A DNA stretch of 64,000 bases from Candidatus Latescibacterota bacterium. Its GTDB lineage: Bacteria; Latescibacterota; UBA2968. The stretch spans positions 5,056,001 through 5,120,000 of the forward strand of contig OZ242010.1 in the NCBI GenBank assembly GCA_965204745.1, given 5' to 3'. How positions within the stretch are numbered: the first letter of the stretch is position 1; the number at the start of each line of letters is the position of its first letter. The translations under genes were made by a program, and so were the position numbers. Shown here piece by piece: positions 1-64,000 of the stretch. The notes under the pieces were generated by a model, which was not told the origin of the DNA, ran no database searches, and worked only from the letters and a program-made list of their open reading frames with translations.

Positions 1-37
1 TGTCAGTCGCGCTCTCGAACACCAGTGTATCTGCCAT
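1..37 (-). CDS. 5' end of a CDS running off the window (MADTLVFESATD...)
   Basis: ATG at 35-37 on the minus strand, preceded by AAAGGAG RBS; too short to assign a function. Confidence 0.55.
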   Translation of the reverse strand, partial: MADTLVFESATD

Positions 38-209
38 TTTATCTCCTTTCTCGGTGAGTTGTTGGGCAAGCCGCGCAGATTGAAGTTACCAACTATCGGG
101 CAATCCGTCAATTGTTCTCTCGCTTGTTTCGCCTTTGCGTTCTAGGCGCGCTTTTGTATATTAGAGCGGTTCGCAGTCGGCAAAAGAACGCTCAACACAG
201 GAGGAGACA

Positions 210-689
210 ATGATGGAGCGCGCTGTGGTGATCTTTTTGGGGGGGATGCTCATGGCGGGATGCCAGATGCCCTCGCTCTTTGAAGGCCAGACGCAAATGA
301 CGCAGTACGGTCGCGTGCGGGCAGAAGGGCAATACAACAATGGGGTGCGAGACGGGGTTTGGACGTATTACGACGCACAGGGCAATGTGCAGGGGCAGGG
401 CACGTACAAAGATGGCAGGATGCAAAACGGCCTTGAAATCACGTTTCACAGCAATGGGCAAAAAAAGACAGAAGGCATGTGGACCAACGCGCAGAAAGAC
501 GGGCGCTGGGTGTTCTATTTTAGAAGCGGTATAAAAAAAGAGGAAGGGCTTTACCTCGACGGGAAGAAAACAGGCGTGTGGCGCGAATACGACCCGTCCT
601 CTTTCTACGCGCTGGAAAAGGTGTTTGAAGAGGACAAAATGGTCGGCTGGCGCGAATTTAACCTGGCCCGACTGGGCAATCCATTGTGA
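210..689 (+). CDS. MORN-variant repeat lipoprotein
   Basis: AGGAGG RBS; lipobox LMAGC; repeated G-x-Y/W-x-x-G-x-x-x-G-x-W-x-x-Y units. Confidence 0.8.
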   Translation: MMERAVVIFLGGMLMAGCQMPSLFEGQTQMTQYGRVRAEGQYNNGVRDGVWTYYDAQGNVQGQGTYKDGRMQNGLEITFHSNGQKKTEGMWTNAQKDGRWVFYFRSGIKKEEGLYLDGKKTGVWREYDPSSFYALEKVFEEDKMVGWREFNLARLGNPL

Positions 690-713
690 AAAAGCAACAG
701 ATGAACGCGGATG

Positions 714-752
714 AAAGGGGTCGTGCGTCAACTTGCACGGCCCCTTTTTTTT
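714..752 (+). terminator. Rho-independent terminator
   Basis: AAGGGGTCGTGC / GCACGGCCCCTT stem followed by a T-run, just after the stop at 689. Confidence 0.8.
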
Positions 753-844
753 GTCGTAGCCTACACCGGAGCGGAGCGAGGATCGGGTCCACCTTTTTTG
801 CTTAGGCGGTCTTTTCCCCCTTCCTGTCAGGAAGATGGAAGTTA

Positions 845-1149
845 GGTTCTGTTGACATTTTATATTTTTTGACGTTACGCACAGAGTAGCAAATGTGTTG
901 CTTGCTCATTTAAGGCGTTTGGTCCTTTGATGGCTTAGGTTGCTCTGATGGCGTGGCGCGAGGGGACCTATCCCCCGGCCCCTTTCCTACGAGGAAAGGG
1001 GAGTAAAGTCCCTTTGATGGCTTCTCGCTCTGGTTGCTCTGATGGCTTTTGCGAGGGCATAAAGCGATTAAATATCCCTCATCAATACCCTCGCAAAACC
1101 GCTCACAGTTCCCCCTTCCTCGCAGGAAGGGGGTTAGGGGGTAGGTCCC
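845..1149 (+). mobile_element. MITE family A, partial copy (left TIR only)
   Basis: TA-GGTTCTGTTGACATTT end; body near-identical to 22266-22711 and 48908-49432. Confidence 0.75.
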
Positions 1150-1155
1150 ATAAAA

Positions 1156-2091
1156 TCACACCGGCATGCTACGGCCCGAATGCGCTCGGCCGATCCGTGC
1201 GGTCTCTTCTTTGCCGCCCGCGATGACGCGCACGCCCTCGTCGATTTTTGACGCGATGGTTTCCGGGCTGGCCCCTTCGAGAAACGCGATGCCATTTTCC
1301 GCACACGCGGCTTTGATGCGATCCCGAATGGTTTGTATCTCCGGCGGGATGGGCGTTGGACGGTGCAAATAGCCCATGGACATGCTCAAATCCCCAATCC
1401 CCATTTCGGCAAACCCGATGCCGCGCACTTTGAGGATTTGTTCGATATTGGACGCGCCGCGCACATTCTCGATCTTGAGACCCAGTAACAATTCGCCATC
1501 CGGGTTTAGAGGATAGGGATCGGCTTTTTGAACGTACTCATCCCGGCTGACGCCCCATATCGCTGCGGCATGGGATTCGGACCCCACGCCTCGGATGCCC
1601 GTGCCCAACACGTTCTGTACCCATTTCCCCCGATCCACCAACCACGGTCGGCTATCCGCGTCAGGGTCGTTTTCAGTGCCGATTTTGTTGATGGGATAGC
1701 GACACGATTCGACAAAGGCGCGCACCGCATCCGCGGATTCGGTCTGACAGAGCAAAATGCCGTGGACGCCGCGCGCGAGAATTTGGCGAAATTGCCACGC
1801 ATTGTAGCGCACGATTTGCTCGTTCGCGCCCTCCACCGGGGCTTCGACAATGACGGCCGGCGTCCTGTGCCCGCTGTTCGTCGGCCCGCCCGCGACCAAC
1901 CCGCGCATGTACTCGTCCAGCCCGGCCAAATTGAACGCCCCATGTTCCATGCCCACATTGATGTAATCCGCCCAAGTGCTGGCGTCTTTCTCGCCCTGCT
2001 CAAAGGTGAGCACATGCCCGGTGTGCGCGCCCATGTAATAAATGGGTTGATCCTGCGACAACAATTCAACTGCGCGATTGATGCGATTCAT
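1156..2091 (-). CDS. HpcH/HpaI aldolase / citrate lyase family protein
   Basis: MEHG, ILARGVHGILL, KIEN..G..NIEQI and GIGDLSMSMG motifs. Confidence 0.8.
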   Translation of the reverse strand: MNRINRAVELLSQDQPIYYMGAHTGHVLTFEQGEKDASTWADYINVGMEHGAFNLAGLDEYMRGLVAGGPTNSGHRTPAVIVEAPVEGANEQIVRYNAWQFRQILARGVHGILLCQTESADAVRAFVESCRYPINKIGTENDPDADSRPWLVDRGKWVQNVLGTGIRGVGSESHAAAIWGVSRDEYVQKADPYPLNPDGELLLGLKIENVRGASNIEQILKVRGIGFAEMGIGDLSMSMGYLHRPTPIPPEIQTIRDRIKAACAENGIAFLEGASPETIASKIDEGVRVIAGGKEETARIGRAHSGRSMPV

Positions 2092-2112
2092 TTTGAAATC
2101 CTTTCGGTTAGA

Positions 2113-2320
2113 AGTCAGTCGTCAGTGGTCAATGGTCAGTGGTCAGCCCGCCCAACCCCTCCCCACCGTCAGTCCAGCGCACGCCTGACCGCGGCCTTCT
2201 TGCGTCTCGCGTCTTACATCTCACCGCCTTTGAACGTGGCCTTCTCGCGTCTTACGTCTTACGTCTCACCGCCTTTGGCCGCGGCCTTCTCGCGTCTTAC
2301 GTCTCACCGCCTTTACCGCC
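2113..2320. repeat. Heptamer array (CAGTGGT)n followed by three ~45-bp tandem units built from CTTACGT/CTCGCGT heptamers
   Basis: Direct reading of 2113-2146 and 2190-2320. Confidence 0.75.
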
Positions 2321-2321
2321 T

Positions 2322-3125
2322 TTAACCCACGCTCGCATTCTCCCACGTCTGATACCACTTGCGATAGCCGGTTTCCACGGGTTCGAGATGCCCGACCTCA
2401 AATTCGAGCGCGTAATCGCGGTCATAGCCCAGGCCTTCCACTTGCGTCCACACCCAGCGAAAGTCGATGATGCCATCGCCGAGCATACAGCGTTCCCATT
2501 GGCCTGCGGCGTTGTAATCGCCATCCTTGATATGGACGTGGACGATGTGATCCTTGAACACGTCAAAAGCGGCTTGGTAGTCCGTGCCCGCGGCCATGAG
2601 ATTGCAGGGTTCGTACAAAATCCCAAAGTACTTTGACCCCACTTTTTCGCACAACTCCAAGCAGACCGCTGGATCGCCCGAAATTTCTGTGCCGTGGTTT
2701 TCAATGCCCATGTAAATGCCCAGTTTTTCCGCGTATTCCGATGCCGCGCGAAACTGGGGCACGAGCGCGTCAATGGATGCGCGTTTGCTATCGCCGGGCA
2801 CAATGCGAATGGACTTTGCCCCAAACGCCTTGCCCACGTCCAGCGTCTTTTTCAATTCGTCTATCGCGGCGCGGCGGACATCCTCGGAGTCGGCGACAAA
2901 ATCCCGGCCGCAGTACGACCCGATATTTGCCAGTGCAACGCCATGCTTATCGCACGCCCGGCCCAAAGCGTCCAGGTCGTAATCCGGATCCGTGACGGAA
3001 AAATGGGGCATACGTCCCAACAGGTCAATTTTGTCAAATCCCGATTCGGCAACCACGCGAAACGTCTCGTCCAAACCTCTATTCCGCAAGGGAATACTAC
3101 ATGCGGAAATGCGCGTCACATCCAT
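2322..3125 (-). CDS. Sugar phosphate isomerase/epimerase (xylose-isomerase-like TIM barrel)
   Basis: IENH, HVHIKD, LGDG.ID and ALEFE motifs; AAGGAG RBS before ATG 3125. Confidence 0.85.
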   Translation of the reverse strand: MDVTRISACSIPLRNRGLDETFRVVAESGFDKIDLLGRMPHFSVTDPDYDLDALGRACDKHGVALANIGSYCGRDFVADSEDVRRAAIDELKKTLDVGKAFGAKSIRIVPGDSKRASIDALVPQFRAASEYAEKLGIYMGIENHGTEISGDPAVCLELCEKVGSKYFGILYEPCNLMAAGTDYQAAFDVFKDHIVHVHIKDGDYNAAGQWERCMLGDGIIDFRWVWTQVEGLGYDRDYALEFEVGHLEPVETGYRKWYQTWENASVG

Positions 3126-3229
3126 GTCAAATCTCCTTAAAAGCAAATTAACGGATGAAAATTTTAGGAACAGGCCCCCCCGTGCCTGTCCTTATAGATA
3201 ATAAACTCTCAGCGGTTAGCCCGCAACCC

Positions 3230-3670
3230 TGCCACCCGTGCGTGCCCTTCCCACCCCGCCGTGTCTGAATCGCGGATTAAACGGATTACGCAGATTACGC
3301 GGATTACCCCACACATCCCTACCGCCGCATCATCGTTCCCACTCCGCTATGTCCTTCGCATCCCCACCGCCATAGACCTATCCCCCCGGCCCCCTTTCCT
3401 ACAAGGAAAGGGGGAGCACATGGCTTTCTTGAAGGTTTGTATCCCTAGCTGTCCTGATGGCTTTGAGCGAATGGATCACGCCATGAAAATCCAAACCCCT
3501 CTCGCGCAATCCCCGCGCAAAACCTCTCGCCATTCCCCCTTCCTCGCAGGAAGGGGGCGAGGGGGTAGGTCCCCTCGCAAAAACGCTCACTGGTTCCCCC
3601 TTTCTCGCAGGCACAGGCGTAGCCTACAACGAAGCGAAGTGAGTAACAGGGGTTAGGGGATAGGTCCCGA
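3230..3670 (+). repeat. Composite repeat family C (CGGATTACG 9-mers plus CCCCTTCCT..AGGAAGGGG hairpins)
   Basis: Near-identical to 24880-25393; boundaries approximate. Confidence 0.75.
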
Positions 3671-3694
3671 TAATGTAGCGTTCCTTACAACCTT

Positions 3695-3740
3695 AAAAAA
3701 AAATAAAACGAGGCGATTTCCTTTTTGGAGATCGCCTCAT
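3695..3740 (-). terminator. Rho-independent terminator downstream of dsrC
   Basis: GAGGCGATTTCC/GGAGATCGCCTC stem with a T-tract on the minus strand. Confidence 0.7.
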
Positions 3741-3784
3741 TTTATTTTTCTTTGTTTCAGGGAGAATTGCGACTCCCCTTTTGA

Positions 3785-4108
3785 TTACGTGCAGCCCGTC
3801 GGCGTTGGCAGGCCCGCGATTTTGCACGCGCCATCTGCCGGGCCCGCGGGAAACAGATCGTAAATGGTATCGATGTCTTTCTCGGTCTCTTTGCACAGCC
3901 GCCGGATCAGCGGGGCGATCTCGAATTTCAGCCAGTAATTGCGGATGTAATACACCACCTGCCAATGATCCGCGCCCATCTCATCGATGCCATCTCGCCC
4001 GGCCAGATCGCGCGCCACGGCTTCGTCCCACAACTCGGGCTGTTGGATAAACCCATCTTCATCCACCTCAATTTCCTTGCCGCCCAGCATCGCAATTTGA
4101 TATGCCAA
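3785..4108 (-). CDS. dsrC: DsrC sulfur-carrier protein (TusE/DsrC family, both C-terminal Cys retained)
   Basis: EVDEDGF..P..W, HWQVV.YIR.YW, LFPAGP..GACKIAGLPTPTGC (CX10C); AGGAGG RBS, TTG start. Confidence 0.88.
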   Translation of the reverse strand: MAYQIAMLGGKEIEVDEDGFIQQPELWDEAVARDLAGRDGIDEMGADHWQVVYYIRNYWLKFEIAPLIRRLCKETEKDIDTIYDLFPAGPADGACKIAGLPTPTGCT

Positions 4109-5285
4109 CGCCGCCTCCTATTCGCCCGTGTCGTTTGGCAATATCGCGCAAGCCCTCAATCGCGGTCTCGACATGCGCTTCGGTATTGAAAGGGCCGAGG
4201 GAAATCCGCACCGTGCCCTTCATCTCCTGCGTGCCCAACCGCTCGTGAACCCTAGGCGCGCATTGCAACCCGGTGCGCGTTGCCACATTGAACTTTACAT
4301 CCAGCAAAATGCCCACATTATTCGCCGTCATCCCCGCGAGATTGACCGACAGCACGGGCACGCGCTGATCGATTTCTTCGGCGCAGTACAAAATGCACCC
4401 CTCAACACTGCGGAGACCCTCGACCAAGCGTGTGAACAACGCCATCTCGCGCGCGTGAATATTCTCCACGCCCTCGCGCTCAAGCCATTTTTGCGCGGAT
4501 AACAACCCCGCAATGCCCAGCAAATTGCCCGTGCCGCACTCCAATCGCCAGGGATACTCCTCCAAGTGATCCGGATATTCTGACCGCACGCCCGTGCCGC
4601 CATATCGCAACGGCGCCACAGACACCCCCTCGCGCACGTACATCCCGCCCGTACCCGTTGGCCCCATCAGGGACTTGTGCCCGGTAAAGCACAAAATATC
4701 GGCCTGCATCGCCTCCATGTCTATCGGCAACGCGCCCGCGGTCTGCGCGGCATCCACGCAAAAAATCACACCTCTCGCCCGACAAATCGCGCCGACCACA
4801 TGCACGGGTTGCACCGTCCCCAACACATTGGAAGCGTGGGGCATTACCACCAATTTCGTATTCGACTGGATCGCGTTGGCAACATCATCCGGATCCACAA
4901 CGCCATCGGCCCCAAACCCCACATGCGTCACCTCGACCCCCTCGTACTTTGTGAGATGGTAAATGGGGCGCAAAACCGAATTGTGATCCAAAAGCGTCGC
5001 GATCACATGATCCCCGGCTTGCAACGTGCCCTGAATCGCAATATTCAAAGCATCAGACGCATTATAGGTCAACACCAACCGATCCGGACTGCCCGTGGCC
5101 CCAAAGAACGCCGCCAACGCAACGCGCGCCTCGGCCACCATCGCCTCGGCCTCCCGCGCCAAATCCGTGCCACTGCGCCCGGGGTTCACCCCGTACTGCC
5201 GATAAAACGCCAGCGCGTCCTCCAGCACCCCCGGCGGCTTCGGAAACGTCGTCGCCGCATTGTCCATGTAAATTAAATTGGTCAT
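4068..5285 (-). CDS. PLP-dependent cysteine desulfurase (class V aminotransferase, SufS/CsdA-type)
   Basis: YMDNAATT, HNSV, HASNV, DAAQ, GHK (PLP lysine), RTGLQCA catalytic Cys; start reassigned to ATG 5285. Confidence 0.88.
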   Translation of the reverse strand: MTNLIYMDNAATTFPKPPGVLEDALAFYRQYGVNPGRSGTDLAREAEAMVAEARVALAAFFGATGSPDRLVLTYNASDALNIAIQGTLQAGDHVIATLLDHNSVLRPIYHLTKYEGVEVTHVGFGADGVVDPDDVANAIQSNTKLVVMPHASNVLGTVQPVHVVGAICRARGVIFCVDAAQTAGALPIDMEAMQADILCFTGHKSLMGPTGTGGMYVREGVSVAPLRYGGTGVRSEYPDHLEEYPWRLECGTGNLLGIAGLLSAQKWLEREGVENIHAREMALFTRLVEGLRSVEGCILYCAEEIDQRVPVLSVNLAGMTANNVGILLDVKFNVATRTGLQCAPRVHERLGTQEMKGTVRISLGPFNTEAHVETAIEGLRDIAKRHGRIGGGVGISNCDAGRQGN

Positions 5286-5351
5286 CGTGATACCAGATTG
5301 AATTGCTGTTATCCTGATATGATGCGATATGCTATCCGCAACGGATACTCT

Positions 5352-5645
5352 TGGCGTTCCGCAGTCATTCAGAGAAGCCATGGCAACCAGGCCATCGCAA
5401 AACACAATCCGATAAAGCCATCAAGCACAGCGCGTAAGGCCGTTTCGCAACCAACATCCATTATGCAACCTCCTTTGCAGGCTGGCGCGTATCGTCCTGT
5501 TACAAAAGCGATTTGCGCTGTGCAAGCCCCTCGGCGTTTGAGAGTGCCCTTTTTTGCTTCTTTTTTGGGCAAGCAAAAAAGAAGTCGCCGAAGGCATCGG
5601 AGGCAACCAACAATGCTGTAGGACCAAACGCCTTAAATGAGCAAG
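5352..5645 (+). repeat. Structured intergenic repeat family B (~300 bp)
   Basis: Highly similar to 46405-46655 and 57010-57345; internal GCACAGCGC/GCGCTGTGC and TTTTTTGC..GCAAAAAA inverted repeats. Confidence 0.8.
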
Positions 5646-5678
5646 CAACACATTTGCCAGTTGTACCCCGCTCGCAGC

Positions 5679-7046
5679 TCAGCTCATCGGCTCTTGATCG
5701 AACACAACCGCATTATTCACCAACTCATGCACCCCTGCAATCTGCAACGCCATACCGTAATGGCGTGCAATTTCCATGAGTTGCGTGCGGCATTGCAAGC
5801 ACGAGGTCGAGACGACTTTCGCATCGGTCTCGCGCATCTGCTCGGCCTTTTTTTTGCCCGAAACCCGCATCCGAAACGCCCGCACCGAGCGCAGCGCGGA
5901 CAGCCCGCCGCCCCCACCACAGCACCATTGCGTATATCCTCCATCGGGCATCTCCCGATAATCCGCGCAGGCCGCTTGCAAAATGCGCCTCGGCTCTTCC
6001 ACAATCCCGCACCCGGCGGCGAATTGGCACGCGTCGTGATACGTCACGGCCTTGGGATTTTTGTCCGGATCCAATCTCAACTCGCCCTGCTCGATCTGCT
6101 GCGCCGTGTACTCGAACCCACTCGTAATTTCAAAGGGCAGGGTTCCCCACCAGCGGCCTTTGCTCGCCATGAACTTCATCACCCGATAGGCGTGCCCGCA
6201 CTCGCCCATCACCATCACCTCGCACCCCAATTTTTCGCATGCGTCGATATAGTGCTTGTTCTCGTACTTCATGGAAAAATTGTTCCCGGTCGTAAAGCCA
6301 AAATTCGATCCGTCAAACGCCCGCGAGCTCATCGTCCAATCCGCGCCTACGGCATGAAAAACCTTTGCCATACCCATCAGATTTTCCGCGTAAACCAGCA
6401 CATCGCCCGACGGCGGCAAAAAGAAAATCTCCGCGCCCGTGCGGTCTATGGGAATGGGAATATCCCGCCCGGTTTCCTCTTTGAGTTCCCCTTCGATAAA
6501 TCGAATCGCATCCAAAAACGCCTCGGGCGACGCGCCCTCCAAATTGCCGGTTTCAAATGAATTGTGCGTGCCCTGCGCGAGGGATGGCGGCGTAAGCCCC
6601 ATCAAATCCACCAGGGACCGCCCGACGCGCGAAATCACCGAATGATCGATCCCCACCGGACAAAACGCCGCGCACCGCCGACACGTCAAACACTCGTACA
6701 CGCGCTCGGCAAACACCTCGGCATCGTCGTTTTCAAAATCCGGCTTTGGAAAAATCGCATTCCAAAACCGCCCCCAAATGGTCGCGTACTTTTTGTACAG
6801 CCGAATCACTTGCCGCGAGCGTTCCACCGGATGCATGCGCTTATCCGGTTGCCCGTAATACACCGGGCACTCCTGCGCGCACACCCCGCATTTGGTACAC
6901 GTATCCATGTACAAGCGCAGTGCTGACGGCTCGTCCTGAATCTCGCGCACAAAGGGATCCGACTCCGCAATTCGCCGCATATACGTGCGGACCAACCCCG
7001 GCGGGATGTACTTCTTCTCGCGTTCTGTCTGCTTTGGCTTTTCCAC
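5679..7046 (-). CDS. DsrK/HdrD-like Fe-S, CCG-domain heterodisulfide-reductase-type subunit
   Basis: CTKCGVCAQECP and CLTCRRCAAFCP 4Fe-4S motifs, GECGHA, TYHDAC, CCGGGGG; likely GTG start at 7046. Confidence 0.82.
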   Translation of the reverse strand: MEKPKQTEREKKYIPPGLVRTYMRRIAESDPFVREIQDEPSALRLYMDTCTKCGVCAQECPVYYGQPDKRMHPVERSRQVIRLYKKYATIWGRFWNAIFPKPDFENDDAEVFAERVYECLTCRRCAAFCPVGIDHSVISRVGRSLVDLMGLTPPSLAQGTHNSFETGNLEGASPEAFLDAIRFIEGELKEETGRDIPIPIDRTGAEIFFLPPSGDVLVYAENLMGMAKVFHAVGADWTMSSRAFDGSNFGFTTGNNFSMKYENKHYIDACEKLGCEVMVMGECGHAYRVMKFMASKGRWWGTLPFEITSGFEYTAQQIEQGELRLDPDKNPKAVTYHDACQFAAGCGIVEEPRRILQAACADYREMPDGGYTQWCCGGGGGLSALRSVRAFRMRVSGKKKAEQMRETDAKVVSTSCLQCRTQLMEIARHYGMALQIAGVHELVNNAVVFDQEPMS

Positions 7047-7059
7047 CGCTCGACTCCCT

Positions 7060-7818
7060 CTATTCACCTGCAAACGTATCGGATGTGCCCAAAAACGCAC
7101 GGCTCAAAAAAATCCCGCCCAAATGCAGCAAATGGGAAAACGGGATCGCGATCAGCAACGAGTATGCGGCGAGCAAGTGATAGACAAACATGGGTTGCAC
7201 CTCGAGCACCGGCGCCGTGCCGGTCAACAGCGCGGATGCGTATCGGCGCAACAGTTCGGCTGTCACCCCCTCGTCCAACAGCATGAGAAATGCTGTCACA
7301 GCAAAGCACAGGAGGATGAACTCCGCCAGATAGTCCCGAAAATCCGTAATCTCGCGCACGCGCTGAACCACGAGCCTGCGAACCCATAAATAAACGCCCG
7401 ACGCGCTCATCAACCCGCTACCTCCCAATGCCACAGCCAAACAAACCGCGTCCAACTCGGGCGGCAGTGCCACACGCACATGGGCAATGACCACCAGCAA
7501 CAGCCCCAAATGCAGGCACCAAGACCCCAACCACAACACCTTATCGCGCTTCCAAAGGCCGGTGAAAAACACAAACCCCTTGATCGTGCGTTTCCATTCC
7601 CCTCCCCGAGTGCGCGGTCGCCCGGGAAAAATGTCGATGGTCGGACGATACTGCCGCTTCCACACGCGATACACACGCCCTTTGCCGCCGGGCAACAACT
7701 TGAGTGCCGGATTGTAAAACCGCAACCACACCCAGATCCGCACGGTCAGCATAATAACATAAAAAGGACAGGCGAGATAGGGCAGGCGATACAGGATGAA
7801 GAAATCGAATGCGTCCAT
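7060..7818 (-). CDS. DsrM/NarI-like di-heme cytochrome b membrane subunit
   Basis: About 5-6 TM segments; heme-ligand His in WCLHLG..IAHVR and YHLL..IPFSHLLH; adjacent to the DsrK-like gene. Confidence 0.82.
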   Translation of the reverse strand: MDAFDFFILYRLPYLACPFYVIMLTVRIWVWLRFYNPALKLLPGGKGRVYRVWKRQYRPTIDIFPGRPRTRGGEWKRTIKGFVFFTGLWKRDKVLWLGSWCLHLGLLLVVIAHVRVALPPELDAVCLAVALGGSGLMSASGVYLWVRRLVVQRVREITDFRDYLAEFILLCFAVTAFLMLLDEGVTAELLRRYASALLTGTAPVLEVQPMFVYHLLAAYSLLIAIPFSHLLHLGGIFLSRAFLGTSDTFAGE

Positions 7819-7902
7819 AGATTAAGTTGCCAGCGGTCAACTTGCATTTTTTATTTTTTGGCGGATGGGGAAAGACAAAAGTCACTAGGTCGCGTTGACA
7901 TT

Positions 7903-8169
7903 TTATTTTTTTCCGATGAAAGTGGGAGCAATGCAAAAGAACGCGATTTTGGTAAGCAACCCAATCATGATTAGCCCCGCCCAAATTTTTCGGTTGATGC
8001 TCTCGATGCCGCGCTCAATCGAAGTCAGGCGCGATTCAATGCTCGCCATCCAAGTCCCCAATTGTTCAATAATGCCCTCAAGCCGTGAGATTCGGCTTTC
8101 GTGTTCAATCGTTTTTTTATCTCCTTCATCCCTTTCGATTTGGACATGTCTATTTAGTCGTACATTCAT
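7903..8169 (-). CDS. Small coiled-coil protein with C-terminal TM segment
   Basis: Heptad pattern RISRLEG..IESRLTSIERGIESI followed by a hydrophobic tail; start uncertain; 3' part duplicated at 9141-9261. Confidence 0.45.
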   Translation of the reverse strand: MNVRLNRHVQIERDEGDKKTIEHESRISRLEGIIEQLGTWMASIESRLTSIERGIESINRKIWAGLIMIGLLTKIAFFCIAPTFIGKK

Positions 8170-8272
8170 TGTCCTGATCAGTTTACCCAAAAACGCATCA
8201 AAAAACAAGGTTGAATTTCGCTATGACAGTGGCGCGGCGGGGACTGAAAGCCGAAAGCTGATTGCTGACCGC

Positions 8273-8328
8273 TACAAAAATCCCCATCTGAAATCGCTTG
8301 TGTGACCTCGGATGGGGCGGTGTTTTGG
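8273..8328. repeat. 56-bp hairpin direct repeat, copy 1 (copy 2 at 9049-9104)
   Basis: CCCCATCTGAAATCGC-TTGT-GTGACCTCGGATGGGG hairpin duplicated on both sides of the TA-like pair. Confidence 0.8.
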
Positions 8329-8452
8329 GGATTGTGTCTATGCGTTTTGTCGCGTACGATGAACCGAATCAAAACCCTTATCTCCAATTTCTCACCTTTT
8401 CTCTTGATATAGTCTTGAATATTTGGTATTTAATTCATATTCGGAGGCAATA

Positions 8453-8689
8453 ATGCCAAGTGTCAGAAATATTCCTGGGCCATATCGGTTTTTCTTTTAT
8501 AGCTTTGATTGTAACGAACCCCAGCATGTGCATGTGAGACGAGACAAAAGAACATGCAAGTTTTGGCTTGAACCCGTTGCATTATGCAAAAATTACGGGT
8601 TTTCTCCCCATGAACTCAATGAAATTCGGCGGTTGATCCAATTGCACTTTGTGATAATTTTGGAGGCGTGGCGTGAACACTGTGAATAA
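8453..8689 (+). CDS. DUF4160-family protein (putative toxin)
   Basis: GPYRFFFYS.D..EP.HVHV..KFWL.P..I.EAW.EH pattern; GGAGG RBS before ATG 8453. Confidence 0.85.
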   Translation: MPSVRNIPGPYRFFFYSFDCNEPQHVHVRRDKRTCKFWLEPVALCKNYGFSPHELNEIRRLIQLHFVIILEAWREHCE

Positions 8690-8939
8690 TATTGAACCTC
8701 GCATCAAAGCCATCGAAATTACTGAGGACCTGATCGTAGTTGATTTATTGGATGGCCGCACGATCAGCATACCGCTTGCTTGGTCTTGGCGACTTTCAGA
8801 TGCGACGCCCAATCAGCGTGAAAATTACGAATTTATCGGCGATGGACAGGGCGTTCACTGGCCTGATATCGATGAAGACATCAGTGCAGAAGGCATGTTG
8901 CGGGGCGTGCCAGCACGGCTTCCAAAACAGCGCGTGTGA
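8673..8939 (+). CDS. DUF2442-family protein (putative antitoxin)
   Basis: L.DGRTISIPLAW..RL..AT..QR.N..GVHWPDIDEDIS; overlaps the DUF4160 gene. Confidence 0.85.
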   Translation: MNTVNNIEPRIKAIEITEDLIVVDLLDGRTISIPLAWSWRLSDATPNQRENYEFIGDGQGVHWPDIDEDISAEGMLRGVPARLPKQRV

Positions 8940-9048
8940 AAATCGGTGACGAGTTTGGGTATATCAACCGAGCAGGTGAGTCATTATCAACCCGCAATTT
9001 TACGATGCTGGAAATTTTCAAAGTGATCTGTTGTGGTCTAATTGTGCA

Positions 9049-9261
9049 TACAAAAAGCCCCATCTGAAATCGCTTGTGCGATCTCGGATGGGGCGGTGTT
9101 TTGGTGGCTGTGTTGACTAACTGGGGCGTGTGTGCAGACTCAAAAGAACGCGATTTTGGTAAGCAACCCGATCATGATGATTAGCCCCGCCCAAATTTTT
9201 CGGTTGATGCTCTCGATGCCGCGCTCAATTGAAGTCAGGCGCGATTCAATGCTCGCCATCC
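9049..9261. repeat. Second copy of the hairpin repeat (9049-9104) and partial duplicate of the 7934-8051 coding segment (9141-9261)
   Basis: Direct sequence comparison. Confidence 0.8.
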
Positions 9262-9329
9262 GAATCCCCAGTTGTCTCACCTCTCCCCTCTTGCGTTTTA
9301 CGTCTTTCCGGTGGAGCGGCGGGCCGGGG

Positions 9330-9462
9330 TAACTGACTACTGACCACTGACTACTGCCTTTTGCCTCTTGTATCTTCGACCAAGCACGGGGCATCGCCCC
9401 TACGATCTCACGTCTTACGTCTCACGTCTTGCCTCTTGCCTCTTGCCTCTTCCCTCTCACGC
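9330..9462. repeat. Heptamer arrays (CTGACCA/CTGACTA; CTCACGT/CTTGCCT) with a REP-like end
   Basis: Direct reading. Confidence 0.7.
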
Positions 9463-9466
9463 CTCA

Positions 9467-10654
9467 TCACCAATTCGCATTTCCCTTTTCCCACGGATGT
9501 GCTCGGAGCACGTCCTCGACCATTGCCGTGCCCCAGCCCGCGCCCGTGGGAATGGTCAGGTGCCCGTTTTCTATTTTGGGGAGATGCGTGACCATGGCTT
9601 CGCGCCAAGGCACGTCGTCAACGTCGATTTCCATGATACGCACGTTGGGCAAAACCGCGCACAGGCTTGCGCTGATGTGGGTCGAGAGGTGGCTATAATA
9701 ATTGTGGGGCGCGATGTTGAGTTGATAGGCTTCGGCCAAATCGCCCACTTTTTTGGACTGGGCAAACCCGTTCCACGGCACATCTATCATAAACACGTCG
9801 GCGGCCCGCGCTTGGAAATAGGGGATGAACTCGCGCATGTAAAACAGGTTTTCGCCGGTGCAAATTTTGGTGCGGGTCGCGTCTTTAATCTGGCGAATGG
9901 CATCGGGTTCGTACATGTCAATTTCGAGCCAGAGCAGGTCGAATTGTTCCAACACTTGGGCGATTCGCATGCACGATTCGGGCTTGAAATTGAAATTGAG
10001 GTCCAGATTGATATCTACCTCTGGACCAACCGCATCGCGGAACGTGCCGATGAGGGTTTCGATGTGGCGGAGCAACTGGCGCGTGACCACGCCATCCGTC
10101 GTCCCCGGCGTGCCGCCAAAGCCGCCAAAATAGACGCTGGCCGGGTCGCCCGGTATGACGATGTTGGTCTTGAGTGCGGTATAGCCCTTTTCCACCACCT
10201 CGCGCCCGAGTGCGGCAATGTCGTCCATCGTGCGAAGCGGCGGGGTCTTGAGCAACTCGTGATTGCGTGCGCGAGACGTGCCGCAGTGCGACCAGTACAG
10301 GCGGATTTGATCGCGCGTTGGCCCGCCAAACAGTTCGATGACGGAGATGCCGAGGGCACGCGCCTTGATGTCGATGAGCGCGAGTTCAACCCCTGCAATG
10401 GCTTTGGCCGCAATCCCCCCGGGACTTTGGCGCGTGCCGCGCAACATATCCCAAAAGCGCATCTCGTAAGCACGTGGGTCTTTGCCGATGAGCAAGGGGG
10501 CGAGGTCGCGCACCGTGCCGGTCACGCCGTAAGGACTGCGCCCATCGCTGCACTCGCCCCAACCGCTGATACCCGCATCGGTATCCACGCGGACAAAGAT
10601 CCACGGGCGCCAACCCGCATCGACGATAAATGTTTCAATCTGGGTGATTTTCAT
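9467..10654 (-). CDS. Mandelate racemase / galactonate dehydratase-like enolase-superfamily enzyme
   Basis: MKITQIETF, GWGE, ALIDIKAR.LG, KTN, WLE, TGENL, APHN; GAGGAG RBS before ATG 10654. Confidence 0.88.
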   Translation of the reverse strand: MKITQIETFIVDAGWRPWIFVRVDTDAGISGWGECSDGRSPYGVTGTVRDLAPLLIGKDPRAYEMRFWDMLRGTRQSPGGIAAKAIAGVELALIDIKARALGISVIELFGGPTRDQIRLYWSHCGTSRARNHELLKTPPLRTMDDIAALGREVVEKGYTALKTNIVIPGDPASVYFGGFGGTPGTTDGVVTRQLLRHIETLIGTFRDAVGPEVDINLDLNFNFKPESCMRIAQVLEQFDLLWLEIDMYEPDAIRQIKDATRTKICTGENLFYMREFIPYFQARAADVFMIDVPWNGFAQSKKVGDLAEAYQLNIAPHNYYSHLSTHISASLCAVLPNVRIMEIDVDDVPWREAMVTHLPKIENGHLTIPTGAGWGTAMVEDVLRAHPWEKGNANW

Positions 10655-10671
10655 GTCAAACTCCTCGGGTT

Positions 10672-11184
10672 TTACCATCCTCCGACCTGCGCGCGATCTA
10701 CGATGTCTTTGGCGAGCATCTGGAGGGCGGCGCCGATGCCTTCTGTGCGGGCGAGGTCGCGCTGGCGGGTGGCGTCGTAAATGCCGTAGCCGCGTGCGCG
10801 TTCCATTTCCCAAAGCGTTTGCTTTTGCCGCGCGTCGTAAAAGGCCATTTTGACGAAAACCGAAATCCGATATTGCTCGGCGCCCGGTTGTCCATAGGTG
10901 AAGGGTTCTTCTTTGACCTCGAGCACCACGCCTTGCACCACGGCATCGGCGCGGTCTTCTTCGACCACGCGCAAGGTGCCATCGGAGACAAATTCCCGAA
11001 TCAAGCTGTCGGTCAATGCCTGATGGATGCCGGCTTCGAGACTTTCGTTGTCGAGCAGGGGAACGGCCACCGAGCGCGTGCCGCCGCTTCCCGTGGCGGA
11101 TGTGGAATAGTAGGCGCAACCCAAGCAAGGGATGAGCAGAAAGCAACAAGCGAACCATTTTTTGACGAGATTTGGGGCGATCAA
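10672..11184 (-). CDS. LptE-family outer-membrane lipoprotein
   Basis: Lipobox CLGC; SVAVP..DN, LTDSLIREF..DG.LRVV...ADAVV.G pattern. Confidence 0.72.
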   Translation of the reverse strand: MIAPNLVKKWFACCFLLIPCLGCAYYSTSATGSGGTRSVAVPLLDNESLEAGIHQALTDSLIREFVSDGTLRVVEEDRADAVVQGVVLEVKEEPFTYGQPGAEQYRISVFVKMAFYDARQKQTLWEMERARGYGIYDATRQRDLARTEGIGAALQMLAKDIVDRAQVGGW

Positions 11185-11546
11185 CTTTTGTTCTCCGAAT
11201 CTGCGGAGGGCGATTCCGCGTCCGCAGGGTTGTCTGTTGTCGGTTCCTCGGCAGATGCTTCGGCGTCCTTTTTGATTTCATCGACGTAGTTCATTCGCAA
11301 TTCAAACAGGACGTGTTCCAACAACCTTTGCTCGTTGTCGTTTAAGTTGCCCTTGGTTTTGGCGTCCAACATGCCGAGGATGTCGATCATGTTTTTCGCC
11401 TGCTCCAAGTTGCGCTCGATCTCGCTGGTCACGGGGTTCATGACTTTGCCCAAGTTTTGCAAAGCCATGCCCTGAAACATCATGACCAGTTGCATGAACA
11501 GCAATTCGTTTTGCTGATCTTGCGGCGGGGTGTCTTGATCGATCAT
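11181..11546 (-). CDS. DUF1844-family protein
   Basis: F.QLV..AL..LG...NP, A...IDIL.ML..KTKGNL...E..LL...L.ELRMNYV. Confidence 0.82.
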   Translation of the reverse strand: MIDQDTPPQDQQNELLFMQLVMMFQGMALQNLGKVMNPVTSEIERNLEQAKNMIDILGMLDAKTKGNLNDNEQRLLEHVLFELRMNYVDEIKKDAEASAEEPTTDNPADAESPSADSENKS

Positions 11547-11679
11547 TTCTATGCCCTCCTGTGAATGATGTGATACGGTATTGACGAGAGATAATATTTG
11601 CAACCTTCAGACTGATGTCAAGGGTTTGCGCGTTTGAGGAGTGAGACGAGATGGAGGTTTAGCCACGAGCGGGGTACAA

Positions 11680-11790
11680 GAGGCAAAAGGCAGTTGTCAG
11701 TTGTCAGTGGTCAGTGGTCAGTGGTCAGTGGTCAGTGGTCAGTGGTCAGTAGTCAGTGGTCAGTGGTCAGTAGTCAGTGGTCAGTCCCCG
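11680..11790. repeat. Heptamer tandem array (CAGTGGT/CAGTTGT/CAGTAGT), ~13 units
   Basis: Direct reading; leader GAGGCAAAAGG and trailer TCCCCG shared with other arrays. Confidence 0.9.
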
Positions 11791-11870
11791 CTCCGCCCAA
11801 CCCACTTCGTAGGCCCGTGCTCGCCCGAAGATACAGCCTATCCGCTATTCGCTGATTTGTTCTAATGGAC

Positions 11871-11899
11871 TTGCACGGAACGCTTGTTGTGGGTATTAT
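11871..11899 (+). promoter_or_regulatory. Putative sigma70 promoter of the Uma2 gene
   Basis: TTGCAC-17 bp-TATTAT. Confidence 0.5.
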
Positions 11900-11955
11900 T
11901 TTGGACGGAAACATGGATGGAGAAAGGCATTGTCACTTCGCCTGGGGGGTTTGTC

Positions 11956-12561
11956 ATGACCGCCGTTGCATTGCAACAGAATGCCCTGACGCTTCATTTT
12001 GGGTCTGTGTTACGCATGAGCAGGCATGAGTTTTTTCAATTCTGCCAAGCCAATCCCGAGTTGAGGCTGGAACTCACTAGCAGGGGGGACCTGATCATTA
12101 TGCCACCGACAGGGAGCAAAACTGGACAGCGCAACTTTACACTTACGACCCAATTTGGCATGTGGATGCAATCTGATGAAACGGGTGTGGGCTTTGATTC
12201 ATCCGCGGGGTTCACCCTTCCAAATGGCGCGGTGCGCGCGCCTGATTTGGCTTGGATTCGCAAAGAGCGTTGGGAAGCCCTTTCCGCTGATGAACAGGAG
12301 GAATTTGCCCCGATTTGTCCGGACTTTGTCGTGGAACTGCTTTCTCGCACGGATCGGCTCGAGACCATCCAAAACAAGATGCGGGAATACATCGCCAATG
12401 GCGCGCAACTCGGCTGGCTCATCGATCCCAAAGCGCGGAATGTGTATGTCTATCGTCCAAATGAAGCGGTCGTTTGTCTGTCCGATCCCAAGACCATCTC
12501 GGGCGATCCCCTGTTGCCCAAGTTTGTATGTCAGGTAGGCAAACTCTGGCGAGATGAATAA
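11956..12561 (+). CDS. Uma2 (DUF820) PD-(D/E)XK putative endonuclease
   Basis: RLE...G.LIIMPP, FDSS.GF.LPNGA.R.PD, PDFVVEL.S, KM.EY..NG.QLGWLIDP. Confidence 0.92.
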   Translation: MTAVALQQNALTLHFGSVLRMSRHEFFQFCQANPELRLELTSRGDLIIMPPTGSKTGQRNFTLTTQFGMWMQSDETGVGFDSSAGFTLPNGAVRAPDLAWIRKERWEALSADEQEEFAPICPDFVVELLSRTDRLETIQNKMREYIANGAQLGWLIDPKARNVYVYRPNEAVVCLSDPKTISGDPLLPKFVCQVGKLWRDE

Positions 12562-14525
12562 TGGCTTTGCGTACAAACAGGGCGTTGGTCGAGCACGTCT
12601 TCGACAAAGGCGCGCAGGACTTCGGCGGTGCTCCATGCTTGGGCAAAACAGCCTCGCGGCGCGTGGGGCGGGTCCCCGTCGAAAATCTCAGAAATGTGGC
12701 CCAAGCCAGATTCTCGCATGTGGTTCCGCAACGGCCGCAGCATGCGTCTCGCGGCGGCGCGGGCATCGGCATCTGCGCCTCGTAGGCGAACCCAAGCGGT
12801 GATGAAGTGGCCCATAAGCCAGGGCCAAACCGTGCCTTGGTGGTACGCGCTGTCGCGGCTGTGCGGGTCCCCGCCATAAGTCCCGCGATATGCCGGGTCA
12901 GAAGGCGAGAGACTCCGCAGGCCGTAGGGCGTGAGCAACTCGCGCTCGACCACCTTGAGAATGCGGCGTTCACTGGCCGCGCACAGCATGCGATGGGGCA
13001 GGCTGAGGGCGAAGATCTGGTTGGGGCGAATCGCCGCGTCCGGGCCTGTCTCGGTCAGACAATCGTACAGACAACCCGCGTCTGGGTTCCAGAACGCATC
13101 GGCAAAGCACGCGGCTGTTTTTGCCGCGAGATCAGCGTATTCGGCGGCGCAGTCGGGTTCGCCATATCGATGAGCCAAGTCGCGCATGACACACAGGGCG
13201 TTGTACCACAGCGCGTTGACCTCAATGGGTTTGCCACGACGCGGAGTGACGACCCAGTTCCCAACCTTGGCGTCCATCCAGGTGAGTTGCACCCCCGGCG
13301 CGCCCGCGCAGAGCAAGCCATCTCGATCCAAGTGAATATTGTAGCGCGTTCCCCGAACAAAATGGCGGATGATGTCTTTCAACACCGGCCAGAGGGTTTT
13401 ATGCACGAACGCATAATCGGCCGTGTAGGCCAAAAAGCGATCCACCGCATGGATGTACCACAGGGTTGCATCCACGCTGTTGTAATCAGGCGCGGCTCCG
13501 GAATCGGGAAATCGGTTGGGGATCATCCCTCGGTCGCAAAAGCGCACATAGTGGGCGAGGATGTCGCGGGCGACGTCAAACCGCCCTGTCGCCAGCGCGA
13601 GGCCGGGCAGCGCGATCATGGTGTCGCGGCCCCAGTCCGCGAACCACGGGTACCCCGCGATGATCGTGGCACGGGTGTTTTGGGATTTGACGAGAAAGGC
13701 ATCTGCACTGAGACCGAGCCGGGCGCGTCCGGAAACGGTTTGGGCAATTTTCTGCCTGCGATCTCTTTCGGCCCGCCGCAGGTCGTCGATCTGATCGCAA
13801 GTGACCGGATCGAGGCTGGCGAGCAAGTGTGCGGATTGGCCTTGTTCCAAGTCAAAAGTCAATTCTCCTGGGCAGTATAAATCCTCATGGCAGTCCAAGC
13901 CGCGATAGGCTTCCACCGCGTATTCAAAATTGTAATACCACATGCCCCGCGTTTGAAAGCGCCCGTTGTGCGCGAGGTGCAAGGGCGGGAGTTCGGGATA
14001 GGGTCGGAGGCGAATGCGGCCCTCGCGGATATCGACATCGCCATTGAACGCGGGGTTTTGCCGCGTTAGGTGGTGGTAGTCTCGGAACGCCACGAGCGGG
14101 CGCAGGGTAAGCCTGACCGGGCGATCAACCGGGCCATACGCGATTGCAGTGGTGTTTTGACCGTGGATCATGAAGATCTGTTTTTCAAGGCGCAGATCGC
14201 CGACGCGATAGGTAAAGATGGGATGGGGATCCAGGCGAAAGTGTCGAAGGTGGCGATACCCGTGCGGGTGGATGGCGCCGACATAGCGATTGGTGCTCAA
14301 GTCATACGCCCCCGCGCCGGGTACGAGGAGCGTTTCTTCGAGTTTGGACAGGGCGACGAATCGACCTCGCTCGTATGCTGGCGTGAGTAAGCCGTGATAC
14401 CGCCGCGTGTTCATGCCGATGATGGTCGCGCAGGCAAATCCGCCGATGCCATTGGTTTCGAGCCATTCCCGACCCATCGCTTGATCGAGATCGCGGCATA
14501 TTTCTTTTTCGATGTGGATGTTCAT
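12531..14525 (-). CDS. Glycogen debranching enzyme / amylo-alpha-1,6-glucosidase (archaeal type)
   Basis: EWLETNGIGGFA, TRRYHGLL, AGYPWFADWGRDT, TWMDAK, IRPNQ, YHQGTVWPWL, QAWS. Confidence 0.92.
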   Translation of the reverse strand: MNIHIEKEICRDLDQAMGREWLETNGIGGFACATIIGMNTRRYHGLLTPAYERGRFVALSKLEETLLVPGAGAYDLSTNRYVGAIHPHGYRHLRHFRLDPHPIFTYRVGDLRLEKQIFMIHGQNTTAIAYGPVDRPVRLTLRPLVAFRDYHHLTRQNPAFNGDVDIREGRIRLRPYPELPPLHLAHNGRFQTRGMWYYNFEYAVEAYRGLDCHEDLYCPGELTFDLEQGQSAHLLASLDPVTCDQIDDLRRAERDRRQKIAQTVSGRARLGLSADAFLVKSQNTRATIIAGYPWFADWGRDTMIALPGLALATGRFDVARDILAHYVRFCDRGMIPNRFPDSGAAPDYNSVDATLWYIHAVDRFLAYTADYAFVHKTLWPVLKDIIRHFVRGTRYNIHLDRDGLLCAGAPGVQLTWMDAKVGNWVVTPRRGKPIEVNALWYNALCVMRDLAHRYGEPDCAAEYADLAAKTAACFADAFWNPDAGCLYDCLTETGPDAAIRPNQIFALSLPHRMLCAASERRILKVVERELLTPYGLRSLSPSDPAYRGTYGGDPHSRDSAYHQGTVWPWLMGHFITAWVRLRGADADARAAARRMLRPLRNHMRESGLGHISEIFDGDPPHAPRGCFAQAWSTAEVLRAFVEDVLDQRPVCTQSHYSSRQSLPT

Positions 14526-14570
14526 GATCTGTTTCCATTTCCCGGGCGATCTTTCACCTGCCCGCCGACC

Positions 14571-14599
14571 TTGACAGCGAGGCGTTTTGTGGCTATTGA
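14571..14599 (+). promoter_or_regulatory. Putative sigma70 promoter of the methyltransferase
   Basis: TTGACA-17 bp-TATTGA, 17 nt upstream of ATG 14616. Confidence 0.45.
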
Positions 14600-14615
14600 T
14601 CAGAGAGATAGAATA

Positions 14616-15926
14616 ATGGCATCAAACGCGAGTCAACTGGCTTTTGATTTTTCCGGTACTGTGCAGCAAAAATCAAATGGCTACCCTACTTCTTTTGTAG
14701 AGGACATTAAAAATTTCAATGCGTTCGGCAAAGAGACGATTGTGACTTCAACCGAGGTCGAACGGGTGGGCGGGGATTCGGGGTGCCAGCGGGTTCGGGT
14801 TGAAACGTATGTGAACGAATTTTGGACCTCGAAACAACGGGCCGCAAACGCGCTCCACGAGATCTCGTATCGGGCGTGTTTCAAGCCCCAACTGCCCAGA
14901 TTTTTTATCGACCGATTAACCGCGCCGGGGGATGTGGTCTATGACCCCTTTGCCGGACGGGGTACGACGCTCATCGAATCCGCGCTGTTGGGCCGCGTGC
15001 CTATCGGGTGCGATGTCAATCCCCTGAGTGCGATCCTCACCCTTCCCCGTCTGCACCCGCCCACCAGTGAGCAAGTCGCCGATAGGCTGTCGCGCATCGC
15101 GCTCGATGAGGGGGATGAATATCCCGAAGAACTATTGGTCTTTTACCATCCCGAAACCCTGAAGCGGATTTGCGCCCTTAAAAAATATCTGACAGACAGA
15201 GAACGCGGTGGAAAACTCGACGAGGTCGATCAATGGATTCGCGTGGTCGCGCTGAATCGCTTGACGGGTCACTCATCGGGGTTTTTTTCTGTTTATACCC
15301 TGCCGCCCAATCAGGCGGTCTCGGTTGACGCGCAGCGAAAAATCAACGCAAAGAGAAAGCAAGAACCCCCGTTGCGAGACGTCAAAACCATCATCCTAAA
15401 AAAAACGTGCGCCCTTTTGAAACACTGCGACGACCACACGCGAGACACGTTGAGTCGCGTGTCGCATCGGGCGCGATTCCTCACGCAACCCGCGGATAGC
15501 GTGCCCGAAATCGCGTCTAATTCCGTCGCCCTCGTCGTGACCTCTCCGCCCTTTCTCAATGTGGTCAACTACGCGCAAGACAATTGGCTCAGGTGTTGGT
15601 TTTGCGGCATAGATGCCCAATCCGTTCCCATTACGATGCAAAAAAAAATTGCAGACTGGCAGCGCGTTATGACGCGGGTTTTTGCCGAATTGGAACGGGT
15701 ATTAAAACCCGGCGGATATGTCGCCTTTGAAGTCGGCGAAGTCCGCCACGGCAAAGTAAAACTCGAAGAAGCCGCGATCCCGTGCGGCCTCGAGGCGGGC
15801 CTGACGCCGGTACTGGTTTTGATCAACGCGCAGAAATTCACCAAAACCGCCAATGTTTGGGGCGTTGACAATGGCAGAAAAGGCACGAACACCAATCGGA
15901 TCGTCGCGTTCAAAAAGAATGAGTGA
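14616..15926 (+). CDS. Site-specific DNA methyltransferase (N4C/N6A family)
   Basis: Motif I YDPFAGRGTT, motif IV VVTSPPF, RVLKPGG; start reassigned to 14616. Confidence 0.85.
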   Translation: MASNASQLAFDFSGTVQQKSNGYPTSFVEDIKNFNAFGKETIVTSTEVERVGGDSGCQRVRVETYVNEFWTSKQRAANALHEISYRACFKPQLPRFFIDRLTAPGDVVYDPFAGRGTTLIESALLGRVPIGCDVNPLSAILTLPRLHPPTSEQVADRLSRIALDEGDEYPEELLVFYHPETLKRICALKKYLTDRERGGKLDEVDQWIRVVALNRLTGHSSGFFSVYTLPPNQAVSVDAQRKINAKRKQEPPLRDVKTIILKKTCALLKHCDDHTRDTLSRVSHRARFLTQPADSVPEIASNSVALVVTSPPFLNVVNYAQDNWLRCWFCGIDAQSVPITMQKKIADWQRVMTRVFAELERVLKPGGYVAFEVGEVRHGKVKLEEAAIPCGLEAGLTPVLVLINAQKFTKTANVWGVDNGRKGTNTNRIVAFKKNE

Positions 15927-16050
15927 AGCGCGCGCTTCAAATTCATCCAAATCGGGTCATAAAAAAATAAAACGTCACAAGGCGGGTTTTCTTTTTTCGG
16001 AAGATATGTTATATTTTGGCACGCCACTTTGAAACTGATAGGAGGAAGAA

Positions 16051-16863
16051 ATGGAATTGTGCTATTTTGCCGATGAAATCGACAAAGCCGATTTTGATGC
16101 GTCCGTGCGATTGGGCGCAGAAGCCGGGGCGACCGGGATCGAGTTGCGCGGCGGGATATGGGGCAAGCGCGTTCAAGAAATTGACGATGAGGACTTGAAG
16201 CGCGTTCGGGATGTGCTGGCAAAGTACGACATGACCGTGATGGCTGTCGGCTCGCCCGTGGGCAAGTGCGCGCACGACAGCGAAAGGGAAAAGGCCGAGC
16301 ACCAGCGCGTATTTGACCGCATGATCGAACTCGCCCACGCCTTGGGCACAACGGTCATCCGAGGCTTTTCCCTGTGGAATCCCAATCGAAAACAAGGGGA
16401 TAGGGAAAATCGGCCCGGCGTTAAAAAGCATCTCGATGTGATCGTGCCCTTCCTCGAACCCATTGTCAAAACCGCCGAGCGCGAGGGCGTGACCCTGTCC
16501 TTGGAAAACGAGGGCGCGACTATCGCCGGCACTTGTGCAGAAGCGCGGATGGTGGCCGACGCGCTGGGCACTACCCCGGGATTTAGCTTTTGCTGGGACG
16601 TGAACAATGGCATCGGCTGTGGCGAACGCGCCGTGCCCGATGGCTACGAGCAGATTAGGGGGCGAATCACCCATGTACACGTCAAGCCCAATCCCGAGAA
16701 GGAACTCGACCCGATTCGCGGAAGCGAAATGAAATACGCCGAATTGCTCGAGATACTCCGCGCAGATGGCTATGCGGGCAATGTGAGCATCGAGCACTGG
16801 GGGTCGCCCGCCTTGATGCTAAAGGGCGTGCGGCAATTGCGCGCGGTTTTGGATGAGCTGTAA
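16051..16863 (+). CDS. Sugar phosphate isomerase/epimerase family protein
   Basis: FADEI, IELR, LENE, WDVNN, HVHVK, SIEH; AGGAGG RBS. Confidence 0.85.
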   Translation: MELCYFADEIDKADFDASVRLGAEAGATGIELRGGIWGKRVQEIDDEDLKRVRDVLAKYDMTVMAVGSPVGKCAHDSEREKAEHQRVFDRMIELAHALGTTVIRGFSLWNPNRKQGDRENRPGVKKHLDVIVPFLEPIVKTAEREGVTLSLENEGATIAGTCAEARMVADALGTTPGFSFCWDVNNGIGCGERAVPDGYEQIRGRITHVHVKPNPEKELDPIRGSEMKYAELLEILRADGYAGNVSIEHWGSPALMLKGVRQLRAVLDEL

Positions 16864-17020
16864 ATGTTGCGACGAGCGGACAGCAGGGATAAGGCGTTCG
16901 CCTGTTGTTTGGACGGGATGATTTTGACACGCGCTTGATGGATGATTTGCCGCGCTTGGACCTGCTCAAAGCGGCTTATCTATCAAAACGCGCAAAAGTG
17001 ATTGGGCGAAGGGTGAAGCT

Positions 17021-18190
17021 ATGTTTTTGAGATCGCACGAGAAGCAAAAAGGGACGCAACCTGGCGCCTCGCCTTTTCCACCGCTTTCAGCCGAGCGAAT
17101 CGCCGCGGCCAGACAACGACATGGCAACGCGATTGATCCGTATTTGGCGCATCTGCACTTGGGCGATCCCATCGCTGACGATCTCATTCTCCATTTTGAA
17201 AAACTGCCGCAGGGCCATGGATTTCGCATGCTATCTCATGCCCTCAAGAACGGCATTGCGTCTATCGACAATCCGCCCAAACCCCTGGTGGTGCTGTTTG
17301 AACAACTCGATAGCGTGCCCACCTGGGTGGACTGGGATCTCATGCGCGTTGCGAGCAAGAAGATCATCCGCTCGGGGCTGCTCACCGCCTTGTCTTTCGC
17401 CGCCTACGCCTTGCCGCACACCTACCTTGCGACCGCCAACAAACCCCTCGCTTTTACGCGCACCCTCCTCAATAAGACCGCCCATCGCTACGCCCAAACC
17501 CTGCGCTTGATCACCGAAAGTTTCCTGCCGGGCGGCTTGCAACGCCAGGCGGATGGCTTTGAGTTGGTGGTTTTTGTGCGCGTCTTGCACGCCCGGATTC
17601 GGCGGCAGATCCTCCAGTCGAACAAGTGGGACAAAAGCACGCCCGAACTCCCGCTCAATCAAGCGCACATGGCGATGGATGTCATTTTTTTCTCGCGCTA
17701 TGTCATTCAGGGGATGAAGCGATTGGGGATGCGTTTGACGCGCCGCGAGGAGGAAGGCGTTCTCATGACATGGCGTTATATCGGGTATCTCTTTGCCATC
17801 GATCCCGAAATGGTCTGCGCGTCAGAAGAACAAGCGCGGCGGATGATAGAGATCGCGTTCAGCTTGGAATTTGATCCGGACGAAACCTCGAAGCACCTTT
17901 GCCAAGCCCTGATCCATGCAGGCCCGGCGCTGATGAAAATTGAGAACGAACGCCAAGCGCGCTTTTTCGTCAGCATGGCCAATCCCATATCGCGCCACCT
18001 GCTCGGCGACAAGCTCGCGGATCAGTTGGGCTATCCCAAGCAAAAGCGGCGGTTGTTGTGCTATGGCTTCATCGCCCTCGTGTGGCTCTCCGAGCGGGTT
18101 CCGTGGCTGGTCCCCCGTGCGATCAAGGAATACAAGGGCGTGGTGTTCTGGCTCGAGAAAGGCGACTACGAGACATCCATCTTCGACTAA
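17021..18190 (+). CDS. MpaB / rubber-oxygenase(Lcp)-like heme oxygenase family protein (DUF2236)
   Basis: GDP.AD, P.WVDW, VRVLHARIR (heme His), P.NQ.HM, WRYIGYL. Confidence 0.8.
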   Translation: MFLRSHEKQKGTQPGASPFPPLSAERIAAARQRHGNAIDPYLAHLHLGDPIADDLILHFEKLPQGHGFRMLSHALKNGIASIDNPPKPLVVLFEQLDSVPTWVDWDLMRVASKKIIRSGLLTALSFAAYALPHTYLATANKPLAFTRTLLNKTAHRYAQTLRLITESFLPGGLQRQADGFELVVFVRVLHARIRRQILQSNKWDKSTPELPLNQAHMAMDVIFFSRYVIQGMKRLGMRLTRREEEGVLMTWRYIGYLFAIDPEMVCASEEQARRMIEIAFSLEFDPDETSKHLCQALIHAGPALMKIENERQARFFVSMANPISRHLLGDKLADQLGYPKQKRRLLCYGFIALVWLSERVPWLVPRAIKEYKGVVFWLEKGDYETSIFD

Positions 18191-19536
18191 CCCCGGCGCT
18201 CGCACACCTCGACCGGCAGGCCGTGCTTAAAAAAGTAGCCCGCCATGGTTTTCAACGCCGGCGGCCCCTCCGAGACGACCTCGAGCCGCCAGCGTTGGGC
18301 GATGCTCGCCAAGGCGTACACCCCGCTCATCAGGGCGAACGCCTCGCCGACGCAACCGCGAGAACCGGCGCCGAATGGCATGTACGCGTACCGCGGGCGC
18401 TCGGGTTGCTCGTCCAGCCAGCGTTCTGGCAGAAACTGCTCCGGGCGCGGGAAATACCGCTCATTCCTGTGGGACGCATAGCAACAGAGTTGCACATTCG
18501 CGCCCTTGGGCATGAAATAGCCGCCGATAGTGCAGTCTTCGATGGCCCGTCGGCCGATATAATAAGAGGGCGACGCGAGGCGCAAGGTCTCGTCGAGCAC
18601 GGCGCGGGTATAGACGAGTTGGTCGTAGTCCGCCAAAGCCGGCGTCCGGCCGCCCAACACCGAGTCGATCTCCCGCTCCATCCGCTCGCGCACAGATGGG
18701 TTCCTGCTCAAAAAATAGAACGCCCACGCCAGCGTGCAACCCGTCGTTTCGTGAGATGCCATCAGCATCTCTATCACTTCGTCCAATATCTCAAAGTCAT
18801 CAAACGCGGTTTTGCCGTGCTCGTCTGTGGCGTGGACCAGAAACGCCACCAGATCGGTTCGCTCTCCGGAATCCGCACGGGCCGCGCGAATAGACGCCCG
18901 GATAATCTCGTCCATCGGTTGCTTGAGACGCATCAGCCGCCGGTAGCGAGGCAACACGCGCTTGATCAAATAGCGGCCCGGCAGCAGGGCCAATTGGAAA
19001 TCCAAAATCAACAAATCGATCAGATTCTTGGCCATCTCGTTGTCGATCCGCGTCTTGTCCTCGAAAAAGACCTCGAGCGAGATGGACAGCGTCAACTGAC
19101 GCATCTCCCGATCCGCATCGACGATCTGACCGCGGTGCCATTCCTCCCGCTTGGCAATCGCGCGCTCGGCCATAATGGCGGCGTATTTGTCCAGTGCTTT
19201 CCGGTGAAAGAACGGCTGGATGATCCTTCGCCGCCGCAGGTGATCCTCGCCATCCCCAGTCACGAGCGTTGGCCCGTGCAGAACCGTGTTGCGCTTGTAA
19301 ATAAACCCCTTTTCAAATGACGACCGCTTCTCGTAGAGCACCTCTCGGATCAACTCGGGATCGAAGATGATGCAGAACTCGAGAAAGAGGATGTTGTACC
19401 TGACGATGTCGCCATAGTCCCCGTGCAATCCCACAAAAAGCCCGAGCGTATCCCGAATCCGCCTGATCGCGTTGCGGATATAATGCCCTTTCGCACTCGG
19501 CGGAAGCGGCGCGCGTTCAATGGCCGGTGTCTCCAT
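18187..19536 (-). CDS. Cytochrome P450
   Basis: I-helix ASHETT, ETLR (ExxR), PERW, PFGAGSRGCVG heme-Cys motif. Confidence 0.95.
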   Translation of the reverse strand: METPAIERAPLPPSAKGHYIRNAIRRIRDTLGLFVGLHGDYGDIVRYNILFLEFCIIFDPELIREVLYEKRSSFEKGFIYKRNTVLHGPTLVTGDGEDHLRRRRIIQPFFHRKALDKYAAIMAERAIAKREEWHRGQIVDADREMRQLTLSISLEVFFEDKTRIDNEMAKNLIDLLILDFQLALLPGRYLIKRVLPRYRRLMRLKQPMDEIIRASIRAARADSGERTDLVAFLVHATDEHGKTAFDDFEILDEVIEMLMASHETTGCTLAWAFYFLSRNPSVRERMEREIDSVLGGRTPALADYDQLVYTRAVLDETLRLASPSYYIGRRAIEDCTIGGYFMPKGANVQLCCYASHRNERYFPRPEQFLPERWLDEQPERPRYAYMPFGAGSRGCVGEAFALMSGVYALASIAQRWRLEVVSEGPPALKTMAGYFFKHGLPVEVCERRG

Positions 19537-19561
19537 AGCTCATTCATCCTTTCTTTTTTTG

Positions 19562-19660
19562 TAAGACGTGAGAGGCAAGACGTGAGAGGCGAGAGGCAAG
19601 ACGTGAGAGGCAAGACGTGAGACGTGAGACGTGAGACGTGAGAGGCAAGACGTGAGAGGG
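19562..19660. repeat. Mixed heptamer array (GACGTGA/GAGGCAA)
   Basis: Direct reading, ~14 units. Confidence 0.85.
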
Positions 19661-19726
19661 CCACCCATCCCAAAACCCGGTGATTCGGGCGGGCACGGGG
19701 CACCGTCCCTACGGCTTTCTGCTCAG

Positions 19727-20788
19727 CTATTCGTCGATTCGTTTTTCGCCTTTTTGTGCCCGTGCGTTGCCATATCCCAAAAGCGTCTGCGCGGGTTCGC
19801 AGGCGGCGGCGAGTTGTGTTTGTTCGGCGGCGCTGAGGCGCGTCCAATTCGGCGATTTCGGCTGTATCAAGCCAATGGCTGCCTGTAGCCATTGGCTGTT
19901 TTCGTATTCCGGTCCGATAAAACGGATGAACCGGCGCAATTCGCGCTCGGGCGAGTCCAGCGCGGTTTCGTAGCGCATCGACAGCACGCGCTCGGGCGGT
20001 AGCGCGTTTAGGTACGCAACCCCATGCCCGATTAAGCGGCTCCAAAACCGCCCAAATGCGGGCAATGCGATCTCGGTGCGCCGATATCGCTCCGCGGTGA
20101 AAAATTGGAATCGAAACCACTCGAGGAAGGGGATATACGGGCTGGTGCCGAGCAGGTTGAATGGCCGGTAGGGATCGATCCCAACTTTCATCATCAACTC
20201 CTCAGATTGCACGCGCAAGCGGAAGTAAGGATGCTGGGACATGGAAATCGCGGTATCCCTGCCATCCCGATAGAGGTGTACGAACCGCGCATCGGGAAAC
20301 ATCTCTGCCAATGTCGGGACGAACAGCAACGAGAGACCCGAGCGTTCGATCCACCCCTTTTTTGCAAACCGGGCCGCGAGCCATTCGAAGATGAAGCGAT
20401 AATGCGCGCCCAACGATGCTCTGCCGCGCGCCCGCAATGCCGCCGAGAGATCGTCCCACAAACGCTCGTGGTCGTCTGTGAGATGCGGTAGCGTGGTACA
20501 CATAATCGACGGCACGTCGCCCAAAGCGTAGCGCGCATCCGGTCCAATCGGATACAAAAACTCATCCACGATCAAATCGTTTGTCAACAGGGCCTTGCCC
20601 CCAGGCGACAGCGAGTTCAGCCGCCGGAACACGGTCTCGCCGGTCGGTCTGCGCCCCCGAAACACTCGGCTGGTCAACGCCGTGAAAAATTCCGAGATGC
20701 TCAACAGATCCGGGTGCAACTTCACCATGTTCGACAGCATCGTCGATCCACACCGTCCAGTGCTTACGATGAATACGGGATCGGTCAT
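19727..20788 (-). CDS. Sulfotransferase family protein
   Basis: 5'-PSB loop FIVSTGRCGST, FPDARFVHLYRDGRD (3'-PB), MRYE. Confidence 0.88.
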   Translation of the reverse strand: MTDPVFIVSTGRCGSTMLSNMVKLHPDLLSISEFFTALTSRVFRGRRPTGETVFRRLNSLSPGGKALLTNDLIVDEFLYPIGPDARYALGDVPSIMCTTLPHLTDDHERLWDDLSAALRARGRASLGAHYRFIFEWLAARFAKKGWIERSGLSLLFVPTLAEMFPDARFVHLYRDGRDTAISMSQHPYFRLRVQSEELMMKVGIDPYRPFNLLGTSPYIPFLEWFRFQFFTAERYRRTEIALPAFGRFWSRLIGHGVAYLNALPPERVLSMRYETALDSPERELRRFIRFIGPEYENSQWLQAAIGLIQPKSPNWTRLSAAEQTQLAAACEPAQTLLGYGNARAQKGEKRIDE

Positions 20789-20863
20789 TTTTTTCCAAAC
20801 GCGGTCTATGACGAAGCGACATCGTCAGGCAAGAGGTAAGAGGTAAGATACTCTCTTAAAAGG

Positions 20864-21871
20864 TCAAGGGGTTTTCGGGGTGATTCGATAGAATTTTTCG
20901 CCCTCAAAATCTTGGTCATGGCGCAACATGCCCCAGATCGAATGGAGCAACTTTCGCATCACCGCAACGATAGCCTGCAAAGGTTTCTTGCCGCGGGCGA
21001 TGAGTTGGTCATAGAAGGCTTTGACATGGCCTTCGTGTCTGATGGCCACCCAGGCAGGCATATAGAGGGCATGGCGGAGGTACTTATTCCCGGTTTTCGA
21101 GATGCGTCTTTGTGGATTGGCGGTTCCGGATTGTTTGGGTTTGGGATCCAGGCCTGCATGTGCGACCCACTGGGGCGGTTGCATCTCCTCTGGCAAAAGG
21201 GTCAACTCGGCCAAGAGCCGCAAGGCACTCGTTTGCGCGATGCCAGGCGTCGAGCAGAGGCGTTGGTAGGCACGCTTGAGGGGCTCATCGTGCAAAACGA
21301 GATCGAGGGCTTGGCTTTCCAAGTATGCAATCCGGCGTTTGAAGTGTCGAATATTCACCTGAATATCGCGTGCGATGAGACGTGTGCTGCGGATGTGGTA
21401 GCTCTGCGCGTGGTTGCGGCTCTGTTCGCGGATGATCTCCTGCTTGAGTTGGTCAATGCGTCTGGTGAGGGCTTGCAGTTGAAGCCGTTGCTCGCTCGGC
21501 GCTTGCCAAGGCACAAAAGGCATGCGCTCGGCATAGTCGAGGATCAACAACGCATCCTTCGCATCCGTCTTCGCCCGTTGCATGCAGGCTTGGGCGTACT
21601 TGCTCATCGCTTTGGGATTGACGACCATGACCTTTGTGTGGCGATGCCGATGCAAGGCCAAGGCCACCCCCAAACTGTAAAGCCCGGTCGCTTCGAGGCA
21701 CACAGAGACCATGTGCCCGCCCTTCGTGAGCCACTTCAGCAACCGCTTATGCGCTTGGGGATCATTGGCAAAGGTCGCTTGCATGACAGCTTGTCCGGGT
21801 CTGGACAGGGCAACGGACAACGTGCGGGCACTGACATCAATGCCGGCAAAAGCGGGGTGAGATTTCGACAT
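20864..21871 (-). CDS. IS110-family recombinase/transposase
   Basis: DEDD motifs GIDVS, CLEATG, KTDAKDA; catalytic Ser in QSGT; ISK.GN..LR..LY; AVMRKLL; AGGAGG RBS before ATG 21871. Confidence 0.95.
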   Translation of the reverse strand: MSKSHPAFAGIDVSARTLSVALSRPGQAVMQATFANDPQAHKRLLKWLTKGGHMVSVCLEATGLYSLGVALALHRHRHTKVMVVNPKAMSKYAQACMQRAKTDAKDALLILDYAERMPFVPWQAPSEQRLQLQALTRRIDQLKQEIIREQSRNHAQSYHIRSTRLIARDIQVNIRHFKRRIAYLESQALDLVLHDEPLKRAYQRLCSTPGIAQTSALRLLAELTLLPEEMQPPQWVAHAGLDPKPKQSGTANPQRRISKTGNKYLRHALYMPAWVAIRHEGHVKAFYDQLIARGKKPLQAIVAVMRKLLHSIWGMLRHDQDFEGEKFYRITPKTP

Positions 21872-21944
21872 GGGGGCCTCCTGTGATGAGGGGGTTGTAA
21901 GGGATCTGGTGCGCGCTCGGGGTCGCGTCCCGACCATTGACGCC

Positions 21945-22085
21945 AAGTCTACCGGTCTTGTATATGCAGCCTCAAGGGGCTTAGATACTCTTCGGCATAG
22001 ACCCGGCGGTCGGGGGGCCTATCTTACCTACAAGGTCATCGCCTTCAAGAGGGGCCGGCCTTCCCCGAGCCGGGCATCAAGATGG
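21945..22085 (-). ncRNA. Predicted IS110 bridge RNA (target- and donor-binding loops)
   Basis: Two stem-internal-loop structures; donor guides AGAGTATCT (21983-21991) and ATACAAG (21957-21963), target guides GGCCCCTCT (22048-22056) and AGGTAAG (22023-22029); exact transcript ends unknown. Confidence 0.8.
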
Positions 22086-22265
22086 CTTATCTCGATACGA
22101 GGGCGCAACTCCTAATTAACCCTTACTTCCAAGATACAAGAGGTAAGAGGTAAGAGGCAAGAGGCAAGAGGCAAGAGGCAAGAGGCAAGAGGTAAGACAT
22201 CGTCAGACTACCTGTCCACATTGCACGCACCAAGTTACGCAAAAAATCGGATATTCCAAGGGCTA

Positions 22266-22711
22266 GGTCGTGTTGACATTTCATTTTTTGTTGTTACGCA
22301 CAGAGTAGCAACTGTGTTGCTTCTTGCTCATTTAAGGCGTTTGGTCCTTTGATGGCTTAGGTTGCTCTGATGGCGTTTTGCGAGGGGACCTATCCCCCGG
22401 CCCCGTTATTCGCTTCGCTCATTGTAGGCTACGCCTGTGCCTACGAGGAAAGGGGAGTAAAGCTCCTTTGATGGCTTAGGTTGATCTGATGGCGTTGACC
22501 GAGGGCATAAAGCGATTAAATATCCCTCATCAATCCCCTCGCAAAACCGCTCACAGTTCCCCCTTCCTCGCAGGAAGGGGGTTAGGGGGTAGGTCCCGAT
22601 AAGGCGCGACCGTTTCAGTTTCTCAAACCGAGAGCATATTCTGCGATAGGGCTTGATTTTCTCGATAAACCGCTCAAGCCAGTTGCTTTGCTCGTAAATG
22701 TCAACACAACC
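22266..22711 (+). mobile_element. MITE family A, complete copy (446 bp)
   Basis: 16-bp TIR GGT(C/T)GTGTTGACATTT ... AAATGTCAACACAACC, TA on both flanks, no transposase. Confidence 0.82.
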
Positions 22712-22776
22712 TAATACCCAGTCCCATCAGCCGCGGGGACAATCCCGGTAGCCATCCCTCATCAGAATTTATCGCT

Positions 22777-24828
22777 CTATGGTTTGACGCGGGAGATGAT
22801 GCGCCCGCCCGCGATTTTGATTTTTCCCGCGCACTGGAGGGCTTCGATAGTGACGTCGCCATTGTCCCAAACGACGGTCCCCATGCCCATGGCCTCGATA
22901 GAGAGTTGCCCTTCGGGCACGGTGAGGGTCAGGGGTTCGGGATCCGCGCCGTGGAACGCCGCGACGTAACGCTTGGTTTGGGGGCAGGCAAAGAGCCACG
23001 CGGGTTGGCTTCCGCAGGTGAGCGTGGCGTTTCCAACCGCAATACGGCCCGTGCGGTTTTGGCGGGCCAGGGGCGATTCGAGTTGGGGCCAGCCGAGCGC
23101 GCCCTCGTGCGTCCAGCGTTTTTGGAGGTGCCAGTTTAGCAAGTCGATCTCGATGCCGAGGGCTTGGTTGTCGCGGGTATATTCGACAGACCACGCACGC
23201 GTTTTGCCCGCTTCGTACGCGATGGGAGGCGACGCTTCGTCTTTGAGCGTGCCAGTAGCGACGGTCTGGGCAAAGGTTTGCACATCGGGATAATCAGCGC
23301 GTTCGGCCAGTTCCGCGTAAAAACCGCACTGGGGTTTGCCCTGGTAAAACGAGCCGGGATGGGCCTGCTCCCAAAAGGTTTTGGATGGGCCGAGGTAGTT
23401 GTAGAGTTCGAGAAAGAGATGCGTGCCGCGTTCGACCAAGCGAAGGGGCGCGTTGCGGCCCAAGTCCGTGCGGCCGAGGGGCCGAATGCCGACGAGGACG
23501 GGCCCCACGGCAATGGCGATGGTGGCGGGTTCGGGAATGTCAAAAGGCAGGGTTTCGACTTTTTGGTCATCGACCCAAATTTCATCGACCAAACTGCGGT
23601 CGTGCCAGCAGATGATGGCTTTGGCGCTGGTTCGGGGTGCCATCGCGCCAAGGTCCTTAGGCGAATACAGGACGATGGCCCGAGGGCCGTCTTGGACATT
23701 GTGGCATTGGCCTTCTTCAGAGAGGATCTGGTCATTGGATCGGGCGGGCGTCGAGCGGAATGATCCGAGCCAGTGGTCGTCGAGCACATAGCGAGAATAG
23801 ATGACGCCGGTTTGAGCTGTATCGGTCTTGTGGTGGGCGATGAAAACGCTGGATTGGCCCGCGATAAAGCGATTGGCTTGGCTCCGCAATTCCTGCGAGG
23901 AAACGCCCAATGCGAAGGACGGGCTGTGGTACGTGGCGATGCCTACGCTGTTTTTCGCGTCCGCGGTTTCAAAAAAAAAGAAGGTCTCCGGACGGTGGTC
24001 GAGCGCGTCTTTGAGCCAAGCGGGCAAAAGACCCGTTGCGATGTCGTCGCGAAAAGCGTCGATTTCCGGTGGGGCCTCGCAAAAGAGGGCATGGCGGTAC
24101 GCACGGCTAAAAGGCCCGGCCCAGCGTCCGGTGGGCGGGTGAATGTGCAGGGCCGCGGACAGGCCAATTCTCGCACACATGGTTTTGGCCCCGATGCGCG
24201 TGGGGAGGTGCTGGACGAGTTCGCCGAGCCGGTGCAACACGCGCATTGCGACGTTGGCGTAGTTGGGGCTGTTAAATTCGTACGCACAGCCGTTCTGCAC
24301 CGTGAAGTCCATCCACGCCTGAAATTTGCGATAGCCCCGATTTTTGAACGCCTCATCCCCGAGGAGTTCGCCGCCCAAGCAGGTGTTGGTGATGTCTTTG
24401 ACCACGATGTTGGTGTACCGAAAATGGACGTCTATCCTGCGGATTTCCTCCAAGCCCAAGCGGATGCTGTGGAGGACGCGATTCTGCAAATCAGCGGAAA
24501 GCACGTCCCGGTGCCCGATCATCAAGGGGATGAGTTGGAACAGGCAGAACTGCACGGCGTTGAGGTCTTCCACGACTTCGTCTTCGCGCTCCCAAAGAAA
24601 ATTGCCCAAATGGGGGTCCGCTTCTCGGGTCTCTTGGCACGCGAGCATGGCGTCGAGTACTTGTTCGGCCAAGGCGATGTCTGCGCGGGTGCCATTGTCC
24701 AACAGGGCATTGGCAAATTCAGCGGCCAACCGGGGCGCGTGATAAGTCTTGCCGCCTTCCCGACGGGCGAGCATGCGGGTTTCGGGATTGAAGGTCGGAG
24801 GCAGTGGTAGAGGTCGTGTTTCGGACAT
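22777..24828 (-). CDS. Conserved-looking hypothetical protein, possibly heparinase II/III-like (alpha/alpha barrel plus beta-sandwich)
   Basis: 683-aa ORF with GGAG RBS; YTNI, EFNSPNY and GP.SRAY motifs; function inferred only. Confidence 0.6.
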   Translation of the reverse strand: MSETRPLPLPPTFNPETRMLARREGGKTYHAPRLAAEFANALLDNGTRADIALAEQVLDAMLACQETREADPHLGNFLWEREDEVVEDLNAVQFCLFQLIPLMIGHRDVLSADLQNRVLHSIRLGLEEIRRIDVHFRYTNIVVKDITNTCLGGELLGDEAFKNRGYRKFQAWMDFTVQNGCAYEFNSPNYANVAMRVLHRLGELVQHLPTRIGAKTMCARIGLSAALHIHPPTGRWAGPFSRAYRHALFCEAPPEIDAFRDDIATGLLPAWLKDALDHRPETFFFFETADAKNSVGIATYHSPSFALGVSSQELRSQANRFIAGQSSVFIAHHKTDTAQTGVIYSRYVLDDHWLGSFRSTPARSNDQILSEEGQCHNVQDGPRAIVLYSPKDLGAMAPRTSAKAIICWHDRSLVDEIWVDDQKVETLPFDIPEPATIAIAVGPVLVGIRPLGRTDLGRNAPLRLVERGTHLFLELYNYLGPSKTFWEQAHPGSFYQGKPQCGFYAELAERADYPDVQTFAQTVATGTLKDEASPPIAYEAGKTRAWSVEYTRDNQALGIEIDLLNWHLQKRWTHEGALGWPQLESPLARQNRTGRIAVGNATLTCGSQPAWLFACPQTKRYVAAFHGADPEPLTLTVPEGQLSIEAMGMGTVVWDNGDVTIEALQCAGKIKIAGGRIISRVKP

Positions 24829-24879
24829 TACAAACTCCTAATTATGAATTGATGTTCGCCCGTCCGCTCCGCCTAGCCC

Positions 24880-25393
24880 CACTCGTGCGTGCCCGGCCCC
24901 TGCCGCCGTGTCTGAATCGCGGATTAAACGGATTACGCGGATTACGCGGATTACCCCACACATCCCTACCGCCGCTTCATCGTTCCCACTCCGCTGTGCC
25001 CTTCGGCTGTGCCCTTCGGCATCCCCCGTACCTGTCCTTGTATATAATAAGCTCTTAGTGATCAGTCCGCAACCCTGCTCATCGGCCCCGTGCGTGCCCG
25101 TCCGCCCTACCACCGCTTCATCGTTCCCACTCCGCTGTGTCCTTTGCACGCCCTACCGCCATAGACCTATCCCCCCGGCCCCCGTTATTCGCTTCGCTCA
25201 TTGTAGGCTACGCCTGTGCCTACAAGGAAAGGGGGAGCGCATGGCTTTCTGAAAGGTTTGTATCCCTGGCAGTTCTAATGGCTTTGAGTGAATGGATCAC
25301 GCCATGAACCCCCAAAACCTCTCGCGTAAATCTCTCGCAAACCCTCTCGCCATTCCCCCTTCCTCCTAGAAAGGGGGCCAGGGGGTAGGTCCC
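24880..25393 (+). repeat. Composite repeat family C, copy 2
   Basis: Matches 3230-3670 and has an internal duplication. Confidence 0.75.
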
Positions 25394-25400
25394 AAAAAGT

Positions 25401-25436
25401 AAAGCCCGAGTTCACTGTGAACCCGGGCTTTTGTTT
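25401..25436. terminator. Terminator-like hairpin
   Basis: AAAGCCCGAGTTCAC/GTGAACCCGGGCTTT stem with flanking A/T tracts. Confidence 0.6.
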
Positions 25437-25509
25437 TTACGTCTTTCGCGATTGTCAGCCTGATGAGCCAAAGCCGGCGGCGAAGATGAGGAAAAGGGAT
25501 TCGATCTCT

Positions 25510-25620
25510 TGCTTCCGCGTATTCCACACTCGCATCGCCAAAGGACAGCATCAGATTCGCGCTGATGGTGAGGAAGAAACTCAGGGTGTTCTCATCGCCA
25601 TCGCCATCTGTGGCGGTCAG
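25510..25620 (-). pseudogene. Remnant of a putative Ig/cadherin-like repeat
   Basis: LTATDGDGDENTLSFFLTISANLMLSFG, immediately after the stop of the large adhesin. Confidence 0.45.
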
Positions 25621-25631
25621 AGAACAGGCTT

Positions 25632-28600
25632 TCATTGGAAGTGGGAGGCGGGATAGAGGCTTCGGATGTAGGGTTCAATGGCTTGAGCGGTCGTGCGCGT
25701 AGCATTTTGCTCGATGACGTTCCCTCTGATGAGGGCCTCGTTCCGGAAGAAGAGGACATATCGAATGATCAGGATTATATCCGAGAACAGCCTCACATCG
25801 CCATCGCCATCCACATCGAGAATGTTCTGATTGACCAACGTGTCGAGGTAGGGTTCAATTTCTTGAGCGGTCGTGCGCGTGGCAGTTGGCTCGATGACGT
25901 TCCCTCTGAGGAGGGCCTCGTTCCGGAAGAAGAGGACATATCGAATGACCAGGATTATATCCGAGAACAATCTCACCCGGCCATCGCCATCCACATCCAA
26001 GTTGGCACTCGGGCTTTCGTCATCGATAATCGTCCCTGTGCCTTGCGCCGTGCTTATGGTCGCATTGGTCGCATTGCTCAGCGTCACGATCACGGTCTCG
26101 TTCTGCTCATCATCCGAGTCGTCGGTCACAGAAACAGGGATGGTCTGGATGGTATCGCCTACCGTGAAGGTCAGGGTCCCTGCGGTAAGCGCGGTGTAAT
26201 CGGTCCCCGAAGTCGCGGTGCCCGTGCCCGAGTCTGCATACGCCACCGTCACTTGTAACATGTCGTGCGCTGGGCGTAGGTACACCTGAAAGGTCAGGGT
26301 CGCGCTGGTCGCGTCTTCAATCACGCTTGGCGAACCGATACTCAGCGCAGGCATGCCATCGTCATCGATAATCGTCCCTGTGCCGGTGAGGCTCGTCGCC
26401 CCGCCATCAAAGGTGGCATTGACCGCGTTGCTCAAAGTCACCTCCACGGTCTCGTTCGGCTCATCATCCCCGTCGTCGCTCACAGAAACAGCGAAGGTCT
26501 GGCTGGTCGTGCCCGTCGCAAAGGTCAGGGTCCCTGCGGTAAGTGCGGTGTAATCCGTCCCCGAAGTCGCGGTGCCCGTGCCCGCGTCTGCATACGCCAC
26601 CGTCACCGCCTTGCCGCTCACTGTATTCAATCTAACGGTGAACGTCAGGGCAGTGCCCTCAACCGCACTCGGCGAACTGATCGAGAGCCTCGGCGGCGCG
26701 TCATCATCGGTGATCGTCAGGGTCTCGGAAGATGATAGCACCGCCATATTGCCACCCGTCACCGTTGCAGACACGGTCACTTCCTTGTCAGGCGCATCGG
26801 TCGTATCGTTCACCGAGGTGATCGTCACGCTGCCCGTGCTCGTCGTCACATTCGCCGCGAAGGTCAGCGTGGTCGCGGTCGATAGCGTAAAATCGCCCGC
26901 AACCGCAGGCGACACAGCCATCGCTGAAACCGTGACCGTCGCCGCCGTGCTTGCGATGCGATCCAGCGTCGCCGTAATCGTGGAAACCTGGGCATTCTCC
27001 GTAATCGACGCAGGAGTCAAAACCAACGTCACGTTCGGCACGTCGTCATCGGTAAGCGTCAGCGTCACATCAGTGACCGATCCCGTGCCTACGCTGTTGG
27101 TTAGCGTACTCGACACGGTCACCGTCTTGTTCCCCGTAGCATCGGCGTTATTCACCCCTGTGATCGTCACGGTGCCCGTGCTCATCATTTGCCCCGCCGC
27201 GACGGTCAGCGTGGCCGGCGTGCTCCGCGTGTAGTCGGCCGCAACCGCAGGTAGCACAGGCGCCACTGTCACCGTAATCGTCGTCGGATCGCTCGACGTG
27301 TGAGACAGCCTCGCGGTCACGGTCGAGACACCGCCGTTCTCTGAAATCGACGCAGGCGATACAACCATCGTCACGTCCGGCGGGTCGTCGTCGTCCGTCA
27401 GCGTCACAGTGCCGGTCACACTGCCCGCGCCTTGGGCGTTGCGCGACACACCGGACAAGGTCACGATGCGATTAGGCGCGTCTTGGGTGTTGTCCACCGC
27501 TGTGATGACCACCGTATCCGACGCGTTAATCGTGTCCCCAGCCGCGATGGTGATCGTCGAATCCGCCGCCACCGTATAAGCACTCGCCACAGGACGCACC
27601 GTGATCGTCGTCGCCGCGCTTGATGGACGCGATAGTGACGCCGTGACCGTCGAAACCGCGCCGTTCTCCGAAATCGACGACGGGTTCGCCGCCAACGTCG
27701 CTGTCGGTGCAGGGTCGTCGTCTGTGATCGTTAAAGTCGCCTCGGTCACACTGCCCGCGCCTTGGGCGTTGCCCGCCACAACGGACATGTCCACGTCGCG
27801 ATTAGGCGCGTCTTGGGTATTGTCCACCGCTGTGATGACCACCGTATCCGACGCGTTCGCCGTGCTCCCGGCCGCGATGGTGATCGTCGAATCCGTCGCC
27901 ACCGTGTAAGCACCCGCCACCGGGCGCACCGTGATCGTCGTCGCCGCGCTCAACGGGTGTGCCAGCGTCGCGGTCACGGTGCTCATCCCGCCGCTTTCCG
28001 AGATCGACGAGGGCGTCAGTGCCAACGTCACTCTCGCGGGTTGGAGCTGAAATTGCACGGTGGTGTCCATGCCGGCATACTTCAAGGCCGGATACTGATC
28101 CATCGCGCCAAAGGTCCATGGATCGTCGTTGCCGGGTTGTCCGTCGAGGTTGGCGTTCCAGTTGTAGTAGGTGTCGTTGCTGGTGGCACCGTAGGTGGTG
28201 GGGATTAGAAGATCGCGGGTGGTTTTGCCCGTGCCGGCGGCGCTGCCTGTTCGGCCGCTGGTTGAGGTATCCCAGTAACTTGCGGTTACAGTGCTACTGC
28301 TGACAAGCCCTATTAACCCGCCGATGTTGTTGCCGCTGGCGTTGACGCGGCCGGTGGAATATGAGTTTGTTATGTTGCTGCTTATGGCCCGCCCTATTAG
28401 GCCGCCGGCATTATTGGCGGCTCCGCCGACGGAAGCGGTGGAGTAGCTAGAGCTGACGGACGCATTGGATGCGTTCATTAAGCCTACCAGACCGCCGACA
28501 TCGCTTCTGGAGCCGCTTACCGCGCCGGTGGTGTAACAGGCGACGATTGGTCCGTAACTGGTGCCTACCAGAATGCCGACATATTCCCGCGCCGTGATGT

Positions 28601-31600
28601 TGGCGTTGATTACGCCCAATGTCTCGATGGTGGATGCACTGGAATTTGCGCCGAACAGCCCGATGTCGTCGGTGCCGGTTCTATTGATGACCAGGTTGTC
28701 TATGGTGAAGCCGTTGCCTTTGAAATTGCCTGAGTACTGGTTGCGGTTGCCGGAGTCGCCGCCGATTGGCTCCCAACCCGTGCCGCTGTTCCAGTACGCG
28801 CCGCTGTGGTCGTTGGCGTCCACATCGCCGTCGCTGTCGCTGTCGAAGTCAAGGCTGGCGGCGAGTTCGTAGCCGGTGCAACCGGTGGCAGGGCAACCCC
28901 TTGAGACTGAAGCGTCGGGAAAGGCGGTGTTGTAGGCGGTCGTATCGTTGGTCGAGGCACTTGCGTCGATGGCGCCATCGCCATTGAGATCCCAGCGCAC
29001 GGCGTTGAGTTGTGCCAAGGACGAGACCTCGATGAGGCCATCGCTATCCGTGTCGTAATGCACGGGTTGGGCAGCGTACTGCACCGTGGTGTCCATGTCG
29101 GCAAACTTCAAGACCGGATACTGCTTTGTCGTACCAAAGGTCCAGGGATCATCATCGTTGGCCCCCAAAGCATCTATGGTCAGATCGTCCCAGTTGGCAT
29201 AGATGCCACTCGCAGACGTGACCGATTGTAAGTCGGCAGTCGGCTTGCCCTCCGGCGCAACAGTATCGCTATCATCGGCAATGTCGCTTTCTTGTGTGTC
29301 CCAGTAGCTATCGGTCACTGTACCTGAGTTTTCCGCCAGCCCATGCTTGTTCGGGCAGGCCCCCGTTACTGAGCCTGTTGAATAGCTCGACGCTATCGTC
29401 GCACCGGCACCATTGGCACCCACCAACCCACCGCCAGTGGAGTATGTACCCCCCGCATTGCACACCACAGGCGCCGTGGCGTAACTCGCCACGATGTACG
29501 ACCCCCTCTGAGCGGCACCCACCAACCCGCCGACATTGGTGTTCGCCGTGACCGACCCCGTGACGTAACTCGCCGCGATCCGACCCTTGTTCAGACCCAC
29601 CAGCGCGCCCACCGTGCCCTGACCCGTATTGATCACCGCGTTGACCAACCCCAAAGAGCGGATGTGGGCAGTGGTGTCCGTGCTTGCGAAAAATCCCGAA
29701 TAGTTGATGTAGCGGTTGATGTACAGGTGGGAGATCGTCTTGCCGTTGCCCTCAAACGTGGCGGTGTACGGGACGGTGTTGCTACCGATGGGTGCCCAGC
29801 CGGAGCCGCCATTCCAGTAGGTGGCGTCTGCTAAGGTGATCTGGTCATCGTTGTTCTCGTCAAAGTCCAGGTCGGCGAGCAGTTCGTAGCCGGTGCATCC
29901 CGAGAGGCAACCCATGCGGGTGGCGGTGTCCCGGTTTGGAAAAGCGGTGTTGTAGGCGGTCGTATCGGCGGTCGAGGCACTTGCGTCTATGGCACCATCG
30001 CCATCGATATCCCAGCGCATGGCGTTGAGTTGCGCCAGCGTGGTGATAGCGATGAGGCCATCGCCATCGGTATCGTAATTGGTGAGACCTGTAGTGCCCA
30101 TGACCTCGACCGAGGTTCCATCGCGCACACCGGTCTTGCTGGCAATGACACGCACTGTGTAGGTCGTCCCCGACGCCAAGGGAATCTTGTAGCGCGTAGC
30201 CGTGGTGGTGGCCTCACGCGCGGCGTCGTAGCTTTGCATGCCGGATTTCCACTGCACGGTGTATCCCGTCGCTTGACTCGCCGCACGCCAGCCCACGTAC
30301 AAGGTGTCCCCATTGGACGTCACTGCCACACCCGTCGGTATGCTCGGTTGCAACGCAAATTGCGCGGTGGTGTCCAGGCCGGCATACTTCAAGACCGGAT
30401 ACTGATTCGTCGCGCCAAAGTACCACGGATCGTCGTTGCCCGTTTGCCCGTCCAGGTTCAGGTTCCAGTTGGCGTAGATGCCACCGGCGGTATAGCCGGT
30501 GGGGGATTGGAGATCGCTGGTGGTCCGTCCTGAGCCGCCGCCGGGGCTTGTGTTCCGGTTGCTGGTTTGGGTGTCCCAGTAGCTGTTGGACACGCTACCA
30601 AAGGTAAAGTAGCCTATTAGCCCGCCGATGAGGTTTCCTGTGCCGCTGACGGCGCCGATGGAGTATGAGTTTATTATAGAGCCGTTAAACCGAAATCCCA
30701 GCAGACCGCCGGTCTCGGGACCTCCGCTGACGGACGCGGTGGAGTAGCTCGTGGTGATGCTTCCCGAATGCTGGTAGCCGACCAGTCCGCCGCTGGAAGT
30801 GCCGCTGGCGGTGACCGCGCCGGTGGTGTAGCAGGCGACGATGTTGCCTTCATTTCTGCCGATCAGAATGCCGGTATATGCCTGTCCCGTTACATTGGCG
30901 TTGATTACGCCTAGGGTTTCGATACGGGAGCTGGTGCTATTGTTGCCGAACAGCCCGACCTGGCTTATGTTGTTTCGGCTGATGAACAGGTTGTTGATCG
31001 TGTAGCCGTTGCCCTTGAAATTGCCCGTGTATTTGTTGGCGTTTGTGCCGATGGGGGACCAGCCGGCGCCGCTGTTCCAGTAGGTGGCGTCTGCTGAGGT
31101 GATCTGGTCATCGTTGTTCTCGTCAAAGTCCAGGTTGTTGAGCAACTCGTAGCCGGTGCAACCGCCGGTGGCCGGGCAACCCATCCGGCCGCTACTGGCG
31201 GTAATGTCGCCGCCGGGAAAGGCGTTAGCATAGGCGATGGTGTCGGCGTTGGTGCCGGTGGGCAGGCCATCGCCGTTCAAATCGTAGCGGATGGCGTTTA
31301 ACTGCAACAGGGAAGTCACGTCAATCAGGCCGTTGTTGTCGCTGTCGTGGTCAACTACCCGCTGGCTGGGGGTTCTCAGGGTTGGGTACTGGCTGGTGGT
31401 GCCGAAGTTCCACGGGTTGTCGGGTACGCGATCACTGTCCATATCTACGTTCCAGTTGGCGTAGATGCCGGTGTAGCCGGTGGGAGATTGGAGCGCGTTG
31501 GTGAGTTGTCCCGTGCCGGCGTCGCTGTTCCCCAAGTTGCTGGTTTGGGTGTCCCAGTAGCTAGCGATTGCGTTGGCCCCTATGGAGCCGCCTAACAGGC

Positions 31601-32386
31601 CGCCGACTTCGGCGCTCCCGCTGACTCTGCCGGTGGCGTAGGAGTTTGTTATAGAGCCGGCACGCTAAATCCCACAAGGCCGCCGACTTCGGTAGTTCCG
31701 CTGACGGATGCAGTGGAGTAGCTTGTGGTGATAGACCCTCGGTTCAGGTATCCGACCAATCCGCCGCTGCCGAAGCCGCGGGCGGTGACCGAGCCGGTGG
31801 TGTAACAGGCGACGACGGCGGCGCCGCGGTTATAGCCTACCAAGATGGCACTATGTTGCCTCCCCGTTATGGTGGCGTTGGTTACGCCTAGGGTTTCGAC
31901 ACGGCTACCGGATTCAATCTCGCCGAACAGCCCTATGTAGTTGGTGGTGCGGCGGTTGATGAACAGGTTGTCGATGGTGAAGCCGTTGCCCTTGAAATCG
32001 CCTGTGTACTTGTTGGTGTCGTTGCCGATGGGCAGCCAGCCGTCGCCGCTGTTCCAGTATGCGTCGGCGGAGTTGGCAGAGCCGCCGCCGTCGGTGTCAA
32101 GGTCGATGTTGGCGGTGAGTTCGTAGCCGGTGCAGGTGGAGGCGCAACCCATGCCCGAAGCGGCGTTGGGAAAGGCGGCGTTGTAGTTCGTGGTATCCGT
32201 AGCGGCTACGGTACCATCGCCATTGAGGTCCCAGCGAACGGCGTTGAGTTGAGCGTGGGTGGACACCTCAATGTAGTTGTCGTTGTCCGTATCGTAGTCG
32301 GTTTGGGCAAAAGCCGGCCCCGATGCCATCAGCATGCCCAGCACGACCATAGCCAACAAGCGAGTTCTGAAAAGGGCGGTAATCAC
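25632..32386 (-). pseudogene. Giant secreted surface protein (~2240 aa): GLUG-like beta-helix repeats, FN3, Ig-like/Calx-beta repeats, duplicated dockerin-like tail; one frameshift near 31663
   Basis: GTG 32386 with GGGAGG RBS and signal peptide (..PAFAQ). ORF 31649-32467 continues in another frame (GSITNSYATG..SYWDTQTS) into ORF 25632-31535. May be a sequencing indel. Confidence 0.8.
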
Positions 32387-32577
32387 CTGAAACCTCCCAA
32401 AAAAATATAACGAGTTGTGCAGGCATGGCTTTTGCCTGCGGGTGCCAAATAACGATGATGGAGACAAGCTAAGGTACCACGTCGTTTCTTGTCAAGGGGA
32501 ATTGGGCCTATGGACCTACCCCCCTGGCCCCGTTACTCGCTTCGCTTCGTTGTAGGCTACGCCTGTGCCTGCGAGGA

Positions 32578-33029
32578 AGATACTCTCTTAAAGGTCAAGG
32601 GATTTGCGCGGTGATTCGATAGAATTTTTCGCCCTCAAAATCTTGGTCATGCCGCAACATGCCCCAGATCGAATGGCGTAGGGGGCTATAATTATAGCCC
32701 CCTACTTTCGCATCACCGCAACGATAGCCTGCAAAGGTTTCTTGCCGCGGGCGATGAGTTGGTCATAGAAGGCTTTGACATGGGCTTCGTGCCTGCTGGC
32801 CACCCAGGCAGGTATAGAGAGGGCATGGCGGAGATACTTATTCCCGGTTTTCGAGTGGTTGCGGCTCTGTTCGCAGATGATCGCCTGCTTGAGTTGGTCA
32901 ATCCGTCTGGTCAGGGCTTGCTGTTGGCGCAGGGGTGAATAATTATTCGCCCCTACTCGCTCGGCGCTTGCCAAGGCATAAACGGCATGCGCTCGGCATC
33001 ATCGAGGATCAACAACGCATCCTTCGCAT
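32578..33029 (-). mobile_element. Degenerate IS110 copy (right end plus deleted transposase fragments, two REP-like insertions)
   Basis: Right end TTGACC..AGAGTAT-CT essentially identical to the intact copy; coding fragments homologous to 20864-21560 with a ~310-bp internal deletion. Confidence 0.85.
32678..32705. repeat. REP-like perfect 28-bp palindrome GTAGGGGGCTATAATTATAGCCCCCTAC (relative at 32929-32956)
   Basis: GTAG...CTAC ends; absent from the intact IS110 copy. Confidence 0.8.
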
Positions 33030-33093
33030 TTTAGAACAGCAACGAGACATTGCCCCCCTCCTCATCGGGATCGCGGATCACCGAGAAATGCAC

Positions 33094-33387
33094 TCACGCA
33101 GCCGACTTGCCCGACTGCCGCACCTTTTTCAGCGCGGACATCCACGTCAACTCATAGACCACCAGCGCGCCGCGCCAGACATCCACGTTTTCAAGCCCGC
33201 TTTGCACCAATCGCGCAGCCTGTTCAATGGTCGCTTCTGCGGCCTTGACCTCGGGCTGATCGGCCACGACTTTCATGGGAATGGGGCCATAAGCAGCGCG
33301 CACGCGATTGATCACCTCGCTGACTTCCCGACAAAATTGGGTGATGGACCGGGAACCAATAGCCGACATGGGAACGATGCGTCTCAT
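33094..33387 (-). CDS. Hypothetical protein (97 aa)
   Basis: AAAGGAG RBS before ATG 33387; amphipathic helical sequence; no recognised motif. Confidence 0.6.
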   Translation of the reverse strand: MRRIVPMSAIGSRSITQFCREVSEVINRVRAAYGPIPMKVVADQPEVKAAEATIEQAARLVQSGLENVDVWRGALVVYELTWMSALKKVRQSGKSAA

Positions 33388-33550
33388 GGGAACCTCTCCT
33401 TTTGAATGACGAGAAATGCAACCGTTATCTTCCATTTTCCAACCGCCATAATATAGTGAACATTTGTGTATCCGTCAAGGCTAAAAACGCGCCAAAAAAA
33501 ACTTTCCCTCAATCCCCTGCGATATTATCTTCTCCCTCAAAAAAGGACTA

Positions 33551-33697
33551 CACGCTCAAGAATGCGTTGAATTTGCCCGCGCTGTCGCCGAAGGCAAGCC
33601 CTCGCCCGTGCCGGCCGAACAATCGCTACAAGTCATGGCGATTCTCGACGGCATTTATCGCAGCCAAGAAATCGGCGGCGAAGTCAAAATCGCATAG
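33551..33697 (+). pseudogene. C-terminal remnant of a Gfo/Idh/MocA oxidoreductase
   Basis: HAQECVEFARAVAEGKPSPVPAEQSLQVMAILDGIYRSQEIGGEVKIA-stop with no in-frame N-terminal part. Confidence 0.7.
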
Positions 33698-33706
33698 GGA
33701 AACGCC

Positions 33707-34327
33707 GTGATCTTTTTATCGACCATCGTCGGCCCGCTCGACGTCAACTGCTATCTCCTCGCGTGCGAAGAAACGCGCAAGGGTATCGTCGTCGATCCCG
33801 GCGACGATATCGACGCCATCCTGCAACTCATCGCAAATAACGATCTCGACATCGTGGAAATCGTCGCCACGCACGGGCATTTTGACCACATTGGCCGCGT
33901 CGCATCGCTCAAAAAAAAATCGGGCGCGCCATTCGCCATCCACAAAGCCGACCTGTTCATGATCGAGGGGCTTGCAGACATCGCGGCATTTCTCGGCTTT
34001 CAAACCGATCCGCCGCCCGCTGTCGAGCGTTTCATCGACGAAGGCGATACCATTGCCTTTGGTCGCGAAACCCTGAACGTCCTCCATGTCCCTGGCCACG
34101 CGCCCGGCAATATCGCGCTCACCTGGCCGGGTCACGCCATTATCGGCGACACGGTTTTCGCAGGCTCCATTGGCAGAACCGACCTCGAAGGCGCGGACTT
34201 ACAAACCCTGATGCACTCGATTCGCACCAAAATCCTCACCCTGCCCGGCGATACCATTCTCCATCCCGGGCATGGGCCAACCACAACGGTTGATCGCGAA
34301 AAACGCATCAATCCATTTCTGGCGTGA
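33707..34327 (+). CDS. MBL-fold metallo-hydrolase (glyoxalase II-like)
   Basis: NCYL, VDPG, THGHFDH, PGHAPG, GD..F.GSIGRTD, PGHG. Confidence 0.92.
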   Translation: MIFLSTIVGPLDVNCYLLACEETRKGIVVDPGDDIDAILQLIANNDLDIVEIVATHGHFDHIGRVASLKKKSGAPFAIHKADLFMIEGLADIAAFLGFQTDPPPAVERFIDEGDTIAFGRETLNVLHVPGHAPGNIALTWPGHAIIGDTVFAGSIGRTDLEGADLQTLMHSIRTKILTLPGDTILHPGHGPTTTVDREKRINPFLA

Positions 34328-34374
34328 TGCGGTCAGTTCCCGCCCAACAGCCCATCCACAAGTAAGAAGCAAGA

Positions 34375-34456
34375 GGTGAGAGGCAAGACGGGAGAAGACC
34401 TACACTCACGGCTCGCCTTTGAACTGGCTATCGCCAGTTGCATCCCGCTCGTGGCT
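34375..34456 (+). repeat. Repeat family D (~80 bp), left direct repeat of the Uma2 gene
   Basis: Matches 35106-35185 and 51046-51115; partial inverted copies near 48560-48622 and 11650-11678. Confidence 0.82.
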
Positions 34457-34490
34457 AAACTTCCATCTTGCTTCTCAAGGAGGTGTTCTT

Positions 34491-35060
34491 ATGACTTCAC
34501 CAACCGCATCGCTCGTTCGCAGAATGTCTTTGGTAGAATTTCTCGCCGCGGACGAAGACGAAATCGGCCCGAAGTGCGAACTCGAATACGGGGAGGTAAT
34601 AGAACTCATGCGACCGACATTTGAACACAACGAACTCATCCTCAGCCTCTCTGGCATCTTGCTCCCGCACATTCGCGCAAACAACTTGGGTCGCCTCAGC
34701 CAAGACATCATCGTCGTGCTCGACGAAGACCGGGAATTGGCTTACGCGCCCGACCTCGTATTCGTCGCCGCCGAACACCTACACCGCATTCGGGATGGTC
34801 GCGTCTATGGCGCGCCCGACCTCGTCGTCGAAATCCTGTCGCCATCCACAGCCAGCCGCGATCACCTCACCAAACTCGATGCTTACCTCAAAAGCGGCAT
34901 TCCATGGTATTGGATCGCAGACCCCCAAGGGCCTGGCATTGAAGAATACCGCGCCACTGACGGGGGCTATCTCCGCACGACAACCGTTGAATCCAACGAC
35001 ATTTTTCAACCCGGCATTTTCCCGGGTCTAACCATCGACATGGCAACCCTCATTCCTTGA
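34491..35060 (+). CDS. Uma2 (DUF820) putative endonuclease
   Basis: ELEYG, P...H, APDL.FV, GAPDLVVEILSPST...D...K...Y...GIP.YWIADP; AAGGAGG RBS. Confidence 0.92.
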   Translation: MTSPTASLVRRMSLVEFLAADEDEIGPKCELEYGEVIELMRPTFEHNELILSLSGILLPHIRANNLGRLSQDIIVVLDEDRELAYAPDLVFVAAEHLHRIRDGRVYGAPDLVVEILSPSTASRDHLTKLDAYLKSGIPWYWIADPQGPGIEEYRATDGGYLRTTTVESNDIFQPGIFPGLTIDMATLIP

Positions 35061-35105
35061 CCGCTTCTTGTCTCTCTGGGCGAGCACAGAGGCATCGCCC
35101 AAAAA

Positions 35106-35325
35106 GGTGAGAGGCAAGACGGGAGAAGACCTACACTCACGGCTCGCCTTTGAACGGGCTATCGCCATGTACCCCGCTCGTGGCTCACTTCAGGTTGGGT
35201 GGTCGGTGGGGACTCAAAAGCCTTGACACTCTCCTCTCGATTCACCACGCTCACTTCAGGTTGGGTGTCGGGTGGGGACTGACAACTGACAACTGACAAC
35301 TGACAACTGACAACTGCCCCTTGCC
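35106..35325. repeat. Family D copy, a ~32-bp duplication (35183 and 35249) and a (TGACAAC)5 heptamer array
   Basis: Direct reading. Confidence 0.75.
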
Positions 35326-35361
35326 TTCTAACTGATCCTCACTTTCAAAAGGATTCTCACC

Positions 35362-36864
35362 ATGGACATCACCACCACTATCGGCGATATTCTCGAACGA
35401 GACACAGACGCCATTGTGCTCAACCTCTTTGAAGGCGTCACAGAACCGGGCGGCGCGACAGGCGCGGCAAATCGGGCATTGGATGGCCTGATCGCGGACC
35501 TCATCGCGGGCGGCGACTTCAGCGGCAAATTCAAACAAACCGCCGTGCTGTATCCCCATCAGGGCGTGGCCTCGTCGCGCCTCATCCTCGTCGGCTTGGG
35601 CAACCGCGAAGACTTCTCGCTCAACCGCGTGCGCTTGGCCTCTGCCTCTGCGGCCCGAGAAGCCATCAAGCGCGGCGCCAAAACCCTCGCCTCCATCATC
35701 CACGGCGGCGGTATTGGCGGCCTCGACATTTCAGACGCGGCGCAGGCCACAGTCGAAGGCGCGATTCTCGGCAATTACAACTTCACCGCGTACAAAACAG
35801 ACGAGGACGATCCCAAACGCCTCGACGCATTTGCGCTGGTCGAATTTGACGCATCCAAACAAACCGCTGCCGAAGCGGGCGCGAGAGCTGGGCAAATCAT
35901 CGCCGAAAGCGCGTGTTTCGCCCGCGACTTGGGCAACACCCCCGGCAATGACTTGCCCCCGGCAACCCTCGCGGACCGCGCTTTGGAAATGGCCCGCGAC
36001 ACCGGCTTGTCCTGCGAAATTTTTGACGAACAGCGCATTTTAGACGAAGGCATGAACGCACTCAGCGCAGTGGGGCAGGGCAGCGTCCGGCCGCCGCGGT
36101 TCGTCATTTTAGAACACGCGGGCGCAGATCCCGAAGCCGCGCCCATCGTCTTCATCGGCAAGGGCATCACCTTTGACACGGGTGGCATTTCCCTCAAAGG
36201 CGGCGACAGCATGTGGGATATGAAATTCGACATGAGCGGCGCGTCCGCTGTCATTGGTGCGATGCGCGCCGTGGCAAAACTCGATCTTCCCCAGCGCGTC
36301 ATCGGCTTGGTCGCCGCAGCGGAAAACATGCCCGACGGCAGGGCCTATCGCCCCGGCGACATCTTGCATCCCCTGGGCGAGAAAACCGTCGAGATTCGCA
36401 GCACGGACGCCGAAGGCCGCCTCGTCCTCATCGACGCCCTCGCATACTGTGCGCGCTACAACCCCAAAGCCGCTATCGATCTCGCCACGCTCACCGGCGC
36501 GTGCGTCATCGCGCTTGGCAACGAAACCAGCGGCCTGATGGGCAATGACGATGATCTCATCGCCCAAATCCACGAGGCGGGCAACCGCACGGGCGAAAGC
36601 GCGTGGCATTTGCCCATCTTTGACGATCACCGGGACCTCATCAAAAGCAAGGTCGCGGACCTCAAAAACACGGGGGGGCGTCCCGCGGGCACACTCACCG
36701 CCGCTGCTTTTCTCGAGGCTTACGTCCAAGACTTCCCCTGGGCACACCTCGACATCGCCGGTACGGCTTGGGCGGATTCCGACAAACCCGACACCCCTAT
36801 CGGCGCGACAGGCGTTGGCGTGCGGTTGCTGATCGATTTCTTGAGGCATGGATCAACGGCGTGA
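35362..36864 (+). CDS. pepA: Leucyl aminopeptidase (M17)
   Basis: GKGITFDTGG, MKFDMSG, AENMP, STDAEGRL, ATLTGA, WAHLDIAG. Confidence 0.95.
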   Translation: MDITTTIGDILERDTDAIVLNLFEGVTEPGGATGAANRALDGLIADLIAGGDFSGKFKQTAVLYPHQGVASSRLILVGLGNREDFSLNRVRLASASAAREAIKRGAKTLASIIHGGGIGGLDISDAAQATVEGAILGNYNFTAYKTDEDDPKRLDAFALVEFDASKQTAAEAGARAGQIIAESACFARDLGNTPGNDLPPATLADRALEMARDTGLSCEIFDEQRILDEGMNALSAVGQGSVRPPRFVILEHAGADPEAAPIVFIGKGITFDTGGISLKGGDSMWDMKFDMSGASAVIGAMRAVAKLDLPQRVIGLVAAAENMPDGRAYRPGDILHPLGEKTVEIRSTDAEGRLVLIDALAYCARYNPKAAIDLATLTGACVIALGNETSGLMGNDDDLIAQIHEAGNRTGESAWHLPIFDDHRDLIKSKVADLKNTGGRPAGTLTAAAFLEAYVQDFPWAHLDIAGTAWADSDKPDTPIGATGVGVRLLIDFLRHGSTA

Positions 36865-36866
36865 AC

Positions 36867-36893
36867 AAAAAAAAGCCGGGGATAAACCCCGGC
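36867..36893. terminator. Terminator hairpin between convergent genes
   Basis: AAAAAAA-GCCGGGG/CCCCGGC. Confidence 0.65.
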
Positions 36894-36921
36894 GCGGTTC
36901 AAAGCCTTTGAATCCGCCTTC

Positions 36922-37470
36922 TCAATCTCCTTCGCCCAAAGAAAACTGCAACCCCGCGTGCAATCCAAAATTATTTGTCGAACCGGTCGCAAACGCTCGA
37001 AACCACCGCCCTTGCACAAATACGCCCATATTTTCTGCAACATCAAACCGCATGCCGCCTCCGACGGCGATCATCGCCTCGGTCCTTGTTCCCTTCCCGC
37101 CCGTGGGTACGCGGACTAGCGTTTCGCCAACTATCGTTTCGATAAACAGCGGAAATCCCCGTGCGTGGAGTATCCCGCCGCCAACCCCAAAAAATACCGT
37201 GCCGTATTGGTCGGACAAAGGGGCTTTGTAAATCAGGCTGAGACCTGCGGGGATTTCAGAAATGCCGCTCTTCCGGTAAAACTCGACAAAAGGCGCCAAA
37301 TACGTGGGATACGTATCGCCAATGGGAATCTCCACAGACAGGTACCCGCCGCCGCGTCTGGGATCAAACAGCATCCCGCCGCTCGCCTTGACATCCACTT
37401 GGGCACCTGCCTGACCGACCAGTGCGACCGCGAAAACAAAAAACACCCAAATCATTGATTTCATAACCAT
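36922..37470 (-). CDS. Outer-membrane beta-barrel protein
   Basis: Signal peptide ..AGAQ; alternating beta strands; FGVGGG, GGGMRF, GLHAGLQF. Confidence 0.7.
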   Translation of the reverse strand: MVMKSMIWVFFVFAVALVGQAGAQVDVKASGGMLFDPRRGGGYLSVEIPIGDTYPTYLAPFVEFYRKSGISEIPAGLSLIYKAPLSDQYGTVFFGVGGGILHARGFPLFIETIVGETLVRVPTGGKGTRTEAMIAVGGGMRFDVAENMGVFVQGRWFRAFATGSTNNFGLHAGLQFSLGEGD

Positions 37471-37542
37471 TCTCCTTTTTTTTGAACATCGACAAAACCC
37501 CGTCAAAAATCAAACGAAAAACGAAGTAGTCAGTGGTCAGTA

Positions 37543-37905
37543 GGTTCTGTTGACATTTACGAGCAATGTAACTGGAATTGAGCGGTTTATCGGGAAAATC
37601 AAGCCCTATCGGGACCTACCCCCCTGGCCCCCCTTCCTACAAGGAAGGGGGGAATGGCGAGCGGTTTTGCGAGGGGATAGGATGAGGGATTTTTAATCGC
37701 TTTATGCCCTCGGTCAATGCCATCAGAGCAACCCTTGATAGAAGCCATCAAGGGAGCTTTACTCCCCTTTCCTCGTAGGAAAGGGGCCGGGGGATAGGTC
37801 CCCTCTCGCAATGCCATCAAAGAAACTTTACTCCCCTTTCCTCGTAGGCACAGGCGTAGCCTACAATGAGCGAAGCGAATAACGGGGCCGGGGGATAGGT
37901 CCCCT
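37543..37905 (-). mobile_element. MITE family A, partial inverted copy
   Basis: TA-GGTTCTGTTGACATTTACGAGCAA is the reverse complement of the right end of 22266-22711. Confidence 0.75.
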
Positions 37906-37929
37906 CGGTCTTCGCAGAAAGGAGTTCGC

Positions 37930-38559
37930 GTGCCGACCGACCTCATTTTGATCTGCCATGGGCATACCGCAAAACGCGATGGCGAACGCCGTTATGGCTG
38001 GTGGGCCGATAGGCCGCTCTCGCGGCGGGGCAAACGACAAGCCATGCTCATCGGCGAACGCCTGCGAAATGACTTTGACATTCGCGCCCTGTACACCAGC
38101 CCACAGCGATGCACCCGGCAAACCGCCGAGCGAATAGGCGATTTGGTCCACGTCGTACCCCAAGTGGAAGATGACCTGCGCGAACTCGAAAGCGGGGACT
38201 TGGCGACCCTCTCATGCAAAGAGGCGCGAGAATATTATCCCGGGGTGCTCGAAGGCCAATCCCCGGAACAAGCGCGGGTTCCGGGCAGCGAAACAGACGC
38301 CGATATGCACAATCGCGTTGCCCGCGCCGTGAGTCGGATCGTCCACCTATCGCCCGATCGGCAAGTTGCGTGCGTCGCGCATAGCCGACCGATTGTCGCG
38401 TGTTTGCAAGCGATCATGGGCTACATGCCCGAACACGAGAACAAACCGCAATTCGCGTGTCGCGTAGCCGCCATCCACCAGTTGCAACTCGATCCCACAG
38501 GCGACCCCACCTTCATCGCCCTCAACGACGCGGCCCACCTCGCAAACCTTCCCACCTAA
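37930..38559 (+). CDS. Histidine phosphatase (phosphoglycerate mutase-like) family protein with a degenerate RHG motif
   Basis: LILICHGHT, D.PLS..G..QA, SP..C..QTA, LRE...G, VAHS. Confidence 0.8.
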   Translation: MPTDLILICHGHTAKRDGERRYGWWADRPLSRRGKRQAMLIGERLRNDFDIRALYTSPQRCTRQTAERIGDLVHVVPQVEDDLRELESGDLATLSCKEAREYYPGVLEGQSPEQARVPGSETDADMHNRVARAVSRIVHLSPDRQVACVAHSRPIVACLQAIMGYMPEHENKPQFACRVAAIHQLQLDPTGDPTFIALNDAAHLANLPT

Positions 38560-38585
38560 TCGGCCCAAGGGCCTCGCGTTTCCAT

Positions 38586-39416
38586 TCACGGATACGTGAG
38601 GCCGAGCATCTCGCGGGCATCGTTTGGCGTGGCGATCTCGCCCTGAAGTTTCTCCACGATCCCGGCCGCGAGATCGACCATCTGGGCATTGCTATTGAGC
38701 AACACGCCCCGCCGCAGATAAATATTGTCCTCAAAACCCACGCGCATGTGCCCGCCCATCAGACAGGCCATCGTCACCATGGGCAACTGCGCCTTGCCCA
38801 CGCCGAGGGCTGACCAGATCACATCGGGTGGCAACAGGCTCTTCATGAAAATCAAGTTTTCCGGCGTGGCTTCAATGCCCCATCCGGGCCCCATGCACAA
38901 CTGGATGAAGGGCGGATCCTCAAACGCGCCATCCTCGATCATGCGCTTGGCCTGACGGATATGCCCCGCGTCGAAAACCTCGATCTCCGGTTTGACCTGG
39001 TGCTCGCGCATGCGCTTTGCCGCGGCGATCCCCCAGTCCGGGGGGTTCATAAAAATCCGATTGCCAAAATTCAGCGAACCGATATCGAGCGAGCAGATTT
39101 CGGGCTTGAGGGTTACGGGCTCGAGGCGTTCTTCGATGATGTTCTCGCCTTTGATATTGCCACCACTCGTCGTCAGATTGATGGCGATGTCGCACGCTTG
39201 CCGAATGCGGTCCACCACTTCTGCGAACAATTCGAGCCGCGAACTCACGATGCCGGTTTCGGGATCGCGCACATGGATATGCGTAATCGCCGCGCCGGCC
39301 TCGTGGCATTCAATAGCGGCATCTGCAATTTCTTTTGGGGTATAAGGCACTGCGGGATTCATCTCTTTCGTCGGCCCCGACCCCACGACTGCGACCGAAA
39401 TGATCGTTTTATCCAT
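38586..39416 (-). CDS. Beta-keto acid cleavage enzyme (BKACE / 3-keto-5-aminohexanoate cleavage family)
   Basis: [42 protein letters not shown]. Confidence 0.9.
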
Positions 39417-39433
39417 TGCGATTCCCCTGTCTT

Positions 39434-40648
39434 TTAAGCGCGAAACGGCACCAGCCATTCCTCTTCGATGCCCAAGTCAAAACCCGCGCCTGTCGGAGTA
39501 AAGTCCAAATAGCTGTTGCGCGGCAGTAGCGCGCCGGGTTGCGCCACTTCTTCGAGCGGGACGCCCGGATCAGAGCCGATATAATACTCGCACCACGAGA
39601 TATTCGGCATGGCCCAACTCAAGTGCTGACCGTACGCGTCTCGCCCGCCGCCGTGCAGGCAGACCTCCAAACCGGCCGTAGCGGCCATGTGGCAAATTTT
39701 GATGCACGCGGTCATGCCGCCCACCCACTGAATATCGGGTTGGAGAATGTCCAGACAGCGGTTTTCGATCATCAACTGATAGGGATAGGGCGTGTAAAAG
39801 TGCTCGCCGCTGGCCAAGGTCATCCACGGCAGGCGTTTTTTGAGTTCGATGTGCCCGCCGACATCTTCCGGGATCAGGCATTCCTCCATCCAGCGCAGAT
39901 CGTAGCAGCGCAGACGCTCTGCCAAGCGCGTCGCGTATTCGACATCAAACGCCATGTAACAATCGAGCATGAGATCGCACGCATCGCCTATCATCTCGCG
40001 CACCTCGGCGATGCGCCGCTCGTTTTCCCGCAACCCCCACAAGCCATCCACCGGGCCGTATTGACAGGGCAACTTAAATGCGCGAAATCCCAATTCCCTG
40101 TACCAATCGACATCGCCGCCCGTGGCATAGACAAACAACTGCTCGCACGTTGGGCCGCCCAAGAGTTCATAGACGGGCGCGTGCTGCAATTTACCAGCCA
40201 AATCCCACAACGCCAGATCGACCGCGCTCATGGCGACAGTTGCAATGCCAACAGTGCCAAAGGATTTGGACACGCGAAACATCATATCCCACAGCTTTTC
40301 TATCGCCAGACAATTTTCGCCTTCCAAGATGTGTGCAAACGCATCTTCTACGACTGCTACGGCGGGCCGTCCCGATGCCGTGCCCAGGCCCCAGGTGCCG
40401 TCTTCTGCGGTCACTTTGACGGCAAAGCCGGGCCAGGTTTTCGCGCTGTAAAGCTGGCGGCGTTTCTTAAAACGCGGGAATTTGGACATGGGGTTGGCGA
40501 CTTCCATCTGCGTGGGCCACGCCTTTCTGTACCCCTGTGTTTTTGCGCGCGCACCTGCCGACGCTGACAAGGTCATCCCCGAACCCGTTGCGGTCGGGTC
40601 GGCATCTGGCCGTTCAATGCGAACGACTTCCACGGATTTAATTTTCAT
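39434..40648 (-). CDS. Enolase-superfamily acid-sugar dehydratase (L-rhamnonate dehydratase-like)
   Basis: [45 protein letters not shown]. Confidence 0.85.
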
Positions 40649-40663
40649 GCGGTTTTCCTTTCT

Positions 40664-42004
40664 CTATTCCCATCGACCTGGCCCCACCTCTGCCGCGGTC
40701 AAGGGGCCGCCATCTTCCCGTTGCGCCGGGAATTCCACGCACCCCACGGTCTTGCGCTCGCCGCGCGAATGCCCCAAAATATCCGTCGCAATATTTGGAT
40801 AACGCCCCGTAGCAGCGCCGATGAGATCGCTCGATTCCGCGGGCGCGACAACGCCGTTGGGCAGATAACGCACGGCGACCATCCCGGCGCGGATCCCCTC
40901 GCGGGCGGGCATGCCCAACGCGCCATCGGTGACATTCCCCTCCCACAGCCAATCCACCGGTTCGTCGCCATTTACGAGTCGCACGGTCCGAAACTCCGCG
41001 GGTCGCGGGTCGGGCCAGGTAAAAACATTATTCGCTATCGCGCAATTTTTGGGCGGCGCACCATTGGGGTACGCGCTGTGGTTGAGGCCGACGACCAATG
41101 CCGGGCTACATCCCGCAAACGTGTTGAACGCTATGCGCGCGCGTTCTGTTCGCACGTAGAGATCGTCCTGCGCGCCATCCATCATCGCGACGCCAAACGC
41201 ATTGAGCGAGCGGAACAGATTGTTGACCACGACTTGATCCGCGCCTTGCAAGCGCACGCCCCCGGCGCGGGGTTCGCCATCGCCCAAAAAGAAATTTTCA
41301 GCGACCGCATTGCCATCGCCGTGCCGGAGCACCAAGGCCCCGCGGCAATCCCGAAATGTATTTCTGCGGAGGACATTGCCATTGGATTTCACAGAGATGA
41401 TTTCCGCCTCGCCATTGCAGCGTTCAAATAAATTGTATTCGATGAGGCTAGCACAATCGCCCGGCGCCGGGTCGTAGGGATTTCCCTCTGTGATGATCTG
41501 AAGCGTCTCGTACCCATTGCTCGACTTGCCATCTGGAATATCGACAAAGTGATTGTGGTGGATGTGGTGCTCCTCGCCGGTGTTTCGCACGACAATTTGC
41601 ATCAGTTGGCAGCCGCGCATCTCGACGCGGTTGTTGGTCTTGTTCTCGAACCGGCAGTGGTCGATTTCGATTTGCCGGCTCTCGGGCAACACGCGCACCC
41701 ATTTGCCGGCGCGCACATCTGCCATCGCGCACCCGCTGATGCGGCATCCCCTGCCCCGAACTTCTAGCCTGCCGTTTTCCTCAAAGCGCAGTCCCGCGAG
41801 GTGGATGTTATTTCCCTCGACGGATACGGGAGCGCGGATAATCGCTCGCCCCGTGTTTTCCGCCCGAATTGTAATCGGACGGGCCGCGCTTCCCTCTGCC
41901 GCGAGTTTGCACCGCTCCCCGCCGTACGCGCCATCTGCCAACGCAATCACATCCCCCGGCCGTGCGGTAGCCACCCGCTTTGCAAGTTCGGATAATGATC
42001 TCAC
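40664..42004 (-). CDS. Polysaccharide lyase family 6 / chondroitinase-B-like beta-helix protein
   Basis: A.PGD.I.LADG.Y, PITIRAE, IDHC.F..K, NG.ET, NLFE.CNGE.EIISVKS, LRHG; GTG 42004 overlaps the upstream stop, with AGGAGG RBS. Confidence 0.82.
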   Translation of the reverse strand: MRSLSELAKRVATARPGDVIALADGAYGGERCKLAAEGSAARPITIRAENTGRAIIRAPVSVEGNNIHLAGLRFEENGRLEVRGRGCRISGCAMADVRAGKWVRVLPESRQIEIDHCRFENKTNNRVEMRGCQLMQIVVRNTGEEHHIHHNHFVDIPDGKSSNGYETLQIITEGNPYDPAPGDCASLIEYNLFERCNGEAEIISVKSNGNVLRRNTFRDCRGALVLRHGDGNAVAENFFLGDGEPRAGGVRLQGADQVVVNNLFRSLNAFGVAMMDGAQDDLYVRTERARIAFNTFAGCSPALVVGLNHSAYPNGAPPKNCAIANNVFTWPDPRPAEFRTVRLVNGDEPVDWLWEGNVTDGALGMPAREGIRAGMVAVRYLPNGVVAPAESSDLIGAATGRYPNIATDILGHSRGERKTVGCVEFPAQREDGGPLTAAEVGPGRWE

Positions 42005-45000
42005 AGATCGCCTCCTGTCGTCGATTCGCTTTTCCTTCTCAACCCCTCGCGCACCTGCTCGAGCGTGCGTTGTGCCTTCCCGAAATTCGGACGCAGGGCG
42101 AGGGCTTTTTCCAAATGCGGAACGGCTTCTCGCAACCTGCCTGCCTGTGCGAGTGCCGCGCCGAGGTCCGCATGCGTATCCGGTCTGTCGGGATGCAGGC
42201 GGATGGTCGCTCCGTAGTGGTGGATGGCTTCGTCCAAGCGCCCGAGCCTGTGCAGGGCCATCGCAATGCCGTTTTGCGACAGGGCATCGTGCGGGTGCAG
42301 GCGAATCGCCGCTCGGTAGTGGTCGACCGCCTCGTTCAAGCGCCCCGCGCGGTGAACCGCAACAGCGCGCCCGGTCAATGCACGCGCATCTGTGGGGTCG
42401 AGGCGCGAAACTCGGGCATAGTGTTTTTCCGCGTCTGCGAGACGCCCGAGTTGCATCATCGCATCGGCAAACAAGCGGTGGGCATCCACGTACTCGGGAA
42501 GCAGGCGAATCGCCTCGGCGCACAGGGTTGCGATCTGCACATGGTCACGCGCCGGGATGCGTTCAGACGCTTGGCGCACAAAAACCCGCGCCGCGATTTC
42601 CCGCAGATTTTTCTTTTGAATCGCGTCGATACGCGCATCCGCCTTCCCCGGTATCAACGCGCTGATCGGCTCGAGGTGATCCGCGAGCAGCTCTGCAAAC
42701 GCGCGTTCGTAACTCCGCGCATTTTGGGCCGATGCGTAGTCCAAAATCGGGCGATCATCCGAGTACACATCGACCTCCCCCGCGATCTCAACGAGGCCGA
42801 CAGGCCCCATCAGAAACCCTCCAAAAAAGACATGCGCTCGGTTGAGATAATGTTCCTCGCCGCCCCACTGGCTGTATTGGAGATCGACGAAAATTTCTTC
42901 GTCTGCAACCACCGGCTCGCGCAACGCGATGTCAAACGATTTCCCGGGCGTGCCGATGAGCAAAAGTTCGGACGTGTTGTACCACAACGCGCTCTGCGGA
43001 AAAACCGTCAGAAAACTGCGGACGAGGCCGCGAAATTGCGCGGGCGTCAAAAAGCGCAGGGGGACGAACTGCACGAGATACCCGCCCGGAAGCAGGCGTT
43101 GCCGCGCGTGCCGATAAAAGTCGACCGTGTACAAAAAGGCCACGCCCGGGCGGGAGACTTCGCCGAGTTCGAGCGAGATGATGTCGTAAGTCTCCGCGGT
43201 GTGGCGCAAGTAATTGCGTCCGTCCTCGGCGATGATTTGCACGCGCGGGTCGCGCATCCAGCCCGTCTCAAAGTGCTGCTGGATAAATGGAAAAAGCGCG
43301 GGTTCGATATCCACGCAGGCGAGTCGGTCGACGGGATACATGAGAAACCGGCTGGCGGTTTGGCCCGTGCCAATGCCCACGACCACGACGCGCTTGGGGT
43401 CGGGATGCAAAAGCATCGGGACATGCGCGCCCATGATCTGATGGGTCTTTTTTTGCCCGCCCTGCCACCAGCGGTCGATTTCGAGTTCGAGGTCCTCGCC
43501 GCGTTTCACAACCGCCATGTTCGCGCCATACCCCTCGCGGTACGCGATGAGATCGCGCCCTTCGCCGATGAAATCAGCGGGCAGTTGCGTTTGGGCAACC
43601 TGCGGAATGCCCAAGTAGATCGCAACGGCGACACCCGCGGCAAGGGTCTTGACCGCGCGGTATTTTCGATCGTACGCAAACCAAGCGGTGATGCCGATAA
43701 CGAGATTCGCGCCGGTGATGAACAGCAGGCTTTTTTCCAAGCCAAAAAAGGGGAGACCGATAAACCCGATCAACAGCGAACCCAAAATGCCGCCGAGGGT
43801 GTTGACGGCGATCAAGTTGCCGGCCACTCGCGCCGCGCGTTCCGCATGTCGGGTGGATAAGCGCATCGCAAGGGGAAACGCCGCGCCACTCAACGCAGCC
43901 GGCGGCAGCAAGACGGCAACGTAGATGTACAACTCGTCGCCCAAGCCGCGCCACGCTTCGGGCGAAAGCATCAGCAACCCGAGCGCGAGGAGCCCCGTCG
44001 CCACCTGAAACGCGCCAAAATAACGCGCCCGCGATTGTGTTTTGTCCGAGAACCGAGCCGCGAGCACACTGCCGAGCACCAAGCCGAGCAACGCGATGCC
44101 GAGCGCGAGCGTATAGGTATAGACCGTATTGCTGATGAGCAGGCCGAGATAGCGCGCCCACAGCACTTCTGCGCCGAGCGCGACAAACCCCACGCCAAAA
44201 AAGAGCGCGCCAGTCATTCTGCTGCCCCGTTCCACCCCGACCTGTTGCGAGGCGTGCGGGAGCGGTGCATCTCGTTGGGCAATCGCCCGCACGACCAGGC
44301 CGCTCAGGATATTGCACGCAACGCCGATATAAACCGTGCCGCGGAGGCCCAGGTCCGGAAGCAAAACGAATCCCGCGACCACACAACCCAATGCCGCGCC
44401 CAGCGTATTGACGCCGTAGAGCAGGCCCACAGCACGCGCTAATTTGTCCTTGTTGCGCGCGTACTGCCGGCAATAAAGCGGTAAGGTCCCGCCCATGAGA
44501 ACCGTAGGCGGCAAGATGACGCAGGCGACGAGCAACAAGCGCACGGCAAAGCGGAGCGCGGGGGCATCGGTCAATATCCGATACGCGCCGCCGTAGAGCG
44601 CGTCCGCGAGGTCAAAGGCATAAGGGCTTAGTAGCGCGAGGAGGCCGAGGCCGATCTCCACATGTGCAAAGAGGACGAGCGGGCGGTCGGTGCGTTGCCC
44701 AATGCGTCCAAACAGGTACGCGCCCAGGGCGAGGCCCAAAAAGAAGACCGCCAAAACCGCGCTGACCCCAAATGTGGTCGAGCCAAACAAGAGCGCGGCC
44801 TGCCGGATCCACGCGACTTCGTATACCAACCCGGCAAATCCCGACAAAAAAAAACAGACCAGCGCGATCAAACGCTGCGCGGTTGGCGTCAATTTTCCGG
44901 TGCGTTGGCTCATATTGTCGGCGTCGGGGTGATGCGCGGGCGTTTGCCCGGTTGCATGCAGTTGGGATGGCCCAATGTGGTGTTGAGGACCCGCAGGCGA

Positions 45001-45021
45001 TTTTTTTTTGTTTTTTGACAA
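42001..45021 (-). CDS. Fused MFS-like membrane / spermidine-synthase-like / TPR protein
   Basis: SGFAGLVYEVAW.R, LYGVNTLGA, VVGIGTG.T (SAM-binding), EDGRNYL, SDDRP.LDY, C-terminal TPRs; start uncertain (45021 or 44913). Confidence 0.85.
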   Translation of the reverse strand: MSKNKKKSPAGPQHHIGPSQLHATGQTPAHHPDADNMSQRTGKLTPTAQRLIALVCFFLSGFAGLVYEVAWIRQAALLFGSTTFGVSAVLAVFFLGLALGAYLFGRIGQRTDRPLVLFAHVEIGLGLLALLSPYAFDLADALYGGAYRILTDAPALRFAVRLLLVACVILPPTVLMGGTLPLYCRQYARNKDKLARAVGLLYGVNTLGAALGCVVAGFVLLPDLGLRGTVYIGVACNILSGLVVRAIAQRDAPLPHASQQVGVERGSRMTGALFFGVGFVALGAEVLWARYLGLLISNTVYTYTLALGIALLGLVLGSVLAARFSDKTQSRARYFGAFQVATGLLALGLLMLSPEAWRGLGDELYIYVAVLLPPAALSGAAFPLAMRLSTRHAERAARVAGNLIAVNTLGGILGSLLIGFIGLPFFGLEKSLLFITGANLVIGITAWFAYDRKYRAVKTLAAGVAVAIYLGIPQVAQTQLPADFIGEGRDLIAYREGYGANMAVVKRGEDLELEIDRWWQGGQKKTHQIMGAHVPMLLHPDPKRVVVVGIGTGQTASRFLMYPVDRLACVDIEPALFPFIQQHFETGWMRDPRVQIIAEDGRNYLRHTAETYDIISLELGEVSRPGVAFLYTVDFYRHARQRLLPGGYLVQFVPLRFLTPAQFRGLVRSFLTVFPQSALWYNTSELLLIGTPGKSFDIALREPVVADEEIFVDLQYSQWGGEEHYLNRAHVFFGGFLMGPVGLVEIAGEVDVYSDDRPILDYASAQNARSYERAFAELLADHLEPISALIPGKADARIDAIQKKNLREIAARVFVRQASERIPARDHVQIATLCAEAIRLLPEYVDAHRLFADAMMQLGRLADAEKHYARVSRLDPTDARALTGRAVAVHRAGRLNEAVDHYRAAIRLHPHDALSQNGIAMALHRLGRLDEAIHHYGATIRLHPDRPDTHADLGAALAQAGRLREAVPHLEKALALRPNFGKAQRTLEQVREGLRRKSESTTGGDL

Positions 45022-45184
45022 ATTGCGGTGCTATGCGGTTGCCGTCAAACTCTTTTTCTTTTTTTCAGCCGCACGCGACGAGGGGTATTGTGGCGCGAGT
45101 TTGGGAATCCGCATTTGATTTTGCCCTGAACGAGCGGTATATTGAGCGGCGACACGACGACAATCACGCGGCAAGGAGCAAAAC

Positions 45185-46276
45185 ATGTTCAAAATGCACG
45201 AGATTGACAACGACATTCGCAGCGCGTATGGCATGGCGGTTGCCGATGTGACCGGGAATGGGATGATGGATATTGTGGTGGGATCCACCGGGATTTCGAT
45301 GATCGCCTTGTACGAAGGCCCGGGGTTTGAGAAGCGGGTAATTTCAGAAGCGCATCCCGGCACCATCGCCCTGGCCGTGTGCGACGTAACCGGCAATGGT
45401 CAAAACGACGTGATTGCAGGGAGCGGCTTTGGGCGCAGGCAACGCATGCCATCCGAGTATTTGCACTGGTTTCAAGCCCCTGAACGCGGGGGTGTTTGGA
45501 CGCAGCATTTCATCGACTGGGTGCCCTATTTGCACCGCATTGCGATAGTGAATATCAACGGGCAACCCCTGCTGTTCGTCGCCACCTTGCAAGGGCAAGG
45601 GCGCCATCTCGACGATTTTGACGCGCCCGGCGCCTTGTGGTGCTACCGCGTGCCGCAAGACCCCATGCACGAGACATGGGAAAAGCGGTTGATCGACGGG
45701 CATATCAAACTCAACCACGGCTTGAGCGTGTGCGATGTGGATGGCGACGGGCGTCCGGATTTGTTGCTCGGTGCGCGCAGTGGCCTGCTCTGGTTCGAGC
45801 CACCCCACGGGGATGGATTCGCGGGCCATTGGCAACGGTGGACTATCAGCCCTCGGGAAAGCAGCGAGACATTTGCCGCAGATATAGATGGGGATGGCGT
45901 CAACGAGGTGTTGTCGATAGAGCCGTGGCACGGCCATGAACTCGTGTGGTACAAAGCCGCGGGCGACATTCGCACAGGCGCGTGGGAACGGCGGGTAATC
46001 AGCGACAAACTCAACCGCGGGCATTCCCTGTGGTGCGGCGACATAGACGGCGACAATGCACGGGAAGTCCTCGCGGGCTACAATGGCCCGGGCACGGCCC
46101 TCAACATCTATCGCCCAGAGAACTTAGACGCGAACACCTGGCACATCTCGCAAATCGACGACCACATTGGCATGGGACAAATGGCCGTCGTCGATCTCAA
46201 CGCCGACGGCAAACTGGACATCGCAGCAAGCGGTATGTCAACAGGCAATGTGCGGTGGTACGAACAAAGGAGGTGA
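45185..46276 (+). CDS. FG-GAP/VCBS-repeat beta-propeller protein
   Basis: Multiple D.(D/N)GDG..D motifs, EPWHG, RGH.L..GDIDGD; AAGGAG RBS. Confidence 0.85.
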   Translation: MFKMHEIDNDIRSAYGMAVADVTGNGMMDIVVGSTGISMIALYEGPGFEKRVISEAHPGTIALAVCDVTGNGQNDVIAGSGFGRRQRMPSEYLHWFQAPERGGVWTQHFIDWVPYLHRIAIVNINGQPLLFVATLQGQGRHLDDFDAPGALWCYRVPQDPMHETWEKRLIDGHIKLNHGLSVCDVDGDGRPDLLLGARSGLLWFEPPHGDGFAGHWQRWTISPRESSETFAADIDGDGVNEVLSIEPWHGHELVWYKAAGDIRTGAWERRVISDKLNRGHSLWCGDIDGDNAREVLAGYNGPGTALNIYRPENLDANTWHISQIDDHIGMGQMAVVDLNADGKLDIAASGMSTGNVRWYEQRR

Positions 46277-46718
46277 CTGTGGCTGAGCGGATTGATTTCC
46301 GAGGTTATACCAAATTGATCTTCTGTTGACCTAATGTGATTCGATCTGCTACCAGCGATTGATCCCTTGAGGTTACACATTCATTCAAAAAAGCCATCGC
46401 ACCCCTGCCATCGCAAAAGCCCATCAGCTAAAGCCATCACGCACAGCGCGCAAGTCCGTCTCGCAACCCACATCCATTATGCAACTCACTTTGCAGGCTG
46501 ACTCATGTCGTGCGATTACAAAAGCGCTTTGCGCTGTGCTAGCCCCTCGGCGTTTGAGAGCGGCATTTTTTGCTTACTTTTTTTTGCTGTTGAAAAAAAG
46601 TAGGTCGCCGAAGGCATCGGAGGCAACCAACAATGCTTTAGGGCCAAACGCTCAAGCACCGCATGAGTCTGTTCCTCATTCCTTGATGTGCGGTGGTACG
46701 AACAAAGGAGGTGACTGT
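46248..46718 (+). repeat. Family B repeat (46405-46655) enclosed by a perfect 33-bp direct repeat (46248-46280 and 46686-46718)
   Basis: ATGTGCGGTGGTACGAACAAAGGAGGTGACTGT occurs twice. Confidence 0.85.
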
Positions 46719-46776
46719 TGAGATTGCGAGAGGCAATATTGAAAGGCTTTATGGCTGATTCCATAAAGCCTTTTTT

Positions 46777-48555
46777 TTACCAAAAACTGGCAAATCCCGT
46801 TTGGTCGAGGCGGCGTTTCACGCGCTGGAGTTTTCGCGTTGTGCGGGGATAGGTGGGATCGCAAAATGCGATGAGGCGGTCGAGCAACTCGGCGAGTTCA
46901 TCGCCCGCGCCAGACAGACGCGGCAGAATTTTTTGCAGAATTTGATAGTCGAAAGCGTCGTTGGGCGCGAACCCGGGCGCGGACGAGGGCAACCCGTCGA
47001 TGAGATCGAGGGCATACGCCATGTAGATGAGAATTTCGTCGCGAATGCGATACCCAAAATGCAGGTCTTCTTCGACGAGGATCGCGTTGAGTTCTCGCAA
47101 GGGTTTGTTCCAAGCCGTGACCTCACTGCGCTGGCGAATGTCTTCCAACTGGCGATAGGGCCGGTCGATCAGGGCCGAGCCGAGATCGCGCAGGGCGGCC
47201 GAATCGATTTGCGCGTCCGGATCAGCGTCCGACAACGCGAGGTCAACCCGGTCAAATGCCACGGTATTTGCGCGGTCGAGCACTTTGGGGCTAAACGCAT
47301 ACGTGGTCTCGTCCATGTTGACCGTGCCCGCAACAAAAAAATTGGGCGGAATCGGCACCTGCGCGGGCAGGTCGCCCAAGTCGTCTGACAATACGCTATC
47401 GCGCCCGGGCGCGAGGTCAATCGGATCCGTCGTCCACGCGCCGTCCGGCGTGCGTCTGGCCGTTTCCATGATGCTCAAAAAATCGGCAAAATAATGCTCC
47501 ACGCGGGCGAGATTCATTTCGTCCAAACACACGAAATAGGGACGCCCCGGATCGGCCTGAGCTTCGCGCAGTGCCCGAAGCAAGGCGCCGGGGCGGAACG
47601 TGCCCGCGAGCAAATTTTCAAACCCGAGCAAATCGCGCACATCATTCCAATCCGGGCGCACGGGAATGAGGCGATACCCCTTGGCGCGCCCATTGTCGAG
47701 GCCATTGAGCGCCTCGGCGATGAGGCGAATCACCGTGCTTTTCCCGGTTCCGGAGATGCCCGCGAGAATGAGAAAGGGTTTGGTTTTCAAACAGAGGTAG
47801 AGGTTGAACAACATCCCGGGTTCAATGTGAAAATTTTTCAGCGCGATAAACCGGTGCAAGTCGCACAAAAGTTCGGCCTCGGCAGGCGCGAGCGCGTCTT
47901 TGACCACGCCTTCTTCTGCCGGATCGGGCACGTATTCCAAGCGGTGTTCCGCAGCATGAGCGCGGGCTTCTGTAAATACGGCGTAGAGCGCGTAGAGGTC
48001 CGCGAACACCGTTTGAACATCGTCCATGAGGCTTGGACGTGCGGCCTCTTCAACCGTGAGAATGCGACCGACAAACAGGGACCGGTCAACGCCCTCGAGT
48101 TTGGACGGCGACCACAACACAGACTGACCGGGGGATTCCGCGATGATGTCCCCGGCAAAACAGCGATAACCCTTGCGCGGCACCAACCCGCGAAACCTCT
48201 TGCGGTCCGCTATCGCAACGCGCATGGCCTCGGCCGTCCACCACCCCGAATAAAAACCGATGGCGAGCGAACCGCGATGCAAATAGACGCCCAACTGCGG
48301 CAACCGGGGAAACGGACTCTTTTTGAGCGCGCGATCCACAAAATAGAGACACGCGTGATCCCGCGGGCGATTGGGATTGGGGCGAAACCCAACCGTCGCG
48401 TAGATGGGCGAGACAATAGCGGTGAGGTCCGGATGCTGTTCGATCAGCCCAGGTTCTATCAACTCGCGCAGATCTTGCATGCGACCATGCAAATGCTCGG
48501 CCCCAATGCGCGTGCCATTGCAGGCGAGAAAATCGTTGGGAGAGAAAGAGAACAT
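46777..48555 (-). CDS. mcrB: McrB-family AAA+ GTPase with a distinct N-terminal domain
   Basis: KPFLILAGISGTGKS (Walker A), VRPDW, LDEMNLARVEHYF (Walker B), GTVNMDETT, KVLDRA, QKILPR. Confidence 0.85.
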   Translation of the reverse strand: MFSFSPNDFLACNGTRIGAEHLHGRMQDLRELIEPGLIEQHPDLTAIVSPIYATVGFRPNPNRPRDHACLYFVDRALKKSPFPRLPQLGVYLHRGSLAIGFYSGWWTAEAMRVAIADRKRFRGLVPRKGYRCFAGDIIAESPGQSVLWSPSKLEGVDRSLFVGRILTVEEAARPSLMDDVQTVFADLYALYAVFTEARAHAAEHRLEYVPDPAEEGVVKDALAPAEAELLCDLHRFIALKNFHIEPGMLFNLYLCLKTKPFLILAGISGTGKSTVIRLIAEALNGLDNGRAKGYRLIPVRPDWNDVRDLLGFENLLAGTFRPGALLRALREAQADPGRPYFVCLDEMNLARVEHYFADFLSIMETARRTPDGAWTTDPIDLAPGRDSVLSDDLGDLPAQVPIPPNFFVAGTVNMDETTYAFSPKVLDRANTVAFDRVDLALSDADPDAQIDSAALRDLGSALIDRPYRQLEDIRQRSEVTAWNKPLRELNAILVEEDLHFGYRIRDEILIYMAYALDLIDGLPSSAPGFAPNDAFDYQILQKILPRLSGAGDELAELLDRLIAFCDPTYPRTTRKLQRVKRRLDQTGFASFW

Positions 48556-48907
48556 GAGAGGTGAGATGGAAGTTTAGCCACGAGCGGGGTACAACTGGCG
48601 ATAGCTAGTTCAAAGGCGAGCGATATATGTAGGGACAGGCCCCAAACCCATTTTATCCGCGTCTGGCATCAACCCCATTTTCAACTACGCGAACAGTAGG
48701 GACGGGTTGAAGTGTTCCAGTATATAGGCCAACCAAAAATCAATTTGGCATGGAGTGAGAAGGCCGCGCACCCCGCTCCGTTGCTCCATGTACCCAATGG
48801 GATAGCGGGGAACGGGAACACCTTTGGACAAATGATACGCGAAAAAAAACCATTGGCAAGAAATAGTTGGTATAAGGGTGAGATAGCAGACGCAAGATGG
48901 GAGTTTA

Positions 48908-49432
48908 GGTTGTGTTGACATTTCATTTTTTGACGTTATGCACAGAGTAGCAAATGTGTTGCTTGCTCATTTAAGGCGTTTGGTCCTTTGATGGCTTATA
49001 TCTCTGATTGCTCTGATGGCGTTGCGCGAGGGGACCTATCCCCCGGCCCCTTTCCTACGAGGAAAGGGGAGTAAAGCTCCTTTGATGGCTTCCAGCTCTG
49101 GTTGCTCTGATGGCATTGACCGAGGGCATAAAGCGATTAAAAATCCCTCTCACCATCCCCTCGTAAAACCTATCCGCGTTCCCCCCTTCTTCGCAGGAAG
49201 GGGGGTTAGGGGGGTAGGTCCCCCTCGCAAAACCGCTCACAGTTCCCCCTTCCTCACAGGCACAGGCGTAGCCTACAACGAAGCGCAGCGAGTAACGGGG
49301 GTTAGGGGGTTAGGTCCCGATAAGGAGCGACTATTCTAGGTTCTCAAACCGAGAGCATATTCTGCGATAGGGCTTGATTTTTTCGATAAGCCGCCCCATT
49401 CAGTTGCATGGCTCGCAAATGTCAACACAACC
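48908..49432 (+). mobile_element. MITE family A, complete copy (525 bp)
   Basis: Perfect 16-bp TIR GGTTGTGTTGACATTT / AAATGTCAACACAACC with TA on both flanks. Confidence 0.85.
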
Positions 49433-49460
49433 TAGCGGTCATGTCCAAGTGTTCAACAAC

Positions 49461-49498
49461 AAAAAAAACGGCCTCTCTCTTGAGAAGCCGTTTTTTTT
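49461..49498. terminator. Bidirectional Rho-independent terminator
   Basis: AAAAAAAACGGC..GCCGTTTTTTTT. Confidence 0.75.
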
Positions 49499-49516
49499 AT
49501 GCGTGGAATACGTGGT

Positions 49517-50926
49517 TTAATGGAACACCACCATCTTTGTCTCTGTCATTTCCTCCACCGCGTATTTCGGGCCTTCCTTGCCCATGCCGCTCTCCTTCAG
49601 CCCGCCGTAGGGCATCAGATCGGCGCGCCACTGCGTGCCCCAGTTGACGTGGATATTGCCCGACTCCACCTGTCGCGCAAACTGCATGGCCCAGTGGATA
49701 TTCTCGGTGAACAACGCCGCGCTCAAACCGTAATTCGTATCATTGGCCATGGTAATCGCAGCGTCAATATCGTCAAACCGCGTGATCCCCACCGCAGGGC
49801 CAAACAATTCATCGCACGAAATTTTCATATCCGGATCCACATCGGCCAGGATGGTCGCCTGATGAATCGCCCCATCGCGCTCTCCTCCGGTCACGAGACG
49901 CGCGCCAGAACGCACCGCATCTCGAATCCAATCCTGCACGCGCTCCGCATCGCGCTCTCGCACCATCGGCCCCATCGTCACGCCATCGGCAATGGGATTG
50001 CCCGTGGTCAATGCCTCGACCTTGGGCCGCAACGCGTCGATAAAATCGCCATACACCGCATCGTTGACCATCACCCGCTGTGCCGAAATACACACCTGCC
50101 CGGCATTGGCAAAACCCGTCGTTGCGGTCGCGGCGGCCACCTGATCCAAATCCGCGTCTGGCATCACGATCAAAGGCGCGTTAGAACCCAACTCCATCGT
50201 CACCTTCTTCAAACCCGCCATGTGGCAAATCTGCTCGCCCACGTCCCGGCTACCCGTAAAACTGATCTTTCGCACGCGCCCATCGGCACACAGGGCTTCG
50301 CCCAATGAACTCCCCGGCCCGGTAATGCACTGCACCGCCTCTGCGGGCACGCCGGCCTCCACCAAGATCTCGATCAGTTTCAGCGCGGAAAGCGGCGTAT
50401 CCGTTGCGGGCTTCACGATCACCGAATTGCCCGCAGCCAGGGCCGGCCCCACTTTGTGACACACCAAATTGAGCGGAAAATTAAACGGCGTAATCGCCAA
50501 CACCACCCCGCATGGCACGCGCAACGTAAAGCCAAACTGATCGCGCACCCCCGACCCGCCATCCAGCGGAATGGTCTCGCCGTACAACCGCTTGGCCTCT
50601 TCGGCAGACAGGGTCATGGTCTCAATCGCACGCGTGGCCTCGCCAATGCCTTCGGACAGCACCTTGCCTTCTTCCAGCGTAATTGTGCGCCCCAAATCCT
50701 CGACCCGTTCGCCCATCAGATCCACGGCGCGATGCAAAATCTCATACCGCTCATACGCCGTCAAATTCGCCATCGCTTTGGCCCCGCGCACCGCAGACGC
50801 AATCGCGGCATCCGCATCTGCGGCATCGCTCATCGGCACGGTATCCACCACCGAATTGTCAAACGGATTGATCACATCGATCTTTTCCGCCTTGTCCACC
50901 CAGCGCCCCCCGAGATACATCTTCAC
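49517..50926 (-). CDS. NAD(P)-dependent aldehyde dehydrogenase
   Basis: ITPFNFP, KPA, FTGS, ELGSN, NAGQVCIS, ELFGP, PYGG.K.SG.GKEG; GTG 50926 with AAGGAGG RBS. Confidence 0.95.
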   Translation of the reverse strand: MKMYLGGRWVDKAEKIDVINPFDNSVVDTVPMSDAADADAAIASAVRGAKAMANLTAYERYEILHRAVDLMGERVEDLGRTITLEEGKVLSEGIGEATRAIETMTLSAEEAKRLYGETIPLDGGSGVRDQFGFTLRVPCGVVLAITPFNFPLNLVCHKVGPALAAGNSVIVKPATDTPLSALKLIEILVEAGVPAEAVQCITGPGSSLGEALCADGRVRKISFTGSRDVGEQICHMAGLKKVTMELGSNAPLIVMPDADLDQVAAATATTGFANAGQVCISAQRVMVNDAVYGDFIDALRPKVEALTTGNPIADGVTMGPMVRERDAERVQDWIRDAVRSGARLVTGGERDGAIHQATILADVDPDMKISCDELFGPAVGITRFDDIDAAITMANDTNYGLSAALFTENIHWAMQFARQVESGNIHVNWGTQWRADLMPYGGLKESGMGKEGPKYAVEEMTETKMVVFH

Positions 50927-51045
50927 GGCAAACCTCCTTGAATCAGTTAAAAACGACATTCGCATTCATCATGCACAGCACCGCGTCACAAGTCAACAAA
51001 ATTCATCTCTCGGAAAAACGCCAGCCACGAGATGCAAGGTGAGAG

Positions 51046-51115
51046 GTGAGAGGCAAGACGGGAGAAGACCTACACTCACTGCTCGCCTTTGAACGGGCTA
51101 TCGCTAGTTGTACCC
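51046..51115 (+). repeat. Repeat family D copy
   Basis: Matches the first ~65 bp of 34375-34456. Confidence 0.8.
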
Positions 51116-51235
51116 CTTTTGTGCCTTTTGTGTTTTTGTGGCAAATCGCTTTTGCATTTCTTCGGCAGGCACGGGGGCCTATCCCTACGGGTCTTGTTTT
51201 TGCCTTTTTTTGTGGCGCATCGCTTTTATCCGCAT

Positions 51236-52444
51236 TTATCTGTGGCTACTCCTCGCTTCTGATCGCAACCGCTTGGCCTCTGTGCGGATTTTGTCCATCT
51301 CCATCTTCATCCGCACGATGCCCTCCCAATGCGTGTAATCCGGCGAATGGTGGTACGCCGCCTTGAACGTGGTCGCGTGGTAAAACTTGAACAACCTGAA
51401 AAATGCCTGCTCGATCTCGGACGTGTTTTCGTACAACTGCTGCCCACCTAATTCAAATGCGTGTCCGACCACCGGATTGGGCGGCCTGTCTTCGGGCATG
51501 GGATCCAGGGCTTCCTCGTCGTACAAAGCCTTGATCAGCGCGTAGGACTCTGCGACCAGCGCATCGGCCTCGCGCTTGATCGCGTCTGCACGCTCGAGGC
51601 TTTCGCGTGCAAACCGATTGGAATGACACGGCGCGCACACCTTGAGCATGGCCTTGCGATTCGCTTCAAACTCCTTTTTCGTCAGTCGCTTCATCGCCAA
51701 GTGCGGCAAAAAATCCTCCTCGAGCACCGCGCCTGTGAACACCGCGCCCAGCCCGATATTCGCCACATGCCCGTGCTCCCCATCGGGCATGTGACACGTC
51801 ACGCAACTCGGCGACTTCTCGGCGTCCCGGTCCATATAGTACAAAACCCCGTGAACGCTGGTTTGATACGCTTCCATCACCGGATGATCCGGCCCCCCGT
51901 GACACACCTCGCACGCCTCGGGCTCGCGTGCCAGGGCCGAACTGAATTGGTGGCTCGGATGACACGCATTGCATCCGCCCACGCTGCCATCGGCAAAGCG
52001 CGCGCCAATGCTGTGACACCCCATGCACCCCTCTTCTTGCATGGCCCGCGACTGCGCCAAAAACCGCGCATCCGACAGGGCGGCCAATTCCGCATCGGCA
52101 TGCCCGCTCTCGGCAAATGCCGCCACCTCTTTCTCGTGGCATTTCCCACACGCGCCAGCAGACACCTGCCCGCGCACCGCAAAAACCGCCTCGTGATTCT
52201 CCCCGTGGCAATCCGCACATCCCACATGCGCCCGAAAATGGGCGCTCTCGCGCCACTGCTTGTCCATGCCCGGATCGATGGTTCGGTGGCAACCCTCGCA
52301 GGATTGATCGCTCCGGATCCGCCACAAAAACCCCGGGTGCGAGACGAGACGAGTCGCGGTTTCGGGTCGCGCCACAAAAAACGCGCCCCACGCGCCCACT
52401 ATCGCCAGCGCGGCAATGCCGATTAGTTTCATCCATCGCTTCAC
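51236..52444 (-). CDS. Octaheme cytochrome c, hydroxylamine oxidoreductase (HAO)-like
   Basis: 8 CxxCH motifs; CH..HQFS...AR.PE.C..CH.GPDHP..E.Y..S.HG; AYHHSPDYTHWEG; N-terminal anchor; GTG start overlapping the upstream stop. Confidence 0.85.
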   Translation of the reverse strand: MKRWMKLIGIAALAIVGAWGAFFVARPETATRLVSHPGFLWRIRSDQSCEGCHRTIDPGMDKQWRESAHFRAHVGCADCHGENHEAVFAVRGQVSAGACGKCHEKEVAAFAESGHADAELAALSDARFLAQSRAMQEEGCMGCHSIGARFADGSVGGCNACHPSHQFSSALAREPEACEVCHGGPDHPVMEAYQTSVHGVLYYMDRDAEKSPSCVTCHMPDGEHGHVANIGLGAVFTGAVLEEDFLPHLAMKRLTKKEFEANRKAMLKVCAPCHSNRFARESLERADAIKREADALVAESYALIKALYDEEALDPMPEDRPPNPVVGHAFELGGQQLYENTSEIEQAFFRLFKFYHATTFKAAYHHSPDYTHWEGIVRMKMEMDKIRTEAKRLRSEARSSHR

Positions 52445-55215
52445 AATTCGCGTCCTTCCAATTCGCGCAACCATGCGCGTGCCTGTACATTATTCGGCTC
52501 GCGCGCAACCACGCGCTGCAAAACCGCCACCGCGCTGTCTCGTTGCCCGCCGAGCATATACGCCTGTCCCATAAACAACTCCAACCCCCGCGCTTTCGGG
52601 TTCAGCCCCCACGCCTGTCGATACACGGCCAAAGCCCCTGCGATATCCCCGCGCTCTTGCAACACCGTGCCCAACCCGGTCAGCGCGGGCACGTAAAAGG
52701 GATCCGCGATCAGCGCGTCCAACAGATCGCGTTCTGCCCCCGCCAAATCCCCGAGATCAGCGCGAATTAAGCCCTGCATCGCATGCACATCTGCGCGGCC
52801 CGCATCGCTCTGTTCCGCAATTTCAAAATGGGGCAGCGCGTCTGCCAGCGCGCCCTGCGTATAAACCGCGTGCCCGACCGCAACCGCCGAATCCGCCCTT
52901 GTGCTCATCGCTTCTCGCGCCCGCTTGCCCAACCCGAAAAATGCGGTCCCCGCATCTTCCTTTTCCAATGCCCTGCGATATGCCGCACGCGCCAGCGCCC
53001 AATCTCCGGCCAAGACATGCGTCGCGCCTTTCTCGACCCAATCGCCTATCGGCATCTCCTCGAACTCGTAATCGTCTCGCACCGCATTATCGCCCGCTGA
53101 AAACGCCAACAGCGCGAGTTGCCGAATCGCCGGCTTAAACTCAGGCGCGACCGCGAGTGCCCTGCGATATGCCGCTCTCGCACCTACGCGATCCCCGCTT
53201 CCCCATAGCGCGTCACCCATCGCGGTTTGCAACACGGCGGATTGTCCTGATGTTTTCCCAAACGCCGCCGCGGCATCGGCAGATCGCCCATGTCGCAACA
53301 ACAACGCGCCCAACCGCGCCCGCGATGTCGCATCGCGCTTCCCCTCGAGCGACGCCCGCAGCTGCACAAATCGCGCTCGTTTTCGCGCCAACCGCGCCAA
53401 ATCCGTTGCGGTTTCCGGATGGTGCGGGTCGAGTCTTGCGACGATTTCAAACTCGCGGAGCGCAGCATCAAACCGGCCTTGTGCTTCATAGACCTGCCCC
53501 AAACTCTCGTGAAATCCCGGATCGTCCGCCTGCACCCCAGCCACCACTTGGCGATGCTCCTCCAGCGCGTTGCGAAACGCGTTGCCCAGCGCAGAATCAT
53601 CCGGCAAATACCCGACATCCATCAGCGCGAACGGGGCTTGCACGCGCACGATCCGCGCCGAATCGGACAACGCATCCAACAGCGCGGGCACCCCGCGCAC
53701 GTCGCCCAACCGCCCCAGTGAAATCGCGGCCTTCATCCGCACCATCGCTCGCGGATCCTCTACCGCCTCTACGAGCGGCGCCACGGCACGCGCATCGCCC
53801 AACTTGCCCAGCAAAGCCGCGGCCGTCGCGCGCCACACCGCGCTCTCGGTCATGTCATTCGCCAGCTTCATCAAAGGCGCGACCACTGTGGCATCGCCTT
53901 TTCGCCCCCGGGCTATCGCGGTCGTACGCGCCACGACCTCGCGCTGATAATCGCCATACCATCGCGTTGCCCATTGCGAAGCCCATTGCGCGGATTTGTC
54001 CGCGTGACACCCGCTTTGATTGCACGCATTGGGCACGCCGTTGACCCGCGTATTTTCCGGCATGGGGGAGGCGATGCGGTGATCCGTCAAATTTTCGCCC
54101 GTCACGTAGTGATACGGCATGTGGCACTGCACGCATCGATTGCCCACGCTCCCGGCCCGGTGATGCCCGTGCGCCACCGGATTCGCCGCGATATCCTCAT
54201 GGCACGATTCGCACAACCCGACGCCGTGCCGATCCGCGACCAAATCCACGGCCCGCGCATTGCCGTGCGCGTCATGGCAATGTGTGCATGTCAACTCGCC
54301 TTGCACGTAACACGCGCTCATCAAATGCAGCGCCGCCGGATACAAATACACCCGAGGCTGTCCATCCGCGTAAAAAATCGCCTCGTCATCCGGCAACACC
54401 AAAGCGTAATGATCGTAGAAATTCGCCCCCGGCAAATAGCCCGTCGCTACGATCTCCTTCGCCGCGTGGCACTGCGCGCACACCTCGACCGCCCGCGCCT
54501 TGTCCAGCACCCGCAACGCCAGCACATGCAGCGGCGCGTCCGCTTGCCCGCGCGTCTCATCGTGTTTGCCCGACGGCCCGTGGCACGCCTCGCAGTCGAT
54601 GCTCAGGCTGCCCACAGTCGTGCGATAGGTGTGCGTTGCCACGTCGTAGTGCTTTTGTACCCGGCTGGCATGACAATCAAAACAGTGAAAATTCCAGGTG
54701 CGTCCCGAATTTGTCCAGTAGTAATAATCCCCTTTTGCCAAAGGCCGCGATTGCGCCACCACCCCGCCTTCTTGGGCATCCACCCAACCCGTTGTCGCGC
54801 CGTCGTGATACAGGGGCAACACCTGCCATCGCCCATTGGGAAACGCCGTCAAATACGCCTGGTGTTGCCGCTTGCCAATCGCGTACTCCACGCGGTACGC
54901 CCCGACCTTCCCATCCGCGCCCTCGGTCTCCATGTAATACGCATCGCCCTTGCGAAACATCCGCGACCGCACGCCGCCATACACATGAGACGCATCGTCA
55001 AAATCGCCCACCACCGTGGAATCACTCGGCACGCTCATCGCCACGCTGTGCAAACTCTGCCGCCATTCCGCGTACTTGTCCGTATGACACGCCGCACAGC
55101 GTTCCACCCCGGTAAACCCCGGCTCTGACGCGCGCACCAACTCCGGCACCTCGCGCTCCTCACCACACGCCACAAACGCCAGAACGACGCATAAAATGTA
55201 AAATTTTTTGTCCAT
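52441..55215 (-). CDS. Multiheme cytochrome c (c554-like) lipoprotein with HEAT and TPR repeats
   Basis: Lipobox FVAC; 7 CxxCH plus CNQSGCH; VR..AA..LG HEAT units; C-terminal TPRs. Confidence 0.85.
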   Translation of the reverse strand: MDKKFYILCVVLAFVACGEEREVPELVRASEPGFTGVERCAACHTDKYAEWRQSLHSVAMSVPSDSTVVGDFDDASHVYGGVRSRMFRKGDAYYMETEGADGKVGAYRVEYAIGKRQHQAYLTAFPNGRWQVLPLYHDGATTGWVDAQEGGVVAQSRPLAKGDYYYWTNSGRTWNFHCFDCHASRVQKHYDVATHTYRTTVGSLSIDCEACHGPSGKHDETRGQADAPLHVLALRVLDKARAVEVCAQCHAAKEIVATGYLPGANFYDHYALVLPDDEAIFYADGQPRVYLYPAALHLMSACYVQGELTCTHCHDAHGNARAVDLVADRHGVGLCESCHEDIAANPVAHGHHRAGSVGNRCVQCHMPYHYVTGENLTDHRIASPMPENTRVNGVPNACNQSGCHADKSAQWASQWATRWYGDYQREVVARTTAIARGRKGDATVVAPLMKLANDMTESAVWRATAAALLGKLGDARAVAPLVEAVEDPRAMVRMKAAISLGRLGDVRGVPALLDALSDSARIVRVQAPFALMDVGYLPDDSALGNAFRNALEEHRQVVAGVQADDPGFHESLGQVYEAQGRFDAALREFEIVARLDPHHPETATDLARLARKRARFVQLRASLEGKRDATSRARLGALLLRHGRSADAAAAFGKTSGQSAVLQTAMGDALWGSGDRVGARAAYRRALAVAPEFKPAIRQLALLAFSAGDNAVRDDYEFEEMPIGDWVEKGATHVLAGDWALARAAYRRALEKEDAGTAFFGLGKRAREAMSTRADSAVAVGHAVYTQGALADALPHFEIAEQSDAGRADVHAMQGLIRADLGDLAGAERDLLDALIADPFYVPALTGLGTVLQERGDIAGALAVYRQAWGLNPKARGLELFMGQAYMLGGQRDSAVAVLQRVVAREPNNVQARAWLRELEGREL

Positions 55216-55488
55216 AGTTCGGTGGGCTTTCAACCATCCGCGCAAGAGGACAGGCACAGGGGCCTGTCCCTACGGGCGGTTTAAGGTGAAGAAGAACAGA
55301 TACCTCAAGAAAGGACAAAAACGCGCTGGATTCAACACTTAATTCGCATCGTCAATTACGAATCCCGATGAGAGGCAGGACGGACAACTCAAAATCAAAT
55401 TGATATTATCTTGCGTTTAGAATCCGACTTGTGCATATATACACAGCATTGAGAATAAATCCATCGCTTTTGCGTTTAGGAGTGATCG

Positions 55489-56193
55489 ATGATGCAGGTG
55501 TTTCGGGCATTTTGGCTTCATCTGTTGCTGGCGGTTGTCGCGCTGGCGCTGTGGGATACGCCGGTGGTCAAGCCGTTTCGCGTGTTTGTGGTATGGGTTC
55601 ACGAAATGGGGCACGCGAGTATGGCCCTTGCGACCGGCGGCGAGGTGGAAGAATTGCGCGTGCGGTGGAACGAGTCCGGGCATGTGATCAGCCGCGGGGG
55701 CATTTTTCCCCTGATCAGTTCGGCGGGCTATGTGGGGTCCGCCATTTTGGGCGCGTTGATGATTTACGCGGGGCAATGGCTGACCGCGCAACGGCTGTTG
55801 CTCGGCCTGGTCGGCGCGGGTCAAATTGCCATGGCGGTTTTGTACACGCCGTTTGGGGGATCGGATTTCTTTTTTGGCATCGGCTGCGGCCTCGTCTTAA
55901 TCGCCATCACGGCGCGTTTTGGGCGTTTTGCCCAGGTGTTGGCAACGTGGATCGGGGTGATGTTGTGTTTGTACAGCTTGTACGATTTTCGCACGGATTT
56001 GTGGATGCACGCGGACCGCACGGACGCGGGTATTTTGGCCAGGTATTTCGGCATTGCGATGCTGGCATATCCCATCGCATTTGTTTGGGCAACCCTTTCA
56101 ATTGGCGCGATGTTTTGGGCGATGCGGGGGTTGATCGCCGCGCAACAACCTTCGGAACCCACTCAAAGCGCGGAACCCATTTTTAAGCAATGA
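55489..56193 (+). CDS. M50B-like membrane metallopeptidase
   Basis: VHEMGH (HExxH), SSAGY, TDA..LA, multiple TM segments. Confidence 0.85.
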   Translation: MMQVFRAFWLHLLLAVVALALWDTPVVKPFRVFVVWVHEMGHASMALATGGEVEELRVRWNESGHVISRGGIFPLISSAGYVGSAILGALMIYAGQWLTAQRLLLGLVGAGQIAMAVLYTPFGGSDFFFGIGCGLVLIAITARFGRFAQVLATWIGVMLCLYSLYDFRTDLWMHADRTDAGILARYFGIAMLAYPIAFVWATLSIGAMFWAMRGLIAAQQPSEPTQSAEPIFKQ

Positions 56194-56208
56194 ACACAGG
56201 AGGTAGCC

Positions 56209-56934
56209 ATGGGCGATCAGGTTTTGTTGGCAAAGTTGACGAGACGAGAGTTTCGGGAGGCATTGGCGCGTGGGGAATTTCAAACCGCGATTGTTCCAGT
56301 GGGGAGCAACGAGCAACATTTGGAGCATCTGGCAATGGAGCACGATATCGCTTCGGCAACCCATGTCGCGGTGGCTGCGGCCGAGCGATTGTATCCCCAA
56401 GTGATCGTGAGCGTGCCGATGGCGGTGGGCATTTCCGAACACCACATGGTCCACAAAGGCACGGTGACCGCCAAACCGGGGTCGTGGCTGGCCGTGTTGT
56501 TCGACGCTGTGGAGAGTCTGGTGCGGCACGGGGTGAAGAATGTCATTGTGCTGAACGGTCACGGCGGCAATGCCGCGCCCTTGAAGGGCATTTTTGGGCA
56601 ATGGCGGTTGTTTTTTCAGCTCGACCGTCCAGACGTGAATTTGCAATGGGCTTCTTATTGGGATCTGATGTCCAAAGATGTCGCGGATCGAAATTTGAAA
56701 ACCAAACGCTATCCGGGGCACGCGCAGGAGTTTGAAACCGCGTTCGCCCTCGCCCTGTGGCCCGAAAATGTGCGGCGCGATGCCATGCGCGATCAAGCGG
56801 ACAAAGAGCCGTTGGAAGCCACCGCAGAAGCGGGCGCGGCACTGGTGGAAGATGCAGTCGCGCAAGTGACCGCATTTACACAGGCGTTTATCAATGGCGA
56901 GCACCGCGGCGAAAATGTCGCGCATCATCCCTAA
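56209..56934 (+). CDS. Creatininase / creatinine amidohydrolase family protein
   Basis: PVGS.EQH, G.SEHH...GT, NGHGGN, GHA.EFET. Confidence 0.9.
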   Translation: MGDQVLLAKLTRREFREALARGEFQTAIVPVGSNEQHLEHLAMEHDIASATHVAVAAAERLYPQVIVSVPMAVGISEHHMVHKGTVTAKPGSWLAVLFDAVESLVRHGVKNVIVLNGHGGNAAPLKGIFGQWRLFFQLDRPDVNLQWASYWDLMSKDVADRNLKTKRYPGHAQEFETAFALALWPENVRRDAMRDQADKEPLEATAEAGAALVEDAVAQVTAFTQAFINGEHRGENVAHHP

Positions 56935-56956
56935 GCGCGGTCGGCGGTCAGCCGAT

Positions 56957-57345
56957 GCTTTCGGGCCAAACGCTTCAGATGAGCAGGATGCGGACAACGA
57001 GCGAAGCCCTTGACGTTCCGCAGTCATTCAGCGAAGCCAGGCACCCATGCCATCGCAAAAGCCCATCCGCTAAAGCCATCATGCACAGCGCGCAAGGCCG
57101 TCTCGCAACCCACATCCATTATGCAACTAACTTTGCAGGCTAGCGCGTATCGTTCTGTTACAAAAGCGATTTGCGCTGTGCAAGCCTCTCGGCGTTTGAG
57201 AGCGGCATTTTTGAACTGCTGGGGCAGTTGTACCCCGCTCGCCTGCTTTTTTTTGCTGTTGAAAAAAAGTAGGTCGCCGAAGGCATCGGAGGCAACCAAC
57301 GAGGCTTTAGGACCAAACGCTTGCGATGAGCAGGATGCGGACAAC
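56957..57345 (+). repeat. Family B repeat with an imperfect ~42-bp terminal direct repeat
   Basis: CCAAACGCTT..GATGAGCAGGATGCGGACAAC near 56966 and 57313. Confidence 0.75.
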
Positions 57346-57370
57346 ATAAAATCATAATATTGGAGCGGCG

Positions 57371-58552
57371 ATGCAGTCGTCTCGGGCTGTGGTGTTTGTC
57401 GCATTGGCGACGGCGTTTTCCCTGTTGGGCGACCAGATGTTGTACGCGGTGTTGCCCGTGCATTACGCCGCGTTCGGGCTGATGCCCTATCAGGTCGGCC
57501 TCATTTTGTCCGTGAACCGATGGGTGCGCTTGGTTGCGAATACGCTGGCTGAAAAGTTGTGTCGGCGTTATCCGGTGACGGGTTTGCTGATCGCGGCATT
57601 GGTTCTCGGCAACGCGTTGACGGCTGCGTACGGCGTTGTCACCTCGTTTCCCGTCTTGCTCATCGCGCGTATGCTGTGGGGCTTGGCGTGGTCGTTCATC
57701 CGCCAAATCGGTTTGATGACCGTGGTGGAGACGTCGCGCCCGGGCGCAATCGGTCAGCGGATGGGGTACTACAATGGGATCTCGCGCTTGGGGTCCGTAG
57801 GCGGCAATTTTGGGGGCGGGTTGGCCCACGACGTCATTGGGTTCGCAGTCGCGCTCTTTTTGTTTGCGATCATCTCGTTGCTGGGAACGCCTTTGGGTTG
57901 GCTGGCGCGGCGCGCTGTTTCGTGGGAAGGCAACGCGAGGGAAAAGCCCGAGGACGCGGGCTGGGTGCCCGAGTTGATGATTTGCGGCTTTGTGATCGGA
58001 TGCGTTGGCCCGGGGATCGTGATGTCGACCTTGGGCGCGGTTCTCGTGGAAATCATGGGCACATCCCTAAGCGTGTTGGGCGTGGTCATTGGCGCGGCCA
58101 CGTTGAACGGCGCGTTGCTGTCTTCGCGGTGGGTTATCGACGCGGTCAGCGCGCCTTTTCTCGGGCAGATCAGCGACCGCTTGGGGCGGCGGTGGAGCGC
58201 GGTTATTTATTTTGGCGTGGGCGTGTTGGCACTGCTCGCTGCGTCTATCGCGTCTCAGGCGGGGGTGTGGCTGGCGTGCGTGGTGGTGTTCTTTTGCTGC
58301 GGGGTCGGCGCGACCGTGGTGACGACCGCCGAGTCCGGGTTGCGCGGGTCGCGTTCTGTTGCGGGCTATGTGACGGCGTTCGATCTCGGCTCGGCAACAG
58401 GGCCTATGCTCGGGTGGATGACGCAACAACTGGCTTTGTCGTCGGACTGGATTTTCCTGATCGGCAGCGGGATGTACGCACTCGGCGGCGCGGTGGTTTT
58501 GTGCAGCAGTCGCCTATTTGGCAAGCCCCCACAACCGCTTGCGCGCGTCTGA
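57371..58552 (+). CDS. MFS transporter
   Basis: About 12 TM segments; G.ISDRLGRR; DLGSA.GP. Confidence 0.88.
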   Translation: MQSSRAVVFVALATAFSLLGDQMLYAVLPVHYAAFGLMPYQVGLILSVNRWVRLVANTLAEKLCRRYPVTGLLIAALVLGNALTAAYGVVTSFPVLLIARMLWGLAWSFIRQIGLMTVVETSRPGAIGQRMGYYNGISRLGSVGGNFGGGLAHDVIGFAVALFLFAIISLLGTPLGWLARRAVSWEGNAREKPEDAGWVPELMICGFVIGCVGPGIVMSTLGAVLVEIMGTSLSVLGVVIGAATLNGALLSSRWVIDAVSAPFLGQISDRLGRRWSAVIYFGVGVLALLAASIASQAGVWLACVVVFFCCGVGATVVTTAESGLRGSRSVAGYVTAFDLGSATGPMLGWMTQQLALSSDWIFLIGSGMYALGGAVVLCSSRLFGKPPQPLARV

Positions 58553-59278
58553 CCAGTCCTCCCAGTTTTCGATTACGTGCTTCAGGGCGGCTACGTCTCG
58601 CTTGCGACCGCCGGGGGGAAAGTAATTCCACGCCATGGCGCGGCGCGGGCCGGCCGCGGTTTTCACGCCTGTGGCGTGCCAGCAACTCGGCGTCCAGACC
58701 AGAGACCAACGCGGGTCGAGGATCACTTCCACTTCTCGGGGGTGTTTGGCGAACGAGTACTCGGGCATCTCGTCATACTGCCCGGTGGCAATTTCGATTT
58801 GTCGCAATTCTTCCTCGACTTCCTCGCGGGGCCTCGCATGGGTGCCGGGCAAGACGCGCAACGGGGCGTTGGACCGCGCGTGCCTGTCCAATGCGGTGCG
58901 GACCGAGACTTGCTCGACCTCTGGCCCGCCATCGGCATGCCAGTGGACTTGCTGTTGCAACCGCCCATCTGCGGACACGATTTTAGACGCATCGCCCAAC
59001 CCGCACGCGCCCACGTGCACCTCGTCGCAACCCAAAATGCGTTGCGCCAACTTCACGAGATCTGGGTGCTCCACCGCTTGCAAGAGCGGTTCGCCAACCA
59101 TAAAAAACTGAAACGCGCCGGGATTAAAACCCGCGGCCCTATCGGCCTTTTGCCAAGTGGGTTCAACGGCTCGCTGGCGGCGGTCAATCTCGCGCATCGC
59201 CTCATCGGTCAGTGGATTGCGGAGAAAGAAGAATCCCCGGCGATGAAAGTGTGCGATCTGTCGATCTGTGACATCCAT
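58514..59278 (-). CDS. Phytanoyl-CoA dioxygenase (PhyH) family Fe/2OG dioxygenase
   Basis: F...GF, WHAD (HxD), N.PLRVLPGTH, WHA, RRA. Confidence 0.85.
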   Translation of the reverse strand: MDVTDRQIAHFHRRGFFFLRNPLTDEAMREIDRRQRAVEPTWQKADRAAGFNPGAFQFFMVGEPLLQAVEHPDLVKLAQRILGCDEVHVGACGLGDASKIVSADGRLQQQVHWHADGGPEVEQVSVRTALDRHARSNAPLRVLPGTHARPREEVEEELRQIEIATGQYDEMPEYSFAKHPREVEVILDPRWSLVWTPSCWHATGVKTAAGPRRAMAWNYFPPGGRKRDVAALKHVIENWEDWSDARKRLWGLAK

Positions 59279-59279
59279 T

Positions 59280-60281
59280 TTAATCCGCGACCTTTACCAA
59301 GCGTTTTCCGATGTTGCCGCCCCGCAGCATGTCGATAAATGCCTCGGGCGCGCGCTCCAACCCCTCCCAGATGTCTTCCCGGTACTCGATCCGCCCTTCA
59401 TTGACCCAAACGGCGAGTTGCTTGAGCCCCTCGGCGTGCTGGTCTGCAAAGTCGGAAACCAAAAACCCGCGCATGGTCAATCGCTTGGCGATAAAGTGCC
59501 ACATAAACCGCGGGCCTCGTTCGACCTCGGTCAGGTTGTACTGCGAGATTTGCCCGCAAACCGCAATGCGCCCATGCACATTCATCAGGGGAAAGACCGC
59601 GTCGGAGACCGCGCCGCCGACATTGTCGAAGTACACATCGATCCCATCCGGGCACAGGCGTTGCAATTTCGCGCTGTAATCCGCCACTTCTTTGTAGTTG
59701 AACGCCGCATCAAAGCCCAACGCGTCGACCACATGGGCGATTTTTTCGGCCGAGCCGGCCACGCCCACCACGCGACAGCCCTTGATCTTGGCGATTTGCC
59801 CCACGATGGACCCCACGGCACCCGCCGCGCCGGTTACCAACACGGTCTCGCCGTCGCGGGGTTGTCCAACGAGCAACAGGCCGCAATACGCGGTCAGGCC
59901 CGGCATGCCCAAGACGCCCAAGGCCGTTGACACGGGCGCGAGGTCTGGATCGACTTTGCGGACATTCGCGCCCTTGGCCACGCCATAAGCCTGCCACCCG
60001 ATTTGCGCGTGGACCCTATCGCCTTCCTCGAAATTCGGATCGTTTGACGCGACCACCTCGCCCACCGTGCTGCCCACCATCACTTCGCCGAGTTGCACAT
60101 TTGCCGCGTACGAGGCGCGGTCATTCATGCGCCCGCGCATATAGGGATCGACCGACATGAACAGGGTTCTCGACAGGACTTCGCCCTCGCCCGGCTGTGG
60201 GATCGGGGTTTCGATGAGCTCGAAATCATCCGGCACGGGAAATCCCTTGGGACGCGAGGCCAGCGTGATTTGGCGATTCAT
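59280..60281 (-). CDS. NADP-dependent oxidoreductase (prostaglandin reductase / CurA-like MDR)
   Basis: LASRP.G.P, SVDPYMRGRM, LGMPG.TAY, GAAGAVG, DVYFDNVGG, G.NIGK. Confidence 0.93.
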   Translation of the reverse strand: MNRQITLASRPKGFPVPDDFELIETPIPQPGEGEVLSRTLFMSVDPYMRGRMNDRASYAANVQLGEVMVGSTVGEVVASNDPNFEEGDRVHAQIGWQAYGVAKGANVRKVDPDLAPVSTALGVLGMPGLTAYCGLLLVGQPRDGETVLVTGAAGAVGSIVGQIAKIKGCRVVGVAGSAEKIAHVVDALGFDAAFNYKEVADYSAKLQRLCPDGIDVYFDNVGGAVSDAVFPLMNVHGRIAVCGQISQYNLTEVERGPRFMWHFIAKRLTMRGFLVSDFADQHAEGLKQLAVWVNEGRIEYREDIWEGLERAPEAFIDMLRGGNIGKRLVKVAD

Positions 60282-60485
60282 TTTTCCTCCTTTGTGGTTG
60301 TTGTGCGTTATCCGCTGTATATTACCATTCATCGCCCCAAAGCACAACCAAACAATTTCATGTGGACAAACGCCACCGACTCGTATAGATTGTTGCCGCC
60401 TCATCCGCGAGATGGGAACTTTCTTTTATGACAAAAATCTAAACCATATCTCCACGACCAACCCCGTTCATTAAGCGAGTATCCC

Positions 60486-61235
60486 ATGAACCTCGTTCAC
60501 ATTCGATTTGGGAATACCCTGAGCAGCCAAATTTATCGGGCGCGTCAGGCGCAACGCGAATTTCAGAAAAGGCGGGCGGCCCGTCCGTGCGATGTCCAAA
60601 TTGCCACGCGATCCAAAAATCCCGCTGCGGATTTGAAGGCGCGCTACTGGCCGAACGCGATGTACGCCAGCCTGTTGAGCACGGCACTCCTTTTCGCCAT
60701 CGCTTGGTTCTACCCGGAATACCATCCCACAATCCGCACGGCGCATGCACCGATGCGGGTCGTCAGACCCAATATTCCGGAAACGACCCAAAAAAAACGC
60801 CCGCCATCGCCGCCCCGTCCACAAGTGCCACTCGCCGTCGAGGGCGAGGAAGTGCCCGAAGACATCACGATTGAGTCAACCGAATTGGACCTCGACAACA
60901 TCGCCCTCCCCACTTTGGCCGGCGTGCCGAGCGCGGACTATTTGGACGAACCCATCGACTATCTCGAGATCGACTACAAGCCCCATCCCAACCGCATTGT
61001 CGTGCCGGAATATCCCCCCGAAGCCAGGGGAAAACGCTTTGAAGGCAAGGTCACGGTCAAAGTGCTGGTTGACAAAGAGGGCAATGTAGAGGACGTGCAG
61101 TTCGTACACGGGCCGGAAATCCTCAAGGAAGCGGCCCTCGCCGCAGCGCGACAATTTCGATTCCGCCCCGGCAAACACAAAGGCGAACGCCGCAAAGTTT
61201 GGATGTTTATGCCCATTGAATTTTCATTGAAGTAG
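60486..61235 (+). CDS. TonB-family energy transducer
   Basis: TM anchor, Pro-rich linker, P.YP..A....EG.V.V..LVD..G.V, F.PG. Confidence 0.85.
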   Translation: MNLVHIRFGNTLSSQIYRARQAQREFQKRRAARPCDVQIATRSKNPAADLKARYWPNAMYASLLSTALLFAIAWFYPEYHPTIRTAHAPMRVVRPNIPETTQKKRPPSPPRPQVPLAVEGEEVPEDITIESTELDLDNIALPTLAGVPSADYLDEPIDYLEIDYKPHPNRIVVPEYPPEARGKRFEGKVTVKVLVDKEGNVEDVQFVHGPEILKEAALAAARQFRFRPGKHKGERRKVWMFMPIEFSLK

Positions 61236-61301
61236 CGTGGCATTCATCCCATCAACTCGCCCGACCAATCGCCGCGCTATATTCCTTGAAAAGGAGACAC
61301 G

Positions 61302-61850
61302 ATGACACAGCAGAACTCGGAGGCCAGTTTTGGGCTTCAAGAAAGCGATTTTGTTGACGCAAAGGCCGTCAACCAAGCGACGATGGCGAATATCGACGCT
61401 AAAGTGGAAAACCCCCAACACAGCAAGACATTGGAGTTGCCCTATATCACGCAAGCCGACAATCGCTATTATCAATTTCGGTTTCACTTCTCGACCAGCG
61501 TTGAAGCCGCAATCGAGAGGTTTGGGGAAACGGCCATTATCAGAGCCCTCAACGCCCAACACCGAGTTAGGTTCGCGGCAATCGTCCGCGAAGGTGTCAA
61601 GGCAGGGCTTCCAGATGAACTCATCCAAGCGAGAATTGACCGCTTCCCTGCTTCTCCCAATACCGCGGCAGAAGCCGAGGAGATGAGAGAACGACTGGTC
61701 GAGACCGAGGCCGAACTCGCTCTCGCGAAAGCGCGGCAAGCCTTGGTGCAGGCCCTCACGAAAAACCAGCAGTTTGAGAGAATCCCCTCTGTTTTTTCTA
61801 TGGGTCTCTCTGCCATCGAGAAGGAACTAAGGAACTTTTCGGACGATTAG
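61302..61850 (+). CDS. Hypothetical protein with C-terminal coiled coil
   Basis: AAAGGAG RBS; 182-aa ORF; no recognised motif. Confidence 0.65.
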   Translation: MTQQNSEASFGLQESDFVDAKAVNQATMANIDAKVENPQHSKTLELPYITQADNRYYQFRFHFSTSVEAAIERFGETAIIRALNAQHRVRFAAIVREGVKAGLPDELIQARIDRFPASPNTAAEAEEMRERLVETEAELALAKARQALVQALTKNQQFERIPSVFSMGLSAIEKELRNFSDD

Positions 61851-61975
61851 ACTAATTATCCCCTTACTTCCCCTGTCCTCCCTCCCGCTCTGCACGCTGT
61901 TCGCCTCGCTCGGTGAACAGCATCCCTCCGGCCCCAACCGCGAGATGTATCGTTCTCACCGAGGAGCCATGCAAA

Positions 61976-62938
61976 ATGTCCGATTGGAAAACCCGCGCGT
62001 GGGATGGTAGCCCGATTCGCTATCCGGATCCCGCCATTGAAATACGGGATAAACGCTTTGAAAAATACGCCATTGGCAACGCCGCTGTCGAGCGGCTCTG
62101 CACGGGCCTGCGCTGGGGCGAAGGGCCTGTGTGGTTTGGCGATGCGCGTTGCGTGTTCTTCAGCGACATTCCCAACAATCGCATCATGCGCTGGCGCGAA
62201 AGCGACGGTCGCATCGATGTTTTTCGCGCCCCCTCCAATTACACCAATGGACACACCCGCGACCGCTCGGGCCGCCTCGTTTCCTGCGAACACGGCACGC
62301 GCCGCATCACGCGCACGGAATACGACGGGTCTCTCACCGTTCTCATCGACCGGTTTGAGGGCAAACCGCTCAACGCGCCCAATGACGTCGTCGCGCATTC
62401 CGATGGCAGTATCTGGTTCACGGATCCGGGCTACGGCATCATGCTCGATTACGAAGGCCACATCGCCGAATGCGAATTGCCCACCCGCGTCTATCGCCTC
62501 GATCCCAGCACTGGAAACGCCACGGTTGTCGCGGACGATCTCGCGCGGCCCAATGGCTTGTGCTTCTCGCCCGATGAAAAAATTCTCTACATCACCGATA
62601 CGGGCGCGTCTCACGGCATGGAGGGCCCGGCGCACATTCGCGCATTTGACGTGGAAAACACCCGCCTCAAAACCAGCCGCGTTTTCGCGGATATGAAGCC
62701 CGGATTTGCCGATGGCATTCGCTGCGACCTCGACGGCAATTTGTGGAGCAGTTCCGGCTGGGGCAAGCCCGAAGACGATGGGGTCAAAATTTTCGCGCCC
62801 AATGGCGATCTCATCGGAAAAATCCACCTGCCCGAACCCTGCTCCAACCTCTGCTTTGGCGGCCAAAAGAAAAACCGCCTGTTCATGACCGGCGGCATGT
62901 GTTTGTACGCGGTGTACGTGGAAGCCAAAGGCGTTTAG
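61976..62938 (+). CDS. SMP-30/gluconolactonase family protein
   Basis: W.EGPVW, FSDIPNNRI, NG..RD..GRL..CEH, N.PND, PNGL.FSPDE, DG...D..GNLW. Confidence 0.93.
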   Translation: MSDWKTRAWDGSPIRYPDPAIEIRDKRFEKYAIGNAAVERLCTGLRWGEGPVWFGDARCVFFSDIPNNRIMRWRESDGRIDVFRAPSNYTNGHTRDRSGRLVSCEHGTRRITRTEYDGSLTVLIDRFEGKPLNAPNDVVAHSDGSIWFTDPGYGIMLDYEGHIAECELPTRVYRLDPSTGNATVVADDLARPNGLCFSPDEKILYITDTGASHGMEGPAHIRAFDVENTRLKTSRVFADMKPGFADGIRCDLDGNLWSSSGWGKPEDDGVKIFAPNGDLIGKIHLPEPCSNLCFGGQKKNRLFMTGGMCLYAVYVEAKGV

Positions 62939-62949
62939 AAGGTGAGATT

Positions 62950-62986
62950 CAGTTGTCAGTTGTCAGTGGTCAGTGGTCAGTCCCCG
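62950..62986. repeat. Heptamer array (CAGTTGT/CAGTGGT)x4 with TCCCCG trailer
   Basis: Direct reading. Confidence 0.75.
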
Positions 62987-63029
62987 CCCTTCCAGCCCAA
63001 GGCCATGTATGTGCTGATCGCTCGTTTTG

Positions 63030-63137
63030 CTGACCGCCGAAATGCTGCTGGCGCGATTGGTTGAAGAAGAGATCGACTTGGACGAAGTGGCGCGCTTGCG
63101 CGAAAAACTCAAACGACATAAAGGGGGTTTGTCATGA
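63030..63137 (+). pseudogene. C-terminal remnant of a BlaI/MecI/CopY repressor
   Basis: AEMLLARLVEEEIDLDEVARLREKL; in-frame stop upstream at 63015; ATGA overlap with the next gene. Confidence 0.6.
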
Positions 63138-64000
63138 TCCAAACGCTGATCGATGCACTGCAACCCGGCGCCGCGTTTTTGATCGACGCCACGCTTAAAA
63201 CCACCGCGTTTCTCGGACTCGTCTCGTTCATCGCGTGGCTGTTGGACACGCGGCAATTCGCAAAGCGTAGCCTGCTCTTGGGTTGGGGCGTTGTCGGCAT
63301 GCTGATCATTCCGGTCGCGTCTTTGTTCCTGCCCTCTCTGCAACTGGATTCGCCCGCGCCGCACGCCGCCGATTCGGTCGTCGCGCGCCGAGTGTCTCCC
63401 GTGCAAGAGAATGTGACGCAACGAGTATTCGCCCCCCCGATTCCCGAATCGGCTTACGGCTTTGTCGGCCCATCTCCGGTTGCCGGGTCGATGGCGATTG
63501 GCAGTTTGACCACGGGCGAGGGCCAACCGCCGCAAGCCCCCATCGCGGTCGAAGGCGGCGTTGCAGTGACGGATACCAGCGGCATCGCGCGGCGCGAACT
63601 GCCGATGAAAATGCGCGATGGTCGCCTGTGGTGGCGCGGCAGAACCGGGCTGTACTTGCAAGATGGCGACTCATGGCAAAAATTCACCTTGCCAGAGGGC
63701 GGGTCATTCGACGCGTTGCTTGACTTCATGCAGGCGCGGGATGGCTCGATGTGGTTTGTAGGCAGGTACAAAAATCGCCCGGTGGTCGCGCATTTCACCG
63801 GCGAGACCTGGCGCTTGTGGGACAGCACAAACGGTTTGGGCGAAGGCAATATCGGATCCAACATCGCCGAAGATCGAGATGGCGGCATCTATATTCGCAA
63901 GGTGAATGACAGCATCACAGCCCCCGGAGGCCATGACCGCGTTGCAGGTGGCAAAGGCGTTTTGCACTTTGACGGCAAAACATGGCACAACTACACGGTG
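63134..64000 (+). CDS. BlaR1/M56-like membrane protein N-terminus followed by beta-propeller repeats (truncated by the window end)
   Basis: My translation: LIDATLKTTAFLG..AWLL..R..LL..G.VGMLIIP...LP, then RDG.MWF, IAEDRDGGIY, GV.HFDG..W..YT repeats. Confidence 0.65.
   Translation, partial: MIQTLIDALQPGAAFLIDATLKTTAFLGLVSFIAWLLDTRQFAKRSLLLGWGVVGMLIIPVASLFLPSLQLDSPAPHAADSVVARRVSPVQENVTQRVFAPPIPESAYGFVGPSPVAGSMAIGSLTTGEGQPPQAPIAVEGGVAVTDTSGIARRELPMKMRDGRLWWRGRTGLYLQDGDSWQKFTLPEGGSFDALLDFMQARDGSMWFVGRYKNRPVVAHFTGETWRLWDSTNGLGEGNIGSNIAEDRDGGIYIRKVNDSITAPGGHDRVAGGKGVLHFDGKTWHNYTV

Follow-up and report, generated by a model that had tools for sequence, protein, structure and literature searches.

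A candidate cysteine-to-sulfide relay of desulfurase, DsrC and a DsrMK-type reductase in a Latescibacterota bacterium lacking DsrAB

Based on the evidence gathered here, four co-oriented minus-strand genes at positions 3785–7818 of the 64,000-nucleotide stretch under analysis (the window) are best understood as a single operon whose products form a sulfur relay that works without DsrAB, a reading to which, taken as a whole, we assign a probability of about 0.5. The genes, in the order M-K-desulfurase-C, encode a cytochrome b, an Fe-S protein, a cysteine desulfurase and a DsrC, and we infer a substrate, a transfer, a direction and a role for their products: cysteine sulfur would be handed to DsrC and reduced at the expense of menaquinol, yielding sulfide and alanine. 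That desulfurase, DsrC and DsrMK-type module act as one functional unit is supported by comparative evidence. The host is a member of the Latescibacterota with a single-contig chromosome of 5.48 Mb (97.65% complete), and the proposal suggests an undescribed route from cysteine sulfur to sulfide in a bacterium without sulfite reductase; no description of a cysteine desulfurase-DsrC-DsrMK operon was found in the searchable literature.

The genes and the protein types originally predicted from the window are found again as open reading frames, with one family assignment corrected and two refined. DsrC (3785–4108, minus strand; 107 aa) matches PF04358 with 110.7 bits and the TusE/DsrC/DsvC family TIGR03342 with 105.6 bits, and it is the single DsrC in a search of the whole genome. 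Its C-terminus (...CKIAGLPTPTGCT) confirms the two cysteines of the predicted CX10C arrangement, ten residues apart, and both of them, Cys95 and Cys106, are invariant in 26/26 alignment rows. The protein clusters with two-Cys DsrCs in the tree, outside the Tyr-type clade of the 'dsrM2K2' clusters, and on sequence criteria it is the canonical two-Cys type and not the Tyr-type partner of the dsrM2K2 paralogues. The 3' end of the desulfurase gene overlaps dsrC by 41 nt. Relatives of the desulfurase align from residue ~41 of the long reading frame (4068–5405, minus strand; Aminotran_5, 285 bits), so that the gene more likely spans 4068–5285, encoding 405 aa from Met41. Called SufS-type in the original prediction, the enzyme belongs instead to the TIGR01977 cysteine desulfurase family (405 bits, above the cut-off of 377); SufS proper reaches only 246.8 bits against a cut-off of 475, and SclA likewise stays below its cut-off (312.6 against 525). 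The Lys of FTGHK and the Cys of RTGLQCAP are invariant in 26/26 rows, and three other class-V paralogues are encoded elsewhere in the genome. Downstream of the dsrC stop, direct reading of the minus strand reveals an intrinsic terminator (3700–3738) consisting of a 12-bp hairpin stem with a 5-nt loop (3738–3710) followed by a T-run, in agreement with the single terminator predicted; the terminator scan reported this hairpin on the plus strand only.

The cytoplasmic, presumably catalytic Fe-S subunit (5679–7100, minus strand) has one CCG domain, two 4Fe-4S motifs and a GECGH motif, and since its relatives align from residues 1–24, its true start is probably some 15–25 codons downstream of 7100. 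All eight ferredoxin cysteines, the CCG cysteines and Cys301 are kept in 12/12 family rows and His303, within GECGH, in 11/12; the last CCG position is occupied by Cys (C437), not Asp. According to PMC10861901 and bioRxiv 10.64898/2026.08.25.746951, GECGH bears the strictly conserved Cys329 of DsrK, and DsrK homologues in dsrMK arrangements retain Cys at the last CCG position. The membrane subunit (7060–7818, minus strand; 252 aa) matches the NarI family PF02665 with 43.5 bits (cut-off 22.9), has about five hydrophobic segments and carries His103, His113, His214 and His232, spaced 10 and 18 residues apart and invariant in 13/13 aligned relatives; it is predicted to be a NarI/DsrM-like di-haem cytochrome b. 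The names DsrM and DsrK stand insofar as these are the best-matching NCBIfam profiles (DsrM 51.6 bits over TmcC 40 and HmcE 35; DsrK 310.9 over TmcB 209 and HmcF 188), yet both scores lie under the curated DsrMKJOP equivalog cut-offs, that of DsrM (300) by far and that of DsrK (400) as well, which counts against the proposed relay. The nearest DsrK relatives, at ~50% identity, are the 'dsrM2K2' paralogues, recovered as the sister clade (SH-aLRT 96), and dsrA is present in 4/5 of their host genomes tested. By its placement in the tree, the MK pair is thus sister to paralogues of dsrAB-bearing bacteria and not the canonical DsrMK that had been pictured originally.

The operon is conserved within one family of the phylum. 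The DsrK-like gene occurs in 28/30 other genomes of that family and, bar two weak matches (27–29% identity), in 0/137 of the remaining Latescibacterota genomes. The desulfurase orthologue adjoins dsrK in 27 of the 31 family genomes, and all four genes are together in 21/21 Latescibacterota loci with sufficient flank (two further loci, cut by contig ends, fall outside this count); three more divergent loci likewise carry the four genes, for a total of 24 distinct related loci. The flanking genes are not conserved among relatives. In these the gap between dsrK and the desulfurase gene is ~14 nt, whereas here it holds a 393-bp dispersed repeat (5286–5678) with 105 blastn matches in the genome at E<=1e-10, 86 of them at least 250 bp long, at a median identity of 83.5%; two more copies are located within the window, at 46304–46651 and 57009–57332. 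The repeat could uncouple the transcription of dsrK and desulfurase and in this respect counts against the proposed relay. Its insertion would also suit a Dsr pathway that has been lost and survives only as decaying, by now functionless remains, as would the missing dsrAB and the dsrAB-bearing hosts of the nearest DsrK relatives. We consider such decay highly improbable, given open reading frames that are intact and catalytic residues that are retained across five genera, dN/dS values of 0.046–0.257 in the 10 usable comparisons (from 12 plus two clean ones; dS is saturated, hence the values are rough), and the presence in the cluster of a desulfurase that was never found in the dsr loci examined and is paired in the same way in other phyla.

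The absence of dsrAB and dsrEFH, noted originally for the 64 kb, extends to the whole single-contig genome. Neither dsrA nor dsrB is found over cut-off in the complete 5.48 Mb chromosome, where the sole weak matches come from a 762-aa NirA-family assimilatory-type reading frame; a complete dsrAB locus elsewhere, named at the outset as grounds for rejecting the relay, is missing, and dsrA over cut-off is found in 0/31 family genomes. PF02635 (DsrE/F/H) and TusA each give 0 matches in the complete genome, which leaves no other candidate partner, and dsrJOP are not part of the four-gene cluster. With DsrAB missing from genome and family alike, sulfite cannot be the sulfur source.

The pairing of desulfurase and DsrC reaches well beyond the Latescibacterota. 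Among 79 loci of desulfurase relatives (50–56% identity) from at least seven other phylum-level lineages, a two-Cys DsrC adjoins the desulfurase in 35, so that the synteny survey proposed originally finds the two genes kept side by side here as well as in the 24 related loci. In 27/79 loci the two-Cys DsrC is accompanied by an HmcF/TmcB-like CCG protein and a small membrane protein related to NarI, in 8/79 the desulfurase adjoins DsrC alone and the vicinity contains no reductase, and in 39/79 neither DsrC nor K is nearby. These last loci count against the relay: linked and unlinked members interleave in the desulfurase tree, so that the family has no strict tie to DsrC; DsrC is nevertheless encoded somewhere in 5/5 of the 'unlinked' genomes tested. 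The four-gene module of the 27 loci, for which literature searches returned no description, occurs (hosts named as in the record titles) in Bacteroidota, Acidobacteriota, Planctomycetota, Gemmatimonadota, Zixibacteria, Eisenbacteria and Chitinivibrionales MAGs, and it is rare, a point against the relay, with its CCG protein detected at E<=1e-60 in only 6/401 sampled Bacteroidota genomes; dsrA was found in 0/5 genomes tested that carry it. It has in common with the window the desulfurase subfamily, a two-Cys DsrC (43–52% identity) and a membrane anchor with CCG reductase. It differs in gene order (C-membrane-K-desulfurase), in a membrane subunit of only ~205 aa with two invariant His, and in a non-orthologous reductase pair whose CCG protein (TmcB 310, HmcF 298, DsrK 245 bits) falls in a separate clade far from the window DsrK. 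Because these loci pair desulfurase and DsrC with a different, HmcEF/TmcBC-like reductase, the two genes have been coupled on two occasions to DsrMK-type reductases that are not orthologous, and the window shows one form of a broader module that exists in two.

Two alternatives assign the desulfurase and DsrC to biosynthesis or to selenium. In the first, the desulfurase would load a TusE-like DsrC, from which the sulfur goes to an anabolic acceptor, for example to MnmA in 2-thiouridine synthesis or to a thio-cofactor, and the only task of the DsrMK-like pair would be to keep DsrC reduced. Biosynthetic desulfurases as a rule have a carrier as partner (IscS-TusA, SufS-SufE, CsdA-CsdE), and membership of DsrC in TIGR03342, the eight loci without a reductase and a host that respires oxygen, and so might do without a sulfur electron sink, all speak for this possibility. 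We nonetheless regard it as doubtful: the TusE equivalog scores 77.6 bits against a cut-off of 191, TusA and the TusBCD/DsrEFH-family genes are missing, both DsrC cysteines are invariant where TusE-type proteins generally need one only, three class-V paralogues are free for housekeeping, and a membrane di-haem cytochrome b with CCG reductase, recruited twice independently, is typical of energy metabolism. In the second alternative, the PLP enzyme would be a selenocysteine lyase, with selenium held on DsrC as selenotrisulfide and released by the DsrK-like reductase as selenide for SelD. SclA is indeed the second-best family, two-thiol selenotrisulfides are known chemistry, and SelD occurs with an in-frame TGA in this genome and 5/5 genus genomes and over cut-off in 4/5 module-bearing genomes of other phyla. 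Selenium handling is still very unlikely in our judgement, considering that TIGR01977, not SclA, exceeds its own cut-off, that SelD lies distant from the cluster, and that SelD is missing from a complete, module-bearing Holophaga chromosome; moreover, SelD is present in 131/168 genomes of the phylum, also in families and a genus without the module (f2, 22/22; g6, 2/2), which makes its co-occurrence uninformative.

To proceed as a cysteine-fed relay, the reaction would begin with removal of sulfur from L-cysteine by the PLP-dependent desulfurase, giving alanine and a persulfide on the catalytic Cys. DsrC would accept this sulfur in the next step, on Cys106, the penultimate residue of its flexible C-terminal arm. 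Together with Cys95 the sulfur could be retained as persulfide or trisulfide, or else expelled as sulfide with formation of a DsrC disulfide. The DsrK-like subunit, through its non-cubane 4Fe-4S cluster and the GECGH cysteine, would then reduce the oxidized DsrC with electrons from menaquinol oxidized at the NarI-like di-haem DsrM subunit, for the net conversion of cysteine and menaquinol into alanine, H2S and menaquinone. When the desulfurase dimer is modelled together with DsrC, the complex reaches an ipSAE of 0.65 compared to 0.00 for the best control, a level attained by 58/80 solved complexes and 2/110 mismatched pairs in a calibration that is only rough here, given the use of our own alignments and a dimer. 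The runs share at least 72% of contacts at a partner pLDDT of at least 86, and the modelled interface brings desulfurase residues 320–331 and 385–386, just ahead of the catalytic-Cys loop, against the base of the DsrC arm (88–92). The original idea that the desulfurase loads DsrC, with DsrMK as the tie to the membrane, is partly supported: comparative evidence and a dimer-DsrC model that passes its controls speak for one functional unit. A quinone pool is plausible, since two MqnA/D-family genes (futalosine route) and NuoH are present in the genome; one Mqn gene is 3–6 kb from the cluster in 6/6 sampled genus relatives. The relay would most likely serve, under certain conditions, as an electron sink or respiratory acceptor, which, as the genome encodes a haem-copper oxidase, could matter only under low oxygen. 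By analogy with the proposal for DsrMK-only complexes, the protons of quinol would leave on the outer side of the membrane, with proton consumption on the inner side. Menaquinol we take to be at best iso-potential with cysteine-sulfur reduction (E0' ~-0.1 V vs ~-0.07 V, our own estimate from formation energies). The DsrC-trisulfide potential is not established according to PMC10861901.

Parts and conservation would likewise fit with control of sulfane-sulfur stress, whereby DsrC gathers persulfide or polysulfide sulfur, supplied in part by the desulfurase or by a different substrate of C-S lyases, cystine for example, and the reductase releases it as sulfide without energy conservation. Class-V enzymes do include cystine C-S lyases, and the related M2K2 clusters of dsrAB-bearing bacteria adjoin MerR-type and Rrf2 regulators, typical of stress regulons. 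Comparison of neighbourhoods, however, revealed no regulator or persulfide-sensing gene kept beside the Latescibacterota operon, and a dedicated sulfur-generating enzyme is hard to explain in a detoxification operon, so that we think this function unlikely.

Among the closest known systems is the DsrAB-DsrC-DsrMK(JOP) pathway of dissimilatory sulfite reduction in sulfate- and sulfite-reducing microbes, with which the proposed relay shares a two-Cys DsrC having the same C-terminal arm, the DsrK type with one CCG cluster and GECGH cysteine, the NarI-type di-haem DsrM, and a proposed step in which quinol drives the conversion of DsrC-bound sulfur into sulfide; a cysteine desulfurase takes the place of DsrAB, and the last CCG ligand is Cys instead of the Asp of DsrMKJOP-type DsrK. 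The 'dsrM2K2' paralogue clusters, named so in PMC6018796, have similar NCBIfam profiles (DsrK 343–353 bits vs 311 in the window). They differ in a DsrC-like protein with Tyr replacing the first Cys, often in tandem with a DsrC lacking the last Cys, in their MerR/Rrf2 regulators, in the lack of a desulfurase (0/55 loci) and in genomes that contain dsrA (4/5 tested), unlike that of the window. In tRNA thiolation by IscS-TusA-TusBCD-TusE-MnmA, a cysteine desulfurase feeds a TusE/DsrC-family protein, as proposed here, whereas the present genome is without TusA and TusBCD, its DsrC scores below the TusE cut-off and has a second conserved Cys, and a membrane reductase joins the set. SufS-SufE and CsdA-CsdE exemplify a type-II-like class-V desulfurase encoded beside a dedicated small sulfur acceptor, and the modelled DsrC docking site near the catalytic loop is in line with them; the acceptor in the window, however, is of the DsrC fold, and desulfurase and acceptor appear wired to a respiratory-type reductase, not to Fe-S assembly. 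Lastly, in HdrED of methanogens, a membrane cytochrome b and a CCG-cluster subunit draw electrons from a membrane carrier to reduce a substrate of disulfide type. This comparison, drawn also in PMC10861901, extends to Cys as the last CCG ligand, while HdrED has two CCG motifs and acts on CoM-S-S-CoB, as opposed to the one CCG motif of the window DsrK and its proposed protein substrate, DsrC.

The reading best supported by the collective evidence is a self-contained relay, running from a cysteine desulfurase through DsrC to a DsrMK-type reductase, that would give sulfide. The genes concerned lie at window 3785-7818, and the original prediction of four co-oriented genes ending in a terminator was borne out: all four are on the minus strand, and a 12-bp hairpin with a T-run, read directly on that strand, lies 3' of the dsrC stop, the automated scan having given the plus strand only. 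P0001 (7060-7818, minus strand; 252 aa) is a NarI-family, DsrM-like membrane cytochrome b (PF02665, 43.5 bits against a cut-off of 22.9). Its scores on the NCBIfam models are all weak (DsrM, NF038037, 51.6 against a cut-off of 300; TmcC, 40.2; HmcE, 35), so that it appears to be a member of the NarI family, yet outside curated DsrM. P0002 (5679-7100, minus strand) is DsrK-like and has a single CCG domain beside two motifs of the ferredoxin type. It reaches 310.9 bits on the DsrK model (NF045796), below the equivalog cut-off of 400, and 209 and 188 bits on TmcB and HmcF, a canonical DsrK of a dsrMKJOP locus scoring 739.3 on the DsrK model for comparison. The full DsrK motif set, defined in PMC10861901 as two 4Fe-4S motifs, a single CCG domain and GECGH with a non-ligating Cys, is present, and P0002 departs from DsrK in not occurring together with DsrAB, as dsrA and dsrB are below cut-off in its own genome. 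Its one match among PDB sequences is a distant CCG-domain protein (9ojn_A, E 4.8e-11).

P0003, a PLP enzyme of class V, spans 4068-5405 (minus strand) as an ORF, but the true gene is probably 4068-5285, since alignments with relatives begin near residue 41. Its earlier designation as SufS-type does not stand: the protein scores 246.8 bits against the 475.1 needed for SufS (TIGR01979) and instead exceeds the cut-off of TIGR01977, "cysteine desulfurase family protein" (405 against 377 bits). Selenium handling, a rival to the sulfide-forming relay, is touched by the score of the same enzyme on the selenocysteine lyase SclA (NF040779), 312.6 bits against 525. Co-occurrence with SelD was considered as a test of that rival and discarded as uninformative, SelD being found in 131 of the 168 phylum genomes with or without the module, mostly with the same in-frame TGA. 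A single TGA also lies in frame in the SelD gene of the window's own genome (G000:C1:2158845-2159765, outside the window), which suggests selenocysteine. In one distant genome of the Latescibacterota, a SelD fragment is directly adjoined by a CCG protein (G003:C229:4803-6602) that resembles the window's DsrK only weakly, at 29% identity. P0004 (3785-4108, minus strand), whose ORF overlaps that of the desulfurase by 41 nt, is a DsrC (PF04358, 110.7 bits against 24.9) with both tail cysteines present; the penultimate Cys and the Cys eleven residues earlier fit a functional two-Cys DsrC. A biosynthetic, TusE-like relay is the rival on which this protein bears: it reaches 77.6 bits on the TusE equivalog (NF008562; cut-off 191), and the TusBCD/TusA partners are absent from the genome.

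The genome is a single contig of 5,482,115 bp, 97.65% complete, and the absence of dsrAB, claimed originally for 64 kb, extends to the whole of it: neither dsrA nor dsrB exceeded the cut-off in a whole-genome family search. Weak dsrA/dsrB matches are confined to one 762-aa ORF beside moaA that is best matched by a NirA-family, assimilatory-type reductase (280 bits, also below cut-off). Genome-wide, there are no matches to the DsrE/F/H family (PF02635) or to TusA (PF01206), DsrC exists in one copy only, and CCG domains occur at three places, two of them beyond the operon in much larger ORFs; the desulfurase has three further class-V paralogues at 31-37% identity. NuoH and haem-copper oxidase subunit I are encoded. 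The genome holds two genes of the MqnA/D family, a marker of the futalosine route, and MenA was found neither there nor in any of the seven genus genomes searched. In all six genus relatives sampled (G089, G073, G088, G077, G087, G078), an MqnA/D-family gene lies 3-6 kb from the cluster; the window's own is about 480 kb away (C1:4572437-4573210).

Conservation in relatives is strong. The DsrK-like protein matched 26 loci, 23 of them Latescibacterota-type; all four genes stand together in 21 of these 23, the other two ending at contig edges. Three further loci, more divergent, came from a profile search and again have all four genes (identities of 72-73% for DsrK, 62-67% for desulfurase, 71-78% for DsrC and 39-42% for DsrM). 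In one of the divergent relatives, a family-4 glycosyltransferase gene (L054:5748-6917) sits between the DsrM-like and DsrK-like genes. Across a phylum survey of 168 species genomes, the DsrK-like gene was present in 28 of the 30 other genomes of the family, with five genera positive and a sixth at 0 of 2, and in none of the 137 remaining genomes, barring two matches at 27-29% identity. The desulfurase proved to be conserved as well, an orthologue of at least 64% identity occurring in 28 of the 31 family genomes and adjoining dsrK on the same contig in 27; dsrA was over the cut-off in none of the 31. A relic of a lost pathway, another rival, is largely excluded. Pairwise dN/dS was 0.046-0.257 in the 10 usable comparisons, drawn from a first set of 12 and two clean follow-up ones, values that are rough since dS is saturated; the L006 desulfurase, with a stop codon in its matched stretch, and the L053 DsrK and L020, which gave no dS, dropped out. 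A ratio of 1.64 for the DsrK of L006 was rejected as an artefact, two stops in the upstream part of its tblastn match throwing off the count of codons; the clean relative L009 gave 0.05.

The window's flanking genes (HpcH aldolase, xylose-isomerase-like TIM barrel, MR_MLE, Uma2, DUF4160, GDE) have no counterpart beside the cluster in other loci, with the exception of two upstream genes shared with the two closest relatives. Relatives have glycosyltransferase, AhpC/TSA, MCP and nitroreductase genes instead, and since flanks in other genera are unrelated to those of the window, the four genes travel as a unit. No flank is conserved with the cluster, and the flanking genes gave no functional hint. 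Among the upstream neighbours are a DUF4160 gene (window 8423-8689), a Uma2-family putative endonuclease (11884-12561) and a mandelate racemase/enolase-superfamily protein (9467-11281) that is unusually long at 604 aa, being extended by about 220 aa at its N-terminus. The gap that separates dsrK from the desulfurase gene (window 5286-5678), only about 14 nt in relatives, is filled by a dispersed repeat of about 370 bp with a short palindrome inside, found also at 46304-46651 and 57009-57332 and in 86 copies of at least 250 bp in the genome (median identity 83.5%). A second dispersed family occupies window 3147-3784 downstream of dsrC, including a 131-aa ORF (3261-3656) without a family match; blastn at E<=1e-10 matches this family 507 times across the genome, with 71 of the matches at least 250 bp long. 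DNA nearly identical to window 3700-7900 is indexed in sponge-metagenome runs (four runs of one study, 0.62-0.74 of sampled words) and in marine-metagenome runs, and the sequencing-run index listed no RNA runs with it; sponge association of this lineage is a habitat lead only, drawn from that index.

As regards the origin of the reductase pair, a database search with the DsrK-like protein gave 1303 relatives at E<=1e-10, and identity is about 50% for most of the best 120. Their clusters combine a MerR/HTH_17 regulator with DsrC-like, DsrM-like and DsrK-like genes, often adding an Rrf2 regulator and a tandem DsrC-DsrC. They match the "dsrM2, dsrK2" paralogues that PMC6018796 calls not uncommon upstream of dsrAB in sulfate reducers. 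A dsrB match is found within 7 kb in ten of these dsrM2K2-type loci, eight of which also have a clear dsrA match of at least 63% identity; in L095 the pair lies directly between dsrABDN-C and the canonical dsrMKJOP, and true dsrA was present in 4 of the 5 whole genomes tested. A desulfurase was found in none of the 55 loci (L059-L113). On the DsrK model, their DsrK proteins reach 343-353 bits, which is similar to the 311 of the window's protein and unlike the canonical 739. In a quick maximum-likelihood tree of 114 DsrK-type rows, with SH-aLRT as the only support measure, the window's family forms a clade (11 rows, 100) sister to that of the dsrM2K2-type proteins (55 rows, 97), with a joint support of 96, and canonical DsrK is placed elsewhere. 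This tree and that of the desulfurase omit near-duplicates within the family (of the 24 loci L035-L058, 9 were kept), stop-bearing rows and rows shorter than 330 aa. The DsrC partners differ: in the dsrM2K2-type clusters a Tyr replaces the first Cys and an extra Cys lies upstream, and the fused tandem copies are without the last Cys (examples at L092:5831-6148, L092:3236-3856 and L105:8795-9457), whereas the window's DsrC is of the two-Cys type. In a quick maximum-likelihood tree (154 rows, 101 columns; SH-aLRT only), the latter groups with canonical two-Cys DsrCs and not with the Tyr-type clade, which has a support of 97; branches within the two-Cys group are poorly resolved, with supports of 39-74 that are too low to single out the nearest two-Cys DsrC. 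We know of no characterisation of this set of Tyr-type DsrC, tandem DsrC-DsrC and MerR/HTH_17 plus Rrf2 regulators. Near the dsrM2K2-type clusters, at L092:178-2001 (minus strand) and some ten similar loci, a DsrK-like CCG/Fe-S protein carries a response-regulator receiver domain fused to its C-terminus; the DsrK tree groups these proteins beside the HmcF/TmcB-like proteins of the module in other phyla.

That module came to light through the desulfurase, relatives of which occur at 50-58% identity in many phyla. A profile scan gave 79 loci outside the window's family, their record titles naming Bacteroidales, Ignavibacteria, Phycisphaerae, Aminicenantes, Acidobacteria, Holophaga, Thermoanaerobaculaceae, Gemmatimonadales, Zixibacteria, Eisenbacteria and Chitinivibrionales. 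A two-Cys DsrC, a small membrane protein and a CCG protein stand beside the desulfurase relative in 27 of the 79, DsrC alone in 8, and the membrane and CCG proteins in one stopped by the contig end; 4 have only an unrelated K-like gene, and 39 none of the three. In the full modules, the DsrC tail reads ...GACK/R...PDGCV. The membrane protein (about 205 aa) has no Pfam match, a weak one to HmcE (27.7 bits) and two invariant His, and profile comparison (probability 90.8%, E 1.2e-6) shows it to be a homologue of the final two helices in the window's DsrM family. The CCG protein (about 430 aa) is about 30% identical to the window's DsrK, scores 310 bits on TmcB, 298 on HmcF and 245 on DsrK, and forms a separate clade in the other half of the DsrK tree (26 rows, support 99). 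No dsrA, even weak, was found in the five module-bearing genomes tested. Five genomes with "unlinked" desulfurase relatives all have DsrC elsewhere, adjoining the small membrane protein in two rumen Bacteroidales, and the desulfurase tree interleaves the linked members with the unlinked ones, the window's family being one clade within the subfamily. The module is rare: among 401 Bacteroidota genomes sampled, 6 have the CCG protein at E<=1e-60, and only two of those at 72% identity or more. The key comparative result is that the same desulfurase subfamily and kind of two-Cys DsrC are joined to two non-orthologous versions of membrane anchor and CCG reductase, both in DsrAB-free genomes.

With the canonical DsrK of L095 and published papers as reference, the DsrK-like protein has C68/71/74/78, C137/140/143/147, C358, C393, C394, C434, C437 and C301, all retained in 12 of 12 family rows, and H303 of GECGH in 11 of 12; this His is present in all rows of the other groups, and all eight ferredoxin Cys, the CCG Cys and the GECGH Cys are conserved in every row of all DsrK-type groups. 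PMC10861901 and bioRxiv 10.64898/2026.08.25.746951 describe the GECGH Cys (Archaeoglobus fulgidus Cys329) as strictly conserved and likely to be catalytic, and the last CCG ligand as Asp in DsrMKJOP-type DsrK and Cys in homologues of dsrMK arrangement. That position is Cys in all 12 family rows, all 60 dsrM2K2-type rows and all 38 module-group rows (assigned by identity), and Asp in 2 of 4 canonical rows. Desulfurase K204 and C342 (405-aa numbering), which by their motifs we take to be the PLP-binding Lys and the catalytic Cys, are invariant in 26 of 26 rows, as are C95 and C106 of DsrC. In the DsrM-like protein, H103, H113, H214 and H232 are invariant (13 of 13 rows) and fit the four-His, two-helix pattern of haem ligands, with a spacing that is presumably that of the NarI ligands. 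In bioRxiv 10.64898/2026.08.25.746951, DsrM of MK-only complexes is argued to keep a NarI-like quinol-oxidising site, the open site defining the DsrM-1 type and an occluded one the DsrM-2 type.

Structure prediction points to a direct contact of desulfurase and DsrC. The desulfurase dimer modelled with DsrC (26-row alignment each) scored 0.65, 0.66 and 0.65 in three runs, with three controls all at 0.00; these values express the confidence of a model and are not measured binding. Of the solved complexes used for calibration, 58 of 80 attained this score mark, as did 2 of the 110 mismatched pairs, a calibration that is rough (own alignments, non-pair job). The runs agreed in 72% or more of their contacts, and pLDDT of the partners was 86 or higher. 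The confidently predicted contacts involve desulfurase residues 320-331 and 385-386, together with 41 and 44 of the second protomer, and DsrC residues 67-72, 79-83 and 88-92, which would place the base of the DsrC arm beside the segment preceding the catalytic-Cys loop. We know of no solved complex of a desulfurase with DsrC or TusE, which makes it less likely that the score reflects a memorised structure.

In the proposed mechanism, persulfide sulfur of the desulfurase would be passed to Cys106 of DsrC, acting with Cys95, and menaquinol electrons would flow through the DsrM-like cytochrome b to the DsrK-like subunit for reduction of the loaded DsrC, yielding sulfide and regenerated DsrC. Sulfane-sulfur control is a further rival; like the biosynthetic relay and selenium handling, it is less probable than the sulfide-forming relay. 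From formation energies, we estimate E0' of cysteine/(alanine + H2S) at about -0.1 V. That would be roughly the potential of menaquinone, and the reaction would be clearly exergonic if H2 or NADH were the ultimate donor. [quoted passage not shown] Because the organism also respires oxygen, the relay could act as an electron sink only conditionally. More tentatively, at a probability of roughly 0.3, the relay might amount to a DsrAB-independent, energy-conserving "cysteine-sulfur respiration", with the desulfurase converting cysteine to a sulfane acceptor carried by DsrC and a quinol:DsrC oxidoreductase reducing this to H2S and delivering quinol protons outside, assembled at least twice from non-orthologous DsrMK-type modules in at least seven phylum-level lineages, rumen Bacteroidales and this Latescibacterota lineage included. 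If that were true, cysteine would be added to the respiratory electron acceptors, and metagenomic matches to dsrC and dsrMK would not imply sulfite reduction. If the relay works, it would be a new biological route to sulfide from organic sulfur, leaving alanine and not pyruvate, and could be a new anaerobic electron sink. It would also place part of the uncharacterised TIGR01977 family, and "orphan" homologues of DsrC, DsrK, HmcF and TmcB, in a functional context for the first time, and a four-protein system without a sirohaem enzyme offers a simple setting in which to study how non-cubane clusters of the DsrK type reduce DsrC-bound sulfur.

Compared with known systems, the component families are familiar and it is their combination that appears to be new: a dedicated cysteine desulfurase together with a DsrC of the two-Cys type and a reductase of the DsrMK type, in genomes that lack DsrAB. 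The literature searched yielded no description of that combination or of its two versions across phyla; supplementary tables of PMC10504309 might list such genomes, its analysis being limited to DsrABCMK organisms and noting 7 assemblies of a basal dsrMK clade without identified DsrAB. DsrC and DsrMK are treated as markers and obligate partners of DsrAB, whereas here they form, with a desulfurase, a conserved unit in DsrAB-free genomes that has a parallel version in several phyla.

Follow-up and report, generated by a model that had tools for sequence, protein, structure and literature searches.

An IS110-group element with a predicted bridge RNA directed at heptamer-repeat junctions in a Latescibacterota genome

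The bridge RNA of IS621, an insertion sequence of Escherichia coli, was reportedly described by Durrant et al. and Hiraizumi et al. in 2024. About one base may separate the donor of IS621 from that of the element described here; the main texts of PMC11208160 and PMC11208158 do not contain the IS621 donor sequence. A long left end that carries the RNA and a short right end are given as the hallmark of the IS110 group in the relevant passages of PMC11208160, and IS621 has this arrangement together with a recombinase that combines a DEDD RuvC-like domain with a Tnp domain bearing a catalytic serine. As far as its RNA is described there and in PMC11208158, a 5′ stem-loop is followed by a target module and then a donor module, each consisting of stem, guide, hairpin and guide, with left guides sense to the top strand and right guides antisense to it (PMC11208160). 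The same descriptions report a CT core, a promoter split between the two ends of the element, and a left target guide of 9 nt with a right one of 4 nt; the target is a repeated genomic sequence, the REP palindrome. The IS1111 group of the same family, e.g. IS4321/IS5075 and attC-targeting members, likewise uses repeated sequences as targets, but carries its RNA in a long right end and has subterminal inverted repeats of 7-17 bp in the account of PMC11208160. Multi-copy IS110 elements whose copies all lie in one repeated intergenic sequence include ISPpu9 and ISPpu10 of Pseudomonas putida and further REP-targeting members; their targets, according to the abstracts on them, are palindromic REP or a conserved intergenic sequence, not tandem repeats.

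The window analysed here, a stretch of 64,000 nucleotides from a Candidatus Latescibacterota bacterium, contains an element that resembles IS621 in each of the features listed above for its protein, ends, RNA layout, core, split promoter and use of a repeated target, and that very probably, judging from its sequence, is an active IS110-group insertion sequence working in the same way. It differs from IS621 in its distant protein, in its target, which is a junction in tandem heptamer arrays instead of a REP palindrome, and in its target pairing, with 5+2 positions to the left and 2+5 to the right. It does not fit the IS1111 group, since its right end is about 17 nt long and its guides lie in the left end. 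The mechanism itself is already known; the unusual aspects are the target and the clarity of the natural record of specificity. The element, its ends and its surroundings are as follows.

20846..22140, minus strand: the complete IS110-group element; its length is 1295 bp if the CT core is counted at each junction and about 1293 bp if it is counted once
22139..22140, minus strand: CT core of the left junction, between the left half of the target and the left end of the element; 51/52 copies start with CT-TGTAT
20846..20847, minus strand: CT core of the right junction; 52/52 copies end with ...AGAGTAT-CT
20848..20854, minus strand: left donor AGAGTAT, the final 7 nt of the element ahead of the core, identical in 52/52 copies
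20864..21871, minus strand: recombinase gene, 335 aa, with a GGAGG ribosome-binding site at 21877-21881
22141..22197, minus strand: left heptamer array by direct reading, CTTACCT, 5 x CTTGCCT and 2 x CTTACCT up to the core (Tandem Repeats Finder 22137-22197, period 7, 8.7 copies)
20827..20845, minus strand: right heptamer array by direct reading, TACCT CTTACCT CTTGCCT (Tandem Repeats Finder 20827-20848)

On the minus strand, direct reading gives ...CTTACCT-CT-TGTATCTTGG for the left junction and ...TTGACCTTTTAAGAGAGTAT-CT-TACCTCTTACCT for the right. An earlier sequence-only reading had predicted a circle junction AGAGTAT-CT-TGTAT and an empty site CTTACCT-CT-TACCT, and this direct reading reproduces both. 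With one CT retained, the flanks restore an unbroken heptamer register, without target duplication beyond the core, and, as expected of the IS110 group, the ends (CT-TGTATC... and ...AGAGTAT-CT) lack terminal inverted repeats. Also in keeping with that group, the non-coding left end (267 nt, 21872-22138) is far longer than the right end, which extends for about 17 nt past the stop codon, and it is the left end that holds the RNA guides. The genome contains 52 full-length copies that end exactly at the equivalents of 20846 and 22140 and have differing flanks; 30 of them are 100% identical, and the one copy with an aberrant left junction (copy 5198949) has a 1-nt insertion there. Copies lie on the minus strand in 34 cases and on the plus strand in 18, a bias that we leave uninterpreted because the cumulative GC skew has no clear origin or terminus. 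Short unitigs (X1, X2, X5, X6) over 20300-22700 break at 20846-20848; none runs across the element or from its right end to its left end, and they are too short to bear on excision.

The recombinase frame is intact in 51/52 copies. The protein matches PF01548, the N-terminal DEDD RuvC-like domain (E 1.2e-24, 87.3 bits against a cut-off of 29, residues 9-154), PF02371, the C-terminal Tnp domain (E 4.8e-20, 72.2 bits, residues 203-287), and the NCBIfam equivalog NF033542, 'IS110 family RNA-guided transposase' (213.8 bits against a cut-off of 140). Among solved homologues in the PDB, ISCro4 (9t56), compared here by its protein alone, scores highest (phmmer E 7.6e-40, over residues 7-326), and IS621 is also found (E 5.8e-36). 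The catalytic residues, said in the earlier reading to be intact, are indeed so: D12, E60, D103, D106 and S248 align to IS621 D11, E60, D102, D105 and S241, and S248-G249 to S241-G242, using the IS621 residues named in the relevant passage of PMC11208158. A tblastn search against plasmids returned an E. coli IS110 protein at 32% identity, which its protein start shows not to be IS621, and a blastn search of E. coli genomes with the left end as query gave no match.

Two hexamers near the ends of the element suggest how the RNA may be expressed.

20862..20867, minus strand: TTGACC, a -35-like hexamer in the right end that overlaps the TGA stop codon (direct reading and circle-joint scan)
22131..22136, minus strand: TATCTT, a -10-like hexamer at the beginning of the left end, partnered with TTGACC only across the circle joint

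The 18-nt spacer that had been proposed between them across the joint is also what we compute for the window element. Genome-wide, TTGACC-17/18-TAT[C/G]TT is present across the predicted joint in 51/52 copies and in 0/52 in the integrated state, i.e. the circular form reconstitutes a promoter in silico, and a promoter scan of the integrated locus gave no site at the left end. Expression of the RNA from the flanking array was considered and dropped, since TATCTT together with the hexamer TTGCCT, which lies 18 nt upstream in the flank, gives just 8/12 matches. Following the IS621 model, excision and joining of the ends would create a promoter from TTGACC of the right end and TATCTT of the left end, and from this joint promoter the left end would be transcribed into a bridge RNA of roughly 180 nt. 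The donor module of this RNA would pair with the element's own joint AGAGTAT-CT-TGTAT, while in the target module the guide CCCCUCU would pair with the bottom strand of CCCCT-CT and the guide AGGUAAG with the top strand of CT-TACCT. The DEDD/Ser recombinase would then exchange strands at the shared CT core, and insertion would proceed without target duplication.

The left end had been described as two stem-loops, and both the structure folds and the consensus structure return this arrangement, with internal loops in the two and a further stem-loop ahead of them.

22074..22098, minus strand: 5′ stem-loop ahead of both guide modules, 10 bp stem and AAGCC loop (minimum-free-energy fold)
22012..22065, minus strand: target-binding module, in which the basal stem encloses, in this order, the left-target guide, a distal hairpin, the right-target guide and the candidate handshake AU (folds and consensus structure)
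22048-22056, minus strand: left-target guide GGCCCCUCU (DNA form GGCCCCTCT), effective pairing through CCCCU and the CU of the core
22023..22029, minus strand: right-target guide AGGUAAG (DNA form AGGTAAG), antisense of CT-TACCT
22021..22022, minus strand: AU following the right-target guide; it is complementary to the AT at donor positions 6-7 and is a candidate handshake guide
21942..22007, minus strand: donor-binding module, in order basal stem, left-donor guide, distal hairpin, right-donor guide and basal stem (fold and covariation)
21983..21991, minus strand: left-donor guide AGAGUAUCU (DNA form AGAGTATCT), 9/9 with right end and core
21957..21963, minus strand: right-donor guide AUACAAG (DNA form ATACAAG), 7/7 antisense to CT-TGTAT

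An initial stem-loop is likewise found at the 5′ end of the IS621 RNA as described in PMC11208158. In the donor module, the basal stem has compensatory changes at 9/13 pairs (14 sequences), and over the whole structure 11/28 pairs are changed on both sides, a count matched by 0/500 shuffles, with slid controls giving 2-6. Paired cells make up 93.6% of the consensus structure compared with 87.0% in the shuffles (reached by 0/500). The stems of the target module are conserved in the alignment and the guide positions are its variable columns; the basal stem of this module is invariant, and covariation is therefore uninformative for that stem. A scan of 20500-22500 against Rfam at E up to 10 yielded five matches (E 1.2-6.2), all far under the gathering scores and none a bridge RNA; with no Rfam match in the left end, membership of the RNA in a family is based on our own alignment.

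Both donor guides lie in one stem-loop, as in the earlier reading, and fit the element's own joined ends at 9/9 and 7/7 positions by direct reading, as is characteristic of IS110-group donor loops. With a strict regular expression, the left-donor guide was recovered from 38/52 copies and is 9/9 identical to right end and core in these; the other 14/52 were not extracted owing to a difference in a neighbouring base. The same guide is present across the variant classes in the alignment except in v5, which has AGCGTATCT. In the relative G085, guide and donor have changed together (GGAAAACCC with AGAAAAC-CT); G136, for which a wrong stretch had been extracted, was excluded from this comparison. 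Conservation of the right-donor guide in relatives is limited to ACAAG (CT-TGT), and in the window element its end lies 66 nt from the end of the right-target guide, a spacing that differs from that in IS621. The concept of a handshake guide comes from the pertinent section of PMC11208158, and the AU here may play this role: G085 has GU at the same place and AC at donor positions 6-7, and in G131, where AG faces AT, just one of the two bases would pair.

The choice of sites within the genome can be read directly against these guides. The pair GGCCCCUCU and AGGUAAG is carried by 45/52 full-length copies, although these represent one burst and, as kin, are not independent. Other copies were expected to sit at related sites, a check set beforehand, and they do: the left flank is CCCCT-CT in 41/45, and the right flank is TACCT in 24 and TGCCT, an rU-dG wobble, in 17 (together 41/45). 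The first two G of the 9-nt left-target guide do not pair with the flanks. In the IS-free genome, the 12-mer CCCCTCTTACCT is present 25 times against 0.76 expected from base composition, 24/25 of these perfect sites fall inside arrays of at least three units, and 20/25 are occupied by a copy. Occupancy is 18/88 for sites with no mismatch and one wobble, 1/317 for one mismatch and one wobble, 4/758 for two mismatches and 2/1178 for three; counted by itself, the sequence CCCCT-CT-TGCCT is occupied at 17/82. In silico, the 12-bp site addressed by the guides spans the boundary where a CTCCCCT unit meets a following CTTACCT unit in heterogeneous heptamer arrays, and CTTGCCT is tolerated instead of CTTACCT via the rU-dG wobble. 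The proposal that heptamer arrays are the target is thus borne out, while the homogeneous (CTTACCT/CTTGCCT)n array proposed as the target gives way to the junction of CTCCCCT with CTTACCT or CTTGCCT. Like three other copies, that of the window has two mismatches on the left, and the poor fit of the window's left flank to its guide, already visible in the first reading, is accounted for by its being one of the four two-mismatch off-target insertions (TACCT-CT-TACCT). Other departures are copy 602780, with 3 mismatches to its own guides, and copies 1927368 and 5150716, whose right flank CCCGT does not fit theirs. As a gauge of intergenic location, the longest stop-to-stop frame over each site has a median of 238 aa compared with 458 aa at random positions; with 56.5% GC and CT-rich repeats this gauge is unreliable, and we conclude nothing from it.

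These counts bear on whether an RNA is needed at all. The protein itself could read CT-rich heptamers, or random insertions could survive solely in arrays, with the complementarity to the left end being a coincidence. Arrays are indeed very abundant (528 with at least three units, 2869 units in total), so that any enzyme seeking a CT core would often land in one, and a GC-rich left end could contain CCCCTCT by chance. Neither version, however, explains why junctions of the same composition are discriminated, CCCCT-CT-TACCT being occupied at 20/25 and TACCT-CT-TACCT at 4/87, or why guides and flanks change together in variants and relatives whose recombinase is still 54-84% identical, and we consider insertion without RNA guidance very improbable.

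Covariation between guides and flanks, the second check set beforehand, was found both inside the genome and in relatives from nine other genomes, all of one phylum and hence not independent of one another. Within the genome, four copies with CGCCUCU/AAGUAAG have CGCCT or CACCT, then CT, then TACTT (three copies) or TACCT (one), and one copy with UCCCUCU/AGGUGAG lies at TCCCT-CT-CACCT. In G007, 18 copies with CUCGCCUCU/..GGGAG lie at C[G/A]CCT-CT-CCC.., and in G028 seven copies have AGAAAAG or AGGAAAG, with the next flank being TTTCT in six and TTCTT in one. When the 8 guide classes were permuted over the 8 flank sets, 2/40320 assignments were as good as the true one. In seven more distant lineages, 13-16/16 positions pair with the lineage's own flanks, compared with a mean of 9.9 and a maximum of 14 for the flanks of others. 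All counts exclude L074, a partial match in G147, and L056, which is truncated, has 48% identity and lies on a Gemmatimonadota contig. In this covariation the element again agrees with the IS110 group, whose target-loop guides complement the two halves of the insertion site and change along with it. By eye, some of the unrelated sites of relatives in other genomes resemble REP-type palindromes.

The same comparisons address the origin of the guide-like stretches, since AGGTAAG and CCCCTCT are themselves sequences of heptamer units and could be pieces of a flanking array caught by an ancestor, passengers with no guiding role. Yet the two occupy the two strands of one internal loop, one sense and the other antisense, and the stems around them are conserved. 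Moreover, in relatives the same columns of the scaffold contain non-heptamer guides that fit non-heptamer flanks, e.g. AAATAGTCT with AAATAGT-CT at 9/9 positions, which makes captured passengers scarcely credible and favours guides of a bridge RNA.

Every heptamer unit opens with the CT core. Among 21 genomes of the genus, 4-unit runs match 515 times in G000, 209 times in G007 and 0-2 times in the remaining 19, including G028, whose copies target TTTCT. Within the genus, heptamer microsatellites are abundant solely in G000 and G007, the two genomes in which copies are inserted into arrays. This distribution, along with the CT start of all units, would suit arrays that were at least partly made or remodelled by the element instead of being a pre-existing landing pad. 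Against this, arrays outnumber copies about tenfold, most unit types are unmatched by any guide present, IS110 insertion makes no duplication, and G000 and G007 may share arrays simply by descent; we regard such an origin as improbable. The genome holds at least five guide sets, each fitting a different unit-to-unit junction. A 192-bp internally deleted derivative at genome position 2972659 retains the RNA gene only, with guides GGCCCCUCU and ACGGGAG, and two full copies whose position has no other explanation lie at CCCCT-CT-CCCGT, the exact site that these guides specify; similarly, copy 602780 lies at the site specified by copy 1297034. Conceivably, copies and defective derivatives make up a single pool whose target modules work in trans, partitioning the heptamer arrays between them, an idea that we hold to be rather unlikely. 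In the IS621 synaptic complex as described, one RNA molecule supplies the target module and another the donor module, which makes such cross-guidance feasible in mechanistic terms. The CT core at the start of every unit suggests a bolder possibility: the recombinase might also recombine array against array, expanding, shrinking or reshuffling the microsatellites.

Our literature searches found no paper on a microsatellite-targeting IS110 element, and examples of this kind may already be listed in the supplementary natural-target tables of Durrant et al. The value of the present one is as a natural record, in which a single genome displays a dose-response of occupancy to guide match: 80% at perfect sites, 20% with one rU-dG wobble and under 1% with any true mismatch. 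It presents a bridge element whose perfect sites are nearly exhausted, with sister lineages whose guides address different junctions within this microsatellite family and relatives in other genomes re-programmed to unrelated sites. Such a record may help to define specificity rules for bridge recombinases, and offers a compact orthologue of 335 aa with a 12-bp target as well as a tractable mobile element tied to tandem repeats and not to REP elements.

Read directly on the minus strand, 20846-22140 runs from a heptamer array (...CTTACCT CTTACCT) through CT, left end, gene and right end to a second CT and further array, CT being the core dinucleotide shared by the element ends and the target.

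Minus strand, left end: 267 nt, non-coding, starting TGTATCTTGG... directly after the CT core
Minus strand, gene start: GGAGG, then ATG at 21871 (direct reading)
Minus strand, recombinase frame: 335 codons, TGA stop inside TTGACC
Minus strand, right end: TTTTAAGAGAGTAT, then the CT core
Minus strand, array right of the element: TACCT CTTACCT CTTGCCT after the right-hand CT

The TGA stop falls within TTGACC, the right end's -35-like hexamer (window 20864-20867). All four short stretches quoted in the sequence-only reading have the positions and matches claimed for them, and TTGACC and TATCTT are 18 nt apart across the joined ends, as it had said; its sequence observation is thereby confirmed.

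The recombinase matches PF01548 and PF02371, and the NCBIfam equivalog 'IS110 family RNA-guided transposase' with 213.8 bits (cut-off 140). Its nearest solved homologues are ISCro4 (E 7.6e-40) and IS621 (E 5.8e-36). The DEDD and Ser residues, earlier described as intact, are in place: D12, E60, D103, D106 and S248-G249 align with D11, E60, D102, D105 and S241-G242, the IS621 catalytic residues in the available text of Hiraizumi et al. (PMC11208158).

In the genome of the window (G000), a single 5.48-Mb contig, blastn with the element returned 77 matching pieces, including 52 full-length copies; 30 copies are 100% identical, and 51 of the 52 full copies keep the 335-codon frame. All full copies except one with a 1-nt insertion start CT-TGTAT, and all end AGAGTAT-CT. 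As these ends are constant and the flanks differ between copies, the element boundaries are fixed to within the shared CT. At G000:C1:1121591-1124182 a copy of the 100% class and one of the 96% class stand in tandem, the stretch between them being TACCT with a CT core on either side; one occupies a perfect site, its partner the adjoining two-mismatch site. The window also holds a degenerate older remnant of the same family (32578-33029, 81-88% identity), whose right end adjoins CT-TCCTC, a site of the type that belongs to the older guide set CAGGAAG.

In 45 copies the left end contains GGCCCCTCT and AGGTAAG. Under the rule given for IS621 in the accessible part of Durrant et al. (PMC11208160), where the left guide has top-strand sense and binds the bottom strand, the top strand being bound by the right guide, the predicted main guides CCCCUCU and AGGUAAG fit CCCCT-CT and CT-TACCT, with TGCCT an rU-dG and TACTT an rG-dT wobble. 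The proposal that insertion follows these guides was supported: 41 of the 45 copies lie behind CCCCT-CT (TACCT in 4), and 41 lie before TACCT (24) or TGCCT (17), the other right flanks being CCCGT (2), TGCCC (1) and TACTT (1). Full copies were then removed from the genome by script and every N5-CT-N5 site was scored against the main guides.

Occupancy of N5-CT-N5 sites by match to the main guides
Perfect sites: 25 sites, 20 occupied
No mismatch, one wobble: 88 sites, 18 occupied
One mismatch and one wobble: 317 sites, 1 occupied
Two mismatches: 758 sites, 4 occupied
Three mismatches: 1178 sites, 2 occupied

The remaining classes listed in this genome-wide scan held no occupied sites. Base composition predicts 0.76 occurrences of the perfect 12-mer CCCCT-CT-TACCT, against 25 in the IS-free genome, 24 of them inside arrays of at least 3 units. 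The window copy is one of the four two-mismatch insertions (4 of 87 TACCT-CT-TACCT 12-mers are occupied), which explains why its left guide matches the flank only in CCTCT, as had been noticed. At most one in-register unit stands on the left side in 29 of 52 copies, so insertion frequently falls at the first junction of an array.

Covariation of guides with flanks, also anticipated earlier, was found both within G000 and among relatives (2 chromosomes of Latescibacterota MAGs and 8 more genomes of the phylum), the guide variants matching their own flanks. Seven full copies in G000 carry other guides. Four with CGCCUCU/AAGUAAG lie at CGCCT-CT-TACTT (2), CACCT-CT-TACTT (1, wobble) and CGCCT-CT-TACCT (1, one mismatch), one with UGCCUCU/AAGUAAG at TACCT-CT-TACTT (wobble), and one with UCCCUCU/AGGUGAG at TCCCT-CT-CACCT (perfect). 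The copy at 602780 has 3 mismatches to its own guides and fits those of the UCCCUCU/AGGUGAG copy. Truncated old copies show a further guide set, GUUCCCCCU, after GTTCCCC-CT (9/9 match). Among the relatives, G007 has 18 copies with CUCGCCUCU/..GGGAG whose sites, within heptamer arrays, read C[G/A]CCT-CT-CCCGT or much the same, and G028 has 7 copies outside arrays, with left guide GAUCCUCCU or GAUCCCCCU, right guide AGAAAAG or AGGAAAG, and right flanks TTTCT (6/7) or TTCTT (1/7). When 8 guide classes were permuted over 8 flank sets, 2 of 40320 arrangements reached a mismatch count as low as the true pairing. Seven more distant lineages (protein identity 52-64%) pair with their own flanks at 13-16 of 16 positions, and with the flanks of others at 9.9 on average and 14 at most.

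In the related genome G085, the donor (AGAAAAC-CT) and left-donor guide (GGAAAACCC) are both changed, and the two bases after the right-target guide are GU instead of AU. This single event is suggestive only, and would fit the pairing of a handshake guide with positions 6-7 of the donor, as described for IS621 in the text available from Hiraizumi et al. (PMC11208158). In G105, a 54%-identical relative (loci L070, L079, L083), the left-target guide ends AU and the right-target guide continues to match the CT core; of three copies, two join ...GCGCAT or ...GCTCAT straight to TGTATC with no CT at the left junction, which may reflect a mixed-core target.

The left end (267 nt) folds better than shuffles (z -2.6), and the consensus fold of 14 sequences from 10 genomes has two modules, each with basal stem, 5' guide strand, short hairpin and 3' guide strand; the variable alignment columns are the guide positions. 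In our own alignment, 93.6% of cells are paired versus 87.0% in shuffles (0/500 reach the observed value). Changes on both sides occur in 11 of 28 pairs, against 2-6 with slid partners, and 9 of the 11 belong to the donor-module basal stem; since the target-module basal stem is invariant, covariation neither supports nor contradicts it. As in the IS621 bridge RNA, as far as PMC11208158 was available, a 5' stem-loop precedes the target module and the donor module comes last, and Rfam held no matching family for the left end. Across computationally joined ends, TTGACC-17/18-TAT[C/G]TT occurs in 51 of 52 copies, and by the same promoter-tool criteria 0/52 qualify at the left end when integrated; this predicted joint-spanning promoter mirrors the split promoter reported for IS621 in the accessible part of PMC11208160. 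A 192-bp internally deleted derivative (G000:C1:2972659-2972850) joins left-end positions 1-184 to the final 7-8 nt of the right end; the target module (guides GGCCCCUCU/ACGGGAG) is kept, but the donor-module basal stem has lost its 3' strand. Full copies 1927368 and 5150716 sit at CCCCT-CT-CCCGT, the site predicted for this derivative (2/10 such sites occupied).

Tandem Repeats Finder gave 1195 period-7 rows in G000, and a strict pattern gave 528 arrays of at least 3 CTYNSST units (2869 units), most commonly CTTGCCT (642), CTCACCT (508), CTCCCGT (325), CTTACCT (282), CTTACGT (229) and CTCCCCT (219). A count of four-unit CTYNCCT runs over 21 genomes of the genus gave 515 in G000, 209 in G007 and 0-2 in each of the others; these two are the genomes whose copies target arrays, and the IS lineage was detected in 2 of 19 other sampled genomes of the genus. 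As the genomes are kin, this coincidence is a lead rather than a test.

On both sides of the whole array around the element stands the same 11-nt unique sequence, GACATCGTCAG, as a direct repeat (plus strand, window 20818-20828 and 22196-22206). At least 9 nt are shared between the two 20-nt flanks in 41 of 528 arrays, versus 5 when the flank partners were shuffled; the 41 include higher-order tandem repeats as well as single arrays with an 11-20 nt duplication on each side. The CT-rich family is roughly equalled in abundance by a second, unrelated heptamer family (ACTGACA, CAGTGGT, GTCAGTG types), whose three most frequent units account for 199, 142 and 113 Tandem Repeats Finder rows.

Second heptamer family in the window: 2114-2146, 9332-9356, 11691-11785, 35278-35316, 62949-62981

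At several insertion sites (ACTGACA)n comes first, then a ~25-nt linker and then the CT-rich array. Just past the array, 22290-22700 is a dispersed repeat (~100-360 blastn hits per position in G000, 901 pieces) with two copies of TTTGATGGCTTAGGTTG.TCTGATGGCGTT 118 nt apart and very high contig depth in four runs. Parts of the stretch are present in 20 run rows from 8 studies, the readable labels being sponge or marine metagenome; one sponge metagenome run (X6) has a contig of 1.2 kb that covers the unique flank 20300-20848 and differs at 7 letters.

In the partly accessible literature we found no published IS110 element with a tandem-repeat, heptanucleotide, microsatellite or short-tandem-repeat target; the one candidate paper used 'tandem repeat' for tandem cargo copies. 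The layout differs from that of the IS1111 group, and the element has all the defining features of IS110-group bridge elements that can be judged in silico. It is a further IS110-group member, very probably with a mechanism of already known kind. Particular here is its target class, the place where two unit variants of a tandem heptamer repeat meet; in addition, perfect sites are nearly saturated, wobble sites are used in a graded way, and several guide sets stand side by side in one genome.
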